Shown: positions 1 through 64,000 of the stretch, piece by piece
How the letters are laid out: each line of letters starts with the position of its first letter
Numbering within the stretch: the first letter of the stretch is position 1
Source of the DNA: Paraphysomonas bandaiensis
Lineage: Eukaryota; Protista; Chrysophyceae
Direction: 5' to 3'
DNA: 64,000 nucleotides
Assembly: GCA_965644295.1 (NCBI GenBank)
Contig: CBFFRP010000291.1
Span: 124,001 to 188,000 of the forward strand
Position numbers and translations under genes: made by a program
Notes under the pieces: generated by a model
Databases searched by the model: none
What the model saw: only the letters and a program-made list of their open reading frames with translations
Told to the model about the DNA's origin: nothing

Positions 1-362
1 TGAACGGTATCAGAAAGTTTGATGATCTTTTCTGACAGCCGAGAATTTTCTCCGGCTGCTGCGGTAAGTTTGTCGTTTAGCGCAGCTATTGTTTTCACAG
101 CATTTGAATACTGTTCGTTTCTATCATCTAACTTCTTCGTTACCTGTTAGAGACATTACTAATATACATAAGAACCTAGTAAAGCCCTACATCTTCAAGG
201 GCACTCTCCAACTCCACTTCTAATTCTTTACTTGACTCTACATAGTCATCATACGTACGCTATATAGTAACAATAAAACACATAGATGTACATGAATACA
301 GATATATATACTTTCAGGATGTTATACTCCTCTATAGAGATCACCGCAGCGCCAGTATCCAT
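1..362 (-). CDS. NudE/NDE1-like coiled-coil protein, 5' part (runs off left edge)
   Basis: Manual splicing: exons 362-312, 259-191 and 143-<1 with GT-AG introns give MDTGAAVISIEEYNILK|RTYDDYVESSKELEVELESALED|VTKKLDDRNEQ..., matching the NudE motif (F/Y)xE(S)SxELExELExxL. Not in the ORF track. Confidence 0.7.
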
Positions 363-612
363 GTTTCAATTATATATAATGTACCTATCTACTGACCAGT
401 TGATGTCAACCGATATGACTCTCAACTGTATGTATATATGGGATGTTACTGACTCGTATGGTTTAATGTCTTAACAGTGTTGCCAATCGTGATATTGTAC
501 TGTGTATATTACACGCACTTTCTTCAGTCAAGTAAATAAAACCACTAGTTTTCCATTAACATAATCTATAAATCTTGTATTTTCTTGACGAAAACAGCCA
601 AACTCCAGCATA

Positions 613-682
613 TCTATAGAGCCAATCACATCCATGAAATTGAAAATTTGGCGAAAATTAAAGTATGATGAGTTCTGATTGG
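613..682. promoter_or_regulatory. Putative bidirectional promoter with two oppositely oriented CCAAT boxes
   Basis: GCCAATCA at 621-628 and CTGATTGG ending at 682 lie between divergent start codons (362 and 1115). A similar CTATAGCCAATCACA lies just upstream of the gene at 37016. Confidence 0.35.
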
Positions 683-1114
683 GGGGTCATCCAAGATCTG
701 TATTTGGGTATTTGGTAACAAAAAATTAAATTTTTAGCATTCATTTATCAAAAAAGCGTGATTTCCTGAACACATTTTTTCAGTTTTTCTTCCCTGTTTT
801 GTATGAAATATGACTTTTTGATACTCTATAATCAATGGAATTTATAAAAATGTCAGGTTTTCTATCTCAAAAACAAGAGAAATTTCCCTTGAGTTTTAAA
901 TATGAGTGAGCAGTTGATGGCATGTTGTTTAAGGCCGAGTGTATATACAGTCTATCACTCACTCACTCCAACTCAAGATAGTATCAAGTCGTCCCATAGA
1001 AAGGGAATTTTATAGTGTGTATTGCTATCAATACAGTTCAGAGATGTGTGTTGTATGATCTGAAGGGCTTGAGAGGCTGAGATCCATATAAGTAACTAAC
1101 TAACTCCATCTCAG

Positions 1115-4100
1115 ATGACAGAAACAGAGAAGAAACTTGCAGTAGTGACTGCTGAATTAGAGACTAAACAAAAACAATTGGAAGATTTAAAGGTGAGTGT
1201 TACTGTGCGTATTATATGGATTCTAAAGTTATGGTTAGCATTCATTTGATGAGTATGTGGACTCAAGTAAAGAATTAGAGACTGAGCTAGAAGCCTCACT
1301 GGAAGATGTAGGAATGATGAATATTGATGTTGTGATGTAGGGATAACGATGAGTGTAGGTGGAGGGAAAATTGCATGAAGCAACGAAAAAGAATAAATTG
1401 TTGGAGTCAAAGCTTGCCGACCTTAATTCGCAACTCACAAATGCCACTCTCGAACAGAACCGCATGCATGATAATATGGCCAAAAGTAAGAATACCATTG
1501 AAGCTGCTAATCAAACCATCCGTAAATTGGAGCAGTCCAATGCTGAGATGGAGGACAAAATAAGAGTGCTGGAGTTCACTGAGAAGGACCTGAAGGAAAA
1601 ACTAGATGCAGCGATGGAGGCCGGCATACTCTTGCAGTGCGAGCTGGATGGTAATATAGCATCTGTAGTGTAGTTATATGATTATTTATTTGTCAGCTCA
1701 AGGATCAGACAAGGCAAGCGACGAAGTCAAAAGGATGAAATCTGAACTCACAGATCTTCAGGCTGAATTGGCACGGGTGGACGGGTGGGTAGTCGTCTTT
1801 TTTCTGTCCAAATACTTACTGTGTTAATAATAATGACGATACAGGGAGCTTAATGAATATAAAGAGCGCGAGCAGGACTTCACCGCCAAGGAGAAGGAGT
1901 GGACTCGCAAGCTTGGCAAAGCGACGTACTATGAAGAGGAGTTGTCTCGCGCAAGAAGCCAAATTGGCCTTCTGGAGGCGAGAGTACAACAGCGCACTCA
2001 GGAGAAGTCTGCTATAGAGGCAGAGTTTGCTGAATTTCGAGAAAAAGGTTCTCAAGGCACAGAGAAGACGAAAAGTGAAGTGCCTACTCGACCTACTTCC
2101 AATGGTCATGAAGCGGTGGATGGTTTTGAGACGGTAGTGGAAGACCTCTACGCGCGGTACGCTCGCTATACTGTCCACATTCTGTATTGATTCATATACT
2201 TTGTAACTTTTAATTGCGGAGCATTCCCTCTTGTTGTTTTCCTACCTGTACTTAATTGTCGTTTCCGTCAGTCTTGGAGAGGCCGAGGAAGAAAACAGGG
2301 AACTCACTGAGGCACTCGAAGAAGCACAGGAGGACCTCATGAGGAAACATCAGTACGCTTGTTCCTTGTTTTATTAAGGCTAGTAAACCGTGTTTATTAC
2401 AGATCCCACATGGAGGCCAACAAAGCAAACACTGCATTGGAAGAAAGGCTTAAAGAATCTCAAGATCATATTTACGACCTCGAGCTCCGACTAGATGACA
2501 GTAAAGCTGATCTTGCTGCTGCGAATAAATCTATCGAATTGCTAAAGAAGAAGTTGAATTCGACAGTCAACGGGACTCATTCAGGTTAGGTATATGATTG
2601 ATAGTTGACCGGCTGTAAACGGGTGGGTGTTCATCACAGAATATGACGGCCAATCGAATGAGGGCTTTGCCCTGGAGGTGGGTGCATCCCTATGTGCGTA
2701 TACATGACAGTGATTTTTACATTCTTCAGGAAGCGGAGTCAGAACATAGCAGTTCTCTGGAAGGGACATGGCTTACCGAGCGCTCGGCACTTATTAGTGA
2801 GAGAGATATGCTCCGCGCAGAGGTGGAGGAGCTGCAGCAGAGGCTCGAGCTAGGTGCCGCACCAGTGCGTCCTGTAGAGGCCCTCAACACCTCGGATATA
2901 TCGAACAGTGAGGTAGCAGGGCTCATTGATACCACTGGCAGAGCACGGTTGGCTGCAGAACAGGCAATTGAATCTGAGGATATTGACAGAATGAAGGACG
3001 AGCTTATGCATCAGCTTAGACGATATGACCATATGCGTACTAATAATGCCATGCTCCTGTACAAACTTCAGAGTGCCAAGGGAAATATACAGGTGATTTG
3101 TTTTCGTACTACATTGTTGTGGATCTAAGGTATTTGCTAGGTATGCTGTCGCACAAGGCCACCAAGCGACCAGGAACTTGGCCAGGGTGCGAAAATATGT
3201 CTCGATGTCATCGACGAGACTGAACTAGCTTGCTTTGATAGGTGTGCTCTACTTAGTTTGCTATTGTTTCGTTTAACGTGCTAATTTATCACTGCAGGCG
3301 AACCCATTCATGGAAGTCCTTTCACTTTGATAAAGTGTGGGACGAAGATGCGACACAGGTGCGGTATGTTCGATTGATTCACAGTGATGTTTACGATTCA
3401 TATAGGCCGATGTATTCTCTGACATAGAACCCCTGGCTCTATCTGTCGTGGGTGAGTGACGAGTAATCTTTGCTTAACTGTATTAATGTGATAATATAAG
3501 ATGGATTTAATTCGTGTATATTTGCCTACGGACAAACTGGAAGTGGGAAAACTTTTACAATGGTATGTTAATGGTGACAGCGATGACCGTTTTTACAGTC
3601 TGTATGAATCGATGTAGAATGGATATGGAACGGACTACGGTGTGAGCTATCGCACTTTGCATAAAATATTTGAGTTGCTAAATCTGAAAAAGAAGCAGTC
3701 AGATATAAACGCTGCTAGAACACAGGTCAGACTTTTAGGGTTACATATTGGCTAACATTGTTGACTGGTTGTATGGGACAAGCAGCGGGGTCGAAAACGC
3801 ACGAGACACGGCCGAGCCATGAGCTCCAATACCCAAGAACAGGAAAGTGGTAATATCAGTGGTCTGACCTCTGAATCGGAAGGGGATTTTACTGAAGATG
3901 AACATGTTGATTCGAACAATGAGTCGAAAGGGGGAATGAATAGGCAAAGTGAAATTAGAGGTAACACAGGTGGACTCAAGAAGCGCGAAAGCACGGATTC
4001 AATTCCGCCTTATACCCCATCAGTATCTGAAGGCGACAGTTCATTCTCATTTTCGGTGGAAGTGTCTATGCTAGAAATTTACAACGAAACGGTGAGGTTT

Positions 4101-6057
4101 TCGAACTCTTTGTATTCGTTAACATACTGGAATTAGGTTAAGGATCTTCTGGTGACTCCTGGGTCAAGCAATGGGGGGCTGGATATCCGGCATGACGCAG
4201 AGGGTAGAGTTAGTGTACCTGGCCTGACAAAAGAAGCTGTTACTTGCCTCGAGGACGTGATGGAGGTCTTTGCTCGTGGGTCTGCGAATAGGGCCACCAC
4301 CGCTACGAATCTAAACGAACACAGCTCTCGGTCCCACAGCATTCTTTGTGTGCATGTAACTACAAGCTCAAACGACGGCATGCCTATTACCGGGAAACTT
4401 TATTTGGTGGACTTGGCCGGATCGGAGCGTATGGATAAGAGTGGAGTGACTGGTCAGGCTATGAAGGAGACACAACACATCAATAAGTCGCTTTCTGCTC
4501 TTGGAGATGTAATGGAAGGCCTCGACAAAAAGTCCAAGCACGTGCCGTACAGGAATAGTAAACTCACATATCTGCTCCAGGTCTGTTTCTTCATGTGCGT
4601 TCCCCACCTTATGATATTCATTTTGTGTCTAGGATTCTTTGGGGGGAAACTCAAGAACTATGATGATTGTTACTGTATGCCCCACTGAACTGACGACGGA
4701 TGAGACAATGTTTGCCCTACAGGTGTGCCATGTATACATACTGTGCGTTGTTTTGGACTTACTTGGATTGCAGTTTGCAACTCGTGCTCGGAATATCCAG
4801 CTTGGAGCGGCTAAACGTAATGTCTCTTGGAAGGCACTGGAAGAGTCCCTCAAGAATACTCGCAAAGAACTCGCAGAGGCACGAAAACAGAAGCAGCAGG
4901 CCATGACTCTTGTGTCTGAGTTGAAAAGGGAGAGTAAGAGAACACAGGATAAGCTCTCTACGCAAATGGATACAAAGATAAGAAACATAGACGAAACCCG
5001 CAAGGGGGCGGAACTACAGATCGACGTTCTTACCAGAACGAACGCAGAGTTACTTGCAAAGTAAGAAACTTTTTACTTATTCGTATTTTCTTATACGAAA
5101 CATATATTAGGCTCCAGGAGGAGAAGGAATCACACCGGTTGGCGTCAGCTGAAGTTGACAACATGCAGAAAACGCTGAAGAAGACGCAGGAGCAAATGAA
5201 AGCAGTATGTTATTTTTTTGTATTTGTGATCTTCGTAATATGTCGATGATATTTTAGCTCACTCGGGAGAAAGAACGAGCGTTCGGAACACTGCAAGCTA
5301 GGGATAAAGAGAATGAGAATCTCAGACAGCTACTTCGATCCGTGAAAGATTCTGCTGCTTCCAATTTCTCAATGGGAAATGCCATTAAGGCTGCAACAGC
5401 GCGGATTCCCAAATCACCCCCGAGCCATTTGACTAACCGACCTCCGTTCGGCGGATCCGGGGCGAATAAAGCGAGTAAATACCTTGCAAGCAGTTCGAAA
5501 CCCCATGTAACACCGCAGTACGTATATATACTTACTTACAGTGTTTTGTTTTGATAATATATTCCGTATACAGGACACGTAGCTCATTACGTACTGGAAC
5601 TGGGCACTCTCCTCGAGCCTCCAATGGAGTGGCGCGTTCCGGTAGTCCTGCTTTGTCAGAAGACGATCCTGAAACAAGAGAATTATTTGGCAACCGTGCG
5701 TCAGATGTTACTGATGATAGCAGCAACAGGAAATCCCAATCGGGAAGGCTGCAGTCATACATGAAGCCCACCATCAGCAATAAATTGCACCATCAGTCAC
5801 CTAGACAGAGCGAGGAGACTGAGGAAGATAACGATGCCCCGCAGACTAATACCGCCCCTGTTGTTGGTGGAGGGTATCGAAAAGGCACTGTCAATGCGAT
5901 GGCATCATCCAGGGCTCAGGAAGCCATGCTTAGACACCAGGTACCGATATGTTATTGTCGTTTAGTACTCCGATGATACATATTATAGGAGAGAATGAAG
6001 AAGAAACGAGAACTTGCAGCGAAAAAGGCGAATACTGAACCTGGCTTTAGTTTCTAA
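1115..6057 (+). CDS. Kinesin-14 family motor with N-terminal NudE-like coiled coil (multi-exon)
   Basis: Kinesin-14 neck KGNIQVCCRTRP, P-loop AYGQTGSGKTFTM (~3525-3562), switch I NEHSSRSH, switch II LVDLAGSER, HVPYRNSKLTYLLQDSLGG. The N-terminus FDEYVDSSKELETELEASL...IRKLEQSNAEMEDKIR...LKEKLDAAMEAGILLQCELD resembles the NDE1 coiled coil. Many short GT-AG introns; stop TAA at 6055-6057. Confidence 0.88.
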
Positions 6058-7328
6058 TATAGGCCAGCAGGAAACGAATAGTTTAGTCGTTCATGGTATG
6101 TAATACTGCTTCAGTGGTACAATTTATGGATTTCCCCATTTTGTGACGTTTTTTGGAAATCTTTGGCTCTTATAGCCATTTTCTAGTACCGGGCAGGCTT
6201 TAGCTAGACCTGCACTTTTTAAGGTATTAAGTTACGTCGTATTTGATATTATTGCGTGAAATGAGTTGAAGCCTCATGCGACTACAACGTTTTACATTCA
6301 TCATCCCATCTATGTGCGAATTTCAATACCTCGTGCTACCTCAGCATCCATATGTGGTAGGGGTACATCGTTTGTAGCTATTATAGAAAATTGGAAAATA
6401 TATTGATTAGAGCTAATTTAGTACAATCGCCATTTCCATATATAGGTAATAGGTACCATTGCTTTTATCCAGCCAAGGAACACCTACAAATAGTGTAACA
6501 CCCTCCTATTGGTGTCAACATCATCTAATACAATAACGAGTCCAATATCTCTGACGCGCTGCTCATCAGCACTCTATATCGACTGTTGATCTTCAATAAT
6601 CATTGCTCTGATCCTTCTCAATAATCAATGAAACTAACTAGATTCATGCACCTCCACTTTAGGTTCTCCCTCCATAGTAATAATAGATAAATAACAATGA
6701 ATATGTCTACAACTACAATACTATCTACAAGCAACTTCCATAACCAGATAGCTGATTATTACAATAGCTATACATCATGAACCGCTTCCGTTTCAAAATT
6801 TTGAGCGCGGGACAAAACTAAAATTAAACCACGATTCATTACATATGTCCGTATTCATGCATCTGTTATGGGTGGAAGGTCTGCAAGACGAAGATACACG
6901 TGACTGTGCGTATACGAGGGCTTCTTCTAAATACATCAACTTAATAATGCAATAGTGTGAACTGTCTGTTTGATTGGTTTAAAATCATCAGTTACATCGC
7001 AAGTATAAGGCTGGTATCATCAATACGCACTGAGATATACACACATATCTCAGACACACCGCATGACACATCCACCCCTTCTCGTCAATGACAGAGCTCA
7101 GAGTAGATAACATATGCATCTGTGTGCATCCATACAGTGATGTGTAGTCTTTCTGTGTGGTCTCTCTTGAGGTGTAGTGTTACTTCTAAGAGGGCGATAG
7201 AGCATGCATAGAAGATATTAGGACTTTTAGGGCTGGATACACGGACAAGTAGAGAGATTGCTGTGTGAATGTGTATATATGATGCGTATGTATGTACAGT
7301 ACGTGGACAAGTGTATGTATGTGTGTGA

Positions 7329-7498
7329 AGGAGACGCGACAAGCGCAGTCTCCAGCTGTCAAAAATTATTCCGCTGAGACACCCCGAAGGATGTTCACCC
7401 CAAATTACAGCACCTCAGGCTTGCGCCAGTGCAATGGCCTGCTCAAAGGGGGGCCAGGGCTTTGCTTGATCGGCCCCAAACCGCGAACAGGTAAGTAT
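7329..7498 (-). ncRNA. U1: U1 spliceosomal snRNA
   Basis: Reverse complement begins ATACTTACCTG (U1 5' splice-site-pairing end). It has a U1-70K-type loop GATCAAGCAAAG, the U1A site ATTGCACT, the Sm site ATAATTTTTG and terminal stem-loop IV GGAGACTGCGCTTGTCGCGTCTCC; length ~170 nt. Confidence 0.92.
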
Positions 7499-8133
7499 GA
7501 TTGAGACGGTGGAATGTATTTATTTATATACTTTTTAATTTACCCAAAATATAAAATCTGGAAACACTATATTGGTATACAGATGCCGTATATTTTTTTC
7601 AGTTTTCAGTTTTCAGTGATTATTATGATCATATCCTGCACTCGCTCTTCATCATCCCTTAAACTCTACTGATACTAAACCATCCACACGTATCAGAATA
7701 TCCTCATGTTTATCTTGCTCTGCTCTTCCAAATTATTGGAGTTGTTGTGGGGTTTGAGCTATGTGTGTATTGTACATATGTGTATTGTACATATACACGT
7801 CTTAGTTACTTATATATTGCACAAACGTATATACATGAGTGCTATATATGAACTGCGTACACTTATATGTGCGAATTATGTGTGTATATCACATATATAA
7901 GTCTCTGTTACATACATGCTGCCCATATATGTCTCTGTCACAAATGTACTGCGTATAATGTGCCATAAGAATACTTCACACAAATACGACTGTGACGTAT
8001 ATACTTCAAACATCTATGTATGCATGTCGTATTTAAACTGCAAGCTTAGATATGTTTCTGTTACATATGTTGTGCGATATGTAGATATGTCATGTCTCTG
8101 TCATATGTATACTGCACACATATATTTATATAT

Positions 8134-9266
8134 TAGGGCAGGGGAACAATATATTTTAATAATGTTGTGACATATCTTCCTACCAATACCTATTGCAACA
8201 GCCTTTTAAGAGTCTATAGATACTATTGCAATATATATTACAATATATTACAATAGTATTAATATATATAAGTAGTCCGTAGCTAATTGCTGATGTTCAC
8301 TCCATTTCTAGTTTTTTTTTAAAGAGTGTATGAGCATATCACAAACTGCAATGCCTAACACCATTCAAATTCTCGCATTAACACCGTATTCACCATCTAT
8401 GTCTTCATTCACAATTGTTCGGAATATGTGTGCATCAGGCCAGAAGCGGCGAATAGCTCTCGAAAATTGAATAATATTAAGTGTATCAAGATGAGCAGGT
8501 TTGCCCAAGACGGAAGTGCGAAGATGAGCTGCGTTGAATGACTTTTCATGTGTATTATTTGACGTGTAAACAACACCTATACTTTGAATACTGACTAATA
8601 CACCTATACTTTAATGTCTCAACTTATCGCTTCTTCAGTTTCTGGGAAGACAGCGTCAACCTTTCTGTGTCCAACTAGCGATAATTATATGTATGTTGTG
8701 CGATTACGGTTATGCATGGAGGGTAGGCTGCTGTATATGGTACACAATAGTTTAGTATATACTGGTCTATAGTCTATAGTAATTCGTGATTGCTACTTTC
8801 TATCAACTCTTGAGATATGTGGATGGTGAAATACCTTAACTAGCTGTATATGAAGCCACACAGTAAAAAATTAGTAAAATTATAATCAACATCTGCCATC
8901 ATTCATTGATATATTCGTTATATTTAAATTCTCTCAACTACGAAACAATATTATCATGACACACTTGCGACAATGAATGACCCCACCACGGCGCCTCGAA
9001 CTGCTGCTGTTCCTTCGATTCAAAAAGGCAGCGCAACATGTCATCGATGATGGACTGTCTGATCATAAGAATGAGGACGACAGCGACGAAGAGTTGGAAC
9101 ACTTAGAGTACTACTGTAGTAATATTTCTACCAATAACTAGTTTCTACCGATCGAACTCATTCCTTCTTCTTAACGCCCAAAATTTTTAATAATTATTAT
9201 TGGTTTTGCAAATACTATTATTATTATTGTTTATTTTTGCTTGCAATATATTGTTGACTGGCCCTG
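8134..9266 (+). mobile_element. Degenerate non-autonomous hAT-like DNA transposon
   Basis: Imperfect TIRs: TAGGGCAGGGGAACAATATATT at 8134 versus AATATATTGTTGACTGGCCCTG ending at 9266. 8950-9266 is homologous to the hAT C-terminal remnant and terminus at 42663-43075. No clear TSD. Confidence 0.6.
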
Positions 9267-9309
9267 ATTATCGTATATCAGATAGCCACGATCTTATACA
9301 GTCAAAGAA

Positions 9310-9888
9310 ACGGAAACGCCCAAGGGTGCTAAGATTACTAGGAATCCACAGACAAACCGAGACTAGAACACCGTCCACCGCACCTACAAACCTTACCAAC
9401 CATACACAAAGGACCATAGCACCGGACCGTATGCAACCAACAGGCCCTAGACAACGGCGACGACGTCTCCGGCAACTCCACCTATGCCCAACGCCCAGAC
9501 GGTGCATGGCAACACCGCCACATTCCACCACACCATCAACCTCTCAGTGACACATCTAGTGCTCGGTACGCTCAGGACTTTAATACAGAACCCTGTACCT
9601 CAGAGCCAGGCGGAACCTTATCCCAAGGGGAGACCCCCGGACAACACGCGCCAGTGAGTCCTCAGACACACGAGCAGGGCGAACTCACACACAACATCAA
9701 GAACGGAAGTGGTTGCACCTTGGTGCTTGCGGCGACGCACAAGCAGCTTCTGTAGCGCTAAATAGTAGGATAATAGAATTTGTGCTGATTAGTTATGGGT
9801 AGAGGTCTAACTAGTAGATCTAGCATTCAACTAGCCACTGTATCGGAATGAGTTTTTAACGCCTATTGCTAAATAAAAAGACTTTCAA
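9310..9888 (+). mobile_element. 5'-truncated non-LTR retroelement with 85-bp target-site duplication
   Basis: Identical 85-bp direct repeats at 9225-9309 and 9889-9973 flank it. Its 3' ~270 bp (…GGAAGTGGTTGCACCTTGGTGCTTGCGGCGACGCACAAGC…CGCCTATTGCTAAATAA…TTCAAT) is shared with the copies at 39959 and 40857, and the last ~180 bp with the copy at 32278. Confidence 0.75.
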
Positions 9889-10573
9889 TATTGTTTATTT
9901 TTGCTTGCAATATATTGTTGACTGGCCCTGATTATCGTATATCAGATAGCCACGATCTTATACAGTCAAAGAATTAGTTGCGCGAGCCGTGAGTTGTGAG
10001 GGACAGAACGGAGCGGTATATAGCTCAAACTCCACAACAATTTCAATAATTTGGAAGAGCAGAGTAATATAAACACGAAGTTATGGAATATGGACTGACA
10101 AAGTTGAATATCATTACAAGAAGCACTGAAAATGAAATAACTGAAAAAATCCTATATTCAACAGTGAGAAACAGTATACTTATGATAACAGAGCTACACG
10201 CTCGGTACTTCCTTATGTTACTTAGTTTGCATATACAAGTTTCTCATGCCAATATTTATGTTGACTAAGTACAAGTGGTAAGCAAGTGTATGTGCTAAGA
10301 ACAAAAATAGCAAATGAATTCGTTTAAATACAAGTCATATAATTGCTTGTGAGACGAATGTTATAAACTTACCACAACATATAACAACACAAATGGTTTA
10401 GGTAAACGAAATCAATATAGAGTAATGCAAAAATATTCTAATCATTCGAAAACGTAGGCATATGAAATTACATATACACAAGCATGGATCATTACTTCAA
10501 TATAAACACACAATAATAACTTCAACAATAAAAGCTATTCATATTAAATAAACGGATACGTAAACTTATAACA

Positions 10574-12085
10574 CTAGTTATAGGCCACCATTGATATAGA
10601 CACCGGGAACGAATGAGAAGACATGTTCTCTTGAGAAAGCGCTGTATCTCTGCTAGATTTATTTCTCAATGGTTCCCTTTTCTCAAACTCTTGCGACACA
10701 AAATAAAAGTTTCGCAACTGCTGCTCCTCATCTTGTGGTACAGGTAATGCACAACTTTCTCCATTAGTAGTGCACACCATTTCCTCGTGCCGTTTAACAG
10801 CATCTTCATTGACATTTACTTTGTCAGGCACGAATGGTGGAGGTACTCTTTGCATCTCGATGAGGCACCAAGATAAGCTATTCTCTTCAAACCAGGGGTG
10901 GGTTTTCAGTGCCGCATAGTTTTCACCAGCCCCTAAACGCATCCACAAACGAAGATCAAGAAGCCCACTCAAGACTGACGCGCAAGACGCCGACACCTCA
11001 CCGATCGAACGACTCAGCCATGGAACTCGAACTTGGAGACGGGAAGAATTCAAGCTTCCCATACCTGAAGGAGGAGAAATGCCGTAGCTGTCCATATATT
11101 CAGAATTAATTGAGGGAGGACCACATAGAGGGTCCACTTCAACGTTTTCTCTAAATGTTGGATTAAAATTTGGTGGGTGGTCAGCATCTAAATGTGGAGA
11201 GCACGACCCATAACTAGGTGAACACGCACCATGGAATATCCCACCAGGAGAATGGGCACCCACTGTTGCACTCATTGGTGAAGTAGGGTGCAGATTAAGA
11301 GACTTCGTATTGATATCATATTCAGATAGGCGCTGTGAAGGGGGCTGAGTGACACTGGTGTGACCACCTTTAAGATAGGCTTCTTGTGCATATGCGATGA
11401 ACTCCAACGGACAATGCTTCTCAAACGGTCTACGCTGAAACAACAGCTCGTAAGTAGTTATTCCCAGGCTCCAAAAATCGGCCTCTACCCCATGCGCATG
11501 GTTCTTAATAAATACTTCTGGGGAAATATATTGACGGGTCCCACTAGCTAAATAACAGGATATGCCCCCTTCGTCATCATCAGTTGCTATATATGATATA
11601 CCGAAATCCGTCACCCGAGGAAATCCGTATTCATCAAGAATTATATTCTCTGGCTTTATGTCACGATGGATAATGCCACGTTTGTGCATGTGATGAAGGG
11701 CCTGTGCCACGCAAGCAACTATAAAAGCTACGGCTCGTTCCGATAAATAATTCTTCTCACGAAGGTGGTAACGTAAATCTCCTCCTGTACAAAGATCGAG
11801 TGCAAGAAAGCATTTCCGATAATCAGAGAAAGCAAAGTGAAGACTAGTAATATATGGATGTCTCCCAAGAGACATGAGTACATTAAGTTCATTGTTGGCC
11901 ACATTGAGATTGTTTTTCCATGCTGTATGATTGCGAGTTATCGATATTTCCTTCATTGCAACCCACTTTCCTGATTCAATATGCATAGCAGAAGAGACTT
12001 TCGAGAACCCTCCTACACCAAGTGTGATGGAATATATGAAACTATCTCTGTTAACCTCATGTGAAATGGATGCCGCACACCCCAT
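10574..12085 (-). CDS. AGC-group (YANK/STK32-like) Ser/Thr protein kinase, intronless
   Basis: GVGGFSKV, VAMK, HRDIKPENIIL, TDFG, GTRQYISPE, DFWSLG, RLG…HPWF…PPFVP AGC tail; N-terminal MGCAAS acylation motif. Confidence 0.9.
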   Translation of the reverse strand: MGCAASISHEVNRDSFIYSITLGVGGFSKVSSAMHIESGKWVAMKEISITRNHTAWKNNLNVANNELNVLMSLGRHPYITSLHFAFSDYRKCFLALDLCTGGDLRYHLREKNYLSERAVAFIVACVAQALHHMHKRGIIHRDIKPENIILDEYGFPRVTDFGISYIATDDDEGGISCYLASGTRQYISPEVFIKNHAHGVEADFWSLGITTYELLFQRRPFEKHCPLEFIAYAQEAYLKGGHTSVTQPPSQRLSEYDINTKSLNLHPTSPMSATVGAHSPGGIFHGACSPSYGSCSPHLDADHPPNFNPTFRENVEVDPLCGPPSINSEYMDSYGISPPSGMGSLNSSRLQVRVPWLSRSIGEVSASCASVLSGLLDLRLWMRLGAGENYAALKTHPWFEENSLSWCLIEMQRVPPPFVPDKVNVNEDAVKRHEEMVCTTNGESCALPVPQDEEQQLRNFYFVSQEFEKREPLRNKSSRDTALSQENMSSHSFPVSISMVAYN

Positions 12086-12685
12086 GCTGTCAGGATTAAA
12101 TAATGCCGTCTATTGCATTGTAATCTCCTCATAATGATATCCTTATTGTTCATTTGATTTCTTGATACCATAGTCTCGTATATGTGGTCGATATACTTCA
12201 TATATTGGACCCTTAATGTGGACACTCAGGGCACCTCCATCGTATACTTATATGCCACAGTGGCTACGTGTGTGTATCATACAAGTGAGAAAGATATCAA
12301 CCAGCCTCAGTATAAAAATAGACTTATTATAACATAAAAATTCGATTTTTCTGATTTTGTTTTATAGAGAGTCTAAAAATCTCATAAAAATTAGGGTATT
12401 CTGCATTTGAGAAATTAGAAAGTTCGAATGTTCGATACTGGGAATAAAGTACACCTTGATGGAATGTATATGTATGTAGGCACCATACGTATAGACTGTA
12501 TAATGTTCGTGTTTTTTCCTCTGAGTATTCGTCTATATGTGGAAGAGTAGAGCAGCAGTGTGTGTGTATGTGTATGTATATACTCCATAGCAATAGCATG
12601 GATGTCTTGTAGTAATATCTAGCATCTGCATAGCTACAACTAAATCTCATATTCCAACTTAACTCAACAACTACTTCAATTACCA

Positions 12686-13455
12686 ATGCCACCACATGGA
12701 CCAGGGATGTCAGGAGCCACTCACTCTCATGATCCTGGTAAGATATACATATCTATACGTGGAATCATGTGACTGCTATGGCAGAGTATCCTGATGATGA
12801 ATGGAATCTATATACTCAATTAGATCCAGAGAGTACAACTGCATTGAATTGTACTCAACCATCAGATGCACTTGGAATATTTAAGGTATACTCACTGTAT
12901 ACTGCCTCCTATGTATGGATATGTATGTATATACGTGTATGTATGTCAGTAGCTTATGCCTAATATATTGACCAGCCAAGTGCATTAAGACACGATCCAA
13001 ATCCTACTCTTTATAGCGATGCAGATGAAGAACTTATGGTCATTGCTAAATTCGTTTCCCCGGTGCATGTTCGCAAAATCTGTATTATAGGAGGCGGCTC
13101 GAGTGACTCCCAGCACCCGAATGTCGTTAAATGTTATGTGAATCGTGATGGAATAGACTTCACCGAAGTTCAGGAAATGAGACCAACCCAGGAATTCAAT
13201 CTGCCTATCAACACAGACGGTTCTGTTGAGCTCATACCAGCAGTACATCCTTTCAGTAACATTATGTCTCTTGCATTCTTCTTTCCCTCCAATCACGGCG
13301 ATGACTGTACGGCTGTACAGTACATAGGCCTGCAGGGGGAACATACTCACTACAGAAGGGAAGCGGTGAACACAACCTACGAGGTGTTGTGTACTGGAGA
13401 AGACGTTCAGCAGCCCACAAATCCTCTTGCAGGAAAATCAGACCACCTCCATTGA
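12686..13455 (+). CDS. PITHD1: PITH domain-containing protein 1
   Basis: Three exons give MPPHGP…HSHDPEYPDDEWNLYTQLD…ALN…IFK|P…SDADEELMVIAKFVSPVHVRKI…YVNRDGIDF…PTQEF…YIGLQGE…RREAVNTTYE, the PITHD1 pattern. Confidence 0.85.
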
Positions 13456-14026
13456 TGATGTATTACATAGAATTTTGCTTCATTGTTTTGGAAATTTAAT
13501 GGAAAAGTAATATTCATATCTTATGTTGAAATAAAAGAGTTGCCATCTACTTACCTTTTTCCATAACCCATAACAGAATTTTAACAAGTATAATAAAGTT
13601 CTACATCTCAATTATCAATAAATATAGATTTGTAGAAGTGAGATTAGAGTGGTGCTCCTCTCATGTTACACACACTATATACTATATAAAGTAGGAGCGT
13701 ACGGCAGTTAATTGCTACTCATACATTTTTCATTTACTATGTGATTTCTAAGTCATCATGCTGGTATTGAAAGTACTAATCTACTCCAGAAAAATATTTA
13801 GTATATTTTGCTGTAGTTCTCACACCTATCCTAAGTCAAGCTATGTAACAATACCACCTTATTCTCTGCAATTAACCATATCTATATCAAGGAAAACGTT
13901 CACATAATAGATAATCGATACTACTATTAAATATTTAGCGAATAGAAATTTCCCAAGACTTCAAAGAAAAGTGTCTATTCACATTCTTAAGCGATAGCAG
14001 ACGTCATTTTATTCGGTCTATATAAA

Positions 14027-15519
14027 TTAAACAGAACCATTCTGACTAACTGCGGTATACGGCGACCGCATTTGTAGCTGGATTTCCATAGTCTCTTCTG
14101 GTGAACTGCCATCATCATATCCCCCCCGAATGGGTGACAAAGCTGTCATTTCTCTACTCACCAATGCGTGAGTAGATGCAGCTGGATCTTCCTCATCGTC
14201 TCCAAATGCACGGGAAAACCTATTCACTTTGCCGCTGAAGAATGGACATCTGACCCAATCAGTAGTCGGGCGTTTCTCTCGAATGACGCAGAAGTAAAAT
14301 AACATGGCGCCCACGAATAGGCAAAGGGGTATGAACAAACTCAAAAGAACCGTTCTAGCTGTGGTGCTAGACGACGTATCCTCAGATTTGGTGTATGTGA
14401 CAGCCTTTGACTGGCATACATACTGGTGCTCCTCCTCACAGGGAGTATTCACCCACAGTCCCTCAGATGTAAGGGATACACAATGCTCTAATCCGGTGGG
14501 ATACATCGGATACCCTTCCACCCAGGGTGCATATGACGAAACCTCCTCTTCGGAATGAATCCACCTAAATTCACCATCCTTGTCTTCTCTTAAACCAATA
14601 AACAAACCACTTTCTGAATCCCAAGAGAGGTCATCGTACGTGGCCAGCCAGTCAACAAGGCTAGACGTCAGCTCAACCGAAACTGGAGTGGCTAGCCAGC
14701 CCCCGTCGGATGCGCAGGATGAATTTGCCGCTTCCCAAGTCATTGGAACATTGCCAAGTGAATAACATCCCCCCTGTGCCCAATAAAACCCACGGGTACA
14801 CAGAGGAGTTGGCGCAGGAGTAGGTTGGTGTGTGTAATGGAATTGGGATGGCCTTGGGGTTGGGTATGGTGTTGGGCGTATGGTTGGAATAGCTGAGACA
14901 GGATCTGTCTCACATATATAACGGAGCTGTGTGTCACAGTAGTAGTTGTACCACCCCCCTTTCTTGTTGGTCATCAACACACAGTTGTCTGTTCCAGTTA
15001 TTACAGACGGGGCCCCTTCTACCCAGTTGGTGTACTCAGAGCCACGAGCGGGTGCATACATCCACCTATACAACATCAAAAAAATACAAAGTACAATAAC
15101 CGCTACTTACTCAAATACGTAATCAGACAGATCATAGCGATAAAGTCCGATGTATGGGCCATCGAACCAGGCATCCCATACATAGTACTCGCTCACCCAT
15201 TCATACAGACTATCACTCTCAGACTGAGTTTCTATGGCCACCAACCACCCATTCAAAGCGTGACAGGATCTATTGGCAGAATACCTGCACAAAAAAGTAA
15301 ACATATGAAAGAAAGGAAGATATATCCATACATGAGTGCCACATCATCACTTAAGTAGTAACACGAGTCCCCTACAGAAGTATAGGGCGATGGGCAGAAT
15401 AAACTATCGGTACTATCAGCTGAATCCTGAGAGTCTATAAGCAAGGTGGTATCTTGGTCCACGCTGATAGATGAGACACCGACTAGGCAGCCCAGGAATA
15501 TATATATAACAGAGTGCAT
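14027..15519 (-). CDS. Type I membrane protein with tandem C-type lectin domains
   Basis: Signal peptide, two CTLDs (CY…C…G.LV/LA…(Y/F)IGL…W…Y..W..G.P…NC/HCV…W….C…YICE/YVCQ) joined by a Pro/Thr linker, TM helix VLLSLFIPLCLFVGAMLFYFCVI and a cytoplasmic tail; two introns. Confidence 0.85.
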
Positions 15520-16123
15520 GGATTAATAAATGAACACAAATCAAACACTACTCTCTCTCTCTATATATATATGTATATATGTTACTTTGATTGGAGCATA
15601 TACAATTTGAACGTATAAAGCAATAATGATATATTGGCCAGGAAGGATATCGCTGTTGTCTTGTCGAGTATGATGTTAATGGAATGAATGAACTTCTCCA
15701 ATACAAGCAACCATGTCTATATATACATACCACTCCATATATATATACATACACAGCAGTGCCGAGATATGAATACCCGGGCCAAAGTATACCCCCCTAT
15801 ATTGAACCGTAATGTATGAGGTTTTCAAATACTTTATGTTTTTTTTATATAAAACCATGATTTTAAGATATATTTTGGAGTATTTTTACATTTACAATAT
15901 CTGCTACTGTGTACTTCTATGTATACCGTATAGCTTATACGTGTGTTGTAGGTTGTAGGTATACATCTGTATACAGATACTGTATATAGGCAAGATAGTG
16001 GCTGTATGGTACAGTGCAGTGTATGATATGAGCGAGTAGTTGCTGGTACATGTATGTATGTATCATGATTATATCACAGTCACACCCCACTTGCTCACCC
16101 CCCCGTCTGACATACTCACTAAT

Positions 16124-17146
16124 ATGGGTCAGCGACTCTGTACGGGTCCAGGGAAGCAAAGATCAGCCTCTGATGGGTCAGATAGAGGGTGTCATCACGA
16201 TGACGGCACCTCTCAGTTGATTGTTACGCCTCCAGAAGTATCAGATAAGCAGCACGTGTTAGGGACAAGCCCCCCTCCTTCACCCTCCTCTAGTACACCT
16301 AATCAATCCCTTGATACACATCCTATTACAAGTGTTAATACGGATGATAGTATAAGTGATCAGAATACTGAAGAGGATTTAAGTGACTACACGGCGGTAT
16401 CTCCACCGCACATCACTCCTGCTGAGAAATGTATATTTTCAGAGAATGAAAACACAGTTCATGTCAAACTAATGCCCCATAAACATACGCTATTTTGTGA
16501 AAGAAAGGAACGCGTATGCACAGCTGTGGGTAAAGTACAAGAACGTGAAATGCTGAAAGTAAAAGGGCTAGATGAGGACGCCTCTATAGAAGGGTGCTAT
16601 TGGATACGTTCTGCGGTTGGAGACAGTAAGGCTGGTTACGAGTTTATTCCCGAGTCGGAAGGACTGGACAGATATACTCTGGCATCTGAAGATGCCGGTC
16701 GCTACATATCCTTCCAGCAGACTTATGTGCATCCAGAAAAAGGAGTATCAGTAGCACGCGCGGTGAACTCACTCGGCCCAGTGCTTCCTGGACCGCCTCG
16801 TTTATTAGACCTCAAGATAACGGGCAGTACTAGATGTGGAGGACGGGTCTTTGCTGAAGCAGAATATATAGGCGGTACGCAGGGCCCATCAGAGTATTGG
16901 TGGTTCAAAATCAGATCCGGGAAGCGGGTTCAGCTAGGAGAGCCGCGGGCAATAGATAGCAGCACAGGAGATTTGAACTTTAGAGACAATCCTGCATCGG
17001 ATGATCCCAGGGTATTGGAGATAGGTGAAAATGATGAGGGGTGTGTACTTAAGGTTAAGTGTCGACCTGTTCGCGAGGACGGGTATAAGGGAGAGGTTTT
17101 TACCTCGAAACCATCTGCTGTTATAACAGGGAAAGAAATAAGTTAG
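16124..17146 (+). CDS. Protein with AIR9-type (A9) Ig-like domains
   Basis: YTLASEDAGRYISF and PPRLLDLKITG…G…AEAEYIGGTQGPSEYWWF…DEGCVLKVKCRPVREDG..GE match A9 repeats of the microtubule-associated protein AIR9. Likely start MGQRLC at 16124 (acylation motif). Confidence 0.7.
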   Translation: MGQRLCTGPGKQRSASDGSDRGCHHDDGTSQLIVTPPEVSDKQHVLGTSPPPSPSSSTPNQSLDTHPITSVNTDDSISDQNTEEDLSDYTAVSPPHITPAEKCIFSENENTVHVKLMPHKHTLFCERKERVCTAVGKVQEREMLKVKGLDEDASIEGCYWIRSAVGDSKAGYEFIPESEGLDRYTLASEDAGRYISFQQTYVHPEKGVSVARAVNSLGPVLPGPPRLLDLKITGSTRCGGRVFAEAEYIGGTQGPSEYWWFKIRSGKRVQLGEPRAIDSSTGDLNFRDNPASDDPRVLEIGENDEGCVLKVKCRPVREDGYKGEVFTSKPSAVITGKEIS

Positions 17147-18123
17147 CTTACGCAGTTCTTATGTCACTACCTCTCCAGGTCATTCGTGATGTTGCCTGCG
17201 TATTTTCTGTAGAGCAGGGTAACATTGCAACGCCGCGCTACTGCTTTTTGTGTTTTCTAGGTTGTGCTGTGGTATATGCTTGTTGGTATATATTTCTATT
17301 TCCCATATCTATGTCTAGTCAATTTCGTGTTGAGTGAGACTAATTAATTAATTGATTGCATCTCAGACGGCAACACTCAGTGGTTAGGGCATTTCGTGTT
17401 CGTTTTATAAACGAACTTCATAATTCGTTTCGCTCATGTTCATAGTGTTGTGGTACAATATATTGAAATAGCCCTGATATGAACTAGTTCAACCGCTTTT
17501 ATATTATTTTATAAAGTTTTCTGTCTCATAGTTTGTTCCTCAAGTACTGAAGAAAATCACCATATACATATATGTTCAGCTGTTCTGTTAGCTATAGATA
17601 CAATTTAGAATTTAGAACAGCCTAACGCTACCGTGTTAAGATTTTCAGTCTATGCTGAGATTATAATTAGAATCAATTATATCTCATATCATTCATCAAC
17701 TTCATGCTATCTCTACCCATTTCTCGTACGATCTTACTTCATCACTGTGACTTGTTCACCATATTTCGTTTCACTACATTATACTATATACTTATAGTCA
17801 TTTATACTGATAGTACGATTAACAACAACTGTATACTACTCATAACGGTTATAATTTAAATACCTTATAACTACAGCTTTTACTTGCTCTCATATAGCAG
17901 AACTCAACAGGGATATCTGATTTATCGTACTACAAAATATTTACTGTACTTTGCGCTGACATCATCTGAATTTTCTTTATTCTTAGATCCTTCCCTGCGC
18001 ATTTATAAATGAGTAGAAGGTTTCACATAGATATGTGTTACGTTCTAGTAATATTCCTACACTTTCTTGTTTCGGTCTTCAAGTAAACTACATATATTCT
18101 ATCTTATGAATACCCAACTACTT

Positions 18124-18326
18124 GTTTTCGACTTCAACAAATGGAACTGTGACGCCTCAACGCTTGTGTTTTCGCTATGAAGCAAGGGAGATAAAGTTGT
18201 GGGGGTAGCTTCGGATGAGCACATGTTCGCCAATGATGATGGCGCGAAGCTACCCTGACATCTTTATCTTCCTGGCAAAAACACGAAAGTAGAGGCGTTG
18301 CAGTTCCATTTGCACAAGTCGAAAAC
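18124..18326 (+). ncRNA. Long imperfect hairpin (candidate pre-miRNA/structured RNA or foldback element)
   Basis: Arm 18124-18213 pairs with arm 18245-18326 (e.g. GTTTTCGACTT/AAGTCGAAAAC, GGAACTGTGACGCCTC/GAGGCGTTGCAGTTCC, GGGTAGCTTCG/CGAAGCTACCC), with several G:U pairs on the + strand. Confidence 0.5.
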
Positions 18327-18938
18327 TTACATTTACGACATTAGCGGGCATTAACAAGCTTTATCCCTGGCCTCAGTCGTCGGAACCGGGGCACTGACAA
18401 CTAAATTCTCTCTTCTTATGAAGTTTTCTACTGTCCTCATGTCAACCAATTCAAATTGAAGATTCAGTTTCCCTCTCGTCTTTGCTGTGGTTTAAAATGT
18501 TCCTGGCAGCATTTGTTGGAGCCCAGATTTCGGAACTTCCATTTGTCTTATCGTCTCTTGAGTAATGTCGACAACCAGCCATCAGCATCGTCAGCATTGC
18601 AACCATGTGGCCTTCCCATCTGCAGTACAATGTCTCCCGAAATGCTTGTATAGATTACAGCGACGTATAAGACCTATTCTAGTAGTAATTGGATCAGTTC
18701 ATTGGCTGCCTTGACCATCACCACATCGCAGAGTCTTATTTCACAGAGTGGTCAATACACACACGTGTGAATTCACTTGAAATCTTTGTGTCTGATATAT
18801 TTATTGAGAGGAGGCATTTGTTAGTGTTCAGGTGATTTTATATTGATATTGTGGGTAGAACAACACTGTGGAATGTTCCATACATACTGATCGTTAAGAT
18901 ACTGCAGTGGCTGTATGTTGATTGGGGGGGATGTGCCC

Positions 18939-19089
18939 GTATATCGGCAGTCAGCATCTTATTATTCGGAAATAAATTGAAGCAAATATTCTCTATATTA
19001 CATCAATACAACTACGGCTGGAATACAGATAATTGTTGTCTCAATATTAGAGGCATATTTGAACAAAAATATACGAAGAATGACGATAC
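18939..19089 (+). mobile_element. MITE family A (~150 bp), copy 1
   Basis: Homologous to 44444-44582 and 52982-53136; ends resemble GTATCGGCA…TGCCGATAC. Confidence 0.65.
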
Positions 19090-19458
19090 GGCCGGCTGTG
19101 TACATATGGAGCCCACCACCCCCTATTTCCAACATAAAAATATCACATATTGTACATATAAAAACAGAAAAATGGGAAAACAAGGGTTTTGAGAGGGTGC
19201 CCCGATGCTGTTTTTGTATATAGCGGAGTACTGTACTGCTGTAGTGTATATACCGTATATGTATGTGTACATGCTCCCAGTATGACTATATGGTGATCTG
19301 CTGCTGGTGAGTATATGAACTGTTATGAGGGGGGTGTTAAAGCCGCACATTTCTACACACAGCATACATATACACACATTAGCATCAATATAACACTCAC
19401 AAGAGAACAAATAGTTTCATTATACCATACAGTTACTCTATCCAATTGCTCTGATTCA

Positions 19459-20805
19459 ATGTCGTGCATTAGAAAAGTTTCTCTTCGAACTAGCCTGCGT
19501 ATGCAAGCCGCTAGATACATGCAAACAGCCCCCACAGATAGTGCAGTGGGTGGAGGATATATGCAAACTGGCTGGCGCAAAAGAGCCTCTCAACCAAAAG
19601 TATTAGTAACTGGTGCTGCCGGACAAGTAGGCTTAGAGATTGTTCCATAGTAAGTGTGTGTTTTGTGTTGCTGTTATCGTATTATTTATTTATATTTCAG
19701 TTTAAGACAACATTTCGGTAATGAACATGTGATTGCTTCTGATGTCAGAAGCCCCCCTGCCGCAGTGCTTGATAATGGCCCTTTTCAATATATTGACGTA
19801 CTTGAGAGCACTCAGTTATCTCGTTTAATAGTGGAGGAAAATGTTGGTACTGTGGTTCACTTGGCAGCCATACTGAGCGCAACTGGTGAGAAGTACCCCG
19901 AATTAGCTCTCAAGATTAATAATGTGGGCACTCAAAATGTTCTGGAGATTGCTAGACACAACAAAATGAAAGTATTTTGCCCCTCTACGATTGCTGTATT
20001 CGGTCCATCAACCCCACGTGATAACACGCCTGTGGACTGTGTCATGCGTCCAACCACCATGTATGGCGTAACTAAGGTCTACGCTGAACTCCTTGGAGAG
20101 TACTATCATAGCAAGTACGGTGTTGACTACCGTTCTTTGCGTTATCCTGGCGTGATTGGTAGCGGTGCCCCTGGTGGAGGTAGGGTGTACCTGATTCGGT
20201 AGATAGCAGAGTGTTCTTTATGTAATTCCGTTATTCCAGGAACCACGGACTATGCTGTAGAAATCTATTATGAAGCCCTTCGTAATGGCTCGTATACATG
20301 CTTCTTGTCGGAGGACACTGCTCTACCTATGATGTACATGCCTGACCTTCTCAAGGGCACTCTTGGTATGTGGAGTACGATTTGCAAATATCATTAGAGT
20401 AGTTGAAAACAAGAAATACTATAATACCGCCGTAACAGTATATATTATTGATCAGGCATGATCACAGCGGATAATTCTCGCCTCACAAGAAGAGTTTATA
20501 ACCTCAGCTCTATGAGCTTCACTCCTGTGCAGCTGGCTGCCTCGATTCGTCGTCGTCTTCCCCATTTTAAAATGGTGTGCAAACCCGACTTCCGACAAGC
20601 CATTGCGGATACGTGGCCAAGGTATAAATAAGTCTATTAGTCATTATATGGCTAACAACTACACAACAGATCTCTCGACTCGTCTGAGTCCGAGAAGGAC
20701 TGGGACTGGAAGCCCGATTATGGTCTTGACAAAATGACTGATGAAATTCTGGAGCACCTGGTTAAAACAAACAAGGAGTTTCAAGGTGTAAAACTTGAAA
20801 ACTAA
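19459..20805 (+). CDS. TDH: L-threonine 3-dehydrogenase, mitochondrial (extended SDR)
   Basis: Presequence-like N-terminus, [83 protein letters not shown]; four GT-AG introns. Confidence 0.93.
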
Positions 20806-21164
20806 GCACTAGAAACAACGCTATAGATATTAGGAAGTTGTTCAATATTCAACAGCTTATGATAGCTTATGATGGTCAACTTTCTGTATCATTACATTAT
20901 GATAATTGCCCCAATCCGAGGACTTACCTAGAATAGTTCTAGTGGGTCGGTAGCGAGTGCCATTTAAAAATCTTAGTTACATCATCATGCATGTATCATA
21001 TGCTATTTCGCATTTTATATTCGGGGTAAGTCAGTCCATTACGAGCTCCCCAAACAGCTAACACGACACATACCCATCAACAATTCCTTGTTGTCTTCTA
21101 CCCTACTGTGTGTTATGTAAGTAGCGTGTGTACCACTTCTTGACTGGTGTACCCTGTACCACCC

Positions 21165-21251
21165 CGGGGCCTGGTAACCATTATTGGCCCTTTAATGGTA
21201 GTACAGTTCCCGGCAATTATAATGACATTACCATTAGGTTACCAGGCCCTG
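21165..21251. mobile_element. Tiny hAT-like MITE (87 bp)
   Basis: TIRs CGGGGCCTGGTAACC…GGTTACCAGGCCCTG (14/15 match; CAGGG-type end). No clean TSD. Confidence 0.45.
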
Positions 21252-21701
21252 CTGTACTCTACATCCCTTGTTAGTAGCAGTACAAGAATTCAAATTACAA
21301 CGGCAATTCATAATATTGTGTATACATCACAACTGATAATTTCAATTTTAATAAAGCCTCGTATTAATCTTCCAGATAAAAATATAGTGGATTGCAATTA
21401 CTTATTGTTGCTTGCTACAACATTCGATTAATCTATGGACTATTGGTCATTTTCACACATTAGGATTATTGTTAAGAGAAGTGTATTGTTTATTGTAATC
21501 ACACATATAGACTTTTTTATTATATCGCACACACAATTGTGTATCGTCATGTAAAACATGTCAACAACATGATAATATATGTCATTCAAGTCAACCACTG
21601 CTCAACTTCCTTATCTTGAATCGCCATGATACAATACTTCATATCTTTGACTATGTATTCTACAGTACTACCTTAGAGAAACATACGTATTCCAACATAA
21701 T

Positions 21702-24700
21702 CTATCTTGCCTGCGCTACTCTCTTCGTAGGTCTCGTTGTATGACTCACTGTATTCGTTTGCAACCCCTTCACAAAATCGATTTCGTATTTCTCTGGCCT
21801 TCCAGGAAAAGAAATAACTGTCTTACTACTACCTGAACCGCTCCTATAGGTTGCATAGGCACACTCAATCGAGCCTTCGACAAGGCTCTCATACCTTGCC
21901 CATTGCCCACTGGATCCCAAAATATACCACTGGCCAGTAGAACTCAACGATATATCCACCAACGTACGAGAAATCAATCTCTTATAGCCGGTAGACATAT
22001 TAGTTTGTTTACTGTTAACAAAATTAATCTCGTAAAGTTGTGGTCTGTCATCTACGTATCTGACAATAGGTGGTGTTACAACAACCGTTGGCCCTCCGTT
22101 AAATCGCCAGTTTTCATAATAACTTTCCAGGAGTTCATTTATTTCATCCGTGTAAGGCTGCATCTTTACACCATCATCCCAATGCCATCGGTAAGGAGCT
22201 GCATACTCAACAGTAGATATTTTGTTTAACTCAATTGAATTGAGCTTCAAACCTCTGAAACCCATCTCTAGGTCATCAGTACTGACGTCGGCACTCGTAG
22301 TGTGACTTGGTAAAGTACGGATGACAAATTTCGGAGCTGAAGTGATTTCGCCAAAATTAATGACAAGTAGTGGGAAGCAATAAGAGTATGACCAGTCTAA
22401 AGGATTGTTCACCACAAAACAGAAACCTTGCCGGTGAGAAACGGCACTGGATTGAAGAATGTATGCAAGAATGAGACGACTGGATCCTTTCACATAACCG
22501 AGCGACACACTTGGATCCACACCGAAGTACTCTCCAGGGCCGTAAGCCTGCCCCGCCCGTCGCTTCGGATCAAATCCTGTATCACATATGGGGGCAATAG
22601 CATTCTCCGAAGTCCCATGCCATGCAAAAAACCCTTTATCTATATCACTCCCTTTTAAAACAGCACACTTAAATCTTTCATATGCTTGGCAGTTCCACGA
22701 AGGGCCAGGGTTTGGCACCATAGAAGTAATTGGGGGTAGATTGAGGGGCCAGTTCTCACGAGCGAAGTTTTCTGCTTTCGTAATCATATTTTCGATACAC
22801 TTCTCCATGTTGTCAAGGCAATTTAGCAGTACCTGATATTCTGAGCATGACAACCCCTGGTGTCTGCCCGTCCCGTCGAAAGCCACATCACAGTTTACGC
22901 ACACTGTTGAAGAGCACAAAGAACATACTTGAAGAGTATCAGCAAGTAGGAGGATTCCATTGCAGCCAACATTAGGACAAGGACGATAGCAGTATTTATT
23001 TTTGTTAGCAATTAGCTCTGCCTTTACAGCCTTAGAACACACATCGGAGAAGCTGTCAGCGGATAAGATACCTTTGATATCACGAATGTGTACAGGTGTT
23101 AAGCATTTTCCGCACTGCACCCCCGTAATGTCATCAGATACTCTCTGAACTAGACATCGAGCACAATAAGAATGACCGCAAATACTAAAATCAGAGCATG
23201 AAGTAGATTGTTTTCCGCAGTAGGCACACGTTTGAACCGTATTGCTCTGGTCTCCTCCAATTGACTCAATGAGGCTGTCAAGTAATGATGTCACCTCTTG
23301 TATAGTTTCTGGGGGAGTATCTTCAAAAAAGTGCGCAACAATGTGGCATGAAAGCAACCGGTGCTTTATCAAACACTGATCCTTCCACTGCACCTTTAAT
23401 TCCCTGAGTTTGGAGTCACCAACGTTACCCCGTTTAAAGAGGTTGTTTACAGAGGGAGTCATATAAAATGCTATATATCTCCCCTCGAATTTATCGTAGC
23501 ACTCAGCTATATAGTTCATGAGCTCTCCCTGCTGCCTTCTCTGGCCGTGAATTTCTCCTCGAGGGCCTGCCTCCCAGTCTAGGCGCAATCCAAGTGTATC
23601 TACTTTCTCTCTAAGACGAGTGCTCTTTGACAGCTCAGTATAAAATGCTTTCTGCTTTTCAGACGAACCCATGAGCACTATACTTGAAGTAATAGTCCGT
23701 ATTGCAGAAACGGCCTTTGAAATATCCGATGGTGCTCCATCCAGTACCTCCACTTTTGAGGCTTTGCCATTCTTACTAATTTTAAGAACAGATTTCACAG
23801 AAAATCGGGAATTTAACCTCTCTACTATCTGCCGTAAATCAGGAAATAACTCGGGGTATTTAATCTTGACCTCTCCTCTGCCAGATACACGACATGCACA
23901 TTTGAGAAGCTTTGATGCGAAAGTACTTCCCTGTTCATAGAAACGGTCCGCTGCTGAGCTATCAGAAAACACAAGTGATATCACACTTTTGAAAGGAGTG
24001 TCTTTGGAATGTGTAACCAGGAGTTCAGGTGAAACGTTTTTTTGAACAAGCTTGTTCTTCTTGTTTCTAAACATAACTTCGGTGGAAATTGGATTCGACT
24101 GGAAGTATGCAGTCAATTGAACATGTGCCATATCTCTATCCCTCTTTTCTGGGAATGATAAAAAAGCTTCATGTGTACTTGCACCTTCCACACTGACCAC
24201 TACCTTCACTTCAATGATCGACAATCCTTGACGCGACAAAAAAGTAGACAACCAATCTTTGTTGAAATGCCTCGGAAAGTTACGGCAATATATAGAAAAA
24301 CGCCCAGTATTTCTGACAACCAAGTTGGCCTGTAGAAGTCCAAGCGGAGTTAATGTCTTCTTGGTAAAGTCTAGGTCAACATCTGTCTCACTGATGAGAC
24401 TCAGTCGATTTCCAAAACTCGTGTCATTTTGAAGAAAATCATGAACGGCAGTTTCAGAAGTATCTCCAGAGTCATTAAGAATGTATTCAGCTCCTTTCTC
24501 AACAATATATTGAGCTACTTTCTCTGATGCAATAATGATGACTCCACTAAATGTCTCCCTGCCTTCGGTTTCATTATGAAATGCCCTTGCCCACTTAATT
24601 ACGCTCTTGGGTAAAGATTCCTCACCACCAAAAGTGTTTTTCAACCAGACTCGAAAGTCACTAGTTGATTTAATAGGGAGGTCACGAAACTTTATTCTCC

Positions 24701-27700
24701 ACGACGGAGGAATAGCCTGAAGTGAAGATACTTTCAATCCAGCTGTTAACACAGCTTCCATTTGGCATGACCCGACAGCGACACTCACACAAGAACCTAT
24801 GCTGTTGTCAATAATCTCCTTTAACTTATCCGCAATCTCATCCCTGCAGCTCTCACGAAAATTTCTAGCATTGTATATCCGTATACATTTTGTTTTAGCA
24901 TCATATACGCAAACAGACCAGTAATACTCTTTTCGATTTATCTGCTGTCTGTGCCATATTTTGAAACTTTGTGCGATATGGATTCCGACATTGTGTCTTT
25001 CGTATACAATTTCACAAATAGGGTTATTATCCGTACAAGCACTGTGGACCGGGTGAAGACGGTCGCATATATACTCACCAGATGGAAGCTGGGTAACAGA
25101 CAGCGCCACAAAAGTCCTGTAGGGTTCACTTCGTACTTTTTGTAAAAACGTGGAGGAGTTTACAATCCGTGCTCTCATGTCCACTTTAGCAAGGCGAACA
25201 CCGTCAGGGGGATATTCTGGTACCAACACCTCTCCACTTTGATCAGAAAAATACCTTCCTAAACATATCGAGACTGCATAAATATCGTCGATTTCTTTTG
25301 CGTTCTCCTTCTGATCTATTCTGGCCTTCCGTACAATATCTTCCACCGAATGTGAGGTAGACAACACGAAGTCAAGGACTTTGTTGTTAAGGCCTTCCTT
25401 TAAACTGTACTTTACCCTGCAAGGACGACAGCCTTTGACTCGTGAACATTTTCGTTTACAATTAAGACAGTGACTATCTTTGTCACATGCCCCGGCTTGA
25501 TACCATTCCTGAAAGGCACACGCCATAAAAAGTAGATCGGAGTCGTAATTACTCGCTCGAAGAGCCACTCTGCGACGAGCCTCCTCCTTAGCCGCCTTGG
25601 TAGTTCCCCCCATAAAAAAAATATTACCTGGAGCGGATAGTACTGATGCTATAACTGTTGCCAACTTAAGTTTGTCGTAATCACGGTAGCATGCAACAAC
25701 AAAAGCACTGAGACGAGGGTCGAATGGAAGATCAGAAAATAATCGACCTAATTTTGTAGTGGAGTATTCCTTGTTAGTACCCTTTAGGGATCGATTCCAG
25801 CAGATGCATTCCACGCCTTCCAGAAGTCCAATTGAGGAGCTCATTGCTTCTTCTGATGGGGCGGTAATGAAAGGAAAGAGACGGGGATTGTAACCTAATC
25901 GAATAAGTTGGAGGATGACAGAATCAAGCGAGGCCCTAGTAATCTCCGGCTCCATGGTATCTCGCACCAAGTCACAGTCCGCATATAATCGTATACAATG
26001 TCCCGCGCATATACGTCCAGCACGTCCCTTGCGCTGGTCAGCAGATGAACGCGAGATGCGCACGAGTTCAATTACTTCTAGACGGCGGGCCTGATCGTAT
26101 CTTACTTCTTTAGCTAATCCGACATCGATCACAACCGTAACACCTGGGATGGTAAGACTCGTTTCGGCGACATTCGTAGAGAATACGACCATGCGCTTTT
26201 CTTGGTTGGCGGGATCACTGTCAAACAACAGAATGCGATCTTGCTCTTCTGGGGGCAGCGATCCAAAAAGTGGGAAAAGAACAAGTTGTGAGAGATCTGG
26301 GGCGGTAAATGCGAATTCTTTGATAGCCTGTTCTATCTCCGCCTGACCTGGAAGAAACACTAGGACATGACCATTTGTGTGTTCCTCCAAAGCTTCAATC
26401 GTAGCAGGAACCACGTGCTTAGAAATGAGACTTCGAGATGAGATTGATATAGAGGACGAAGGCGGTTTATATTCAAGGGAAACAGGAAAAACACGGCCTG
26501 GAACATCCAGGCTACCTTGTTGGTGTGACCCAAAGAAATCCAAAAATGGTTTTGGATCTATGGTTGCTGACGCTATAACCACGTAAAAGTCGTTTGGACG
26601 CAACGAGCGGATGAGCTTGGCAATACCCAGTACAATGTCTGTGTTGAGGTTGCGCTCGTGTGCTTCGTCAATTATTAGCACCTAATGAAAATGGAAGCAT
26701 GCAATAACATAATAATTGTCGATAGTATTTACAAGGGATATACCTTGATTGATGAGAGCTGACTATCAGCTTGCGACATTTTTACGAGGGCAGCATCAGT
26801 CATTAGCATGATCTCACGCCCTTCAACAGCATTGCCTTTTCCTCCAACGCGGTAGCCAACGTTTCCTCCGACTGAGGTACCGTCATATTCCATACTAATT
26901 CGCTTTGCAATAGAAATAGCAGCCATTACTCGCGGCTGCGTGCATGCTACAATGCCTCCAAAGTACTCCGCGCAATACTGAGGAATCTGAGTAGTTTTGC
27001 CTATATCAAACATGTCATTAAAATTCTATAGCTCTGGCTTATATACTTACCTGAGCCTGTTGCTGCGGTGACCACAACAACTCTTTCTTCCTGAAGACGT
27101 CTACATATCTCCTCTTTCTTAACAAATATTGGCAAAGATGCGGTAACTCTGTCAGCAGTGCGTTGTGTAAGTGACTTGGATGGAGGTACAGCGTTTGATG
27201 AAGCAGGAGCCAGACTGGGGTTCCATCCCATTGGGTGGATGAAGTCACAGTTTGCATTGATACAATCAGAGCGCAATGAGCAGATAGGTGCTCGACCTGG
27301 TGGATGTATACTAGTGCAGTCATATTCAATGCAGTAGACGCCTTCACCACACGCACTCCAACCCGATGGGTGAAGAAACAAGCATTCCTTATTCCAGCAA
27401 AACTGTAGTGATATACATGGTTTACGTCGACTGTACGGGTGATTGGCCTGACATTCAAACTCTATACAATCCTCCCCATCTATACAAGCTATTCGTGATG
27501 GTGGATGTTGATATTGGCATTCAATATCCCAGCATTTCGTACCATATCGACATGGTGCATTTATTTTAAATGAATCCGTGGTCAAGGAAGAAGTCACAGA
27601 ATGGTCGTCGTCATCATTCCATGAGATTTCTGCATCAACAATATCCTGAGCATCTAGATTTACCTTCCTATTGGCCCAGGGATGACCGAATAAGCAGTCC

Positions 27701-28665
27701 GATGCAGGGGTTGGTTGACATGATGGCTTCGTACAATCACAGTGACTGAAGGAACACTCCGAAGCACTTCGCGGACATGATCCTGTACGATAATCTCGAC
27801 ATAGAGGGGGCGTCTTTTTGGCGCTGCCACTGCGGTTCGTACTTTGTGATGCTTGTGACGAAGAATCATAGGATGCCATATTACGAACATTGGAGTGAGA
27901 TGTACGTGAAGGAGATGAGATATTCGATGAAGCCGTGGATATTTTCCTATTGGCCCAGGGATGACCGAATAAGCAGTCCGATGCAGGGGTTGGTTGACAT
28001 GCTGCTTTCGTACAATCACAGTGACTGAAGGAACACTCCGAAGCACTTCGCGGACATGATCCTGTACGATAATCCCGACATAGAGGGGGCGTCTTTTTGG
28101 CGCTGCCACTGCGGTTTGTACTTTGTGATGCTTGTGACGAAGAATCATAGGATGCCATATTACGAACATTGGAGTGAGATGTACGTGAAGGAGATGAGAT
28201 ATTCGATGAAGCCGTGGTTATTTTCCTATTAGCCCAGGGATGACCGAATAAGCAGTCCGATGCAGGGGTTGGTTGACATGCTGCTTTCGTACAATCACAG
28301 TGACTGAAGGAACACTCCGAAGCACTTCGCGGACATGATCCTGTACGATAATCCCGACATAGAGGGGGCGTCTTTTTGGCGCTGCCACTGCGGTTTGTAC
28401 TTTGTGATGCTTGTGACGAAGAATCATAGGATGCCATATTACGAACATTGGAGTGAGATGTACGTGAAGGAGATGAGATATTCGATGAAGCCGTGGTTAT
28501 TTTCCTATTAGCCCAGGGATGACCGAATAAGCAGTCCGATGCAGGGGTTGGTTGACATGCTGCTTTCGTACAATCACAGTGACTGAAGGAACACTCCGAA
28601 GCACTTCGCCGGCATGATCCTGTACGATAATCTCGACATAGAGGGGGTTTCTTTCCAGACTTCAT
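21702..28665 (-). CDS. Giant multidomain protein: CCCH-ZnF array, DEAH helicase, RRM/KH-like, RING-IBR, PARP-like ART, 2x WWE (~2283 aa)
   Basis: Exons 28665-27051, 27000-26744 and 26681-21702 join in frame via 50- and 62-nt GT-AG introns (6852 nt). Helicase motifs ATGSGKTT, CTQPR, DEAH, SAT, LVFLPG, STNVAETSLTIPG, QRKGRAGR; RING at 23228-23103; IBR; ART motifs WHGT…I…GFD…YGPGEYF; two WWE-like repeats ending YEINF/YEIDF…QTN….R. Confidence 0.9.
27663..28647 (-). repeat. Coding tandem repeat, ~3.5 x 279 bp (93 aa; two CCCH fingers per unit)
   Basis: PPLCRDYRTGSC…CSFSHCDCTKAAC…CLFGHPWANRK recurs every 279 bp with only a few substitutions between units. Confidence 0.95.
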
Positions 28666-29962
28666 ATTTATGATATGAATGTCTGAATATAATACGCAGA
28701 TACACTGATGAAGTTATGAAGTGCAGTGTACACACTGATGAAGTTATGAAGTGCAGATATACACACTTATGAAGTGATATGGACTGAAGTGAGGGTCTAA
28801 TCTCAGTATATGTATGTTGGAGGACAAGAAATATGCATTGCTGCATAAAGTGCTGGTCCAGTGTGAGAAAATATCCTGCATATGGCCTTATTTTTCAGTC
28901 ATCATGTCCAATGGCTAGATATCCGGATATCATATATCCGATTCCAGAAATATACAATTTTGGTCTGTATTTTCAGATATAAACACGCATTTTTATAGCG
29001 ATTTTAACTAGAAAACCTAATAATACTGAATTTCTAGCTAAATGAGAGAATTCTAAGCATGCAATGGAATGGTGTTTTAACCCACAGAGAAACAGATCAG
29101 ACTAGAACAGCATGAGGTACATCAACATCTCTACCAATTTTTAGAAAGGTTAAGCTATGGCTTAATGACAATTATTATCAGGATCCGCCCCGCTTTGCCA
29201 TAACATATACTTCTATCTAATGGGAGTAACAGGAAGCCACCGTATCGTTTTACTTTTACATTACCAAACTACGGATGAGAAGCTCTAACGCTTCTTCATG
29301 AATTTTTAAAACGTATATGACTTCAGTCCAACTGATATTACGTGCTATGATGGTTTCCAATGTTCATATTCTCGTGATGCTGATGAAAATACAGTGCTAC
29401 TGCCATACACAAGTTTTCTTTTGGTGATGAAGTAGGTATGTTACGTTGCTTGATTTTGAATTGTATGCGTATACGAAGCATGGTCGAGGCGGATATTCTC
29501 TAGATGAGTTATACTACATGCACTTAATTCGAATTAAGACTAAAGCATATGATTGATTTATGAAGATGCTGTAGTACTCAATGAGAAGTGTTATATGTTA
29601 TACAACAAACTAGTATCTAGTATCAGTTATGGGCATTGTATAAATCATCGCGCATTTGAGAATGCCGTGCATAAATTCTAATTTACTACAACGTCTAGTG
29701 ATACATGAGAGCTGTTTGATGCTTATTCGCTCAGCTTATAAATGATAAATGCAAAGATTATTTCAACGGTACTCTAATTAGAAATATGTAGCTCGACTCC
29801 CCTGGTAGCATTTCATTCGTCAACTATTCTAAGCGTAACCTTACTACGAATGCATCTATGCTTCAGGCCTAATATATATCACTAAAGCAGCGAAGCTAAT
29901 TTGATGTTATGGTGATTACTTGAACCCAATGCCTACAGAAGCCGATGTTGACGAAAGATATC

Positions 29963-30235
29963 TGCTCCATACTGAGCACGTACTTAGGTAGATCCGGGTG
30001 GGGTTCGGGTGGGTACCTAACTAATACTTGATTAAGTTCCTAATGATATTTGCTAGCTACCTAGTGAACCCAACTAACTACATCATTATCACACGGTATT
30101 CAGCGCTGAATATGCAGTGGGGAACCGCTGAACTAAGCAATGTGTACATAGGTAGAAGTGTGCGGTCGCAACACTCAGCAGCACCCACTAGAGGGCCGCA
30201 AGCAGTGATTAGTTTTACGCTGTCAGTATGGGGCA
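29963..30235 (+). mobile_element. MITE-like family B, copy 1
   Basis: TIR TGCTCCATACTGA…TCAGTATGGGGCA; homologous to 63669-63952 (+) and 45715-45936 (-). Confidence 0.7.
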
Positions 30236-30398
30236 AAATCTGCCGTATAAAAATATTCAAAACAATGGATTCGTTACGATTCAACAATGTTACTTTAAAA
30301 CATACACAACTTCAAAAGCGCTAACATTTAGTCATTAGCAGATTCAATGTCGAAACATAGCAGTGTGTCTCATCATGGATATGACTCGGTAGGTTTCT

Positions 30399-31314
30399 TT
30401 ACTTCGTGGTGTAATATATAACAAATCCGATAGCTCCAATCAATATCAGTGCAATAAACACAAGGATAAATTTTTGCTGCACCTCTCTCTTACTCATGGA
30501 ATGGATAAGACGACGAGCCGTATCAGTCATACCAGCAAATTCGTGCACCTGCAACATTGGCAGTCAGAAAATCTTTTAAGAAACTATCATCGTATTTACA
30601 GACCTTGCCTTGTGCAGATTCGATTTTTTCTCTGTTTCGTCCAAGCTCCTGTGTGATCTCAAGAGCTACATCTTCCGTCTCTGCTACAGAGCGCTGAGCG
30701 TTCATGATGGTTTCGTTCTGTCTATTCAACTTTTCGTTCGCACTGACGTAACGACTTCGATCGGCAGCACTCTTGTCTCCGACTAGACTAGCTCGCTGAG
30801 CCTCCATGCGCGCCTTCTCAAAATCGGACCTCAAAGACGCCAGAGACTTCTTGTACTGCGCAATCTTATCACTCAAAACCTTTCTCGTGGCTGCATCGTG
30901 ACTGCGGATCTCCACTTCCATCTGCTTCACGAGATCTCCAGCTTGAATTAGAAGGGCATCCACATGCTTCACCAAATTCGATGATTTTTCTATTAAATAG
31001 AAAAAGTAAAACATAACAAACATGCACAGTTGAAAGGTGATATGTCTCTCTCATTACAGCATGCGTGACTGAAGGTATTATGTAGAAATCACTCTTATAC
31101 TAATTCGTGATCCACATACATATGTAACTATACATACATGCCATATTAATACAGCACATATACGACTACACATATATATACTGTTATATCACACGCTATC
31201 TGCTACTTATTACATACCTGCATTCGAGCTATAACTCCTGAATTCACTAATATTTTTACTAATATCTTGACTCAATGCACTAAACTCCGAATCATACGCT
31301 TCAAATATGCTCAT
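30399..31314 (-). CDS. VTI1: Vti1-type Qb-SNARE
   Basis: MSIFEAYDSEFSALS… Habc domain, A.DLVKQMEVEIRS, SNARE motif AQRSVAETEDVALEITQELGRNREKI and a C-terminal TM helix; three exons. Confidence 0.88.
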
Positions 31315-32277
31315 AGTTCCTTTCTAATTCCTTTACTACTACAGGACACTTCACTTCCTGTAAATATCTCTAGCAATAAACAATACACAAGGAATAGTAC
31401 ACAAATAGGCCCAATACTGTGCATATGTGTGCATGTGGATGTGTATATGTGTATAGGTTGGTATGAATCATACTATAGGAGTACTGCTGTAGTTCGCCTG
31501 CAGTACTGGATGATATGCATCTTTTTGATTTTCGATCTGAGTATCTTCAAAAGACAATTCAGTTTTTGAGTACTACGACACCTAACATATACCTGTACAT
31601 ATGTACACAGATATGGCATCTAGGTATGATATCCAGATATAAGATCATGGGACCGATACCTCACTCACTCATTTAGTTCTTACAGTATGGCATACAGAGT
31701 AGGAAGATAATCCTTGTGATTACATGCTGTAGTTAGGTGTTCTATACAATGCATTCACACCACTGCATCAGCAACTGCTTCAGTCTCCGATAAGTTTCTA
31801 TTTCTCATCATTGCACAGTTCCTCATTAATTATATACAAGCTAGAAACAGAAACGATGCGTCTCTGGGATAATCATTAAAGCTCATCTGTTATTCTCATG
31901 TTAACAGTTAAAAATTGTGCATTCTCATATTAATAAGCCATGGCATAGAGTTGAACGGTATAGCAGTCACTCACCAGCCATGTAGAACACTGTGAATGAT
32001 AATTGGCGTTTTTTTGTAGAAACTTCAAGACTGAATACTCCAAACATATATGTTGACTGTTTTTCTCTCGACGCTGTTGTCTAGTATGTGCTAATTACAT
32101 TTAACTGTTTCAGGGAAAGTTTCTATCGATGATCACAGGATATTATCCTAATAAAGTGCAACACAATGCCTATTAGACAACGGATGACACTCCTTGTACA
32201 TTTATCACCAATTAATTTAAAAAACCTGTAAAGTCAGCAGATATCAGGTACATCAGCATTCTGCTTGCTCACTGCGT

Positions 32278-32457
32278 GTGGTTGCACCTTGGTGCTTGCA
32301 GATACGCACAAGCAGCCTCCGTAGCCTTAAATAGTAGGATAATAGGGTTTGTACTAGTCAGTTACAGGGAGATGTCTATCTAGCTTGACAAGTTTTGTTC
32401 TAGATACTAAACTGGTGCTGGTTCTTAATGCCTATTGCTAATAATGAAATTTTCAAT
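32278..32457 (+). mobile_element. 3' end fragment of the same non-LTR retroelement family
   Basis: GTGGTTGCACCTTGGTGCTTGC…AAATAGTAGGATAATAG…GCCTATTGCTAATAA…TTCAAT matches the 3' ends of the other copies. Confidence 0.7.
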
Positions 32458-32763
32458 ATATAAGGTGTTTAGGTGTCATTCGCTTGCGAAAATCAGTCAT
32501 AACAATCTTAGCTTTGCTATAAACAACCTCTCACAAACATTGGAAGTGCATTTTTGCTTCTTGAAACGATATCGTATTGGCAGTTTGATTCGTGCTTTTT
32601 TGCGCTTTCTGTTGTCTTTAAGTAAACTAATGACCTCTTCTTCTTCCTCATCTTTCTCTTCATCGAGTTCACTTTCGTGTATAGCTAATATTTCGATTGT
32701 ATAGCTATTTGTAGCTTGTTTGCTGTAAGAAGTCAGAAGAAATACTTGTTTCCTCATAAACAT
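32458..32763 (-). pseudogene. hAT transposase C-terminal (dimerisation domain) remnant
   Basis: With one frameshift it reads TSNVCERLF-SKAKIVMTDFRKRMTPKHL, the hAT dimerisation motif; it is truncated at the retroelement junction. Confidence 0.65.
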
Positions 32764-33367
32764 TATGAAAGAAAATGAAAACTCGTAAGTTTCTAATCAA
32801 ATCAATGATATGTTTACTGTTGTGTGCTTAGGGAATTGACGGAATAGCAACTGCGAGGTGTTCAGCATTCAACTAGCTGCCCTAAATTTAAGACCTGAAA
32901 ATACAGCTCTTAATTGCTTGCTAATATGCTAAACTCGACGATTTTATCTTGCCACGCCAAGGGAAATGAACAAAAATAATAATGGCATTGTACTTTGCGA
33001 AATGGAATCAGCGGTGTTGCTCTTGGGCACAAGCATCAAGTCTATTAAGGTGTTGCAATTACTATTTACTTACTATTGGCGTACATTCTTACATCACTAC
33101 GCAATGTTTCAACCTAGTTACCCAGTATATCTAAATGCCACGCTAACAACTATCTACGATACCACAGCTACTTTATCCGAACGATATATGTCGTACATAG
33201 ACATATAGTACCGTGTTAGGCTGCCATTCCATGAGCATACCACAGTGAAATTAACAGTCATTTGTATAAGAGGGAATACTATTTAAGCTCAGACAACTTG
33301 TTGTAGCAAAAATAGTAATGACTATCTCTCCAATACTCCATATGTCGCTCAAAATATAAGCCAGCTT

Positions 33368-36083
33368 TTAGGCCTTGCCCCGGCGAACAACCTGAGGCAC
33401 AATACAGTAACTAGTCAGTTCGCGAATTGTGATATTACATTGCACTGCAATATTTAGCAAGAAGTAATGACGTACATCCAGAAACGACATCTTTCCCCCC
33501 CATGATTTTCCTTCAGATATCTCGCTTGGTGCGCTGCCAACAACAGATTCCTCTGGAGGTGCAGTTTCACCCGTCACTGGAGTCATCGGTGTCAATAATA
33601 CGTCCGATGAAGTCGTAGGTTCCTCTTGGGATGCCTCCTGATGGCATGGTGAGGGGGCAGACATCGGGAGCTGATTTGCATCATGTGGACCTACTTCACA
33701 TGTCAAAACAAAATACGATACTAAATACAGTGACGAATATCTGATCATAGTACATCAGGAAAGCCTCTGTACCTTCTTGCTCTGTGGCGCTGCTGCCACG
33801 TCTAGCCTTTGTTTCCAACCCCTCAGAGGTCACTTGTGCAGAAGGCTTCAGCCCTTCGTCGGCATCATCTACTTTATTTGTTGTCACGGGCGGTGGTGCT
33901 GATGCTGCTATGGGACAGTTCGCACACGCTGTGTCGGGTTGATCACTATCAGCGTGCGGCACTGAAGTGTCAGCTCCTTCACATAGAGGATGTGCGATAG
34001 TCTCAGAGTTTACTTCACCGGAAGCACCCTCTGACGTACTGTCATTTTCAATATCCGATGGTGGTGCCTTCATAATAGCAGCAGCCCAAGATACCCCTGA
34101 ATATCATCATGAGGCCAGATGTAACTACATAAGAACTACTGATACCTGCACCACCCATTTGTGTATGTGCTGCTCCAAATGTCGCGCTCTCAGTACGCTG
34201 TACATTGGCAAAATTAGCGTTATCATGTAAGTACATTAGATATACCAGAGAGGGGAAGTCTGATTCGAGATTGAACTGCGGTTCCGGTTTATTAGTGGAC
34301 GACTTGTTGGGACGATTGCTACCCCTCCCACCCTTTTCTTTTCCCCTTCCCTTTGACTCCCTACCCCCTCCATCATCTTTTCCTTTATGCCCATCCACCC
34401 GGCGTCGATCTGACCCCTCCGACTGTGCGCGTTGTCTATCTTCCCCATCACGCCCTCTATCTTTCTTTTTGCTTTTCGGGTTCTTCTTCTTACTTCCTCG
34501 ATCCCTTGGTGAGCCTTTGCTCATTTCGTCTTTATTGGACCACTGACCCTCAGACCCTCCTCTGTGGCGAGCCCCATTCTCTGGCCGAGGAGAAGGCTGC
34601 ATCATCGGAGGAGCCACTTGTCGTCCAGATTCATCTAACATCATAGGGGGGTAGAGAAGTGGTGGATAACCCATGGGACCCGGCATCATCCCATAAGGAG
34701 GCGGTAATCCAAACATCGGGTAAGGGGCAGGCTGCTGCTGGAATTGTTGAGCGTACATGTTACGCGGGGATGACACTTTGCCACTCGGCTGACCCATGGA
34801 TGAGTTCCACCCAGAACCACGACCATAGGAGTTTCGTGGAGAGCCTTTTTTACCCTTACCCCTTCCACCTGAGCCGGTAGAGTTGGGGTTGGGAGGAAGT
34901 GGGTGCATCGGCATCGACATAGGTTGCATCGGGCCCCAACTGCCCATATACGGTGGGTTACCAGTTCCTTGAGGGGGCAATCCCATCAAGGGCATAGGAC
35001 TAGGGTACATATACATTGGTGTAGTGTATGGCGAGGGGCCACCCATTCCACCTGGAACGGAAGGGTGGCGAGGAGAAGGTGGAAGGGGACTAAGTCCACC
35101 CGCACCCGCACCCGGAGACGTCCGGGGGGCATTAACCGGTGAGCGGTCAGAAGAGGACGGCTGTGGGGTAGTCGTAACGTCTTCACGTGGACGAGAAGTG
35201 TTCTGTGCACTTCCTGTTGAAGCTCCTGGACCAGGCCTGTGGAAACTGTTAAAATATTACGATCGTTACACAGTACCAAGTGCTATCATTAACCACGAAT
35301 AGCACTCTATATTGCACGAACATACGTATAAAAGGACTTCGTTGTATACTCTGTCTTCAGTCTCGCCTTCACAGGTTGTCCACCCAACTTACTGTTCCGT
35401 ATGTTTATCAGTGCCACACGAGCATCCGCTTCGGTAGCAAATGTCACAAACCTATGAAACATTAGCAACTATACAAAAATATACAAACTTGACCATCAAC
35501 ACGGCGCATCTTACCATGTGCTGTTCATTTCACTCTTGCATCCCACGACAGGGGGGCATGCGACATCGGCAAAAACTTTGAGCACATCCACCTCGGTAAC
35601 GTTGCTGTCCACATCTCTCAGTATAATCGTGTGCTGCTCAGCTTTGATATTCGGTCGTACACATTCGTCTATTACTATAACGCTCTAAAAGTCTCTATTA
35701 AAATCGATTTACAATTCAATAAACTAATTTATATACATTTGAAGTGTCTAACGCTCGACGCACTATGTCGAGATCGGTGGTAATGCCTTTGACCTCGGGA
35801 GCCTACACATAAGTTATTTCACGCAACTTGAAACGATTAAAGTGAATAGCACCTCTGCTACGGCTTCGATAGGTATAGACATCGAAGAATTCATGTGAGA
35901 CTTAAGGTATTCGTTTGACTCTATGAATTCCTTGCTGAACATGCTCCTGAAGAGAGTGTGCAAGGTATCAATTTGATCTACGGATTTCATCTGTGACGAT
36001 TCATCAACAACATCAGATTTATTTTCCTATAATCAATTAGTTATTAAATGTCATATCAGATTGTTAGATTTTACCTCTTGCAT
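33368..36083 (-). CDS. LARP4: La-related protein 4-like (La motif + RRM + low-complexity tail)
   Basis: Spliced 5' exons give MFSKEFIESNEYLKSHMNSSMSIPI (La motif), then VRPNIKAEQHTIILRDV…CPPVVGCKSEMNSTW|FVTF…GQPVKARLKTE (LARP4 RRM), a Pro/Gly-rich region, FNLESDFPSL and C-terminal SFLDVVRR. Confidence 0.8.
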
Positions 36084-37015
36084 ATTTGGTTTCTCTATGT
36101 ATTAGTCGATCTGTTAGCTGTATACTATGTCAAGACAGTGTTCTATGATTGTAGATATATGCACAAATAAAATACAGTTCTATTAACTTTTTTTCAAAAT
36201 TAACTCATCAATATACACGTATGATTACAGAGTTATATTTGATTTTCTATAGTATGTTTGTATATATAGATTATAATGGTAAGTGTTTGATATGTTAAAC
36301 TTCTTCAAAGGAAAATATCTTCTAATTGATCCTAACCCTCTGTATAAATGATTCAATTATTTTCTCATATTATCAATATAGTTTAATGGATATATATATA
36401 ATTCCATTCTAATTGGGTTGATTTCTATGCTGATATATACATACATATGGACTGTATGTGTGTATATTGTGGGTTGTAGTGCCATATTTATATCATAAAA
36501 TTGATTCAGGACTTGAATGAGTACATGGAATCTTCACTGGTTTTTCAGTCCGAGAGTTTTTAAGTAGAGATAGGAAAAAAAGGCTGAATATGATAGATAT
36601 AAAAACTCTTGATTTTATTATGAAATGGTTGTTGAAATCGGTAGTTTTCACTTTGTTGTGTGATAATAGCAGAATCTTTCTACACCAAGGTCGTGTTGAA
36701 CCATAAAAGTCTAGTATTTAATACTAAAAATCCGGAAATCCTGGTGCAGCAGAACATACAGCAGTGTGTACCAGTATATGCCTATAGACTCTGCTATAGA
36801 TTCATATACATACTCTGATGTCATATTGTCATGATTGATATCAAAGGCATATATCTCCTCGTATATAGGTGTCAGTTAAGGGTGTTTTATGATAGTTGAA
36901 GGGCTGATCGACACCTGTATATATATGTAACCTACACTAGAGTATATACTGTACATATACAGCCTCTTAGCACTCTATAGCCAATCACAATTGATTGTAT
37001 TGAATTAACCTCGCT

Positions 37016-37657
37016 ATGCCAGCTATTTCTATTTGGAGTAATGACTATATTGCTGAGATTGAACGCCTCACTGTATCTGTTGGGGATTTATCAGCCGGAC
37101 GTAATGTAGCCTCAGCCTATGAGAGCTATCAGTCATCCCTCCATCGTGTTCAATCGATCAAGAAATCTATTGAGCTAGAGCTCAACATAATGCAAGACAA
37201 GAGGCTCAAAGAAGTGTACACGGAAAAGCTGAATAGATACAATGATACCGTACGTTCGCTGTGTGCTCAAGCGAAACCACTCATTACGACAGCGGAAAAG
37301 TCTTTGATATATGATTCCATTAGTTCTCGCCAACCCCACTCCAAAGCCTCAACTATTGAGGGTGTGACTTCACTTCAGGAACATACAGAGCAGTCGTTAG
37401 GTCGCACGATGGGGATGATCGAGTCCAGTAAAGCTGTAGGAGAGGCAACATTGGCAACTTTAGAGGAGCAGCGTCAACAGATTAAAACTGTCAATAGCAA
37501 AGTAACTTCGATAGATAGTAACCTCGTTCGTGCTGGAGATCTAGTTACCGATTATACTAGAAGGATTTCAAGTGACAGAATATTTCAGTTTTTTACTGTT
37601 GTAAATATACTTTTAGTTTGTGTTATTATTATATATATCTCGTTGGAAGATAAGTGA
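37016..37657 (+). CDS. Qb-SNARE, NPSN-like, intronless
   Basis: Helical N-terminus, SNARE motif SLGRTMGMIESSKAVGEATLATLEEQRQQI…IDSNLVRA…RRISSDR and a C-terminal TM helix. Confidence 0.8.
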   Translation: MPAISIWSNDYIAEIERLTVSVGDLSAGRNVASAYESYQSSLHRVQSIKKSIELELNIMQDKRLKEVYTEKLNRYNDTVRSLCAQAKPLITTAEKSLIYDSISSRQPHSKASTIEGVTSLQEHTEQSLGRTMGMIESSKAVGEATLATLEEQRQQIKTVNSKVTSIDSNLVRAGDLVTDYTRRISSDRIFQFFTVVNILLVCVIIIYISLEDK

Positions 37658-38584
37658 GTCATAATCAGCATTGTATATCCTTTACTGTGGCGCTACAAGT
37701 CAAATGTTAGACCTCTTTTGACAAGTGGCCTCGTTTATCAATGCTTACCGATGTAGCTTGCAATTATAGACGCTGTCTACTATCTATTAAGTTAAAGCAC
37801 ACAAAATATTGTTTGAACAGACACACCTCATGCGAAACGCTCTGACATACTATTCATAATTAATTCAGAAAGTATGTAAACAGAAACAAGATACTATTAA
37901 CTTAACTTGTTCGATAGTGCAGTATTGACTGATTATGTTAAGAGAGATATAGTGAAATTATGATGTTGTAGCACTGTGATTTATAAACATGTCAATCACC
38001 AACATCAACATTCTGTTCTACAAACTATATTTTTAGTTTCTTTGTATACTTGTAATAGCTACTCCTATAGTGTAGTGTGTAGTAATGTATACTATGTATT
38101 TTATTGCTACATAGAATACAGGATAGCTACTAACTGAACTAAAATATATATTATGCAGGTGCTTCTACTAAAATGGCAATAGAGCTGTATTGAATTTTAA
38201 TAGAATTGATAACATTTTAACCAATTAGTAGGAATAGTCTCAGCTCGCATTTTAATTTAATAGGAACGTCCGCAAAATTTAAGATACTCTTTTTTTAGGA
38301 ACTAGGAACGTCGGATAAATTTAGTATGGACAAATATATTTCCGTGTTTATTGTTTATGGTATTTACCTACCCTTCAATTAATAAACGCAGATATTGAAC
38401 TGATTATTCAAAATTTCCGAACAAACAGGCATCCGAAAATGGGCCCGTCTCAAAAGAATCCGGGGTATTAGGCTGTCTGCTGAAGTCAAGCATCCGGGAT
38501 GTTCACCTTAAGGACTCAAGAATCCTGAAGTTAGCAGAGATACCAGGTATATCAACATTGTGCTCGCTCACTGCGTTTGTTTTT

Positions 38585-38812
38585 GCCCCATATTGACATG
38601 TTTGACCGTCTAGTGAGTGCGGCCGAGTGTGTGACTCAAGTCTCTCTCTCCTCTTATCAGCCATATCGTGAAATCTCCTCCAAGTCATTTTATTACTGGA
38701 AGGACGGCTGTGTGTGGGATCATAGAGATGATGAGAAGAAAATCATCATTAAGAACAGATATATGCGACATGTATGAACACTGATTCGTAGTTTATATGA
38801 GGCTGATATATA
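38585..38812 (-). pseudogene. Degenerate 5' fragment of the F-box/ankyrin gene at 43165-44421
   Basis: DNA similarity to 44200-44395 (GTGACTCAAGTCTCTCTCT.CTCTTATCAG; GGGATCATAGAGATGATGAGA…CATCATTAAGAACAGATATA…TATGAACACTGATTC); frame disrupted and no ankyrin repeats. Confidence 0.7.
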
Positions 38813-39958
38813 TGAGATATATATGAATATATATAAATTGATAAAATGACATAGCTATCCACAGTATATATATGTATATATATATTCACAGTGCAGTATC
38901 TTTTACTGTATATATATATATGTATCATAGGGACAACACTGTAAAGATAATGATATGAAACAGCAATTCTTTATATGAGGAAGAGGAGTGGTCAGTGAAG
39001 CTGTGCTGTCGGACACATGGAGATCTTCATACGCTATGAGTGAGGGCGCTTATCTTCCTTAACTTCACGACAAACGACTTTGAATGACTGTATTGGCTTC
39101 CTCGAGAGCATGAATACCACCTGTTATTAGAGACCAGAAAAGAAAAAAAGGGGGATTAGGGTTAGGGTTAGTGTATTTGTAAAGTTGTGTATTTTTAAAA
39201 ACAGCATCACTGAAGTGAACTTTGCTTCCAGCTGCAGATAATGAGGCATCTGTCTGTCCCATAGTGGAGGCATATACAGCAGACATAAGATGAGGTGTCT
39301 GTCGTGCAGTGGCTGTGACCTGTACACTGCAGTGGTTCTGACCTACACAGATAGGTTTTACATTGTACTTATATTATGCATATTACTATAATATACTGAT
39401 CATTGTGTTCCAGGTACATAAGTACTACAACTGTCCTCGGTTGTGGGACAATAGCCGCTGTTGTTGGCCTTATTTGCTCGCCGTACATCACTTATATACC
39501 GTACGAGGTATGTGCGCGACGTATATTATTGTCCTGTACATATTTTAATGTTGTTGTCAAGCTCCATTATCCATTATGCCTGCAAGTAATTTGCGGCTGT
39601 CCTTGCAATAATTCGAATGCCTAAAGATATGTATATGCTTGGATTGTTAGACACGATCAAGAAAATTCTTCGATGGCAGCGTCAGTTCTCTGATGCCCCT
39701 GCTGATGAGATATTTGTCCATCCTAAGATACGATGATGAAATATATGATGTATATTGCATATTGCCTGGAGTATGTTCCCACGTTTGACTATAGGTGAAT
39801 ACCCTATTATTACACCTAGTCAACCTCGGCTAGGTATTTACACCAATTTTGGTGTGGCTACAAAAAAATTCCCCTAAATTGACTAGGTCGAAAAATAGAT
39901 CCCGAGCAAAATAAGAGTCCATGTATAGAAGTATCCGGAAAGTGAAGGAAAAAGCATA

Positions 39959-40781
39959 GTGAATGTCAAATTATTTAGCAATAGGCGTGTTGAAAGCCTG
40001 CACCAATTAGTGGCTAGAAGATGCTAGACAAACTATTTAGACCTCTACCCGTAACTAATCAATACAAACTATTTTATCCTACTATTTAACGCTACAAAAG
40101 CTGCTTGAGCGTCGCCGCAAACACCAAGGTGAAAGGTGCGACCAGTTCCGTTCTTAGTGTGTGTTATGACGCTCGCCATGATCGTGTGTCCTGGGACTCA
40201 CCGGCGCGTGTGATCTGAAGGTCTCCCCTCTTGGGATGAGACTCCACTCGCTATATATGATAGATGTGTATGTAGGGGACACGTTGTGCAACGTACAGCA
40301 TGACAAGTGAAAGCAGTGATCTAAGTGACAACACTGGAACGCTTAAGACTACACACATACATTGTGGCAATAATTTGCATCGGGAACTGCCTTATGTACC
40401 TCACGGCAACCAGGGGAAACAGTACTATACCCTGTTGCGATTGGCGATCTGGTGGCCTTTCTTTAGGCATTGTGCCAAGTGGCTCGGAGGTATGTGGATG
40501 AAGGTCTTGCAAAAGGTTATGGCCTACTGTGAAGAAGCGTCGAAATCGACTCTTTTGCTGTCTTAGCCAGCGGTAGAGAGCACATGCAAGAGAGTGTATA
40601 GCTGGACAGGAGTGGGATATGAGGGAGACACTCGGACGTCCTCAGCTGCCCTTGTTAGTGTCTGTGTTGATGCAGAGGGGTACAGGCTGAGGCATAGAGT
40701 GCGTGTGGAAAGAAGATGACGGCAAGCGAAGAGAGGGGAGATAGTTTGTCTGGGGGTTTTCGAGGAGGAGGTAGAGAGTAA
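39959..40781 (-). mobile_element. 5'-truncated non-LTR retroelement copy, 11-bp TSD
   Basis: GAAAAAGCATA at 39948-39958 and 40782-40792; inverted homology to 41695-42587. Confidence 0.75.
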
Positions 40782-40856
40782 GAAAAAGCATATTCTTGAT
40801 GTTATATTCTAGTTCTTATGTATTCAGCTGAAACAATACTGTACACGTGTACAGTT

Positions 40857-42587
40857 AAAATTGCTCTTCCTCTTCTGGTAAAAACACAGTTCAACAAAAA
40901 GTTATACCTTTTTAGCTCGCTCCAAGCTCAATGTCTCCATTGAGACCGTGGTTGTGTCCCATCAGCGGGTCCGGGCTCAGACTGTTCCCTTCTCTCCAAG
41001 CAGGGCAACATTTTGAAACACACCACACTGCCGACAAACATCTTGTCTTACCATGTTGTACACGCTCCCCGTTTGATAACGTGGCTTTGCAACCACTCTC
41101 CTCACTAACGCCGTCAGTTAAACCAAGTGCCTGCACCACTGCAGCGCTGTCTGTTCCTATTGGACATCTCCCTTGTAGACGCATCTGTCTCACACACCGT
41201 TCTCTACGGTTACAACGACTCATCGCATGGCTCGTGCGGGTAGGCACTCGAAAACGGTCCACTTGTTCATTCGCTAACACCCATGTTCTCCATCGGCCCC
41301 GCTACCTTGGAAGACAGGACCATATCTTGACGACCGCACAAACCAACCCAGCATGGTTAGTCTGTGCGTCTATGCACCAAGCAGAGCACCCCCTCACCCT
41401 GTTCGCCTATCATCCCCACAGCCCACACATCTCATTGGATGGACACAGTATTCCGCATACGGTATACCCGACTACTGTACTACTGTGTCCTACAGGATGT
41501 ATACCATTCCAATACGGTGCAAATATACTGCAGTACACCACACAGCTCACTTCGTCCCATGTACCTGTCCATGTACCTGTATACCTGTACTGTTGGACAC
41601 ATCACCATGTACTTGTACCTGTATACCTGCAGTACAGGCTCTTCTCTTTGTCCAACACACTCATAGCACCGCTGCACTGTCATACACACGCACCTTACAC
41701 TCTACCTCCTCCTCGAGAACCTCCAGACAAACCATCTCCCCTCCCTCCGTCTCTGACACCTTGCCGTCATCTTCCTTCCACACACACTCTATGCCTCAGT
41801 CTGTACCCCCCTGCACCAACACAGACACTAACAAGGGCAGCTGAGGACGTCCGAGTCTCTCCTCCAGACCATCATCATCATCACGATCATCTCGTGCATA
41901 GGTCTATCAGAGTACCCGACCTTGGCAGACCTAGTTCTGTTGCGCAGTCCCCCTCTCCTCAATCAGATGTTGCCTCTTTTGCACCATCACACTCCCTCTT
42001 GACTCCCTGTTGCTGGACACACCGGATGACCCTCATATCCCACCCCTGTACAGCTATACACCCTCTTGCATGTGTTCTCTACCGCTGGCTAAGACAGCAA
42101 AAGAGCCTATTTCGACGCTTCTTCACAGTAGGCCATAACCTTTTGCAAGACCTTCATCCACATACCTCCGAGCCACTTGGAACAATGCCTAAAGGAAGGC
42201 CACCAGATCGCCAATCTCAGAAGGGCATATTACTGTTTCCCCTAACTGCCATAAGGCTAATAAGTCAGTCCCCGTGAGGTACATAAGGCTATCTATCATA
42301 TAGCGAGTGGAGTCTCATCCCAAGAGGAGACCTCCAGATCACACGCGCCGGTGAGTCCCAGGACACACGATCATGGCGAGCCTCATAACACACACTAAGA
42401 ACGGAAGTGGTTGCACCTTGGTGCTTGCGGCGACGCACAAGCAGCTTCTGTAGCGTTAAATAGTAGGATAAAAGAGTTTGTATTGATTAGTTACGGGTAG
42501 TAGTCTAACTAGTATGACTAGCATTCTTCTAGCCACTAATTGGTGCAGGCTTTCAACGCCTATTGCTAAATAATCAGACATTCAATA
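40857..42587 (+). mobile_element. Non-autonomous (internally deleted) non-LTR retroelement, 15-bp TSD, with 448-codon ORF
   Basis: TACACGTGTACAGTT at 40842-40856 and 42588-42602; shared 3' end. The ORF starts with a degenerate C2H2-like motif (CPISG…FPS…QHFETHH); no recognisable RT catalytic motif. Confidence 0.75.
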
Positions 42588-42662
42588 TACACGTGTACAG
42601 TTTATGTATGTATGTACAGTACTTCTCTTAATATACTGTAATATATAATACACATCAGATAT

Positions 42663-43075
42663 CAGGGGGCGATAACAATATATTGCAATATATTGCCAGC
42701 AAAAATTAATGATAACAATAATAATATTTTAAAGACCAATAATAAATATGTTGCAATATATTGATATATATTAGGCGCTAAGAACAAAAATTAGCTCGAT
42801 CGGTAGTAACTAGTTAGTATAGGATACAACATGATGATGAAAATCCAATAACAATGCAGCAACTAGTAGTACTCCAAGTATTCCAGCTCTTCGTCACTGT
42901 CGCCCTCATTCTCGTCATGATCGGACGGTCCATCACCTGTTGTACTGCCTTTGCGGTCCACAAACGCTTGTTGATGCGAAGAAACAGCAGCCGTTCGAGG
43001 CGTCGTGGGGTCATTCCTTGTTGCAAGAGTGTCATGATAATCATCTTGGCTCTGCTGAAAAACCCCTTTGAATAA
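42663..43075 (-). mobile_element. hAT transposon 3' end remnant (TIR + transposase C-terminus)
   Basis: Terminus CAGGGGGCGATAACAATATATTGCAA; the minus strand encodes FFSRAKMIIMT…MTPRRLERLLFLRINKRLW; homologous to 8950-9266. Confidence 0.7.
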
Positions 43076-43164
43076 TATCAGCATCTACGGAGAGGTGGGA
43101 AGTGTTCTATTCTACTGTATTGTTCTTACAACGGTCATAACTCAAAACCATCAAATTACAGCTC

Positions 43165-44421
43165 CTATACGAAAGATGGACATGGAGGGTCCTGTGAACG
43201 AACCCACTGCAGAACATCCAAGTGTCCTCCATCAGCAGCAGCAGTGCAAGTACATTTACTCCATGGACATGGAGGGTCCTGTGAACGAAGCCACTTCAGA
43301 ACATCCAACTGTCCACCCTGTGCAGCATTACTGCAAGTATATTCATTCCATGGACATGGAGGGTCCTGTGAACGAAGCCACTTCAGTACATCCAACTGTC
43401 CACATCTAGCAGCAGAACAGCAAGAATCTGAATTCCATGGACATGGAGGGTCCTGTGAACGAAGCCATTTCAAAACATACATGCGACCACACTCTGAAGC
43501 TGCTTCACAGCTCCATTCATTCCATGGGCATGGAGGGTCCTGTGAACGAAGCCACTTCAGAACATCCAAGTGTCCATTTCTTGCAGCATCATGGCAAGTA
43601 TATATATTCCATGGACATGGAGGGTCCTGTGAACGAACCCACTTCAGAACATCCAAGTGTCCACATCTAGCAGCACCAGTGCAAGTCCATTCATCCCATG
43701 GGCATGGAGGGTCCTGTGAACGAAGCCACTTCAGAACATTCAAGTGTCCACCTTTTGCAGCAGAACAGCAAGTATATACACCCCATGGACATGGAGGGTC
43801 CTGTGAACGAAGCCACTTCAGAACATCCAAATGTCCTCCCTCTGCAGCAAAATGGCAAGTATCTGAATTCCATGGACATGGAGGGTCATGTGAACGAAGC
43901 CACTTCAGAACATCCAAGTGTCCACCCTCTGCAGCATTACTGCAAGTCTCTTCATCCCATCGACATGGAGGGTCCTGTGAACGAAGCCATCCCAGAATAG
44001 TTAAGTGTTCACCCTCCGCAGTAGCCCCCCAAGTCTCTTCATACCATGGACATGGAGGGTCCTGTGTATGTGTATCTATATGTGTGTATATGTGTTTCAT
44101 CTGCTGTAGTCTGCCGTATTGTGCACATGTATCCATTAGTTTGGTGTGTGGGCAGCCCATAGACAGAGCCCATGAGACCATTGAGTTGGTCATACAGTAG
44201 TGAGATGCATGTGACTCAAGTCTCTCTCTGCTCTTATCAGTGTAGACTATCTCGTGAAATCTCTTACTAGTCATGACCACAGGAAGGAGAGCTGCGTATG
44301 GGATCATAGAGATGATGAGACGCAGCACATCATCATTAAGAACAGATATACTCGACTTATATGAACACTGATTCATAGTGTATATGAGTCTGATGGAGTG
44401 TTTAAGGTGAGATGAGTTCAT
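43165..44421 (-). CDS. F-box-like + ankyrin-repeat protein (algal/giant-virus type), intronless
   Basis: N-terminal ISVLNDDVLRLIISMI…VVMTSKRFH (F-box-like), then ten 29-aa (87-bp) repeats CPWxxxxCxxAAxxGHLDVLKWLRSQDPP. Confidence 0.88.
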   Translation of the reverse strand: MNSSHLKHSIRLIYTMNQCSYKSSISVLNDDVLRLIISMIPYAALLPVVMTSKRFHEIVYTDKSRERLESHASHYCMTNSMVSWALSMGCPHTKLMDTCAQYGRLQQMKHIYTHIDTHTQDPPCPWYEETWGATAEGEHLTILGWLRSQDPPCRWDEETCSNAAEGGHLDVLKWLRSHDPPCPWNSDTCHFAAEGGHLDVLKWLRSQDPPCPWGVYTCCSAAKGGHLNVLKWLRSQDPPCPWDEWTCTGAARCGHLDVLKWVRSQDPPCPWNIYTCHDAARNGHLDVLKWLRSQDPPCPWNEWSCEAASECGRMYVLKWLRSQDPPCPWNSDSCCSAARCGQLDVLKWLRSQDPPCPWNEYTCSNAAQGGQLDVLKWLRSQDPPCPWSKCTCTAAADGGHLDVLQWVRSQDPPCPSFV

Positions 44422-44443
44422 ATCTATGTATATACATATATAG

Positions 44444-44582
44444 ACAGCATCTTATTTTTCGGAAATGTATTGAAGCAAAATTTATCTATATTACTGCAAT
44501 ACAACTACGGCTGGAATACAGATAATTGTTGTCTCAATATTAGAGGCATATTGGAATAAAAATATACAAAGGATGCCGATAC
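44444..44582 (+). mobile_element. MITE family A, copy 2
   Basis: Homologous to 18939-19089 and 52982-53136; ends TGCCGATAC. Confidence 0.6.
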
Positions 44583-45714
44583 ATATACAGTATATACAGA
44601 GAGCGGGACATACAAGCTGCACTATATCCCATATTGGTTCACAGAATACTGTCGTGTATATGATGGTATACCAGTGGAATACTCAAGCAATACAGAGTAC
44701 ATTTTTGGGCTTATACTAAAAACCACTCTGTGATAGAAAACTGGCAGATTTCTATGGAATAGCCACTTTTGAGGTTGTAAAAACACTGTTTTGTATATAG
44801 ACAACATACTGAGTATCGTACAGCAGACAGCAGTATCATCTTTAGATCACAGCACAGTTACTACAAACATATATGAGTGACAGAGATTCAGATAGAGGAT
44901 GCGAGTCACCCCTAAGAACAAGAGGAAGAACTGTTTGTTCTACGTATGTCTTGACCGTCTATAGTCTGGTTGAGTGATAGCTGTATATGAACTAACTACC
45001 ATACTATATAGATATATATACACATATATGGATATGAGATCATATGATATCATAATATGAATACTGCGGATACTATGAATTAATATTGTTAACATCATCA
45101 TATTCTCCTTGAGATGAACACTATAGTGATATTATTAGGTGGTGAGTCTTGCTGAGTATATATCATGGTCTTGTAACCATTAATTGTTCTTAATGGCATT
45201 TACTAGTACTTGATATATATTATGCTATAAAGAATGAAGTGTTTCAAAGATAGATGCCCCATTCGTAGTGCGTGGCCAAAGTGTAGGCTCGCTGGTATAC
45301 CACCTTTAAGTATCAATTTGGTGGAATTTCCTAGCCACACCGAAATTGGTGTAAAACCCTAGTCAATATTTCAATAAATTTTGATTGAATATGGTGATGA
45401 GTATAAGGAAAAGTTCTATTAGCTAAGCAGTAGTGGGGTTGATTGTCATGTGATCTTAATGACTAGTACTAATAATGGAATCTATGAATGTGTTTACTCA
45501 TTGACTAATGGTACTAATACATAGCAATAATAGTGTTGGGCAACAGTATTGTTGGGTCGTAGCATGTTCAGGTAGTACATCGTTGAGAAAATTGGGATTT
45601 CGAAGAAAGGTAGAAAAACATAAGTGAATTGTGTTTCTTTCCTGTAACTGATACAGCACATTATGCGTTGCGTGTTTTGTGTGTTTTGGTATATGCATAT
45701 ATAGGGGTGGAGGG

Positions 45715-45936
45715 TGCCCTATATTGACAGCTTAACTAATTACCACGTTTGACCGCCTAGTAAGTGCAGCTGAGTGTTGCGACCGCGCACCTCTACCTAT
45801 GTACACATTGCTCAGTGATAATGATGAAGCTAGATAGGTTCAGTATGTAGCTAACAAATAACGTACTATGTGACTTAATCAAGTATTAGTTAGATACCCA
45901 CCCGGCTCTACCTAAGTACGCACTCAGAATGGAGCA
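45715..45936 (-). mobile_element. MITE-like family B, copy 2 (internally deleted)
   Basis: Reverse complement of 29963-30235 / 63669-63952 (GCTGAGTGTTGCGACCGC.CAC…CTATGTACACATTGCT…AAGTATTAGTTAG.TACCCACCC). Confidence 0.65.
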
Positions 45937-46228
45937 GCTTTGAGTGATTAGTGTGACTAGATAATTCAACCAACTTGACTACTAGGTTGAATAATAGTTC
46001 CCTATACAAACTGATACATATGATACGAGCATTCTTCATCCCCTTTGCTACACTGCGATTATTACTATAAATCTAGAATTGTTTTACACAAATCAGAGCA
46101 CTTGTTACACTTACAACAGTTTCCGCAACTATTGAATTATTATTACAAAAATACTTAATATATATCACAAATTATACGATGCCACATGTCACAAGCCAAT
46201 AACGTATAAGAAAGTAGAAAGCAGAGCA

Positions 46229-49007
46229 CTATTGTCCGCTGGAGCGAGGTCTCCGTGAACTACCCGAATCTTTTTGTGTATCCCTGGAGTCTAAAACCTC
46301 GGCAACATGACGATTCTTTTTCTTTGATATTTCAAGTTGATTTAAACTATCAATAATAGCACTGGTTTAAACATAGAAAATGGAAGATACATACACACAA
46401 CCTGTCTTCGATTGATTCCAGACGAACTTGGTGCACTTGGTCTACAACTTCACATGAATCCACCCTTGCAAATATAAATCACCCCATACTTCTCGAAACT
46501 AATACACCATACCTCTGTGATAACTCTCTAATAAGAAGAGTGGTGTGTTGCCTATCAGCGTCAAGAGCTGCAGAATCTACCCCTTCTCCTTTCTAAAGTG
46601 TAGAGCACTTAAGATCACTGAAGTCAAATTTCCACAATACCAAACTCACAGATTTGAAATTTGCCCATTTGGCTTCTACGGTATTGAGTTTGTCTTCTAA
46701 AGCTAAATTCGTACGCCTCAAAGAACGAATCGCCTCAACAATATCCTGGACGGAGTGAATACTCCTCGACCCTACAGAAAAACATGTGATACAGAAAACG
46801 GTTTAAATTTACCACTACCCGATATAGAGCAAAATGACTCTAGTTTTCTAATGTGGTTAGCCAGTGCCTTAAACTCCGAAGGCTTTGCTGACGTCTCCTC
46901 TGTTGGGCGCTCTGTACGGATTTTAGATACGAAAATACTAATTGTGGTTAAGTAAACCTTCCACACGTGAGGTGCAGAGTAATTTTTCATGTTGGTGAAC
47001 TTTCTTGTTAAGAGAACCAGTTGCATGTTTTAAACTGCTGAACTCCCTCTGTACATCTGTATATACTATTTTACTGACGGTTCATGAATGGGGAAAATAG
47101 ATGTCTTCATAACAGCAACAATCATTATATATACACAGGTACCAAACCTGCGAGAGAATGGCGGATGGAATCCACCTTTTTAATCTCAGACTCTACTCCA
47201 TGAACACGCTTTTTCACTAAAGAAGGATATAAGTCTATGATATGTGCTTCATACAGGGGGTGATTACGTACGATTGTTATACATTTCCACAACGGACTGT
47301 TCTGTAGAAGTTCGACCTCTACCTCCCAAGACAATCTCAGCTTTGATCACTTCGTCCAGTTCTAAATATTACACCAACTTAAATAAACGGCTGAAAAATA
47401 TGCCCTACTACACACCATTGATTCTTCCCTCAAGATCTACAACCACAGCTGACAGAGGGACTGAGAGGGGGGATCCCTGCTGGGCTCTCAGTTCCTGAAT
47501 CTGAAGCATATGGCCACAACGTTAGATGTATTAGCAAGCATACGTACACCAGACACAACCTGTTCATTTGTAGCATCTAGACCTAAACTCAACTCTGAAA
47601 GGCTAGATATGTCTGTATTAAAATGATATCACGGCACATTCTTGGAGATACTTGTTCTAAACCTTCCGAATGCTTCTTTATACAGTTGGCCTGAGCCTGC
47701 ATCACAGAACATGTCAAAGTGGAAAAAACTGCAGCACAGTCAAACCTGCACATTATTCGAGAGACGATTCTCTGCTTGCTCTAGTGATACAATACGGCTC
47801 TCAATATCCCCATACAAACGTGTCTCTAATGCCTCCAGTTTCGACGTGGCAGAAACCTGTAGACGGCACCAACTTAAACATATAGGAAAGTTGCCTCTAT
47901 TATTAGTACCAATCGGGAAGTCGTAGTTTTCTTTAAGGCTTCATCTCTCCCAGCAGCAAGAAGACGCTCCATACGAGCGGAGTTAGTGCCTGATCCCGGG
48001 CTACTCTGAACATGACTTCCACCTATCATTCCATCCAAGTATCCCATTGGCATACCATCATCCCTACTTCTGCAGTGCGAGGTATATTAAGGCAGATAAA
48101 TTACACTGCCAATTATGTTACCCTAGGTTAAGTGAAGTTATGGTCTTTTCGTGTTCGGCAAGCACGTTTTCGATTGCTCGTATACTCTACACATACGGTA
48201 AACTTTAGCACCAGTCGCCTCAAAAGTTCAGTCACTACGTACTCGCTCAACAGAAGCTCTATCCGCCTTATCACCCAGCCTCTCGTGAGCCTCTGTCTGG
48301 CCCATCTAATATAACATCAAAAAACCAGGTTATAGCTGCGAAATACTATTCCTAACCTTCATGTCCAATAGATACTTCATCTCCGGTCTGTCAACTTTCA
48401 ACGAAACAGTTTCTTGTAATTCATCTACAGTACAGCGTAACTTATTACAATGCTCTTTTGTTGCAAAATCTTGAAGCTGACTGTTGATTGACTTCACATT
48501 AACTTCCAAATGAAGGAGGCGTGTCTTAATCTCATCAACATTTTTTTCTAATAGAGGAGAATGCTGACCATTACAAGACACTGTAGTCTTCTTTTGTCGA
48601 TAATTTGACATAACTAAATCAGTTTTATCAACTTTTCGTTTCATGGACTCATCAACATAACGAATTGTTGCTTTTCTTTCCATATTTGCTCGTATTTCTG
48701 CTAATTGTGCAGTTAATGAACTCATATCATCAATAGTAGCAATACGACTCTGTGCTATGAGTTTAGACTCTATCATATGACTGACATCCGTATTATTAAC
48801 TTTCTCTACTGAGATTTTATCAATATCTTTACGTAGAGCAGAGAGTGTATCAGTTAATGAGGCTATTTGATGATGTTGTCGTTCTATATACTCAAATGCC
48901 ATACAGAATGAAGATCGTAGAACATCCTGCATATTTCTCCACTTCCCTTCACCATATGAGAGATCATGTAGATCAATACCAGGGAATAAAGTAGTTGATG
49001 TATTCAT
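46229..49007 (-). CDS. Hypothetical multi-exon protein with N-terminal coiled coil
   Basis: A 225-aa first exon (coiled coil, KVD/KAT repeats) and a chain of short GT-AG-bounded exons to a stop at 46229 (…RRPRSSGQ*); internal exons not fully resolved and no family recognised. Confidence 0.6.
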
Positions 49008-49350
49008 ATGAAAGAAGTTAGTATGTGAATATGTGATCCTCACTTCGTGGGTTTATCTTTTGGTTGTATCGTTGAGGTGTATGTATGATAATGTATGTGA
49101 GGGTTACCACATAGCCGTTTAGGTATTGATATAATTGAGGTAAAAAACACGGATTACATACGTCCGGTATGCATAGAGGATGAGGTGTAACTCCTTGTAG
49201 CCGGTATATATACTATGTTCATCCCACCACTACACATACATACATACATATATGGATGTAGTACATGTATGGATAGCTGTATGTAACCTCCCATATTTAT
49301 GAACCAGCTTAATTAGACTGGCTAACACAGTTATTGCACTCAACAAGGGC

Positions 49351-51728
49351 ATGATCTACCGTCCATTGACATCTGAATATAACCACACTCTGTGGGTGTG
49401 AATTTAACATCATAATGCCCACAACTGAAGAAGAATTATTCAGTGTATTATCTCTCGAGGTATATACATATATATATAGTCAAACTCTCTCATATATGAT
49501 GTTAATACTTTGAATACTAGGCCAGCATATGGGATTCTAAAAGAAGTCAAGATAGAAATCGTATTAGAGAAGGCCCTCAGGCGATTCAGCGTATTGCAGC
49601 TAAAGTCGATAATGCCCTGAAGATACAGGCTCAAAAAGCACCCAAATTAACACTTTCACGAAAGAAAAGAGAAATATATCATTATAGAAACAAAGCTCTT
49701 TTAGATGATTTTCGAACTGAAAAATGTGGACTGGAAATGCTACTTGCTGACGGTGAGTCTGCTGTAGTTCGATACTACGGCAACAAGTCCAACATTATCA
49801 CTTCTGAAGTCGGTTTTATTCAGCCGTCTGAGTCATCCATTAATTCTCATTTAAATAAGAGTCAATTGCGGTTAACCGGTTACCCGCAGTCTTTAGTGGA
49901 TATGTTACATGATCGCAACTGCATCGATGATGGAAACTCTACTGCAGCAGCATTGTGGAACATTCAGCGACAGATGGCTGGAGTTATTGGAGGGTCGCGT
50001 TTCAGTGAGGCTGAGCCTATCACTCGTCCGAGCAGTCTACTTGCAATGATAAATACTCTTCAGCTTGGGGAGATCATGCTAACAAAGGACAGCAAAGGGG
50101 TGGAAGATGTTACCTCTAAGTTGTCTCTTTTTTTTGTTCTCTGTGTGGATATGTTAATGGATATGTTGGCGTGGATGGAAACCCCTGAAGATAATGGTAG
50201 CAGCGCAGAATGCTTATACATACCGTTGGTGTTGACGCAATGTGTCAGAACACTTCGTGCTGTACTCATGTCGGATTGTGAAGGTGGATTTATTGCACAC
50301 CGTAATCAAAATCCAGAGGAGACAAGGGAATACAACTCACGGCTAACGAATAGTCTGGTACAGTGGATGGACCGCTTAGCGGGCGAGAGAAAATGTCCAT
50401 CTGTTCTTCCTAGAGATATTGCATCTCCGTCACCGAATGAGGTGTTCAGTGGTGGACATGCTACTCATGCCAATTCTCTCGTCACTGACTTGCTTGTCTG
50501 TGGGAAATGTGCGGTTCACCTTCTTTTGATTGAGAGTGATGTTAGTACGATATGTCATGGGTTAGGAGAGCCCTATCATACCGACGCAGATCGGTTAATT
50601 AGTTCTGGTAGTGCACTTAGTCTTATTGTCTTAACAGAGCTCTCCGGTATAGTCAACCCGCTTCGACGGGTCAGCCAAGGAGATGTCAGGGCAGCAGAGA
50701 ATGTATATAGTGAGGCTAGTGCCTGTCTGAATTTTACTGCTGTGTGTTTTACAACTGGGATGATATCGCTTTCGTTATTGAGGTGTCTGGAAATAGGACA
50801 ACAAGTCACGCATGATTGCAAATATTCTATGGCGGTACAGTCCGCATGGCTTCAAGCGATCTTATCATCTATCCTGTGTTTGTCTTTGGGCCCAACTGAA
50901 GCAGCAGACGACGATATTGTTGGTCAAATTAACGCCGCTAAGATGGCTCTGATGAAAGCAAAGATCAACGATCAACCTATGGATGAGGCTCACGCAACTA
51001 TGCACATCCCACTTAAGGGGCAGTTCTTCTTGTATCTCGGTACAAGTATTCATGGTGTCTTGGAGGCACTCTCATTACACATCAACGGTGCAAGCATACA
51101 ACATATGGGTTTTTTGATCACCCGGCTGTTGCTGAGAAGTCCGTTTATGACGAATAAAGACATTGAATCATTTCTGGAAGGTGTGCAGGAGCAGGAACTG
51201 ACAGAGGATGAGGTTAAGATGAGACGGGCTGAAAGACGCCGTAAGCGCGCAGAAAAACGACAAGCTGAGAAACTTAAAGCAAAGCTTCGAGGTGCAGAAA
51301 ATGAGAACGAGGGCGAGGAAGAGGGGTTTCCTGCTGTGGCTGAGGTACATGAAGAGGAGGAGGAGGACGACGATGGTATAAGTGTGACTTCTATTGATGA
51401 TTGGAAGGAATGTAACAGGGATGCTGATGATAAGCTTATCGACGAAAGTAAAGAAGATATTGACGGAAAACAACTTAGTCTAAGTGAGGTACTCGTGCTG
51501 TCTGGAGAGCAGAATATGCAGTCACCGGAGGTTATGGAACAATGGCTACTACTTATTCATCACCTAGCAACGAGGTCTGCTATGTCGAAACAATCACTTA
51601 TAAACTTTTATGTTGATCGAATTGTACATAAAGTACTGGCCATTCAGATTAGTGATACGTATGTTATTGCTTTGTGTGAAATTTGTTTGTCTTTATTAAA
51701 GGCAGATGAAGAGGAATCTGAGCTTTGA
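49351..51728 (+). CDS. Hypothetical large helical (ARM-like) protein
   Basis: 663-aa ORF whose frame stays open upstream to an AG at ~49520; putative start at 49351; helical composition with an acidic/basic insert. 5' exons uncertain. Confidence 0.65.
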
Positions 51729-52339
51729 TTTAGTATATCTGAGTAGTATTATTGTATATTTCTTGTAAATATATAGAAATTCAAATTACTCTCTACAAGT
51801 ACTATTCTTTAGTTGGCGCGTCATAATACCGTACTAGATATAGTGCAGAGTAAGTAACAGAAATAGTACTAAGATTTTTCTCCGATGCTATGCAGTCAAC
51901 CAGCCATCCTCTCGTCTCCTCATGACCACACAGCAAGGTTCCATGAAAAACAACTACACGCAACCACTTGTAGCAATTACTTTTCTAATACCAATTAATT
52001 CAATTTTTTCGAGGAAGTCCATGCGACCCCTCCCCTCCCTTGATAAATCATATAACCAAGAAGGGCCCATGTATACATTGCGTAGTATGTAGACCCGTCA
52101 AGTCGTTACCTGTCCCCCTCTCTCACACAACGTCTGCAGCATGTATTTGTGTATGTGTTACGCAAATAAGGTGCAGATCTAGTTAGGGTTTGCTTGGCAC
52201 TGCACACAAGAAGTACGCAGGGATACTAATGCTTATGTTCACATTGCACATTCCAATCGTCAGAATTACTATACTACGAACAATAATGATAAAAACATAT
52301 ATCAATCAATTCCGTTGTGATACAACTCTAAAACTAATA

Positions 52340-52945
52340 CTATAAATAAGTCTTCATAGTTCTCTCACGACTCAAACGCAATGGAGAGTCTGTTAACTTT
52401 GTACCGCAATACCGCACCGGGTGTCGTCTATAATCCACTTCTTTATACAACTTATTTTTCACTGCATGAGCCAGCAGAAATCGAAAGTTTGTCCAAAACT
52501 CCTCTGTGTGTCCCTCAGAAAGAGACATAACATGAGCCAGCTCGTGAATCGCTATATACCGAACCGTATTTTCATCCTCTAAATGCTGGCCATATTGTGA
52601 TGTACGAATACAAAGCACAATGAATTCTCCCTTATTAATAGAGTATGAGGTCAGATTGGACCTCCAGTTCTCCTTTATATTACCACTGCGATATCTTGAT
52701 ATCAGTCGCAGCACACGATTATCATTCTTAAATCCTCTATTCAAATGAGTACATAGAGTGTCTAGTGTTCTCCTCACACGAGCAAGAAGATCAGCAGCCT
52801 CATATTTATTATCGATATCAAGAACTGAATAAGATATATTGTCCACTTGAGATCTGATTAGATACAAACTGCGCTCTTCAGTTGCACTATAGATGATATT
52901 AGATGATAGGGAGAACCATACAATTATGGTAAATACTATGTACAT
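52340..52945 (-). CDS. NCLDV-type zinc metallopeptidase (WLM-like, HEXXH), intronless
   Basis: N-terminal TM/signal, TSYSINKGEFIVLCIR, NTVRYIAIHELAHVMS..EGHTEEFWTNFRFLL, YKEVDY…PVRYCG. This is the signature of the metallopeptidase found in mimivirus-like and phycodnavirus genomes. Confidence 0.8.
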   Translation of the reverse strand: MYIVFTIIVWFSLSSNIIYSATEERSLYLIRSQVDNISYSVLDIDNKYEAADLLARVRRTLDTLCTHLNRGFKNDNRVLRLISRYRSGNIKENWRSNLTSYSINKGEFIVLCIRTSQYGQHLEDENTVRYIAIHELAHVMSLSEGHTEEFWTNFRFLLAHAVKNKLYKEVDYRRHPVRYCGTKLTDSPLRLSRERTMKTYL

Positions 52946-52981
52946 TATACACTTAACTGATCCATACCCAACTAGACGATT

Positions 52982-53136
52982 ATCGTATCGGCAGTCAGCA
53001 TCTAATTTTTCGGAAATAAATTGAATTAAATATACTCTTTATTAATGCAATACAACTACGGCTTTAATACAGGTAATTGTTGTCTCAATAATAGAGGCAT
53101 ATATGAACAAAAATATACAAATGATGCCGACACGAT
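52982..53136 (+). mobile_element. MITE family A, copy 3
   Basis: TIR ATCGTATCGGCA…TGCCGACACGAT (11/12 match). Confidence 0.7.
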
Positions 53137-53207
53137 GTATGTATGTATGTATGTATGTATGTATGTATGTATGTATGTATGTATGTATGTATGCATGTAT
53201 GTATGTA
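53135..53207. repeat. (ATGT)n microsatellite
   Basis: About 18 nearly perfect ATGT units. Confidence 0.95.
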
Positions 53208-53512
53208 CAGTAGGTAGTATGTAGGTGTACGTGTGTATGTATGTAGGTAGGTACACATTCTCTGAATTTGATTTTTTGAATTTGGCTCTTTTTCTTCTGG
53301 GTGTATATGTATGGTATGGTATGGTATGGTGTATATGGTGCCTGGTATTCTGCTGTGTATCATCTCTATACGACATGTACAGAGTGTAGTAGTCTCTCTA
53401 GTGTCTATATGCACATAGCTACAGTCTCCATACCATACATATATATAGAACCCTTCCATCTATCGATAACATCACATACATCCCCCTATCACCCCCCTCC
53501 CATCCTCTTGTG

Positions 53513-56190
53513 ATGACAGATAAACTCTCCTTTCAACACATTGGCCTGACAGGCTACACTGTCGGAGCATTACACCTCGAATCCAGTGGCATGCAATGGA
53601 CTGATCGTTCGAACACAATCACTAAATCATTTGATGGTACATCTATTACACAAGCATTATGGACTGTATACGGAACAAAAGGACACTTAAGACTATATTT
53701 AAATGATGGAAACTTTGCGATCTTTGATGGATTCAGTAAAGAAGACAGAAACAATCTCAGCTCTGCTATGAATGAATACTATAAGATACAATTACAAGAA
53801 TCAGATGTATGTATATTCATATCTATAGTGATATATGTGTAATAATATATATATAGCCTGCTTGTGATGGAGGAAATTTTGGAGATATTGATTTGGATGG
53901 TAATAGAATGACTTTCAAGTCCGCCAAGACAGGAAAACAAGTGTTTGAGCTTGGTCTACATAATGTCTCCCAGTGTGTCCTCCCTAGAAATAACAAAGAT
54001 GAAGTGGAAATTCAATTCCATGAATCCGGTACAGTGGATAAGGAAGAAGATATGCTCGTACATGTTCGACTTCGTTTTCCTACAATTGAAAATGTTGGCA
54101 CTGAGTCTGGAGATGATGAAGATTCTACTCCGGCGGAGCAGTTCCAGAAGAAAATAATGGAGCGTGGAATGGTCAAATCCATCACTGGTAACGTTATCGC
54201 GGAGTTTACCTCAGAGCAAGGCACGTTTGTTACACCGAGAGGAAAATACACAGTTCAGATGTACTCGACATTTATGCGCATGCATGGCGCCAAGTACGAC
54301 CACAAAATTCTATATAAAGACATTGAGAGACTCTTTTTACTTAAACGGCCGGATGCTGTTAGCGCGGCGGTGGTAATTGCCCTCACTAAGCCGATCCGTC
54401 AGGGTAATCAGAAGTACCCCCATTTGGTTTTACAAACTCACCGCATGGAGTATACACTGAGTATTAACTTATCAGAAGAGGAGATTCAAGAAAAGTACGA
54501 TGGTCAGCTCTCTCCAGAAATGACACTTCCTATGTGCAATATATTTGCTAAGGTTTTTAAAGTATTATCACAGAGCAAGGTAAGTACAGCAAGGGTATAT
54601 TTCTCACGTTTCAGTCGTTTTAGCATTTATGTTCTGTCTAGTTACTAACTTATGTCCGATGAATGAATGCAGGTGTTCATATCCAAAGACTACAAAAGTG
54701 CGAGAGATGATGAGTGTGTTAAATGCTCCCACAAGGCTAACGATGGTCTCCTTTATCCCCTGACAAAGCTCATGATCTTTATTAACAAGCCTACGGCGCT
54801 TATCCAGTATTCGGACATAGAGTACTGCGAATTCCAGCGTTATATACCTAATGCACACTCCGGTAAGGCATCGTCATCGGCCTCATTGCTATTTGTTAAG
54901 ATATGTGATGTAACTATGTGTGTTTTGCCTGCACAGCAACGAAAAACTTCGACTTATTTGTAAAGCTCAAGCCCACCGCTACTGTATATGGCGATATAAA
55001 GGAATACACATTCAGTGGTATTGAGAGGCCGGAGTATGCCCAACTCAACGCATTCTTAAGCAGCAGGAAACTTGACATCCGCTCTGATGACAACGGGGCT
55101 GGAGATATGTCTCTGTTGGAGCAGTTGGGCGGGATGGAGGAGGAGAGTGAAGAAGACGATGACTATGAGAGTGAGGAGTCGTCCGATAGTGGGAGTGAGA
55201 GTGACGAAGATGATGCGGTTATTGTTGAAGAAGAAGGGATACCCTTGAAGAAGAAAAATAGAGATAAGGTATTTTCATAAAAATTAGATGTAATACACCA
55301 TTGACAAAAGTTGCTTCGATAATATGTCTACACTTTTTTATGCTCTTAGTGATATATCGTGCAGAGAGGTCGGAGTGAAAAGACGTCTAAGCGCAAGTCT
55401 GAATCCAGTGGGGTAGATACCGCATCGCCTGCACCTGAAGGACGTAAAAAGGCTCGCAAAGACCCGAATCTTCCAAAGGGCGCAAGATCCGCCTATACAT
55501 ATTTCCTAGAAGAGGTATTTAGTTATTACATTAGCATGAACTCATGTCCCTGGCATATAATTGGACTCTATTCACGCTAACACGTCATGGTGCAGCTAAA
55601 TCCGACCCTCAAGGCCGAAAATCCTGATGCCAGTTTCGGAGATATTTCTAAGCTTGCTGGGGAAAAATGGAAGGCGATGTCTGCGGAGGAGAAGGAGAAA
55701 TATGAAGCTTTAGCGAGCTCTGACAAAGACCGATATGCTCAGGAGATGGCAGAGTATACCCCTGCTGATGGTTACGGTGATGATGGGAAGGCGCTGGGAT
55801 CTACAGGTGGTAGCAAAGTCACTAAGAGGAAACGTGAAAAAGACAAGAATGCACCGAAAGGTACGGCTATGATTTAATGGATCTGGCATAAAAAATCATG
55901 CAGGTGCTTCGTCGGCATATATCATCTTCTCGACGAAGAACCGTCAGGCTATTAAGGATGAGAACCCGGAAATGACGAACACTGATATCGTAAAGGAGAC
56001 AGGTGCTCGTTGGAGAGCTATGACTGCTGAGGAAAAGGCTCCTTATGAAGAGTTGAGTCAAGCAGACAGATCAAGGTACGAGAGTGAGATGGAAGCCTAT
56101 AAACAGAAAAAAAGTGAAGCCGCGGACTCTGACGCTGAAGGGGGAGATGATGACGACGAGCCTATGGACGAGAGTGACGCGGAGGACTAG
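53513..56190 (+). CDS. SSRP1: FACT complex subunit SSRP1 with two HMG boxes
   Basis: N-terminal PH-like domain (FDGF), GGNFG, KDEVEIQFHE, TPRGKYTVQMY, PIRQGNQKYPHLV, KCSHKANDGLLYPL, FINKP, acidic tract, then KDPNLPKGARSAY…GEKWKAMS and KDKNAPKGASSAY…GARWRAMT. Confidence 0.93.
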
Positions 56191-57055
56191 AAAAAATTAG
56201 GGTAGTTAGGTTATATTGCAACGTCTCTGCCCGTGTGACATTCGTTATAAGATAATTTATCGTAGTGTTGAAACGTTATTCAAAATTTTGGTGTTGAATC
56301 AAACAATTGATCTTACATTCTACTTCCACATGAATATGTCATAAAGAGCCCCCTACCAGTAATTAAACACTGAAACATAACGCGGAATTAAACACACTCT
56401 TTAAATACTAGCTATGCCTACTGATATTGATTAGTGAATGTCTTATTATTAGCTATATGTATTTAAGAGTCAGAACTAATTTAGCATTGCAATGTAACTA
56501 ACTAGTGCTTAACTCTGACATTATTATTACGTTTCTAGTTTCTATAGCCCTTACTCCCTACTTTTGGCTTACCCTTTATTCCGAATTCCGATAATTCTTC
56601 TTTTGTTAAGTGTGTACTCTTATAATTGCGGTTATGACAACGATTTCCATGCTGTATCAGGCAACATAACTGCAATACATGTATATATTCATATATTCCA
56701 CTGAGTCAAGGAGTAGGCGCATAGCTGCCTTTAAGTTTATTAAGAAACAGAAATAGTTTGATCTTTAAGATATGTTTAGTAACGAGAGGTTCACAAAACG
56801 AGATTGTGTTGTTTGTCACAATTCGTGCAGACGATATCAATTAACCTATCTAGGCTAACGACAAAGTCTCTGAGATCTAGTTAAGAATGAGTTAACTAAC
56901 TTGATAAGAACTCGCTGTGTCCCTGATTGATACACTATTTAATCTTAATCATATAAGTAAGCAGAAAAGCAAATAATAATAAAAAACTATTCATAGACTC
57001 AACATTTCTCGCAGTAGCAGAATAGTTTCAACTTAAAAAACTGCACGTACGTATA

Positions 57056-60000
57056 TTAACCTATTTTCTCAAGGATGTCCTTCAGAAGACCCTCAATTTT
57101 TTCGTTAGACTCTTCAAGGCGCAGAAGCTTTGCTTCAAGACTACTGTCCTGAACAAAAGCATCGTTTACCTCGTCGTCATACATGCGGTAAAAAATACGG
57201 TCTTCACAAAACTTTTCTTCGTCAGTCATCTCGCCTAGATTTTCAATAATTAGTGAAGTCTGCTCCAACCGCCACTGTGCAAGACCTTTTTCTTTTACAC
57301 TTCCTGAAAAATAAGTATGAGATGAATGTACATAGTAACAGCGTAGTACATGAAACCACGACGATCAAATGTACACCTTACCATAGCTGTCACCCATAAG
57401 AGCAATCAAAAGATTTAGCAGTAGAATTGAAACAATCAGCATATACACTGCCGATAAAAACAGTCCATAGCTTTTCATGGAATATGACAGACCATCAAAA
57501 GCTTCTGGATCGAACCCACCCAGCATGAAGGAGAAAGAATTTATCAGTGAGCCATCAATTGAAGCGAAAGCTAAATCATCATCAACAGTAGAAATCAACC
57601 AAAAAGCTTGTGAAAATCCCAGCAATACAACAAAAACGACAAACATGAGAGCCTGCATGTCGTGTGCAATTCGTAGAATCATTGACACTGCAAAAGAAGC
57701 GACAATTACACATATCACACAAATATGAAGACTTCATACCTAGTGGCCCAGTCGCTTCAAACGCTCGCAAATAATACAGTGTTTGAAACCACCTAGACAC
57801 CAATATTATACAAGAAAATCTCACGTACTCTTCATCATTATACTTACATGCATATAGAATTTATACTGAGAAGAACTCGTGAGATTTGATTATCATCCCA
57901 ATAAACAAGCCTTACGATGTTTCCACATAATCCCGATATTATAATAGTCATTTCAATTTGATTCCAAACTTCTGAAAAATAACCCCCAGAGAGGTCTGTG
58001 AGCGTATTAAATTCGTTAAGCTCAGATTTCGCAATATAAACAGTGAGCAATAGTTGTAGTGCGATCAAACACAATGACACAGGCCAGTACGACGTATCTT
58101 TTAAATCACTGAAAGTATATACTGATATGGCACCGATTACCACGTATATGTAGTACACAGCCATCTCATAAATATGAACGGTTCTTCCAAACTTTCGCCA
58201 GGCATAGCTGAGAGCCATTTGTCCGACATCTGAGTCAAATATAGCAACGTTATCCAATTCATCACATACATCCGACATCGCTTGTAGCATAGATGTATGC
58301 GCCAAATGGGGCAAAGGCAAGTATTTATACACAACATCACGATGCTTGCAATGGGAATTGTTAGTATTTTTGTCCACAACTTTAGAGCTGTACATCTTCA
58401 GCCCGATCTCTTTGCTATCTTTCTCATACAAGAAGAAATCTCCATCTTTAATGGATTTTCTACGAGATGTTGGTTGAAGTTTGATACTACAAATGAGCCT
58501 AGAAAACTCCGCCGGGTATTCTCTTGATAACAGCAGCAGGTCTTCTCTCTGCAATTCAGCATTTTCATCATATAGAAGATCATCATCCCCAGAAGGTGTG
58601 GATGTTAAGAAATGTATCCAACATGATACAATAGCGGAAACGGCGTGAGACTCATTTGCCGCAATAGCCATTGCCAGTAAGCTAGCCTCCACGCCGACTT
58701 CCTTACATGGCTTACTACTATTCGATTTCACGAGACCAATGCGGGTTTGAGGCAAAAATTCTAAGACGAATTCTATTTTGACTCGTTCAATGGCAAGTTT
58801 GAAAAGATATGAGTAATGAACAAAAAACGCTTCTGCACCGACTTCATTAACTAATTGAGACACTCTTGGCCAAGAGCTATCATATTCTCTAAGTGCCTCA
58901 GCCATGACATGACTATTCTTTTGTTCACTGTCGAATTCAAACGCTTGTCTCACAAAATCTTTGTTTGGTAGGGTACCAAGGAAGTCAAACGAAATGCGTA
59001 CAGTAGAGTCGGCTGAAGAACTCGCCACGGCAGGGTCGCCGTCGCATGGACAGAATATAGCGACCGATGTGACTTCGGCGGTATGTCCTTCAATTGTCTT
59101 GATATGCTTAAATGTCTTGAGGGAATAAACTCTAATCGTCATGTCCTAGACGTGTTCATTAAATAGTTTTAAGCTTGCACATAATATACAGCAATGTACT
59201 AATACCTCTAGTCAACGATATTCAAAATAATAAATATATAAGTAATAGACATGACGCATCGCTTACCCACGAACTGCTTACAAGTACTGGATACTGTCCC
59301 TCAATATCACGCATAGCAATCGACTGAATTTCATCTGTGTGTCCATACAGAGTGTGTTTAAGTGTATAAGGTTCCTCTAGTGACCAAATACGTATAACAC
59401 CATTGATATCTCCAGCAGCGACAATCGGACCATTGGGAAGGTTGAGAGTAGCCAAAGAGGTAAGGGGTGCATCACTATCATCCAAGTCGGCTAAAATATT
59501 TCCATCGCAAGACCACAATAAAATATTAGTATCAACTCCAGCACTTAGAAGAATGGGCTCGGTAGAAATATTACAATTTAGAGGAAGTTGATGTTTCTTT
59601 CCTGACCGACTGGAGGATGGGACACTTCCCCCAAGTTTTTTAGTGCGAGGTTTCGGTATATGAATATATGCGCACACGGCTGTAACATCAAAAGTGTGCG
59701 AATCCAATACATGTTGACATTTACCAGTTTTCAAGCACCACATTCTCATGGTATTGTCTTCGCTTCCGGTCAAGAAAAATGGATCAACAGCTCTAATTTT
59801 AACACCGTCAATAACCTGCTCGGAGACGCCATTGAACGAAAATATGTTTGTAATAGGGCCATCATGTCCTGTTATATCCGGCCCAATTTTATTTCCTTCC
59901 CATAATTCATACATACGAATAATATTATCTCTTCCAGCACAAATAACAATATCTTGTGAAATGTCAATAACGTCTGTACCGTCTTCAGAAATAGGAGGTT

Positions 60001-61486
60001 GGAAAATATCAGAGGTGTATATAGCCACAGCACGCAATCGCTGGCTCGACACCTTTTTTGACCATACTTCTTCACTTCCACGTAGTTTCTGGGATATTTC
60101 ATACATCCGAAGCGTACCATCCTCAGATACTGTAACTACTGCTACGCACTCAGCATCACAGTACACTGCCATATCGTTGACACGGTTCCTTGATTCTTCT
60201 ACAACCGAATTTTGTGCAGTAGAACTTAAGCCTTCTTTCGTTCGAGATTCGTCCGTAATCTTCAACGCTGGTTTCAACTCAAGAAGACTCATTTCTTCAG
60301 CAAACAACCATGTTCTCAGAGTAGTATCTTTGCTTCCCGAAACAAGGATAATATCACCCTTATTTTCCGGAGATTCTAAACAAGTTACAGCGAGAGCTTC
60401 CTCCGTATGACCTTTAAACACCCTCAGCAGCTCTCCCGTTTCCAATGACCAAACTCTTATATTGCCGTTTGCACACGAGCTTACCACAATGGCATTCTCA
60501 TCGTCTGAGGAGCATAGTGCTATGTCTGTGATAGTCTCCTGATGGCCTTTGAGTGAACGAACTAAGTCGCCCGACTTATAGGACCAAATGCGAATTACAA
60601 AGTCTCGACAAATTGTTAAAATATACGTGGTAGAGTTACTTTTGCTATGATGCACAGCAATGTGCTTGATACGTGAGGGGTTGTTTTGAATTTCTTTTAC
60701 AGGTACGGAGTTTCCAGATTGGTCTGGAGGTGCTAATTTCCACACTCGTATCACGCGGTCCTTTCCCCCACTAAACAACAGTGGGCCGTTTTCGGGGCAT
60801 ATAAATACATCCAAGCATAAAACCCATGTTATAATAGCAGGATTCATGATAACATACATGTGCTCTCCTTTACTCATAGACCAAACGCGTATGGTTGCGT
60901 CTGTACTAGCGCTCACTATCACAGGGCTCTCACTCGACATTTCCACTATTTTCACTGCAGTTATTCGATTCGTGTGATATCCTGTTAACTCGAACAGATG
61001 TTTCCTAGGGGATGCATCTGATTCTGAGGTGGAGGAGGGAAGAGACCACACCCGTATCGACTCATCCCAACTACCCGTTACAGCCATTGGGCCCGTAGAC
61101 GCAGAGTAGTATGAATCTAACGTAACTACTCGTTGTGTATGTCCTTTAAGCGTTGCTATACGTGTCCCATGTTTTAATGACCATATAAGCACTTGTTTAT
61201 CTTCTCCACCACTCAATACAAGTGTATCTAATGCCTCTGGTAATGATAGAGTGGTGACTGAAAGTATCGCACTCTGATGACCTTTATACGTTATTCTAGG
61301 CGCTTTAATCGACTCCACTCCTTCAGATACACGAAACGCACTTATACGCTTACGACCACTTCGACTTGAGGTGTCTGCATTGCCATTAGAGTCTAATGAA
61401 TCCTCTCTATGAAATTGTGGTGGGTTGATACTAGGCAGTTGTTTAGGATATAACTTAGTACCACTTTCCGCGTGTACTTTTGCCAT
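57056..61486 (-). CDS. WD40-repeat / TRP-like cation channel fusion
   Basis: About 14 WD40 repeats (GH…SGS.D..IRVW) splice in frame (…VSSSW|DMTIRVY) to a 6-TM channel: AWRKFGR, S1-S4, YYLRAFEATGPL, pore SFMLGGFD, S6 ILLLNLLIALMGDSY, TRP-like helix GLAQWRLEQ and a C-terminal coiled coil. Confidence 0.82.
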
Positions 61487-61957
61487 AGTGATATATACGA
61501 CAATGCTAATGAAGTCGAAGTGTGAAGTTACTATGAAGTTAAATCAAAGTCGAAGTGTGAAGTTAGTGTATCCAATAAGCCGACTGGCTGTTACAAATAT
61601 CTTTTATATAGTAGTATACGGATAGTGTATTCTACTGAACTATAATAATCCTACAGGTGTACGATGGTCATATATCACGTACGATACACTGTAGTCATAA
61701 AAAGGGATGAGATACATAGCTATGAGCTGTGTGGGATGTTCCATACATTATACGCATCAATCTACACACTAGTTTACAGCAATATCAATACAAATACGAC
61801 CTTTCAACCCTCTCATGTTGTAAAGGACACTGCTATGGCATATTTGAAGTGATTACAATGGGGTAGATATCCATTGTCATACAGTATACAAGATCACTAG
61901 TAGCATGAGGTTGTTATTAAGGATATCTGGTCCAAATATTCATCTTTCGCTTGTATC

Positions 61958-63025
61958 ATGAGTGAGTGGTCAGATTCTGTAGTGGCAATGTTTGCCGTGT
62001 CAGTAGTGATCCTGGTGGCAGAAGTATACATTCTTCTATTCAGAATAGCATATACTCATGTTAAGGTGGCATCAGGGCGACGTATAAGGTTTATGGAGTA
62101 TATTGGTATGTCGAGCATTGTTACATCGGTGCTATACACCATTATAGCTCTATGTCTGGTTATATTGACTCAGAAACCTGATAAAGTGGCATGTGAAGTA
62201 TCCATCTTTCTATGTATATTTTTGTACGCCTCCAGCAAAATTCAGATATACCTATTCCTGGTAGAAAAGTCGCATCTAGTTCAAAATAATAGAGTGCGAA
62301 GATCAGATTCGAACTTATACAAGTTGAATGTAATGCTCTTACTTCCATACATTGGGGTACTGGTCCTCATGGTTATTTATCGGATTAATAAAGTAGATAG
62401 TCAAGGTCACTGCGTAATAGGCCTCTATGAAGAAAGTTCAATTCCATTACTCATCTATGATACAGTGTTCAGTGTCTACATGTTGACTCTCTTCTTATAT
62501 CCTTTACTTGCTGTACCAAGCCTAAAGTCGAGCTCCACGGGCAAATATGCAAAGAAAAATTTAGTTGGAGCTACTATATCAACTGTCAGTTCATTCGTTA
62601 ACATTTTTACTATATATGCATCCCACGGATCACTTCGGGGCCACGAATGCTTGTTTTACTGCTTGTGTGATGTGTTTGTGAATGTCGTGGTTCTGAACTG
62701 GCTTCTGGGGGGAATGGATGGATGCTGTAGACGCAATGAGGATGTTCAATGCATTAGCCCTACTTCTATGCCGGACGTACCAGCCAGAGAGGAGTCCTCG
62801 GTTTTCCCTGATCGCTTCACCCAACCTCCCTCGAGTAATCCAACTACTACAAGCTCAGGTCGCCAATTTTTTCCGCCCGGGACTCCAGTGGAAGGAGATC
62901 GTGCAGAGTCGATCCTATCTGTGTTCCAGAAGATACTGTTTCGCCGAACACAATCATCTGTCACCCCATTGCCTACGAATGAAGATAAAACTGTAACAAA
63001 ACGGCAAATTGAGTTTGTAGTGTAA
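61958..63025 (+). CDS. 7-TM GPCR-like membrane protein, intronless
   Basis: Seven hydrophobic segments; Cys at the top of TM3 (VACEV) and in ECL2 (GHCVIG); motifs Y..SK..IYLFLVEK and PLLIYD….Y….LFLYPL; Ser/Pro-rich tail. Confidence 0.7.
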   Translation: MSEWSDSVVAMFAVSVVILVAEVYILLFRIAYTHVKVASGRRIRFMEYIGMSSIVTSVLYTIIALCLVILTQKPDKVACEVSIFLCIFLYASSKIQIYLFLVEKSHLVQNNRVRRSDSNLYKLNVMLLLPYIGVLVLMVIYRINKVDSQGHCVIGLYEESSIPLLIYDTVFSVYMLTLFLYPLLAVPSLKSSSTGKYAKKNLVGATISTVSSFVNIFTIYASHGSLRGHECLFYCLCDVFVNVVVLNWLLGGMDGCCRRNEDVQCISPTSMPDVPAREESSVFPDRFTQPPSSNPTTTSSGRQFFPPGTPVEGDRAESILSVFQKILFRRTQSSVTPLPTNEDKTVTKRQIEFVV

Positions 63026-63668
63026 CGAAACGTATAGTTTCGATATTGTGTGTATGGTGTTACTTGATGCTTTAAATCGAGTAAAATTTGTCTAAAAATA
63101 AGATAGGAATGTAGGATTGCATATATTACATTGTTTTAAATGTTTGTCCTGGGAAATGCTTACTTTTGTGCAGTTGGATTTCTCTGAAAATAAAAGATAA
63201 TAATACGCTGAACCTGAAGTGACTTTTTAACATTATACAGTCAACCCGGCCACACCAACACTGAATGAGTAGTTTTAATAAAGGAAAGGTTGACATTATT
63301 AAACTGGCCCTGTGAAGTTAAGCTGTACCAAAGTTTCCAAGGCAAGAGGGCTGCTTGTCATTTACAGCATGTTTAAGCATTTCAACCACTTAGTACTTAG
63401 TAGTGGTTAAAATATTACAAAGTCATATTATTACAAAAGTCAATTGATTGTCAATTATTGAAATCGGGACATCAAATCATAATTGCAATTGTATTTGATG
63501 CTTCAATTAAGTTGAAATACTTCCAATGTATTTCGGTTTGATTGTTGATGGGTAGACGTACAGCAATTTTTAAAATATATTTTCTCGACAAGGATGACAA
63601 AGGTGATGACAGTGAGAGTCTAGCTCAGAATGACTGCTGGTAGCAACATTAGACTTATCGTAGCAGGC

Positions 63669-63952
63669 TGCCCCATTCTGAGCGCGTACTTAGGTAGAGC
63701 CTGGTGGGGGCCGGGTGGGTACCTAACTAATACTTGATTTAAGTCCCATACGTTATTTGCTAGCTACCTACTGAACCCAACTAGCTACATCATTATCACA
63801 CGGTATTCAGCGCTGAATATGCAGTGAGACCCCGAGTGGGGAACTGCTGAACTGAGCAATGTGTACATAGATAGAAGTGCGCGGTCGCAACACTCAGCAG
63901 CACCCACTAGAGGGCCGCACGCAGTAATTAGTTACGCTGTCAATATGGGGCA
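63669..63952 (+). mobile_element. MITE-like family B, copy 3
   Basis: TIR TGCCCCATTCTGA…TCAATATGGGGCA; high similarity to 29963-30235. Similarity to copy 2 may extend beyond the TIR. Confidence 0.7.
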
Positions 63953-64000
63953 CCCCCCATCCCCTTTAAATCTACGCATACCATACACACAAAAACAAGC

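Follow-up and report, generated by a model that had tools for sequence, protein, structure and literature searches.

A NudE-type coiled coil joined to a kinesin-14 motor in a conserved stramenopile protein

Introduction

NudE, LIS1 and dynein make up one of the most studied modules of motor regulation, in which a coiled-coil region of NudE binds both LIS1 and the dynein intermediate chain. Besides dynein, the minus-end motors of eukaryotes are the kinesin-14s. A locus of the chrysophyte Paraphysomonas bandaiensis raises the question whether the two can be parts of one protein, and what such a protein would do. An earlier note on the window (the whole 64,000-nucleotide stretch of DNA analysed here) had read, by eye, a NudE coiled coil whose exons appear to chain into a kinesin-14 neck and motor, and had suggested that the product could either recruit the LIS1/dynein machinery or substitute for it.

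One gene and one transcript

Positions 1115–6057 of the forward strand hold a single gene of 22 exons, with 1,266 codons and a stop. In the model, drawn from coordinates, the exons join in phase into one 3,801-nt open reading frame with GT-AG borders at 21 of 21 introns, which are 45–60 nt long apart from one of 115 nt, so that the proposed chain of exons holds.

933..1114, + strand: 5′ untranslated region, approximate transcript start (RNA contig X2 and depth)
1115-1192, 1239-1307, 1359-1650, 1697-1784, 1845-2156, 2272-2352, 2403-2584, 2640-2677, + strand: coding exons 1–8
2730-3092, 3141-3241, 3298-3358, 3406-3451, 3501-3562, 3618-3725, 3783-4091, + strand: coding exons 9–15
4137-4580, 4633-4722, 4774-5060, 5111-5204, 5258-5517, 5574-5940, 5989-6057, + strand: coding exons 16–22
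2157..2271, + strand: intron 5 (115 nt), between the NudE-like part and the remainder, spliced out in X1 and X2
6058..6246, + strand: 3′ untranslated region, minimum extent (X2 ends at 6246, X5 at 6191)

Two RNA contigs from two studies, X1 (3,821 nt) and X2 (3,516 nt), are intron-free and colinear with the gene, their coverage taking in exons 2–22 and the 5′ untranslated region to exon 18; unlike them, the DNA run X16 contains the introns. Fifteen splice junctions are listed explicitly in these records and the rest follow from record arithmetic of X1 and X2. At the 5′ end, X2 carries 329 nt upstream of position 1359, equal to exon 2, exon 1 and about 182 nt, and RNA depth begins in the bin 887–1073. 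The NudE-like part is linked to the remainder across intron 5, whose retention would bring in an in-frame stop at 2188. Between 2155 and 2728 the X1 and X2 records hold 300 letters, the sum of exons 6, 7 and 8, and hence lack this intron. The continuous transcript called for in the earlier note is therefore seen in spliced RNA contigs (assembled contigs, as opposed to single long reads) that run unbroken from the NudE-like part into the motor, and the separate NudE and kinesin transcripts that would have undone its reading do not appear there. With NudE-like exons, motor and 3′ untranslated region covered colinearly by intron-free contigs of both studies, the locus is shown to be a single gene whose transcript is spliced to one mRNA encoding 1,266 aa.

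A NudE-type N-terminal coiled coil

1115..1784, + strand: NudE-type N-terminal coiled coil, exons 1–4, aa 1–175 (family profile, hhalign)

Databases were searched with the exons separately, and the joined 1,266-aa model was compared locally with the proteins already retrieved. Pfam, which to our knowledge has no model for the NudE N-domain, returned only sub-threshold generic coiled-coil families for single N-terminal exons. Exon 3 alone, run against 177,635 PDB sequences, placed NDE1/NDEL1 in the top three positions but at marginal E-values (0.007–0.1), and with a two-sequence profile synthetic coiled coils rose as much as NudE, so neither result was accepted as proof. Profile A2, built from 32 N-domains of the family, is of a different order: in the PDB search it matches NDEL1 (2V71) over residues 22–185 at E 8.6e-17 and 64.5 bits, while the best non-NudE coiled coil reaches 27.6 bits, 37 bits lower, and hhalign aligns the family profile to exon 3 with probability 98.5 and E 3.7e-15. 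The assignment of the first ~170 residues to NudE thus stands far above the coiled-coil background into which it might have dissolved, and the three motif matches to NDE1/NDEL1 quoted in its favour are present, in exon 2 (1239–1307) and exon 3 (1359–1650). At the level of profile comparison, homology of the N-terminal ~175 aa to the NudE/NDEL1 coiled coil is confirmed.

What is shared with NudE, NDE1 and NDEL1 (2V71, 2V66, 7E1T) is the N-terminal coiled coil, about residues 22–185 of NDEL1, together with the ELExELE motif for the dynein intermediate chain and the E119/R130 contacts for LIS1. The regulatory, phosphorylated C-terminus of those proteins has no equivalent, stalk and kinesin motor standing in its place. 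Among the exon matches of the fused gene there is no NUDE_C (PF04880), a family for which the control relative P0026 scores 45 bits; a six-frame search of the whole genome, weak with exons of 50–100 aa, gave no usable NUDE_C match either. Since NUDE_C is absent, the product is to be called a NudE-N-domain protein and not a canonical NudE. Library-wide, the exon-3 profile matched 84 proteins, mostly at residues 40–140, of which one (P0026) carries NUDE_C, at the score just given, and one, from Phytophthora, is named nudE-like.

Stalk, motor and tail

1845..3092, + strand: stalk, exons 5–9, aa 176–501, ending in KGNIQ (colinear with orthologues P0017 and P0086)
3141..4807, + strand: kinesin motor domain, exon 10 to the start of exon 18, aa 502 to about 920 (PF00225)
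3702..4043, + strand: motor insert of about 95 aa between helix α2 and strand β4, spanning intron 14
4822..5377, + strand: post-motor coiled coil, aa about 925–1075 (generic coiled-coil matches only)
5378..6054, + strand: Ser/Pro/Arg-rich tail with basic C-terminal end, aa about 1076–1266 (no Pfam family)

The stalk, for which Pfam gives only generic coiled-coil noise, closes at the end of exon 9 on KGNIQ, a kinesin-14-type neck end, and exon 10, joined to it in the RNA, begins VCCRTRPP; we take this junction to match the GN neck consensus of Ncd and Kar3. Pfam recognises the motor as PF00225 (exon 16 at E 2.8e-49, with matches also on exons 13 and 17) and finds PF16796 on exon 13 and on orthologues. 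Against the PDB the best scores go to KIFC3 (140.5 bits) and KCBP (118.3 bits), with kinesin-1 at most at 116.7 bits, and by these scores the motor groups most closely with kinesin-14. The kinesin-14 neck and motor expected downstream are accordingly found, in the same spliced mRNA as the coiled coil. P-loop (GQTGSGKT), switch I (SSRSH) and switch II (DLAGSE) can all be read, and judged from these nucleotide motifs the motor is catalytically intact.

The protein resembles the kinesin-14s KIFC3, KCBP, Ncd and Kar3, which are minus-end motors, in a coiled-coil stalk that runs directly into the GN neck and β1 motif, in a motor core closest to KIFC3/KCBP and in the intact nucleotide motifs. It differs in carrying the NudE module instead of a basic microtubule-binding, CH or MyTH4-FERM tail, in the central position of the motor, which is followed by about 350 aa, and in the loop insert. 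The insert, basic at its start and then Ser/Glu-rich, has no Pfam match; it is present in the RNA contigs and in a second fused gene of this genome (see below), but the orthologue of Chrysoparadoxa lacks it, with a gap in the alignment at model residues 620–710, and by this comparison the insert is lineage-specific. Beyond the motor, orthologue P0017 is conserved up to model residue 1122. The C-terminal tail, basic and disordered, matches no Pfam family.

Distribution and paralogues

The earlier note had proposed a survey of stramenopiles, and diatoms, brown algae, oomycetes and other members of the group do carry the fusion: beyond diatoms it was found in Triparma, Ectocarpus, Tribonema, Chrysoparadoxa, Saprolegnia and Achlya, and a shortened form occurs in the ciliate Blepharisma. 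Genomic and transcriptomic data supply at least 74 protein clusters with the same layout of N-domain and motor, and the fused orthologues are colinear with the present protein along their whole length; to judge from these alignments, the fusion is no one-off but defines a large family conserved in stramenopiles. In public records its members are named only "kinesin motor domain-containing" or "KIFC2/C3", so the NudE module appears to be unannotated. A full-text search of the literature found no description of the fusion, though one may exist.

P. bandaiensis itself has a second fused gene, on contig C373. Its synonymous sites are saturated relative to the first (pS about 0.8), pN in the NudE part is about 0.13, and the last exons of the two are 82% identical. 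Such divergence, and the occurrence of the layout in many stramenopiles, show at the sequence level a fused architecture under purifying selection. The genome also encodes a free NudE-like protein, whose gene lies head-to-head with the fused one and extends past the window start.

1..361, − strand: short NudE-like paralogue, head-to-head with the fused gene (exon comparison)
361-311, 259-191 (69 nt) and 143 to beyond the window start, − strand: its exons 1, 2 and 3

In full, the short gene encodes a protein of 260 aa (P0085), and separate transcripts of about 930 nt were found for it. Exon sizes in the short and fused genes (69/69, 292/292 and 91/88 nt) run in parallel with identical phases, and exon 2 is 65% identical between them. 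A tree of 49 N-domains was poorly supported, joining the fused N-domain to its short neighbour at an SH-aLRT of only 89. At the Saprolegnia locus, a synteny comparison found no free NudE adjoining the fused gene.

Contact residues and the dynein machinery

1239..1307, + strand: exon 2 (69 nt), motif SSKELETELE, with E40/E44 equivalent to NDEL1 E48/E52 (profile alignment register)
1359..1650, + strand: exon 3 (292 nt), equivalent of the LIS1-binding segment, with E107 equivalent to E119 and R118 to R130 (ungapped register)

In NDEL1, E48/E52 bind the dynein intermediate chain and E119/R130 bind LIS1; the double mutant E48A/E52A abolishes dynein pull-down and E119A/R130A abolishes LIS1 binding (PMC3101096). 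Across the fused relatives the E48 position is E in 74 of 74 and the E52 position D or E in all 74, while E119 and an E148-like position are again E throughout (74/74) and R130 is R in 70/74; at the remaining positions fused lineages are only about 30% identical. The position of N122 is mostly Q rather than N, and the LIS1 face may therefore have drifted somewhat.

A cytoplasmic dynein-1 heavy chain is encoded in the genome (its PDB matches are solely DYNC1H1, at E about 1e-70), as are many axonemal dyneins; a further heavy-chain candidate, C373, was rejected as dynein-1, being inner-arm and DNAH10-like. LIS1 was not located by way of LisH matches in the genome, the six candidates comprising two RRM proteins, one CTLH, one TBL1-like, one SMU1-like and one noise match. 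Six-frame searches of the genome, weak on such small exons (50–100 aa), likewise gave no usable match to the N-terminal motif of the dynein intermediate chain (Dynein_IC2) or to dynactin p150 (Dynactin).

A probable NudE with a motor of its own

The fused protein would dimerise through its coiled coils, as other kinesin-14s do. Its NudE module would then sit at the far end of the stalk, the place at which those motors attach cargo or a second microtubule. Since the residues that in NDEL1 touch the dynein intermediate chain and LIS1 are retained, the most likely partners of the module are LIS1, cytoplasmic dynein-1 or both. On balance we think it probable that the protein acts as a NudE with its own microtubule motor, holding LIS1/dynein on microtubules or carrying it along them towards minus ends, at spindle poles or the MTOC or in nuclear positioning, and thereby coupling the two minus-end motor systems of the cell. 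A stronger version, in which the stramenopile kinesin-14 is itself a NudE whose tail binds both LIS1 and the intermediate chain, and in which kinesin-14 and dynein-1 together form one hybrid minus-end machine at the MTOC or the spindle poles, is offered tentatively, its chances being somewhat short of even. We know of no such coupling of these two motor superfamilies elsewhere.

The coiled coil might instead have been retained only for dimerisation or as part of the stalk, or else to serve some other partner, with the contact to LIS1 and dynein lost. Such a history would sit well with the loss of NUDE_C, with the drift of the N122 position to Q in most fused members, with a free NudE-like paralogue that could do the canonical job, and with the failure to detect LIS1 (by the LisH route), the intermediate-chain motif or dynactin (by weak six-frame searches) in the genome. 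A mere stalk, however, needs no surface glutamates and arginine, yet these are nearly invariant, and the residues kept are exactly those that cannot be mutated without loss of binding to dynein and LIS1; we consider this alternative unlikely, while granting it real weight.

Far less probable is that the kinesin-14 has replaced cytoplasmic dynein and taken LIS1 as its own regulator, the "substitute" half of the original suggestion. Land plants, which lack dynein and whose expanded kinesin-14s took over minus-end transport, offer a precedent, and the weak six-frame searches returned neither dynactin nor the intermediate chain; against this, LIS1 binds the AAA ring of dynein, which has no counterpart in kinesin, and the genome encodes many axonemal dyneins and a cytoplasmic dynein-1 heavy chain, so that "recruit" fits better than "substitute". 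Finally, that a short NudE-like gene ending at 2188 (exon 5 read-through gives about 290 aa, near the size of the 260-aa free paralogue) was merged with a kinesin gene, or that the resemblance is generic to coiled coils, draws on the marginal NDE1 matches of a single exon and on assembled contigs being no proof of a single molecule, and is already contradicted by the in-frame splicing of intron 5 in contigs from two studies, by the same layout in all those protein clusters and in a fused paralogue with saturated dS, and by the margin of NDEL1 over any other PDB coiled coil.

Recruitment of LIS1/dynein by the fused protein, the reading favoured by the conserved contact residues, has partial parallels. 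In neurons and fungi the complex of LIS1, NDEL1 and dynein is transported by kinesin-1, and there too a kinesin has a physical link to NudE, LIS1 and dynein, as predicted for the fused protein; that link is non-covalent and the motor plus-end-directed, delivering dynein to plus ends, whereas here a gene fusion joins the module to a presumed minus-end motor. NuMA, which binds the minus ends of microtubules and serves in mitosis as a dynein adaptor (PMC11812572), is an analogy only, in that a single polypeptide would pair a part engaging dynein/LIS1 with its own part for binding microtubules, at their minus ends or at spindle poles. NuMA has no sequence relationship to the fused protein and is not a motor, and it engages dynein-dynactin as an activating adaptor, whereas NudE does so through the intermediate chain.

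As a conserved fusion of NudE and kinesin-14, the family constitutes Rosetta-stone-type evidence for a functional link between the two, and a directly testable case of coupling dynein regulation to a kinesin; since diatoms and oomycetes that carry it are transformable, the prediction can be put to the test at the bench. If it is true, part of the stramenopile NudE-LIS1 pathway would run through a kinesin.

A single spliced gene

The fused gene (window 1115-6057, plus strand) reads, from a three-frame reading of 1100-6100 by coordinates alone, as a coding model of 22 exons, 3,801 nt and 1,266 codons, in which the open reading frame pieces join via GT..AG introns and the sole stop lies at 6055-6057. 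Twenty introns measure 45-60 nt, and intron 5 (2157-2271) measures 115 nt. Its retention would stop the frame at 2188 and give a product of ~290 aa, matching a free NudE-like protein in length, so that before comparison with RNA two separate genes were a real rival to the fusion.

The stretch is present in 18 sequencing runs, RNA-type runs containing ~0.62 of its words, the expectation for exons only, and DNA runs 0.95. Four of these (X1, X2, X5 and X16) were compared with window 700-6300. Contig X1-1 (3,821 nt) is colinear with exons 2-22 and contig X2-3 (3,516 nt) from the 5' UTR through exon 18, the two deriving from different studies with different organism labels, and 15 splice junctions are recorded in RNA contigs exactly at predicted GT..AG sites. 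Window 2155 to 2728 is represented in both contigs by 300 letters, equal to exons 6, 7 and 8 and leaving no space for 115 nt; intron 5 has therefore been spliced out. The poly(A) metatranscriptome X5 shows identical junctions in the downstream part of the gene, and the DNA run X16 retains all introns. Since exon 5 joins exon 6 in frame and the architecture is conserved in relatives, separate NudE-like and kinesin genes are very unlikely, a judgement based on contigs rather than single molecules. The chaining of exons from the NudE part to the kinesin neck and motor, as proposed in the earlier note, is thus borne out by one GT..AG reading frame and by spliced RNA, the continuous transcript being represented by colinear contigs assembled from two studies. 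It extends from about 933 to at least 6246, and its 5' UTR contains two tiny upstream ORFs near 1045-1065.

Homology of the N-terminus to NudE

Pfam and PDB searches of the fused protein were performed exon by exon, and the joined 1,266-aa model was compared locally with collected relatives only. Against Pfam, which lacks a model for the NudE N-domain, the N-terminal exons matched only generic coiled-coil families below threshold. Exon 3 alone (phmmer, all PDB sequences) found NDE1 7E1T, NDEL1 2V66 and NDEL1 2V71 as its top three matches (E 0.007-0.1), in a gapless alignment terminating exactly at the exon end, which is suggestive of NudE, if insufficient by itself. A profile of two exon-3 peptides, from the fused gene and its short neighbour, gave 84 matches at E <= 0.001 among 1.84 billion representative proteins, the majority at approximately residues 40-140 of the matched protein, the same place as in the fused protein. 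These include P0026 (340 aa), with Pfam NUDE_C at 45 bits, over the cut-off, and P0035, named nudE-like protein 1, from Phytophthora ramorum. A profile of 32 aligned N-domains of relatives (A2, excluding P0026) matched NDEL1 2V71 over residues 22-185 at 64.5 bits (E 8.6e-17), compared with 27.6 bits for the best unrelated coiled coil, and hhalign of A2 against window exon 3 gave a probability of 98.5 (E 3.7e-15). On these profile comparisons homology across the entire NudE coiled coil is real, in agreement with the reading of the N-terminus by eye as the NudE/NDEL1 coiled coil and well above coiled-coil background.

P0035 (851 aa) itself combines the N-domain with a segment weakly similar to the neck of the fused protein, without a Pfam kinesin domain, and may be a fused gene whose motor was lost or a long free NudE.

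Conservation of contact residues

In NDEL1, E48A/E52A reduces dynein binding below detection, and E119A/R130A abolishes LIS1 pull-down (Zylkiewicz et al. 2011, PMC3101096). Their counterparts, in the register of the A2-PDB alignment, were surveyed in 116 complete N-domains, 74 of which carry a kinesin motor.

NDEL1 contact residues, their positions in the fused protein and the 74 fused N-domains
E48: window E40, exon 2; E in 74/74
E52: window E44, exon 2; D or E in 74/74
E119: window E107, exon 3; E in 74/74
R130: window R118, exon 3; R in 70/74

Near-constancy of these positions while overall N-domain identity is ~30% is the main argument from which we infer that the fused module still performs the role of the NudE coiled coil.

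The motor, its insert and the tail

Pfam Kinesin is recognised in exon 16 (E 2.8e-49) and also in exons 13 and 17; in the PDB exon 16 scores highest with KIFC3, a kinesin-14 (140.5 bits), ahead of KCBP (118.3) and kinesin-1 (at most 116.7). The last residues of exon 9, KGNIQ, and the first of exon 10, VCCRTRPP, mark a coiled-coil neck entering the GN junction typical of kinesin-14. Both features uphold the kinesin-14 assignment of neck and motor made in the earlier note. The P-loop and both switches (I and II) are intact, and the motor carries one insertion:

3702-4043, plus strand: motor insert of ~95 aa between alpha-2 and beta-4

The insert, missing in the Chrysoparadoxa orthologue and found in the paralogue on contig C373 as well as in RNA, begins with basic RGRKRTRHGR and continues acidic and Ser-rich; a role in regulation or localisation is conceivable for this loop. 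C-terminal to the motor lie a ~150-aa coiled coil and a ~190-aa Ser/Pro/Arg-rich tail with a basic end, for which no Pfam family match was found.

Distribution of the fusion

The fusion was surveyed by local comparison of the model with relatives, Pfam scans, and word searches with the N-domain and motor of P0017, the Chrysoparadoxa australica orthologue (1,165 aa), which is colinear with the model over its full length. N-domain and kinesin are also combined in Tribonema minus, in the ciliate Blepharisma stoltei (P0045), where the N-domain nearly abuts the motor, and, by the N-domain word search, in Achlya and two Saprolegnia species (~1,155 aa). Of the 120 nearest motors listed by the motor search, 117 were new; 65 of these 117 carry a full N-terminal NudE-like domain, and in ~25 more this domain is truncated at its N-terminus. 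Among the named sources are Ectocarpus, Triparma, Fragilaria, Cyclotella, Stephanodiscus, Leptocylindrus and Epithemia, and the source names read only "kinesin motor domain-containing" or "KIFC2/C3". The relative P0095 shares 74% identity with the model across residues 5-1036. Within stramenopiles the fusion thus occurs in diatoms, Ectocarpus, Triparma, Tribonema, Chrysoparadoxa, Saprolegnia and Achlya. P0049 (NCBI RYH27817.1) combines a NudE-like N-domain with the beginning of a kinesin motor; recorded under an 'archaeon' MAG, it evidently lies on a mis-binned eukaryotic contig.

Full-text literature searches, with material that included a 2022 Nde1/Ndel1 review and a 2006 kinesin survey covering a diatom and Phytophthora, turned up no account of a fusion between NudE and a kinesin; this does not prove that none exists.

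Paralogues within the genome

A profile search found three N-domain genes in this genome, two on C291, the contig of the window, and one on C373:

C373, ~199.7-204.9 kb, minus strand: second fused gene (L023), complete, with the same exon layout

The two fused copies have diverged to saturation at synonymous sites (pS ~0.8), while pN is ~0.13 for the NudE part and 0-0.08 for motor exons, which indicates long-standing purifying selection on the entire fused architecture. Dynein loci also occur in pairs with near-equal scores (C141/C367, C234/C442); together with the C373 paralogue, these pairs may go back to an old whole-genome duplication or a hybrid origin, and are less likely to be haplotigs.

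The third gene is a short head-to-head paralogue upstream of the fused gene on the minus strand (P0085, 260 aa), with its own transcripts of ~930 nt. Its exons 2, 3 and 4 measure 69/292/91 nt vs 69/292/88 nt in the fused gene, in identical phases, with gapless identity of 65% in exon 2 and 30% in exon 3. In an N-domain tree without resolution as a whole, the two N-domains stand side by side (SH-aLRT 89, 38% identity), a grouping that could reflect local duplication of the 5' exons or gene conversion. In Saprolegnia no short NudE-like neighbour was found at the fused locus. The neighbour's ATG (361) and the fused transcript's start diverge from a common region of ~570 bp, probably a bidirectional promoter.

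Dynein, LIS1 and a putative function

About ten dynein heavy-chain loci in this genome carry DHC_N1. In the PDB, the C413 locus has cytoplasmic dynein-1 heavy chain as its sole match (E ~1e-70), and the C373 locus is of inner-arm type. Since a dynein-1 heavy chain is present, replacement of dynein-1 by the fused kinesin, one of the two roles that the earlier note considered, is unlikely. Heavy chains on C46, C234, C442, C141, C367, C373 and C413 have stop-free frames of 3,000-4,600 codons and are essentially intron-free, in contrast to the 21 introns within 5 kb of the fused gene. No usable match came from genome searches for NUDE_C, dynactin p150 or the intermediate-chain motif, nor was LIS1 located via LisH, results of little weight given tiny exons; the LisH search met a TBL1-like gene (L028 on C30; LisH, F-box-like, WD40) and an SMU1-like gene (L029 on C463; LisH, CTLH, WD40).

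The fusion itself is confirmed and its structural interpretation supported, and NudE-N::kinesin-14 is a conserved, apparently undescribed family. Its putative function would be to tether or carry LIS1/dynein on a minus-end kinesin.

What the first reader, a model, noticed from the sequence alone, without database searches (positions are those of the whole stretch)
21702..28665. Single-chain RNA sensor / ADP-ribosyltransferase / ubiquitin-ligase candidate: CCCH13-DEAH-RRM/KH-RING-IBR-PARP-WWE2
Seen: three exons join into ~2283 aa with 13 CCCH fingers, all DEAH helicase motifs intact, RRM/KH-like segments (~24740-23690), RING-IBR, a PARP-type ART core and two WWE domains. Known: plant DEAH11/12 helicases carry RBR modules. 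Animal ZAP/PARP12 (CCCH-WWE-ART), PARP14 (RRM-KH-macro-WWE-ART) and Deltex/RNF146 (WWE+RING) spread these modules over separate antiviral and ADP-ribose-dependent ubiquitination proteins. Inference: this protist fuses RNA recognition, RNA unwinding, an ADP-ribose writer, an ADP-ribose reader and an E3 module in one chain, suggesting an innate-immune or RNA-surveillance effector. I do not know a characterised protein with this architecture.
Basis: partly seen in the sequence, partly recalled or inferred. Interest (0 to 1): 0.9.

Follow-up and report, generated by a model that had tools for sequence, protein, structure and literature searches.

The report
Helicase fused to ADP-ribosyltransferase and RING
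A marine protist expresses one 2,283-residue protein that joins RNA-binding zinc fingers, an RNA helicase, half of a ubiquitin-ligase module, an ADP-ribose-writing enzyme and two ADP-ribose-reading domains; the same layout recurs in distant eukaryotes and I found no study of it.

Summary
A minus-strand, three-exon gene (28665..21702) encodes 2,283 aa. An RNA-type contig has both GT-AG introns (50 and 62 nt) removed exactly; a DNA contig keeps them.

Profile and structure searches confirm:
- five Nab2-type CCCH fingers, plus four 93-aa repeats with MBNL-like fingers
- a complete DEAH/RHA helicase
- one true RRM among ferredoxin-like domains
- RING1-IBR closest to HOIL-1
- a PARP12/15-like ART fold
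- a Deltex/ZAP-like tandem WWE pair

- KH is not supported.
- RING2/Rcat is absent family-wide, so this is not a true RBR ligase. The ART domain sits where Rcat would be.
- The ART triad reads H-Y-C and never has Glu, which predicts mono-ADP-ribosylation at most.
- The fusion is not peculiar to this protist. Collinear relatives occur in bdelloid rotifers, Pelomyxa, Aphanomyces and Paratrimastix; about 80 clusters at 50% identity share the family-specific middle region.

No paper describing the architecture was found. The likely function is an RNA-guided, perhaps poly(A)-guided, helicase that couples ADP-ribosylation to E2 recruitment. An immune role is untested.

The parts
21702..28665 (-). 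Whole coding gene: 3 exons, 2,283 aa, stop codon at 21702-21704
   Evidence: ORFs and splice reading. Spliced RNA contig, with an unspliced DNA contig as control. Collinear homologues.
27051..28665 (-). Exon 1: CCCH fingers and the start of the helicase, up to the first half of Walker A
27001..27050 (-). Intron 1, 50 nt, GT-AG
   Evidence: Sequence. Removed in the X8 RNA contig and retained in the X1 DNA contig.
26744..27000 (-). Exon 2: completes GSGKT; carries helicase motifs Ia (TQPRV) and Ib (TDAAL)
26682..26743 (-). Intron 2, 62 nt, GT-AG
   Evidence: Sequence. Removed in RNA contigs of X8 and X13 and retained in the X1 DNA contig.
21702..26681 (-). Exon 3: DEAH motif through to the C-terminal WWE2 and the stop codon
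27665..28654 (-). 279-bp tandem repeat (3.5 copies by TRF, 98% identical). It encodes four 93-aa units, each with one MBNL-like CCCH finger and one atypical CCCH pattern.
   Evidence: TRF; regular expression; Pfam zf-CCCH in 4 stretches; MBNL1 E 0.004. The copy number is not verified by short-read assemblies.
27235..27552 (-). Five Nab2-type CCCH fingers (C-x5-C-x4-C-x3-H), aa 372-477
   Evidence: Nab2 ZnF5-7 (2LHN, 5L2L) at E 6e-12. Of 37 relatives with an N-terminus, 22 carry such arrays upstream of the helicase.
24996..27135 (-). DEAH/RHA helicase module, aa 511-1186 (spans both introns): RecA1, RecA2, winged-helix/HA2 and an OB-like end. Motifs present: GSGKT, TQPRV, TDAAL, DEAH, SAT, FLPG, TNVAETS, QRKGRAGR.
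   Evidence: Motif positions. Helicase_C at 47.7 bits. HrpA E 4e-57 and DHX15/Prp43 E 1e-54. The OB-like strands come only from the AF2 model.
23457..24995 (-). Family-specific middle region, aa 1187-1699: a string of ferredoxin-like beta-alpha-beta domains
   Evidence: AF2 model, pLDDT 82. Foldseek hits to multi-RRM, ACT and KH proteins, all with low TM scores. The profile finds 79 clusters at E<=1e-30.
23997..24308 (-). RRM, aa 1416-1519
   Evidence: Pfam RRM_1 at 18.7 bits, below its cut-off. Family profile against PABP at E 1.4e-11. VIA Z 11.2, rmsd 2.3 A over 79 residues against Pes4 RRM4.
23103..23228 (-). RING1 (C3HC4), aa 1776-1817
   Evidence: Seven of the eight ligands are invariant and the eighth is at least 90% conserved across 28 sequences. 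The profile matches HOIL-1 RING1-IBR at E 5e-10. Foldseek hit to 7yui at E 8e-6.
22845..22979 (-). IBR (C6HC), aa 1859-1903. No RING2/Rcat follows.
   Evidence: Conserved C6HC pattern, with no further conserved Zn ligands downstream. Matches to the HOIL-1 and HOIP IBR. IBR Pfam hits in the relatives P0036, P0038 and P0045.
22347..22808 (-). PARP-type ART domain, aa 1916-2069. Triad His1979 (22617-22619), Tyr2009 (22527-22529) and Cys2045 (22419-22421). The acceptor loop is very short.
   Evidence: Pfam PARP at 25.2 bits in hmmscan and 28.4 bits in the six-frame search. Profile against PARP12 at E 8e-9. VIA Z 14.0, rmsd 2.8 A over 136 residues against PARP15. Triad tallies.
21960..22202 (-). 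WWE1, aa 2118-2198
   Evidence: Pfam WWE at 58.8 bits, 2 stretches. DTX1 tandem WWE at E 1.8e-13. ZAP WWE1-WWE2 by Foldseek at E 1.8e-7.
21711..21944 (-). WWE2, aa 2204-2281, at the C-terminus

Best explanation
This is a real, expressed, single-copy gene for a 2,283-aa member of an uncharacterised eukaryotic protein family.

SHOWN. The protein consists, in order, of:
- an N-terminal CCCH array: lineage-specific 93-aa repeats followed by five Nab2-type fingers
- a complete DEAH/RHA helicase
- ferredoxin-like domains that include one RRM
- a C-terminal cassette of RING1, IBR, ART, WWE and WWE

The ART domain has the PARP12/15 fold. Its NAD+-pocket residues (His-Gly, Tyr, Ser, Tyr) are invariant in the 28 aligned relatives and at least 93% conserved over 92 family ART domains. 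A conserved Cys sits where poly-ADP-ribose polymerases have the catalytic Glu.

INFERRED mechanism:
1. The Nab2-type fingers and the RRM bind single-stranded RNA, possibly polyadenosine.
2. The helicase loads on a 3' single-stranded tail and translocates 3'->5', remodelling the RNA-protein complex.
3. The ART domain, which lacks Glu, transfers single ADP-ribose units. The target could be itself, an RNP protein or an RNA end.
4. The tandem WWE pair binds the ADP-ribose product and holds the enzyme on marked substrate.
5. RING1-IBR recruits a ubiquitin-charged E2, so that ADP-ribose-marked material is ubiquitylated. This would resemble RNF146 or Deltex, but inside one chain.

Whether the pathway serves routine mRNA surveillance or defence against viruses and transposons is not decided by the data.
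For: - Splicing and expression.
- Collinear full-length relatives (33-36% identity from about aa 370 to 2278) in rotifers, Amoebozoa and an oomycete; the Paratrimastix relative aligns in two blocks.
- Nab2 ZnF5-7 match at E 6e-12. Nab2-type arrays lie upstream of the helicase in 22 of 37 relatives.
- Helicase motifs and HrpA/DHX15 similarity.
- RRM.
- RING1-IBR.
- ART fold at Z 14.0.
- Tandem WWE with conserved Y-x8-Q-x8-R pocket positions, aligned to DTX1.
- The genome also encodes macro-PARPs and other WWE proteins, so an ADP-ribose system exists in this organism.
- The in-trans precedent of ZAP (CCCH-WWE-ART) working with the DEAH helicase DHX30: PMC4987287.
Against: - No biochemical data exist for any family member.
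- There is no RING2/Rcat. An RBR-type RING1 alone is not known to drive ubiquitin transfer, so the E3 step may not happen as proposed.
- The third triad residue (Cys) was placed by strand register and by my recollection of PARP14/15 numbering, not by a residue-level structural superposition.
- The acceptor loop is much shorter than in human PARPs, which could mean altered or lost transferase activity.
- Poly(A) specificity is inferred only from similarity to Nab2.
- The middle 500 aa has no assigned function.
Confidence: 0.55

Rival explanations
1. One reading: a dedicated innate-immune effector. It would sense viral or transposon RNA through the CCCH fingers and helicase, then ADP-ribosylate and ubiquitylate viral or host factors, as a single-chain equivalent of ZAP with DHX30 and TRIM25.
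For: - Module-by-module resemblance to ZAP/PARP12 and to the ZAP-DHX30 partnership.
- Patchy distribution, with several paralogues in bdelloid rotifers and variable N-terminal additions.
- A recently expanded, 98%-identical finger repeat in this species.
- Some paralogues have degenerate ART triads, as ZAP does.
Against: - Single copy in this genome.
- Long-range collinearity with strongly conserved catalytic residues across supergroups suggests a conserved core function rather than an arms race.
- Present in unperturbed poly(A) metatranscriptomes.
- No data on induction, positive selection or virus interaction.
- The fingers are Nab2-type, associated with poly(A) binding, and are not ZAP-type CpG readers.
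Confidence: 0.25
2. The ART domain is a pseudo-enzyme, like ZAP/PARP13 or plant RCD1. On this view the protein is a helicase scaffold that only reads ADP-ribose made by other PARPs, through its WWE pair, and recruits an E2.
For: - No catalytic Glu anywhere in the family.
- Shortened acceptor loop.
- The Pfam PARP score is at or under the cut-off for this protein.
- The genome has at least seven other PARP loci that could write the mark.
Against: The NAD+-pocket residues His-Gly, Tyr, Ser and Tyr are invariant in 28 sequences and at least 93% conserved over 92. Known inactive PARPs (ZAP Y-Y-V, PARP9 Q-Y-T; my own knowledge) have lost the His. Only a few paralogues here show such loss (Y-Y-G, Y-T-G), which implies that the majority are under selection for NAD+ binding.
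Confidence: 0.15
3. The gene model is an artefact. On this view the CCCH exon and the helicase/ART exons belong to separate genes, or the open reading frame is a chance read-through.
For: No transcript contig crosses the 279-bp repeat array, so the first ~330 aa are linked to the rest only by the uninterrupted ORF.
Against: - One RNA contig joins exon 3, exon 2 and exon 1 up to 27694. That covers all five Nab2-type fingers.
- Walker A is only reconstituted by splicing.
- Relatives carry CCCH arrays and the helicase in one chain.
- There is no stop codon from 28665 to 27051.
Confidence: 0.03

Closest known systems
ZAP (PARP13) and PARP12: vertebrate CCCH-WWE-ART proteins
   Same: CCCH RNA-binding fingers, a tandem WWE pair (ZAP ZnF5-WWE1-WWE2 is the best Foldseek hit, E 1.8e-7) and a PARP12-like ART (E 8e-9; Z 13.5) in one chain. 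ZAP works with the DEAH helicase DHX30 in trans.
   Different: - The domain order is reversed: WWE follows the ART here and precedes it in ZAP and PARP12.
- The fingers are Nab2-type and not ZAP-type.
- The helicase, the RRM and RING1-IBR are in cis.
- The triad is H-Y-C, against H-Y-I in PARP12 and Y-Y-V in ZAP (my own knowledge).
'Helicase / Plant I' RBR subfamily (plant DEAH11/DEAH12), Marin 2010, PMC2904391
   Same: A DEAH helicase followed by a RING1-IBR module in a very long protein. That subfamily is described as ancient and present in both unikonts and bikonts.
   Different: Those proteins have the full RING1-IBR-RING2 supradomain and no ART or WWE. Here RING2 is absent and an ART-WWE-WWE unit follows the IBR. 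Direct homology could not be tested, because the search with the RING-IBR region came back blank.
HOIL-1 (RBCK1) RBR ligase
   Same: Closest solved RING1-IBR, including the helix after the IBR (E 5e-10; Foldseek E 8e-6).
   Different: HOIL-1 has a catalytic RING2 (Rcat) cysteine domain. This family has none.
Deltex (DTX1/2/4), DTX3L-PARP9 and RNF146: ADP-ribose-dependent ubiquitin ligases
   Same: WWE reader(s) combined with a RING in one protein. The tandem WWE here is most similar by sequence to the DTX1 pair (E 1.8e-13).
   Different: Those proteins use a canonical RING (with a DTC domain in Deltex) and depend on a separate PARP. Here the RING is of the RBR RING1 type, and the writer is in the same chain.
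PARP14 and PARP10: RRM-containing mono-ARTs
   Same: RRM, WWE and an H-Y-hydrophobic ART (Z 13.7 to PARP14 and 13.2 to PARP10).
   Different: This protein has no macrodomains or UIMs, and adds a helicase and RING1-IBR.
DHX15/Prp43 and bacterial HrpA: DEAH/RHA helicases
   Same: The helicase core and winged-helix/HA2 region (E 4e-57 to HrpA, 1e-54 to DHX15).
   Different: Those helicases have no zinc-finger array, RING, ART or WWE. No G-patch partner is implied here.
Nab2 / ZC3H14: polyadenosine RNA-binding proteins
   Same: Tandem C-x5-C-x4-6-C-x3-H fingers (E 6e-12 to Nab2 ZnF5-7).
   Different: Nab2 has no enzymatic domains.

Membership tests
PARP / ARTD family (PF00644) | ART fold of the diphtheria-toxin/PARP type | tested here: met
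   VIA Z 14.0, rmsd 2.8 A over 136 residues, spanning the whole PARP15 catalytic domain. Profile E 8e-9 to PARP12.
PARP / ARTD family (PF00644) | Pfam gathering score (26.7 bits) | tested here: inconclusive
   25.2 bits in hmmscan of exon 3 and 28.4 bits in the six-frame genome search. Relatives reach 30.7-35.2 bits.
PARP / ARTD family (PF00644) | NAD+-binding His-Gly, Tyr and Ser-x-x-Tyr signature | tested here: met
   H, G, Y, S and Y are invariant in 28 sequences. Over 92 domains the counts are 89/92 H, 85/89 Y and 85/87 S. They align to the PARP12 residues HGT, YF and SHHY.
Poly-ADP-ribose polymerases (H-Y-E class) | Catalytic Glu at the start of beta-5 | tested here: not met
   The position is Cys in 75 of 83 domains and never Glu. 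Its placement rests on strand register in the AF2 model and on my knowledge of PARP14/15.
RBR ubiquitin ligases | RING1 (C3HC4) followed by IBR (C6HC) | tested here: met
   Conserved ligand pattern. HOIL-1 and HOIP matches.
RBR ubiquitin ligases | RING2/Rcat domain with the catalytic cysteine | tested here: not met
   No conserved Zn-ligand pattern lies between the IBR and the ART in 28 aligned sequences. Two helices follow the IBR and then the ART begins.
WWE domain proteins (PF02825) | Score above the Pfam cut-off; two copies in tandem | tested here: met
   58.8 bits against a 21.1-bit cut-off, 2 stretches. DTX1 tandem WWE at E 1.8e-13.
WWE domain proteins (PF02825) | ADP-ribose / iso-ADP-ribose binding | not testable with these tools
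   The pocket positions Tyr, Gln and Arg are invariant or nearly so in both copies. Binding itself needs ITC or a pull-down.
DEAH/RHA helicases | Motifs I, Ia, Ib, II (DEAH), III, IV, V and VI | tested here: met
   All were located in the spliced protein.
DEAH/RHA helicases | C-terminal winged-helix, HA2/ratchet and OB domains | tested here: inconclusive
   Alignments to DHX15 and Prp22 run to exon-3 residues 382-454. HA2_N Pfam is seen in the relative P0055. The OB-like strands come only from the AF2 model, and this protein gives no Pfam HA2 or OB hit.
Nab2-type CCCH fingers (PF14608) | C-x5-C-x4-6-C-x3-H tandem array similar to Nab2 ZnF5-7 | tested here: met
   E 6e-12 to 2LHN and 5L2L. Pfam zf-CCCH_2 scores only 16.8 bits, below its cut-off.
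RRM (PF00076) | beta-alpha-beta-beta-alpha-beta fold with RNP motifs | tested here: met
   Profile E 1.4e-11. Z 11.2, rmsd 2.3 A. The single sequence is below the Pfam cut-off at 18.7 bits against 20.7.
KH domain | KH fold or GXXG motif | tested here: inconclusive
   There is only one weak multi-domain Foldseek hit (3n89, E 1.7e-4, TM 0.14-0.21), and no sequence or profile hit. The single domains were not folded separately.
ZAP/PARP12 subfamily | Domain order CCCH - WWE - ART | tested here: not met
   The order here is CCCH - helicase - RRM - RING1-IBR - ART - WWE-WWE.
Helicase RBR subfamily (DEAH11/12) | Orthology of the helicase and RBR parts with the plant proteins | not tested
   The search with the RING-IBR region was blank. 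No plant sequence was retrieved for comparison.

The most novel reading that the evidence does not exclude
RING1-IBR-ART is a new kind of hybrid catalytic unit. In it the ART domain has taken the place of the RBR Rcat domain. The E2~ubiquitin held by RING1 would be delivered to the ART active site, which carries a family-conserved Cys at the position of the PARP catalytic Glu. The enzyme would then make ubiquitin-ADP-ribose hybrid marks on RNA ends or RNP proteins. That would make it a single-chain, helicase-guided counterpart of the DTX3L-PARP9/PARP14 system, and an ancient one in eukaryotes.
Probability: 0.1. Interest if true: 0.9.

Novelty: new variant of a known kind. Interest (0 to 1): 0.62.

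Why it matters
ADP-ribosylation and ubiquitylation are known to talk to each other in animals through separate proteins: RNF146 with tankyrase, Deltex with PARP9/14, and ZAP with TRIM25 and DHX30.

This family puts an RNA-binding finger array, a processive RNA helicase, the writer, two readers and an E2-docking module into one polypeptide. That layout is kept from stramenopiles to amoebae, metamonads and rotifers. This implies an old, still unstudied RNA-linked ADP-ribose/ubiquitin pathway.

The family also offers natural experiments on three questions:
- What can an RBR-type RING1-IBR do without its catalytic RING2?
- What does an H-Y-Cys ART domain catalyse?
- Do mono-ARTs act on RNA in vivo?

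The family is absent from the standard model organisms, which may explain why it has been overlooked.

Tried and rejected
- **Middle-region homologue search.** The search for homologous proteins with residues 506-1160 gave only 3 hits, because the region is too divergent for the word index. It was replaced by an exhaustive profile search.
- **RING1-IBR homologue search.** The search with residues 1125-1310 gave nothing. This is uninformative, and the link to plant DEAH11/12 stays open.
- **Single-sequence PDB search of the C-terminus.** It gave only marginal hits. Family profiles were needed.
- **The protein-atlas search on the C-terminal cassette.** The best score was 0.78, to a mollusc PARP cluster. 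This is a lead only.
- **The search of earlier findings.** There are no earlier notes near this place.
- **Naming the organism.** Exact look-up of eight neighbouring ORFs found one (P0181), in JGI/IMG, MMETSP and EukProt, but without a name. I can say only that this is a marine, MMETSP-sampled protist with a 62.6-Mb assembly.
- **KH domains.** Considered and not supported.
- **A paralogue family in this genome.** Rejected, because there is a single locus.
- **Synteny with the relative on L002.** Rejected. The neighbour there is a Macro+helicase gene, whereas here it is an AIR9-like ORF.
- **Papers.** Seven completed literature searches, after one rejected query, found no paper describing the architecture. 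The PARP survey of Perina et al. 2014 never mentions helicases.
- **Handling of sequences.** The spliced full-length protein was never typed into a tool; its exons were searched by reference.


Full report
**1. Is it there?**

The minus strand between 28665 and 21702 holds three open frames. They join through two short GT-AG introns, 27050..27001 (50 nt) and 26743..26682 (62 nt). The Walker A motif GSGKT exists only after exon 1 is joined to exon 2. The sequence "SIK|VLIIDEAH" spans the second junction.

Public data support both junctions:
- A 6,107-nt RNA-type contig (run X8) lies on at least 23000..27694 with exactly these 62 and 50 nt skipped.
- A contig from a poly(A) marine metatranscriptome (X13) also lacks the 62-nt intron.
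- A 6,027-nt DNA contig (X1) runs through both introns unspliced.

By its own numbering, the X8 contig extends about 1.5 kb below 23000, past the stop codon. So the five Nab2-type fingers, the helicase and everything downstream lie on one transcript.

No short-read assembly, DNA included, crosses the 279-bp tandem repeat at 27665-28654 (3.5 copies, 98% identical). The four 93-aa repeat units are therefore tied to the rest only by the uninterrupted ORF. Their number rests on the window's assembly.

**2. What are the parts?**

*N-terminus.* A regular expression finds 13 CCCH patterns.
- Pfam zf-CCCH supports one finger per 93-aa repeat (4 stretches). These resemble Muscleblind fingers weakly (E 0.004).
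- The second pattern in each repeat has no profile support.
- The five fingers at aa 372-477 (C-x5-C-x4-C-x3-H) match Nab2 zinc fingers 5-7 at E 6e-12. In Nab2 that unit is known for binding polyadenosine RNA (my own knowledge).

*Helicase.* Motifs I, Ia, Ib, II (DEAH), III, IV, V and VI are all present. The C-terminal half of the core and the winged-helix/HA2 region match HrpA (E 4e-57) and DHX15/Prp43 (E 1e-54).

*Middle region.* A family alignment (A2) gives an AlphaFold model with pLDDT 82. The model is a string of beta-alpha-beta domains.
- One is a true RRM: profile E 1.4e-11 to PABP, and Z 11.2 with rmsd 2.3 A over 79 residues to Pes4 RRM4.
- The others give only generic ferredoxin-like matches (multi-RRM, ACT, and one weak KH entry).
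- KH is therefore not confirmed.

*C-terminal cassette.* A 28-sequence alignment (A1) shows a C3HC4 RING and a C6HC IBR, with every zinc ligand invariant or at least 90% conserved. The profile matches HOIL-1 RING1-IBR (E 5e-10), PARP12 (E 5e-8) and the DTX1 tandem WWE (E 1.8e-13). The model has pLDDT 86.5. Its matches are:
- ZAP WWE1-WWE2, DTX1, HOIL-1L and PARP12/10/14/15 by Foldseek
- the complete PARP15 catalytic domain at Z 14.0, rmsd 2.8 A over 136 residues

**3.

First, there is no RING2/Rcat in any aligned member. After the IBR come two helices and then the ART domain. The module therefore fails the defining test of an RBR ligase. The ART domain occupies the place where the catalytic RING2 sits in RBRs.

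Second, the ART active site.
- His-Gly, the nicotinamide-stacking Tyr and the Ser-x-x-Tyr motif are invariant in 28 sequences. They align with the corresponding PARP12 residues.
- The residue at the start of beta-5, where PARP1 has Glu988 and PARP14/15 have Leu, is Cys (C2045).
This set holds relatives only; the window's own protein is not in it. Over the 92 ART domains it found, the tallies are H 89/92, Y 85/89 and C 75/83, and never Glu.
- A few paralogues are degenerate (Y-Y-G, Y-T-G), reminiscent of ZAP.
- The placement of the third residue rests on strand order in the model and on my recollection of PARP14/15 numbering. It does not rest on a residue-level superposition, so I hold it with moderate confidence.
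- The loop between beta-4 and beta-5 (the acceptor loop) is only about three residues long.

The prediction is NAD+ binding with mono-ADP-ribosylation at most.

**4. How widespread is it?**

The search with the C-terminal region found 41 proteins. Local BLAST shows many of them collinear with the query from about aa 370 to 2278 at 33-36% identity. Named sources are:
- the bdelloid rotifers Rotaria and Adineta
- Pelomyxa schiedti (Amoebozoa)
- Aphanomyces stellatus (an oomycete)
- Paratrimastix pyriformis
- two unclassified eukaryotes
- EukProt transcriptomes

The closest relatives (45-53% identity) are unnamed environmental sequences.

An exhaustive profile search with the family-specific middle region gave 79 clusters at 50% identity with E<=1e-30, and 196 with E<=1e-10, out of 1.84 billion representatives. 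The family is therefore real but rare.

Of 37 members with a preserved N-terminus, 22 carry Nab2-type finger arrays upstream of the helicase. This further supports the one-gene model.

Variants exist:
- some lack the WWE pair (P0035-P0040)
- one has a La domain (P0052)
- one apparently has a topoisomerase IA in place of the helicase (P0032)

In this genome (62.6 Mb, 669 contigs) the gene is single-copy. The genome also has at least seven other PARP loci, three of them next to macrodomains, and other WWE loci.

**5. What does it most likely do?**

The anatomy is shown; the mechanism below is inferred.
1. The finger array and the RRM bind single-stranded RNA, possibly poly(A).
2. The DEAH/RHA motor translocates 3'->5' and remodels the RNP.
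3. The ART domain adds single ADP-ribose units to itself, an RNP protein or an RNA end.
4. The tandem WWE pair binds the product.
5. RING1-IBR docks a charged E2, so that marked material is ubiquitylated.

Precedents in trans are ZAP with DHX30 (PMC4987287), and RNF146 and Deltex for ADP-ribose-dependent ubiquitylation (my own knowledge).

What is uncertain:
- whether a RING1-IBR without Rcat can promote any ubiquitin transfer
- whether the ART is active
- whether the pathway is housekeeping RNA surveillance or defence

For defence: the patchy distribution, the paralogue expansion in rotifers, the variable N-termini and the fresh repeat expansion here.

Against defence: the single copy here, the long-range collinearity with strongly conserved catalytic residues, the Nab2-type fingers in place of ZAP-type ones, and the gene's presence in ordinary poly(A) metatranscriptomes.

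**6. Comparison with what is known, and novelty**

The protein is a PARP-family ART by fold and NAD+ signature, but it is not a poly-ADP-ribose polymerase. It carries WWE, RRM, DEAH/RHA and Nab2-type modules by test. It is not an RBR ligase, because RING2 is missing. It is not a ZAP/PARP12 orthologue, because the domain order differs.

Marin (PMC2904391) described an ancient 'Helicase' RBR subfamily, the plant DEAH11/12 group, with a full RBR. Whether the present family is its derivative, with ART-WWE replacing RING2, could not be tested.

Seven literature searches found no description of this architecture. The broad PARP survey of Perina et al. never mentions helicases. Databases label the relatives only automatically, for example as 'RNA helicase', 'Poly [ADP-ribose] polymerase' or 'HrpA-like'.

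I rate it a new variant of known kinds. All the modules are familiar. What is undescribed is the conserved combination, and in particular the RING1-IBR-ART(H-Y-C)-WWE-WWE cassette.

**7. Verdict**

Interest is moderate to high (0.62).

The boldest reading not excluded is that RING1-IBR-ART forms a hybrid ubiquitin/ADP-ribose catalytic unit. I give that about 10%.

Noticed in passing
window 28702-28775: A 30-bp tandem repeat (2.4 copies, 93% matches) lies directly upstream of the start codon, in the presumed 5' UTR or promoter. RNA-type contigs show no depth above about 28372, whereas the DNA run covers the region.
   Followed up: no
L002:10750-15771 (ENA contig ctg580618 of sample ERZ25071330): In the environmental relative that carries P0005, the convergent neighbour is a gene of more than 2,180 aa with Macro, DEAD and Helicase_C domains. 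This is a second helicase linked to ADP-ribose next to the family member. It is not syntenic with the window.
   Followed up: partly
P0032 (1,682 aa; JGI/ENA, 6.6-kb contig): A bacterial-type topoisomerase IA domain (PF01131, 82 bits) is followed by the same RING1-IBR-ART-WWE-WWE cassette. If this is not a gene-calling fusion, the cassette is a mobile module that pairs with different nucleic-acid enzymes.
   Followed up: partly
G000 contigs C321:10264-12190, C330:12989-14887, C620:12064-13994: Three loci carry a macrodomain next to a PARP catalytic domain (macro-PARP type). C321 and C330 score almost identically and may be allelic contigs or recent duplicates.
   Followed up: no
window 14027-15079 (-) and 16040-17146 (+): Downstream neighbours of the gene: an ORF with two C-type lectin domains (79 bits) and an ORF with an AIR9-type Ig domain (61 bits).
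   Followed up: no
window 43165-44421 (-) and 43244-44200 (+): A 418-aa ankyrin-repeat ORF is overlapped on the opposite strand by a 318-aa ORF. The antisense ORF is probably a by-product of repeat composition.
   Followed up: no
P0061, P0064, P0068, P0074 (family members): Some paralogues have degenerate ART triads (Y-F-C, Y-T-G, Y-Y-G, H-T-G). This suggests repeated loss of NAD+ binding within the family, as in vertebrate ZAP.
   Followed up: partly
window 25536, 25953, 27443, 28075, 28218, 28231: Only six single-base differences separate the window from the contigs of 'organism B' (run X8) over the part of the gene those contigs cover. The differently labelled organisms A and B are therefore near-identical at this locus.
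   Followed up: no

Follow-up and report, generated by a model that had tools for sequence, protein, structure and literature searches.

The window, by which we mean the whole 64,000-nucleotide stretch of DNA that was analyzed, carries a three-exon gene on the minus strand at 21702 to 28665. The segment that drew attention, 22350 to 23228 (minus strand), lies inside the 1659-codon third exon. The exons, with the evidence for each in parentheses, are as follows.

27051 to 28665, minus strand: exon A (open reading frame [ORF] and translation)
26744 to 27000, minus strand: exon B, first RecA domain of a DEAH helicase, from GKTTQIPQ to LSSIK (reading frame and splice sites)
21705 to 26681, minus strand: exon C, 1659 codons in a single open frame (stop at 21702 to 21704)

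Exon A encodes four near-identical repeats of about 93 amino acids (aa) with one CCCH finger each (Pfam zf-CCCH matched in four stretches), followed by five further fingers of the form C-x5-6-C-x4-5-C-x3-H. Its 3' end falls within the Walker A motif of the helicase (TGSG/K); the intron at 27001 to 27050 is bounded by GT and AG, and its removal restores GSGKTTQIPQ. The second intron, at 26682 to 26743, is likewise bounded by GT and AG. Exon C runs from the DEAH motif through the helicase C-terminal domains and an RRM/KH-like array to RING1, IBR, ART, and two WWE domains, and its Pfam matches were Helicase_C, RRM_1 (weak), PARP, and WWE. By arithmetic from the splice sites, the protein is about 2283 residues long, and its domain order is CCCH fingers, DEAH helicase, RRM/KH-like array, RING1, IBR, ART, WWE, WWE. 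Homology searches were run with exon C or sub-ranges of it, the three exons being left unjoined. The parts of exon C that concern us are as follows.

23250 to 25016, minus strand: middle array, ORF residues 556 to 1144 (hhalign to RBR-helicases; weak Pfam matches)
23103 to 23228, minus strand: RING1, C3HC4, ORF residues 1152 to 1193 (translation, conservation, fold match)
23007 to 23087, minus strand: helices connecting RING1 and IBR, model residues 55 to 81 (AlphaFold secondary structure; within the HOIL-1L 277 to 424 alignment)
22845 to 22979, minus strand: IBR, C6HC, ORF residues 1235 to 1279 (Pfam, conservation, structural alignment)
22812 to 22847, minus strand: post-IBR helix (AlphaFold model helix 135 to 146)
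22344 to 22811, minus strand: compact PARP-type ART, about 155 aa, ORF residues 1291 to 1446 (Pfam, profile search, VIA)
21966 to 22193, minus strand: WWE domain 1 (Pfam WWE, two stretches, 66.3 bits)
21717 to 21935, minus strand: WWE domain 2 (best Pfam WWE stretch, ORF residues 1584 to 1654)

An earlier, sequence-only reading of this DNA had described a RING1, an IBR, helices, and then an ART with no RING2, and translation of 22350 to 23228 gave exactly that string. The RING1 reads CAYC...CGHSYCARC...CGKC and the IBR reads CPNVGC...CSLC....CVNC...H....C, the first pair of IBR ligands being spaced CPxxxC. The RING1-IBR-ART motifs are far beyond chance, on the basis of the Pfam scores for IBR, PARP, and WWE, a pLDDT of 91.7, and 27 to 70 homologues. 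More than 70 relatives across eukaryotes share the RING1-IBR-ART-WWE helicase layout; they are found in bdelloid rotifers, Hydra, oomycetes, Pelomyxa, metamonads, and many metagenomic protists.

Conservation within this family is strong in both zinc modules. All eight ligands of RING1 (C1152, C1155, C1168, H1170, C1173, C1176, C1190, and C1193) are present, and each is kept in at least 65 of 70 members. All eight ligands of the IBR (C1235, C1240, C1253, C1256, C1261, C1264, H1274, and C1279) are found in 70 of 70. Pfam matched the IBR at 27.3 bits on the isolated piece versus a cut-off of 24.3, and gave only a weak zf-C3HC4 match to RING1 (E = 0.004). Because all 16 zinc ligands are conserved, RING1-IBR is no decaying relic and, judged by this conservation, it is under strict purifying selection. 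As in the RING1 domains of RBR ligases, no conserved linchpin follows the last RING1 ligand across the family members. At the usual E2-contact place, two residues after the first Cys, there is an aromatic residue (F or Y) in 61 of 68 members.

Structural comparison identified what these modules resemble. The AlphaFold models of the region had pLDDT values of 91.7 and 91.3, and the RING1 fold in the model matched RBR RING1 domains. The strongest match to RING1-IBR was HOIL-1L 277 to 424 (VIA: Z, 11.0; root mean square deviation [rmsd], 3.8; 137 of 151 residues aligned), and Foldseek returned HOIL-1 at an E value of 6.5e-6. RNF216, HOIP 699 to 857, parkin 233 to 384, and HHARI 184 to 332 followed at Z values of 6 to 7 by VIA, always via the RING1-IBR part. 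The comparison with HHARI that had been proposed on the basis of the sequence found its counterpart in RING1-IBR, and the comparison with PARP12 and PARP14 found its counterpart in the ART (Z about 13). Whether the second zinc module might be a functional Rcat had also been raised; it aligns to the IBR, not the RING2, of the solved RBRs and has all eight C6HC ligands. The catalytic Cys-x-His motif is absent from the IBR. Like HOIL-1, HOIP, RNF216, parkin, and HHARI (PDB 7yui, 8eaz, 8eb0, 5edv, 4k7d, and 4kc9), the protein has a RING1-helix-IBR-helix fold and no linchpin; unlike them, it has no Rcat and thus no acceptor domain for the E2-to-E3 thioester step.

The helical linker that had been placed between IBR and ART was partly borne out. 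The post-IBR helix is the counterpart of the IBR-RING2 linker helix of RBRs (VIA ranges to HOIL-1 424 to 427 and HOIP 857). The second helix (model residues 148 to 165) is part of the ART fold, since model residues 147 to 301 spanned the entire catalytic domain of PARP15 in the VIA alignment.

The interval from the IBR to the ART contains no RING2. A RING2 profile that scored 88 to 113 bits in 10 RBR-helicases did not match this protein (8.6 bits or less anywhere in the window), and across 70 family members it scored at most 13 bits, on their IBRs. A regular expression for Rcat also gave no match. Two members, P0017 and P0019, have inserts after the IBR in which a RING2 might have been hidden; these were ruled out because they are Cys-free, rich in Lys and Glu, and look like coiled coils. 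A further member, P0022, carries seven tandem copies of the IBR and no RING2.

The family was compared with the "Helicase" (Plant I, DEAH11-12 type) subfamily of RBR ligases (Marin 2010, PMC2904391). The two are collinear (hhalign, 99.85%; E = 1e-30; 665 columns), and the alignment stops at the end of the IBR, beyond which the RBR-helicases close with a RING2 of the GGC-x-H-M type and the family has ART-WWE-WWE. BLASTP against RBR-helicases matched the helicase at 2e-65 and, in collinear order, RING1-IBR at 2e-5. By these alignments, the family shares ancestry, up to the end of the IBR, with the ancient DEAH11-type subfamily. The description of the module as an RBR truncated after the IBR is therefore upheld by homology with complete, collinear RBR-helicases and by the family-wide absence of RING2. 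In the middle array, weak RRM_1 and RBD_DEAH11 matches fell at the same place in several members. The Pfam models that belong to the DEAH11 subfamily (KH_DEAH11, RBD_DEAH11, and RRM_DEAH11) were below threshold on this protein and most of its relatives, so the homology of the middle array to RBR-helicases rests on hhalign. In a tree of helicase cores, the ART family formed a clade (SH-aLRT, 100), and its sisterhood to RBR-helicases was not exclusive; because a DHX16 sequence grouped with them and the outgroup was not monophyletic, we did not use the tree as evidence of origin. A canonical RBR-helicase with RING2 is also present in the same genome.

The likeness to RBR-helicases thus covers the DEAH helicase, the collinear RNA-binding/RRM/KH array, RING1, IBR, and an ancient but patchy eukaryotic spread. 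The differences are that ART-WWE-WWE takes the place of a C-terminal RING2/Rcat and its catalytic Cys, and that CCCH repeats are added at the N terminus here.

At the RING2 position there is, as the sequence-only reading had it, an ART that lacks the catalytic Glu: the triad is H-Y-C (H1355, 22617 to 22619; Y1385, 22527 to 22529; C1421, 22419 to 22421), and no Asp or Glu is conserved across the family in the loop before the triad Cys. The corresponding motifs in the ORF are WHGT, GEYFG, and GFCFVV, and further pocket residues are G1356, S1393, and Y1396. Against a Pfam PARP cut-off of 26.7 bits, the domain scored 29.4 in isolation and exon C as a whole 25.2, and a profile search against PDB found PARP12 at 2.6e-8. 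PARP15 aligned with the ART at a Z of 13.7 (VIA: rmsd, 3.0; 141 residues aligned over model residues 147 to 301), and PARP13, PARP12, PARP14, PARP10, and tankyrase-2 were tied at a Z of about 13. RCD1 was also among the equally good structural matches.

Placing the triad Tyr in GEYF agrees with the PARP1 motif around Y896 (G-x-G-x-YF). The Tyr of "AYG" was considered as the triad Tyr and ruled out, as PARP1 Y896 sits in G-x-G-x-YF; the AYG place varies across members (Tyr in 40, His in 20, and Cys in 8). For the PARP1 Glu place, either C or F of GFCFVV had been offered. The Cys held: it opens the predicted strand at model residues 277 to 280 and is in register with PSI/FVIF of PARP12. The Phe, as the equivalent of PARP1 Glu988, was ruled out by this register and by the start of the predicted strand. 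The Glu-to-Cys mapping draws on the register of the motifs, on predicted secondary structure, and on structural ranges matched end to end, not on residue-by-residue superposition. The residue at this place is Cys in 67 of 70 members and Ala in the other 3; relatives in Entamoeba invadens have Ile.

The rest of the pocket is conserved. In 27 sequences selected by homology, H211, G212, Y241, S249, and Y252 (model numbering) and E-Y-F were invariant, and the S, Y, and N of the ART were found in 70 of 70 members. We take H211, G212, Y241, S249, and Y252 to correspond to H862, G863, Y896, S904, and Y907 of PARP1. The non-acidic third triad residue puts the ART, by prediction, in the mono-ART class, and because the NAD+-pocket residues are invariant, a mono-ART is favored over a dead domain. 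The predicted activity cannot be assumed, because the domain lacks about 40 residues relative to human mono-ARTs and has almost no acceptor loop. The loop before the last two strands is very short.

The absence of Glu, the shortened domain with its minimal acceptor loop, the marginal Pfam score, and the presence of PARP13 and RCD1 among the equally good structural matches would fit a different reading. The ART would be a pseudo-enzyme like PARP13/ZAP or plant RCD1, binding NAD+, ADP-ribose, or a partner without catalysis, and the protein would serve as a reader or adaptor linked to a helicase. We consider this improbable, since every member examined keeps H, G, Y, S, and Y, as is typical of active H-Y-I/L mono-ARTs. 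The triad of PARP13 is Y-Y-V and that of RCD1 is L-H-N. The catalytic residues of RCD1 are poorly conserved (PMC2964712).

The ART has the fold of the clade-3 mono-ART PARPs (PARP12, PARP10, PARP14, and PARP15) and of inactive PARP13/ZAP, at a Z of about 13 and with no Glu. It also shares with clade-3 PARPs the motifs HG[TS], G-x-G-x-YF, and S-x-x-Y and the company of CCCH, WWE, and RRM/KH-like domains. It differs from them in its third triad residue (Cys versus Ile, Leu, Tyr, or Val), its length (about 155 aa versus 190 to 200 aa), and its near-absent acceptor loop. In addition, WWE stands after the ART here and before it there, and the helicase and RING1-IBR are fused here.

The two WWE domains show the motifs W..W, Y-x-I-D-F, Q-x-N, and R-x-I-x-R family-wide in the alignment. 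The Tyr, Gln, and Arg occur in both copies, and we take their places to be those that contact ligand in RNF146. The only solved match for the region was a weak one, to the WWE of PARP11.

The reading that we prefer, with a probability of roughly 55%, is that the protein is an RNA-guided mono-ADP-ribosyltransferase that keeps a docking arm for E2~ubiquitin or ubiquitin, in a family that shares ancestry with the RBR-helicases. The CCCH, helicase, RRM, and KH parts would select an RNA or RNP. The ART would bind NAD+ and add ADP-ribose to a nearby protein or phosphorylated RNA end, in single units because there is no Glu for chain elongation. The WWE pair would keep hold of the ADP-ribose, and RING1-IBR would dock E2~ubiquitin or ubiquitin beside the ART, bringing ADP-ribosylation and ubiquitin signaling to the same target. 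As a catalyst of ubiquitin transfer the protein has neither an Rcat nor a Deltex DTC, and RBR RING1 domains alone do not activate E2~Ub for discharge. As a precedent for the ART step, PARPs with an H-Y-I/L triad attach ADP-ribose to phosphorylated ends of RNA and DNA (PMC10450202).

Coupled ADP-ribose/ubiquitin chemistry is plausible. In Deltex RING-DTC, DTX3L-PARP9/PARP14 (PMC7615817, PMC10810221, and PMC11460948), and RNF146 RING-WWE, as here, an E2-binding-type zinc module adjoins a module that binds or makes ADP-ribose. Tandem WWE domains are shared with DTX1, DTX2, and DTX4, and KH/RRM-type nucleic-acid-binding arrays are part of the system in the Deltex/PARP axis also. However, Deltex has a canonical activating RING, whereas the protein described here has an RBR RING1-type RING plus an IBR; and unlike the Deltex/PARP axis and RNF146, it has writer, reader, and E2-docking-type modules in one polypeptide. 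A Deltex DTC domain was not detected in Pfam scans of the protein, so chemistry of the Deltex kind would have to be catalyzed in some other way. There is also precedent for an ART fused to E2-like modules: fungal clade-6 PARPs carry a UBC domain (PMC2964712), and PARP6 and PARP8 carry RWD domains (PMC10450202). Those proteins belong to other PARP clades, and the partner here is RING1-IBR, not an E2-like fold.

Another reading would have the ART replace the Rcat. RING1-IBR would offer E2~ubiquitin, open as in RBR ligases, to the ART pocket, and C1421, or a ribose hydroxyl of ADP-ribose or NAD+ in the pocket, would accept the ubiquitin from the RING1-bound E2~Ub, so that one RNA-guided chain would write hybrid ADP-ribose-ubiquitin marks. 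The ART does follow the linker helix exactly where an Rcat would stand, its Cys is the rule in the family (67 of 70), and Deltex ligases can pass ubiquitin from E2~Ub to the 3' hydroxyl of an ADP-ribose that is carried by a protein or a nucleic acid (PMC7615817 and PMC10810221). Yet the Cys place is filled by Ala in three members and by Ile in the Entamoeba invadens relatives, and neither a Cys-x-His nor a DTC-like catalytic arrangement was recognized, which makes this mechanism very unlikely. If true, with hybrid marks on proteins or RNA ends, it would join Deltex RING-DTC and Legionella SidE as a third solution reached independently.

The preferred reading, with its docking arm, has also to be weighed against a simpler one in which the ART acts alone as an RNA-directed mono-ART like PARP12/ZAP. 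RING1-IBR would then serve in scaffolding, by fixing the ART to the helicase and KH array, in oligomerization, or in autoinhibition, and neither E2 nor ubiquitin would be involved. Neither a catalytic Cys module nor a linchpin is present, and zinc modules can be conserved for structure alone; the pTM of 0.72 for the three-domain model, which we read as compatible with a fairly fixed arrangement of domains, suits this as well. Moreover, CCCH, WWE, and an H-Y-x ART are the vocabulary of PARP7, PARP12, and PARP13 (PMC2964712 and PMC10450202). We nevertheless regard this explanation as somewhat unlikely, because the RBR-type RING1-IBR and its flanking helices are retained as in HOIL-1 bound to E2~Ub or Ub, 61 of 68 members keep an aromatic residue where E2 is usually contacted, and Entamoeba invadens has proteins in which this ART subfamily is joined to a UBE2Q-like domain (without the catalytic Cys), a fusion that points to the ubiquitin system. 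For the ubiquitin link in general, the conservation of RING1-IBR, the aromatic E2-contact residue, and the Entamoeba ART proteins were counted as circumstantial.

How ADP-ribosylation and ubiquitylation interact is under active study, with work on the Deltex/PARP9/PARP14 hybrid marks, RNF146, and the SidE effectors. Searches of the literature for this architecture, for the H-Y-C triad, and for rotifer PARP-helicases found no description. The family appears to be a case in which the catalytic module of an ancient RBR ligase was exchanged for an ART, with the putative E2~Ub-docking arm intact in rotifers, cnidarians, oomycetes, amoebozoans, metamonads, and algae, and its alignment would define an H-Y-C class of ARTs. 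It makes accessible the questions of whether an RBR RING1-IBR arm can function with a partner other than an Rcat and whether RNA-guided ADP-ribosylation is linked to ubiquitin outside animals. More than 70 proteins labeled only "RNA helicase" or "unnamed protein" gain an origin and a domain map. In Entamoeba nuttalli, the same ART subfamily occurs in a stand-alone RING1-IBR-ART protein of 358 aa, which is a compact object for experiments.

The minus-strand translation of 22350-23228 contains a C3HC4 RING (CAYC...CGHSYCARC...CGKC) followed by a C6HC IBR (CPNVGC...CSLC....CVNC...H....C); downstream of the IBR are helices, then WHGT, GEYFG, and GFCFVV, and after these two WWE domains. This matches exactly the motif string of the sequence-only reading. 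The whole RING1-IBR-ART-WWE region lies in a single open frame of 1659 codons (21702-26681, minus strand; exon C). Upstream exons encode the Walker A/RecA1 part of a helicase and, at the N terminus, a group of CCCH fingers; together the three exons amount to 2283 codons, and the gene is single-copy in the P. bandaiensis genome. All searches used exon C or sub-ranges of it, unjoined to the upstream exons.

27540-28665, minus strand: four near-identical tandem N-terminal repeats of ~93 amino acids (279 nt), each a CCCH finger and then a Ser-rich linker
27001-27050, minus strand: short GT..AG intron; with the next one, joins exon C to the upstream exons
26682-26743, minus strand: short GT..AG intron
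25407-25490 (ORF residues 398-425), minus strand: Cys-rich knuckle, C-x5-C-x2-C-x3-C-x5-C-x2-C, an insert in the helicase C-terminal region

Between the N-terminal repeats and the helicase are five further close-set C-x5-6-C-x4-5-C-x3-H fingers. Pfam found Helicase_C, IBR (27.3 bits), two copies of WWE (66 bits), and PARP (29.4 bits for the isolated domain but 25.2 bits for the whole exon, against a cutoff of 26.7); the matches to RRM and of RING families to RING1 were weak, and no Pfam family matched the Cys-rich knuckle.

Both the C-terminal 520 residues and the helicase part were used as queries, which yielded well over 100 proteins sharing the layout helicase, IBR, PARP, WWE. The holders of this ART family are bdelloid rotifers (with many paralogues), Hydra vulgaris, the oomycetes Aphanomyces and Lagenidium, Pelomyxa, the metamonads Carpediemonas, Chilomastix, and other isolates, as well as numerous protists known from metagenomes or transcriptomes. 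At best, these proteins are annotated as "RNA helicase" or "unnamed protein product." One protein mentioned by Citarelli et al. in 2010 (PMC2964712) may, by its description only, be a member. A metagenomic member, P0022, has seven tandem IBRs from RING1 to ART (residues about 500-940), and another member, P0053, has more than one. A rotifer member has a weak Cwf_Cwc_15 match on an acidic stretch before the RING. Two members have post-IBR inserts that are Lys/Glu-rich, coiled-coil-like, and free of Cys, which ruled out a RING2 hidden there.

The "Helicase" subfamily of RBR proteins is ancient and patchily lost (PMC2904391). In the helicase search, the ART family was closely followed, after one DHX16, by DEAH11-type RBR-helicases of oyster, brittle star, and metagenomic origin, which were interleaved with other DEAH helicases. 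These relatives have Pfam KH_DEAH11, RBD_DEAH11, RRM, and IBR domains and a full GGC-x-H-M RING2 at the extreme C terminus. BLASTP against one of them aligned the helicase (2e-65) and, collinearly, RING1-IBR (2e-5). Profile-profile comparison of the part between the end of the helicase and the end of the IBR gave 99.85% probability (E = 1e-30) over 665 collinear columns, covering the RNA-binding/RRM/KH array, RING1 (with a common FPL-x-C ... D-I stretch), and finally the IBR, with which the alignment ends. The RING2 that the sequence-only reading had found missing is indeed absent by profile: the RBR-helicase RING2 profile scored 88 to 113 bits in 10 RBR-helicases but at most 13 bits, peaking on the IBR, in the 70 ART-bearing members and at most 8.6 bits in the six-frame translation of the whole window. 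A canonical RBR-helicase paralogue with RING2 is present on another contig of the same genome, so ancestral and ART-bearing forms coexist.

L016 6433-10000 (G000:C236:135432-138999), minus strand: RBR-helicase paralogue with the middle array, RING1, an intron-split IBR, and RING2 (CPSCG...SGCCAVTC.CGQDFCGLC)

In a helicase-core tree the ART family is a clade whose sister group is not cleanly resolved. We conclude that the ART family is a paralogous RBR-helicase branch in which ART-WWE-WWE took the place of the Rcat.

What remains of the RBR module is strongly conserved. All 70 members keep all eight zinc ligands of the IBR, and at least 65 of the 70 keep the eight of RING1; the shortfalls include two sequences in which extra IBR copies placed RING1 beyond the extraction window. 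RBR RING1s have a variable linchpin place after the last ligand, and the ART-family RING1s are likewise variable there. A rival reading is that RING1-IBR is purely structural; however, 61 of 68 members have Phe or Tyr at the second position past the first Cys, where RINGs usually make their hydrophobic contact with the E2. The module also moves as a unit: P0140 of Entamoeba nuttalli (L017 6001-7128) has 358 residues comprising RING1-IBR-ART only, with H-Y-C, and the 4.7 kb upstream of its gene contains no helicase-sized frame. Given the conserved zinc ligands and the aromatic residue at the E2-contact position, RING1-IBR is no relic.

The span from RING1 to the ART, modeled by AlphaFold with 27 aligned homologues as input, had a mean pLDDT of 91.7 (91.3 for RING1-IBR modeled by itself). 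The top Foldseek matches were the HOIL-1 RBR (7yui and 8eaz; E about 1e-5) and the PARP12 catalytic domain. By VIA-align, HOIL-1L 277-424 matched the RING1-IBR model at Z 11.0 (rmsd 3.8, 137/151 residues), and RNF216 512-661, HOIP 699-857, parkin 233-384, and HHARI 184-332 matched at Z 6-7. Every solved-RBR match spans RING1-IBR, not RING2, which supports the earlier assignment of the second predicted zinc module as an IBR. The whole PARP15 catalytic domain aligned with the ART part (model residues 147-301) at Z 13.7 (rmsd 3.0, 141 aligned), with PARP13, PARP12, PARP14, PARP10, and tankyrase-2 within 1 Z unit. Given these ranges, the helical linker proposed to precede the ART holds for the first post-IBR helix, the predicted counterpart of the RBR IBR-RING2 linker helix, but not for the second, which in the model is part of the ART fold. 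Solved human PARP domains have 170 to 200 residues, whereas this ART is compact, at about 155; in the model the loop joining the fourth and fifth strands is a few residues.

Run against the PDB, the family ART profile matched PARP12, PARP10, PARP15, and PARP14 (best, 2.6e-8) across HG[TS], G-x-G-x-YF, and S-x-x-Y. In 27 sequences, picked on homology alone, no substitution occurs at H211, G212, G239, E240, Y241, F242, S249, or Y252 (model numbering); we take these residues to correspond to PARP1 H862, G863, Y896, S904, and Y907. Together they make up the complete nicotinamide pocket, which counts against the rival reading of the ART as a pseudo-enzyme. The counterpart of the PARP1 Glu988 strand (E-Y-I-V-Y; PSI|FVIF, with Ile, in PARP12) is C-F-V-V-N here and C-Y-V-V-[DN]-N-P across the family. 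The predicted strand (277-280) begins with the Cys, the Glu-equivalent position is Cys in 67 and Ala in 3 of 70 members, and the loop before it has no conserved acidic residue. These observations give an H-Y-C triad (H1355, Y1385, C1421), a mapping by motif register and predicted strand that is strong but not absolute. The ART is therefore Glu-less, as first read; of the two residues then offered for the Glu place in GFCFVV, the Cys stands and the Phe falls.

In the function that we propose, the CCCH fingers, helicase, and RRM/KH array would pick an RNA or RNP, and the ART would add single ADP-ribose units to protein or a phosphorylated RNA end, by analogy with the H-Y-I/L enzymes PARP10 and PARP14 (PMC10450202). 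The WWE pair would bind ADP-ribose, and RING1-IBR would dock E2~Ub or ubiquitin next to the ART. RBR RING1s keep E2~Ub open and require a nearby nucleophile. Since none was identified in this protein, we keep ubiquitin transfer, via Cys1421 or onto ADP-ribose, as a possibility of small probability. Transfer onto ADP-ribose would be Deltex-like (PMC7615817, PMC10810221).

Circumstantial support for a tie between this ART subfamily and E2 machinery comes from P0137 and P0138 of Entamoeba invadens (L018 5001-6413; 470 amino acids), in which the ART is of the same subfamily but has Ile at the position of the Cys. Their ART is preceded by a domain weakly resembling UBE2Q-type E2s (PDB matches at E 0.003 and 0.024; Atlas structure matches to UBC clusters at TM about 0.4). 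In this domain no Cys aligned to that of the GGA[LI]CMELL motif, presumably the E2 active site.

All component domains are known individually, and ADP-ribose/ubiquitin fusions have precedents in DTX3L-PARP9/14, RNF146, fungal PARP-UBC, and the RWD domains of PARP6 and PARP8. The literature searched held no description of an RBR with an ART in place of RING2, of an H-Y-C triad, or of the ART family, which we regard as an RBR-helicase derivative combined with a clade-3-like mono-ART of putative activity. Seven other contigs of the same genome carry further PARP-domain loci (L001-L007), which are PARP12/PARP14-like (E 1e-13 to PARP12), with LLKHGT and YYGRGSYF motifs; at the Glu position they have a nonacidic residue that looks to be Gly.
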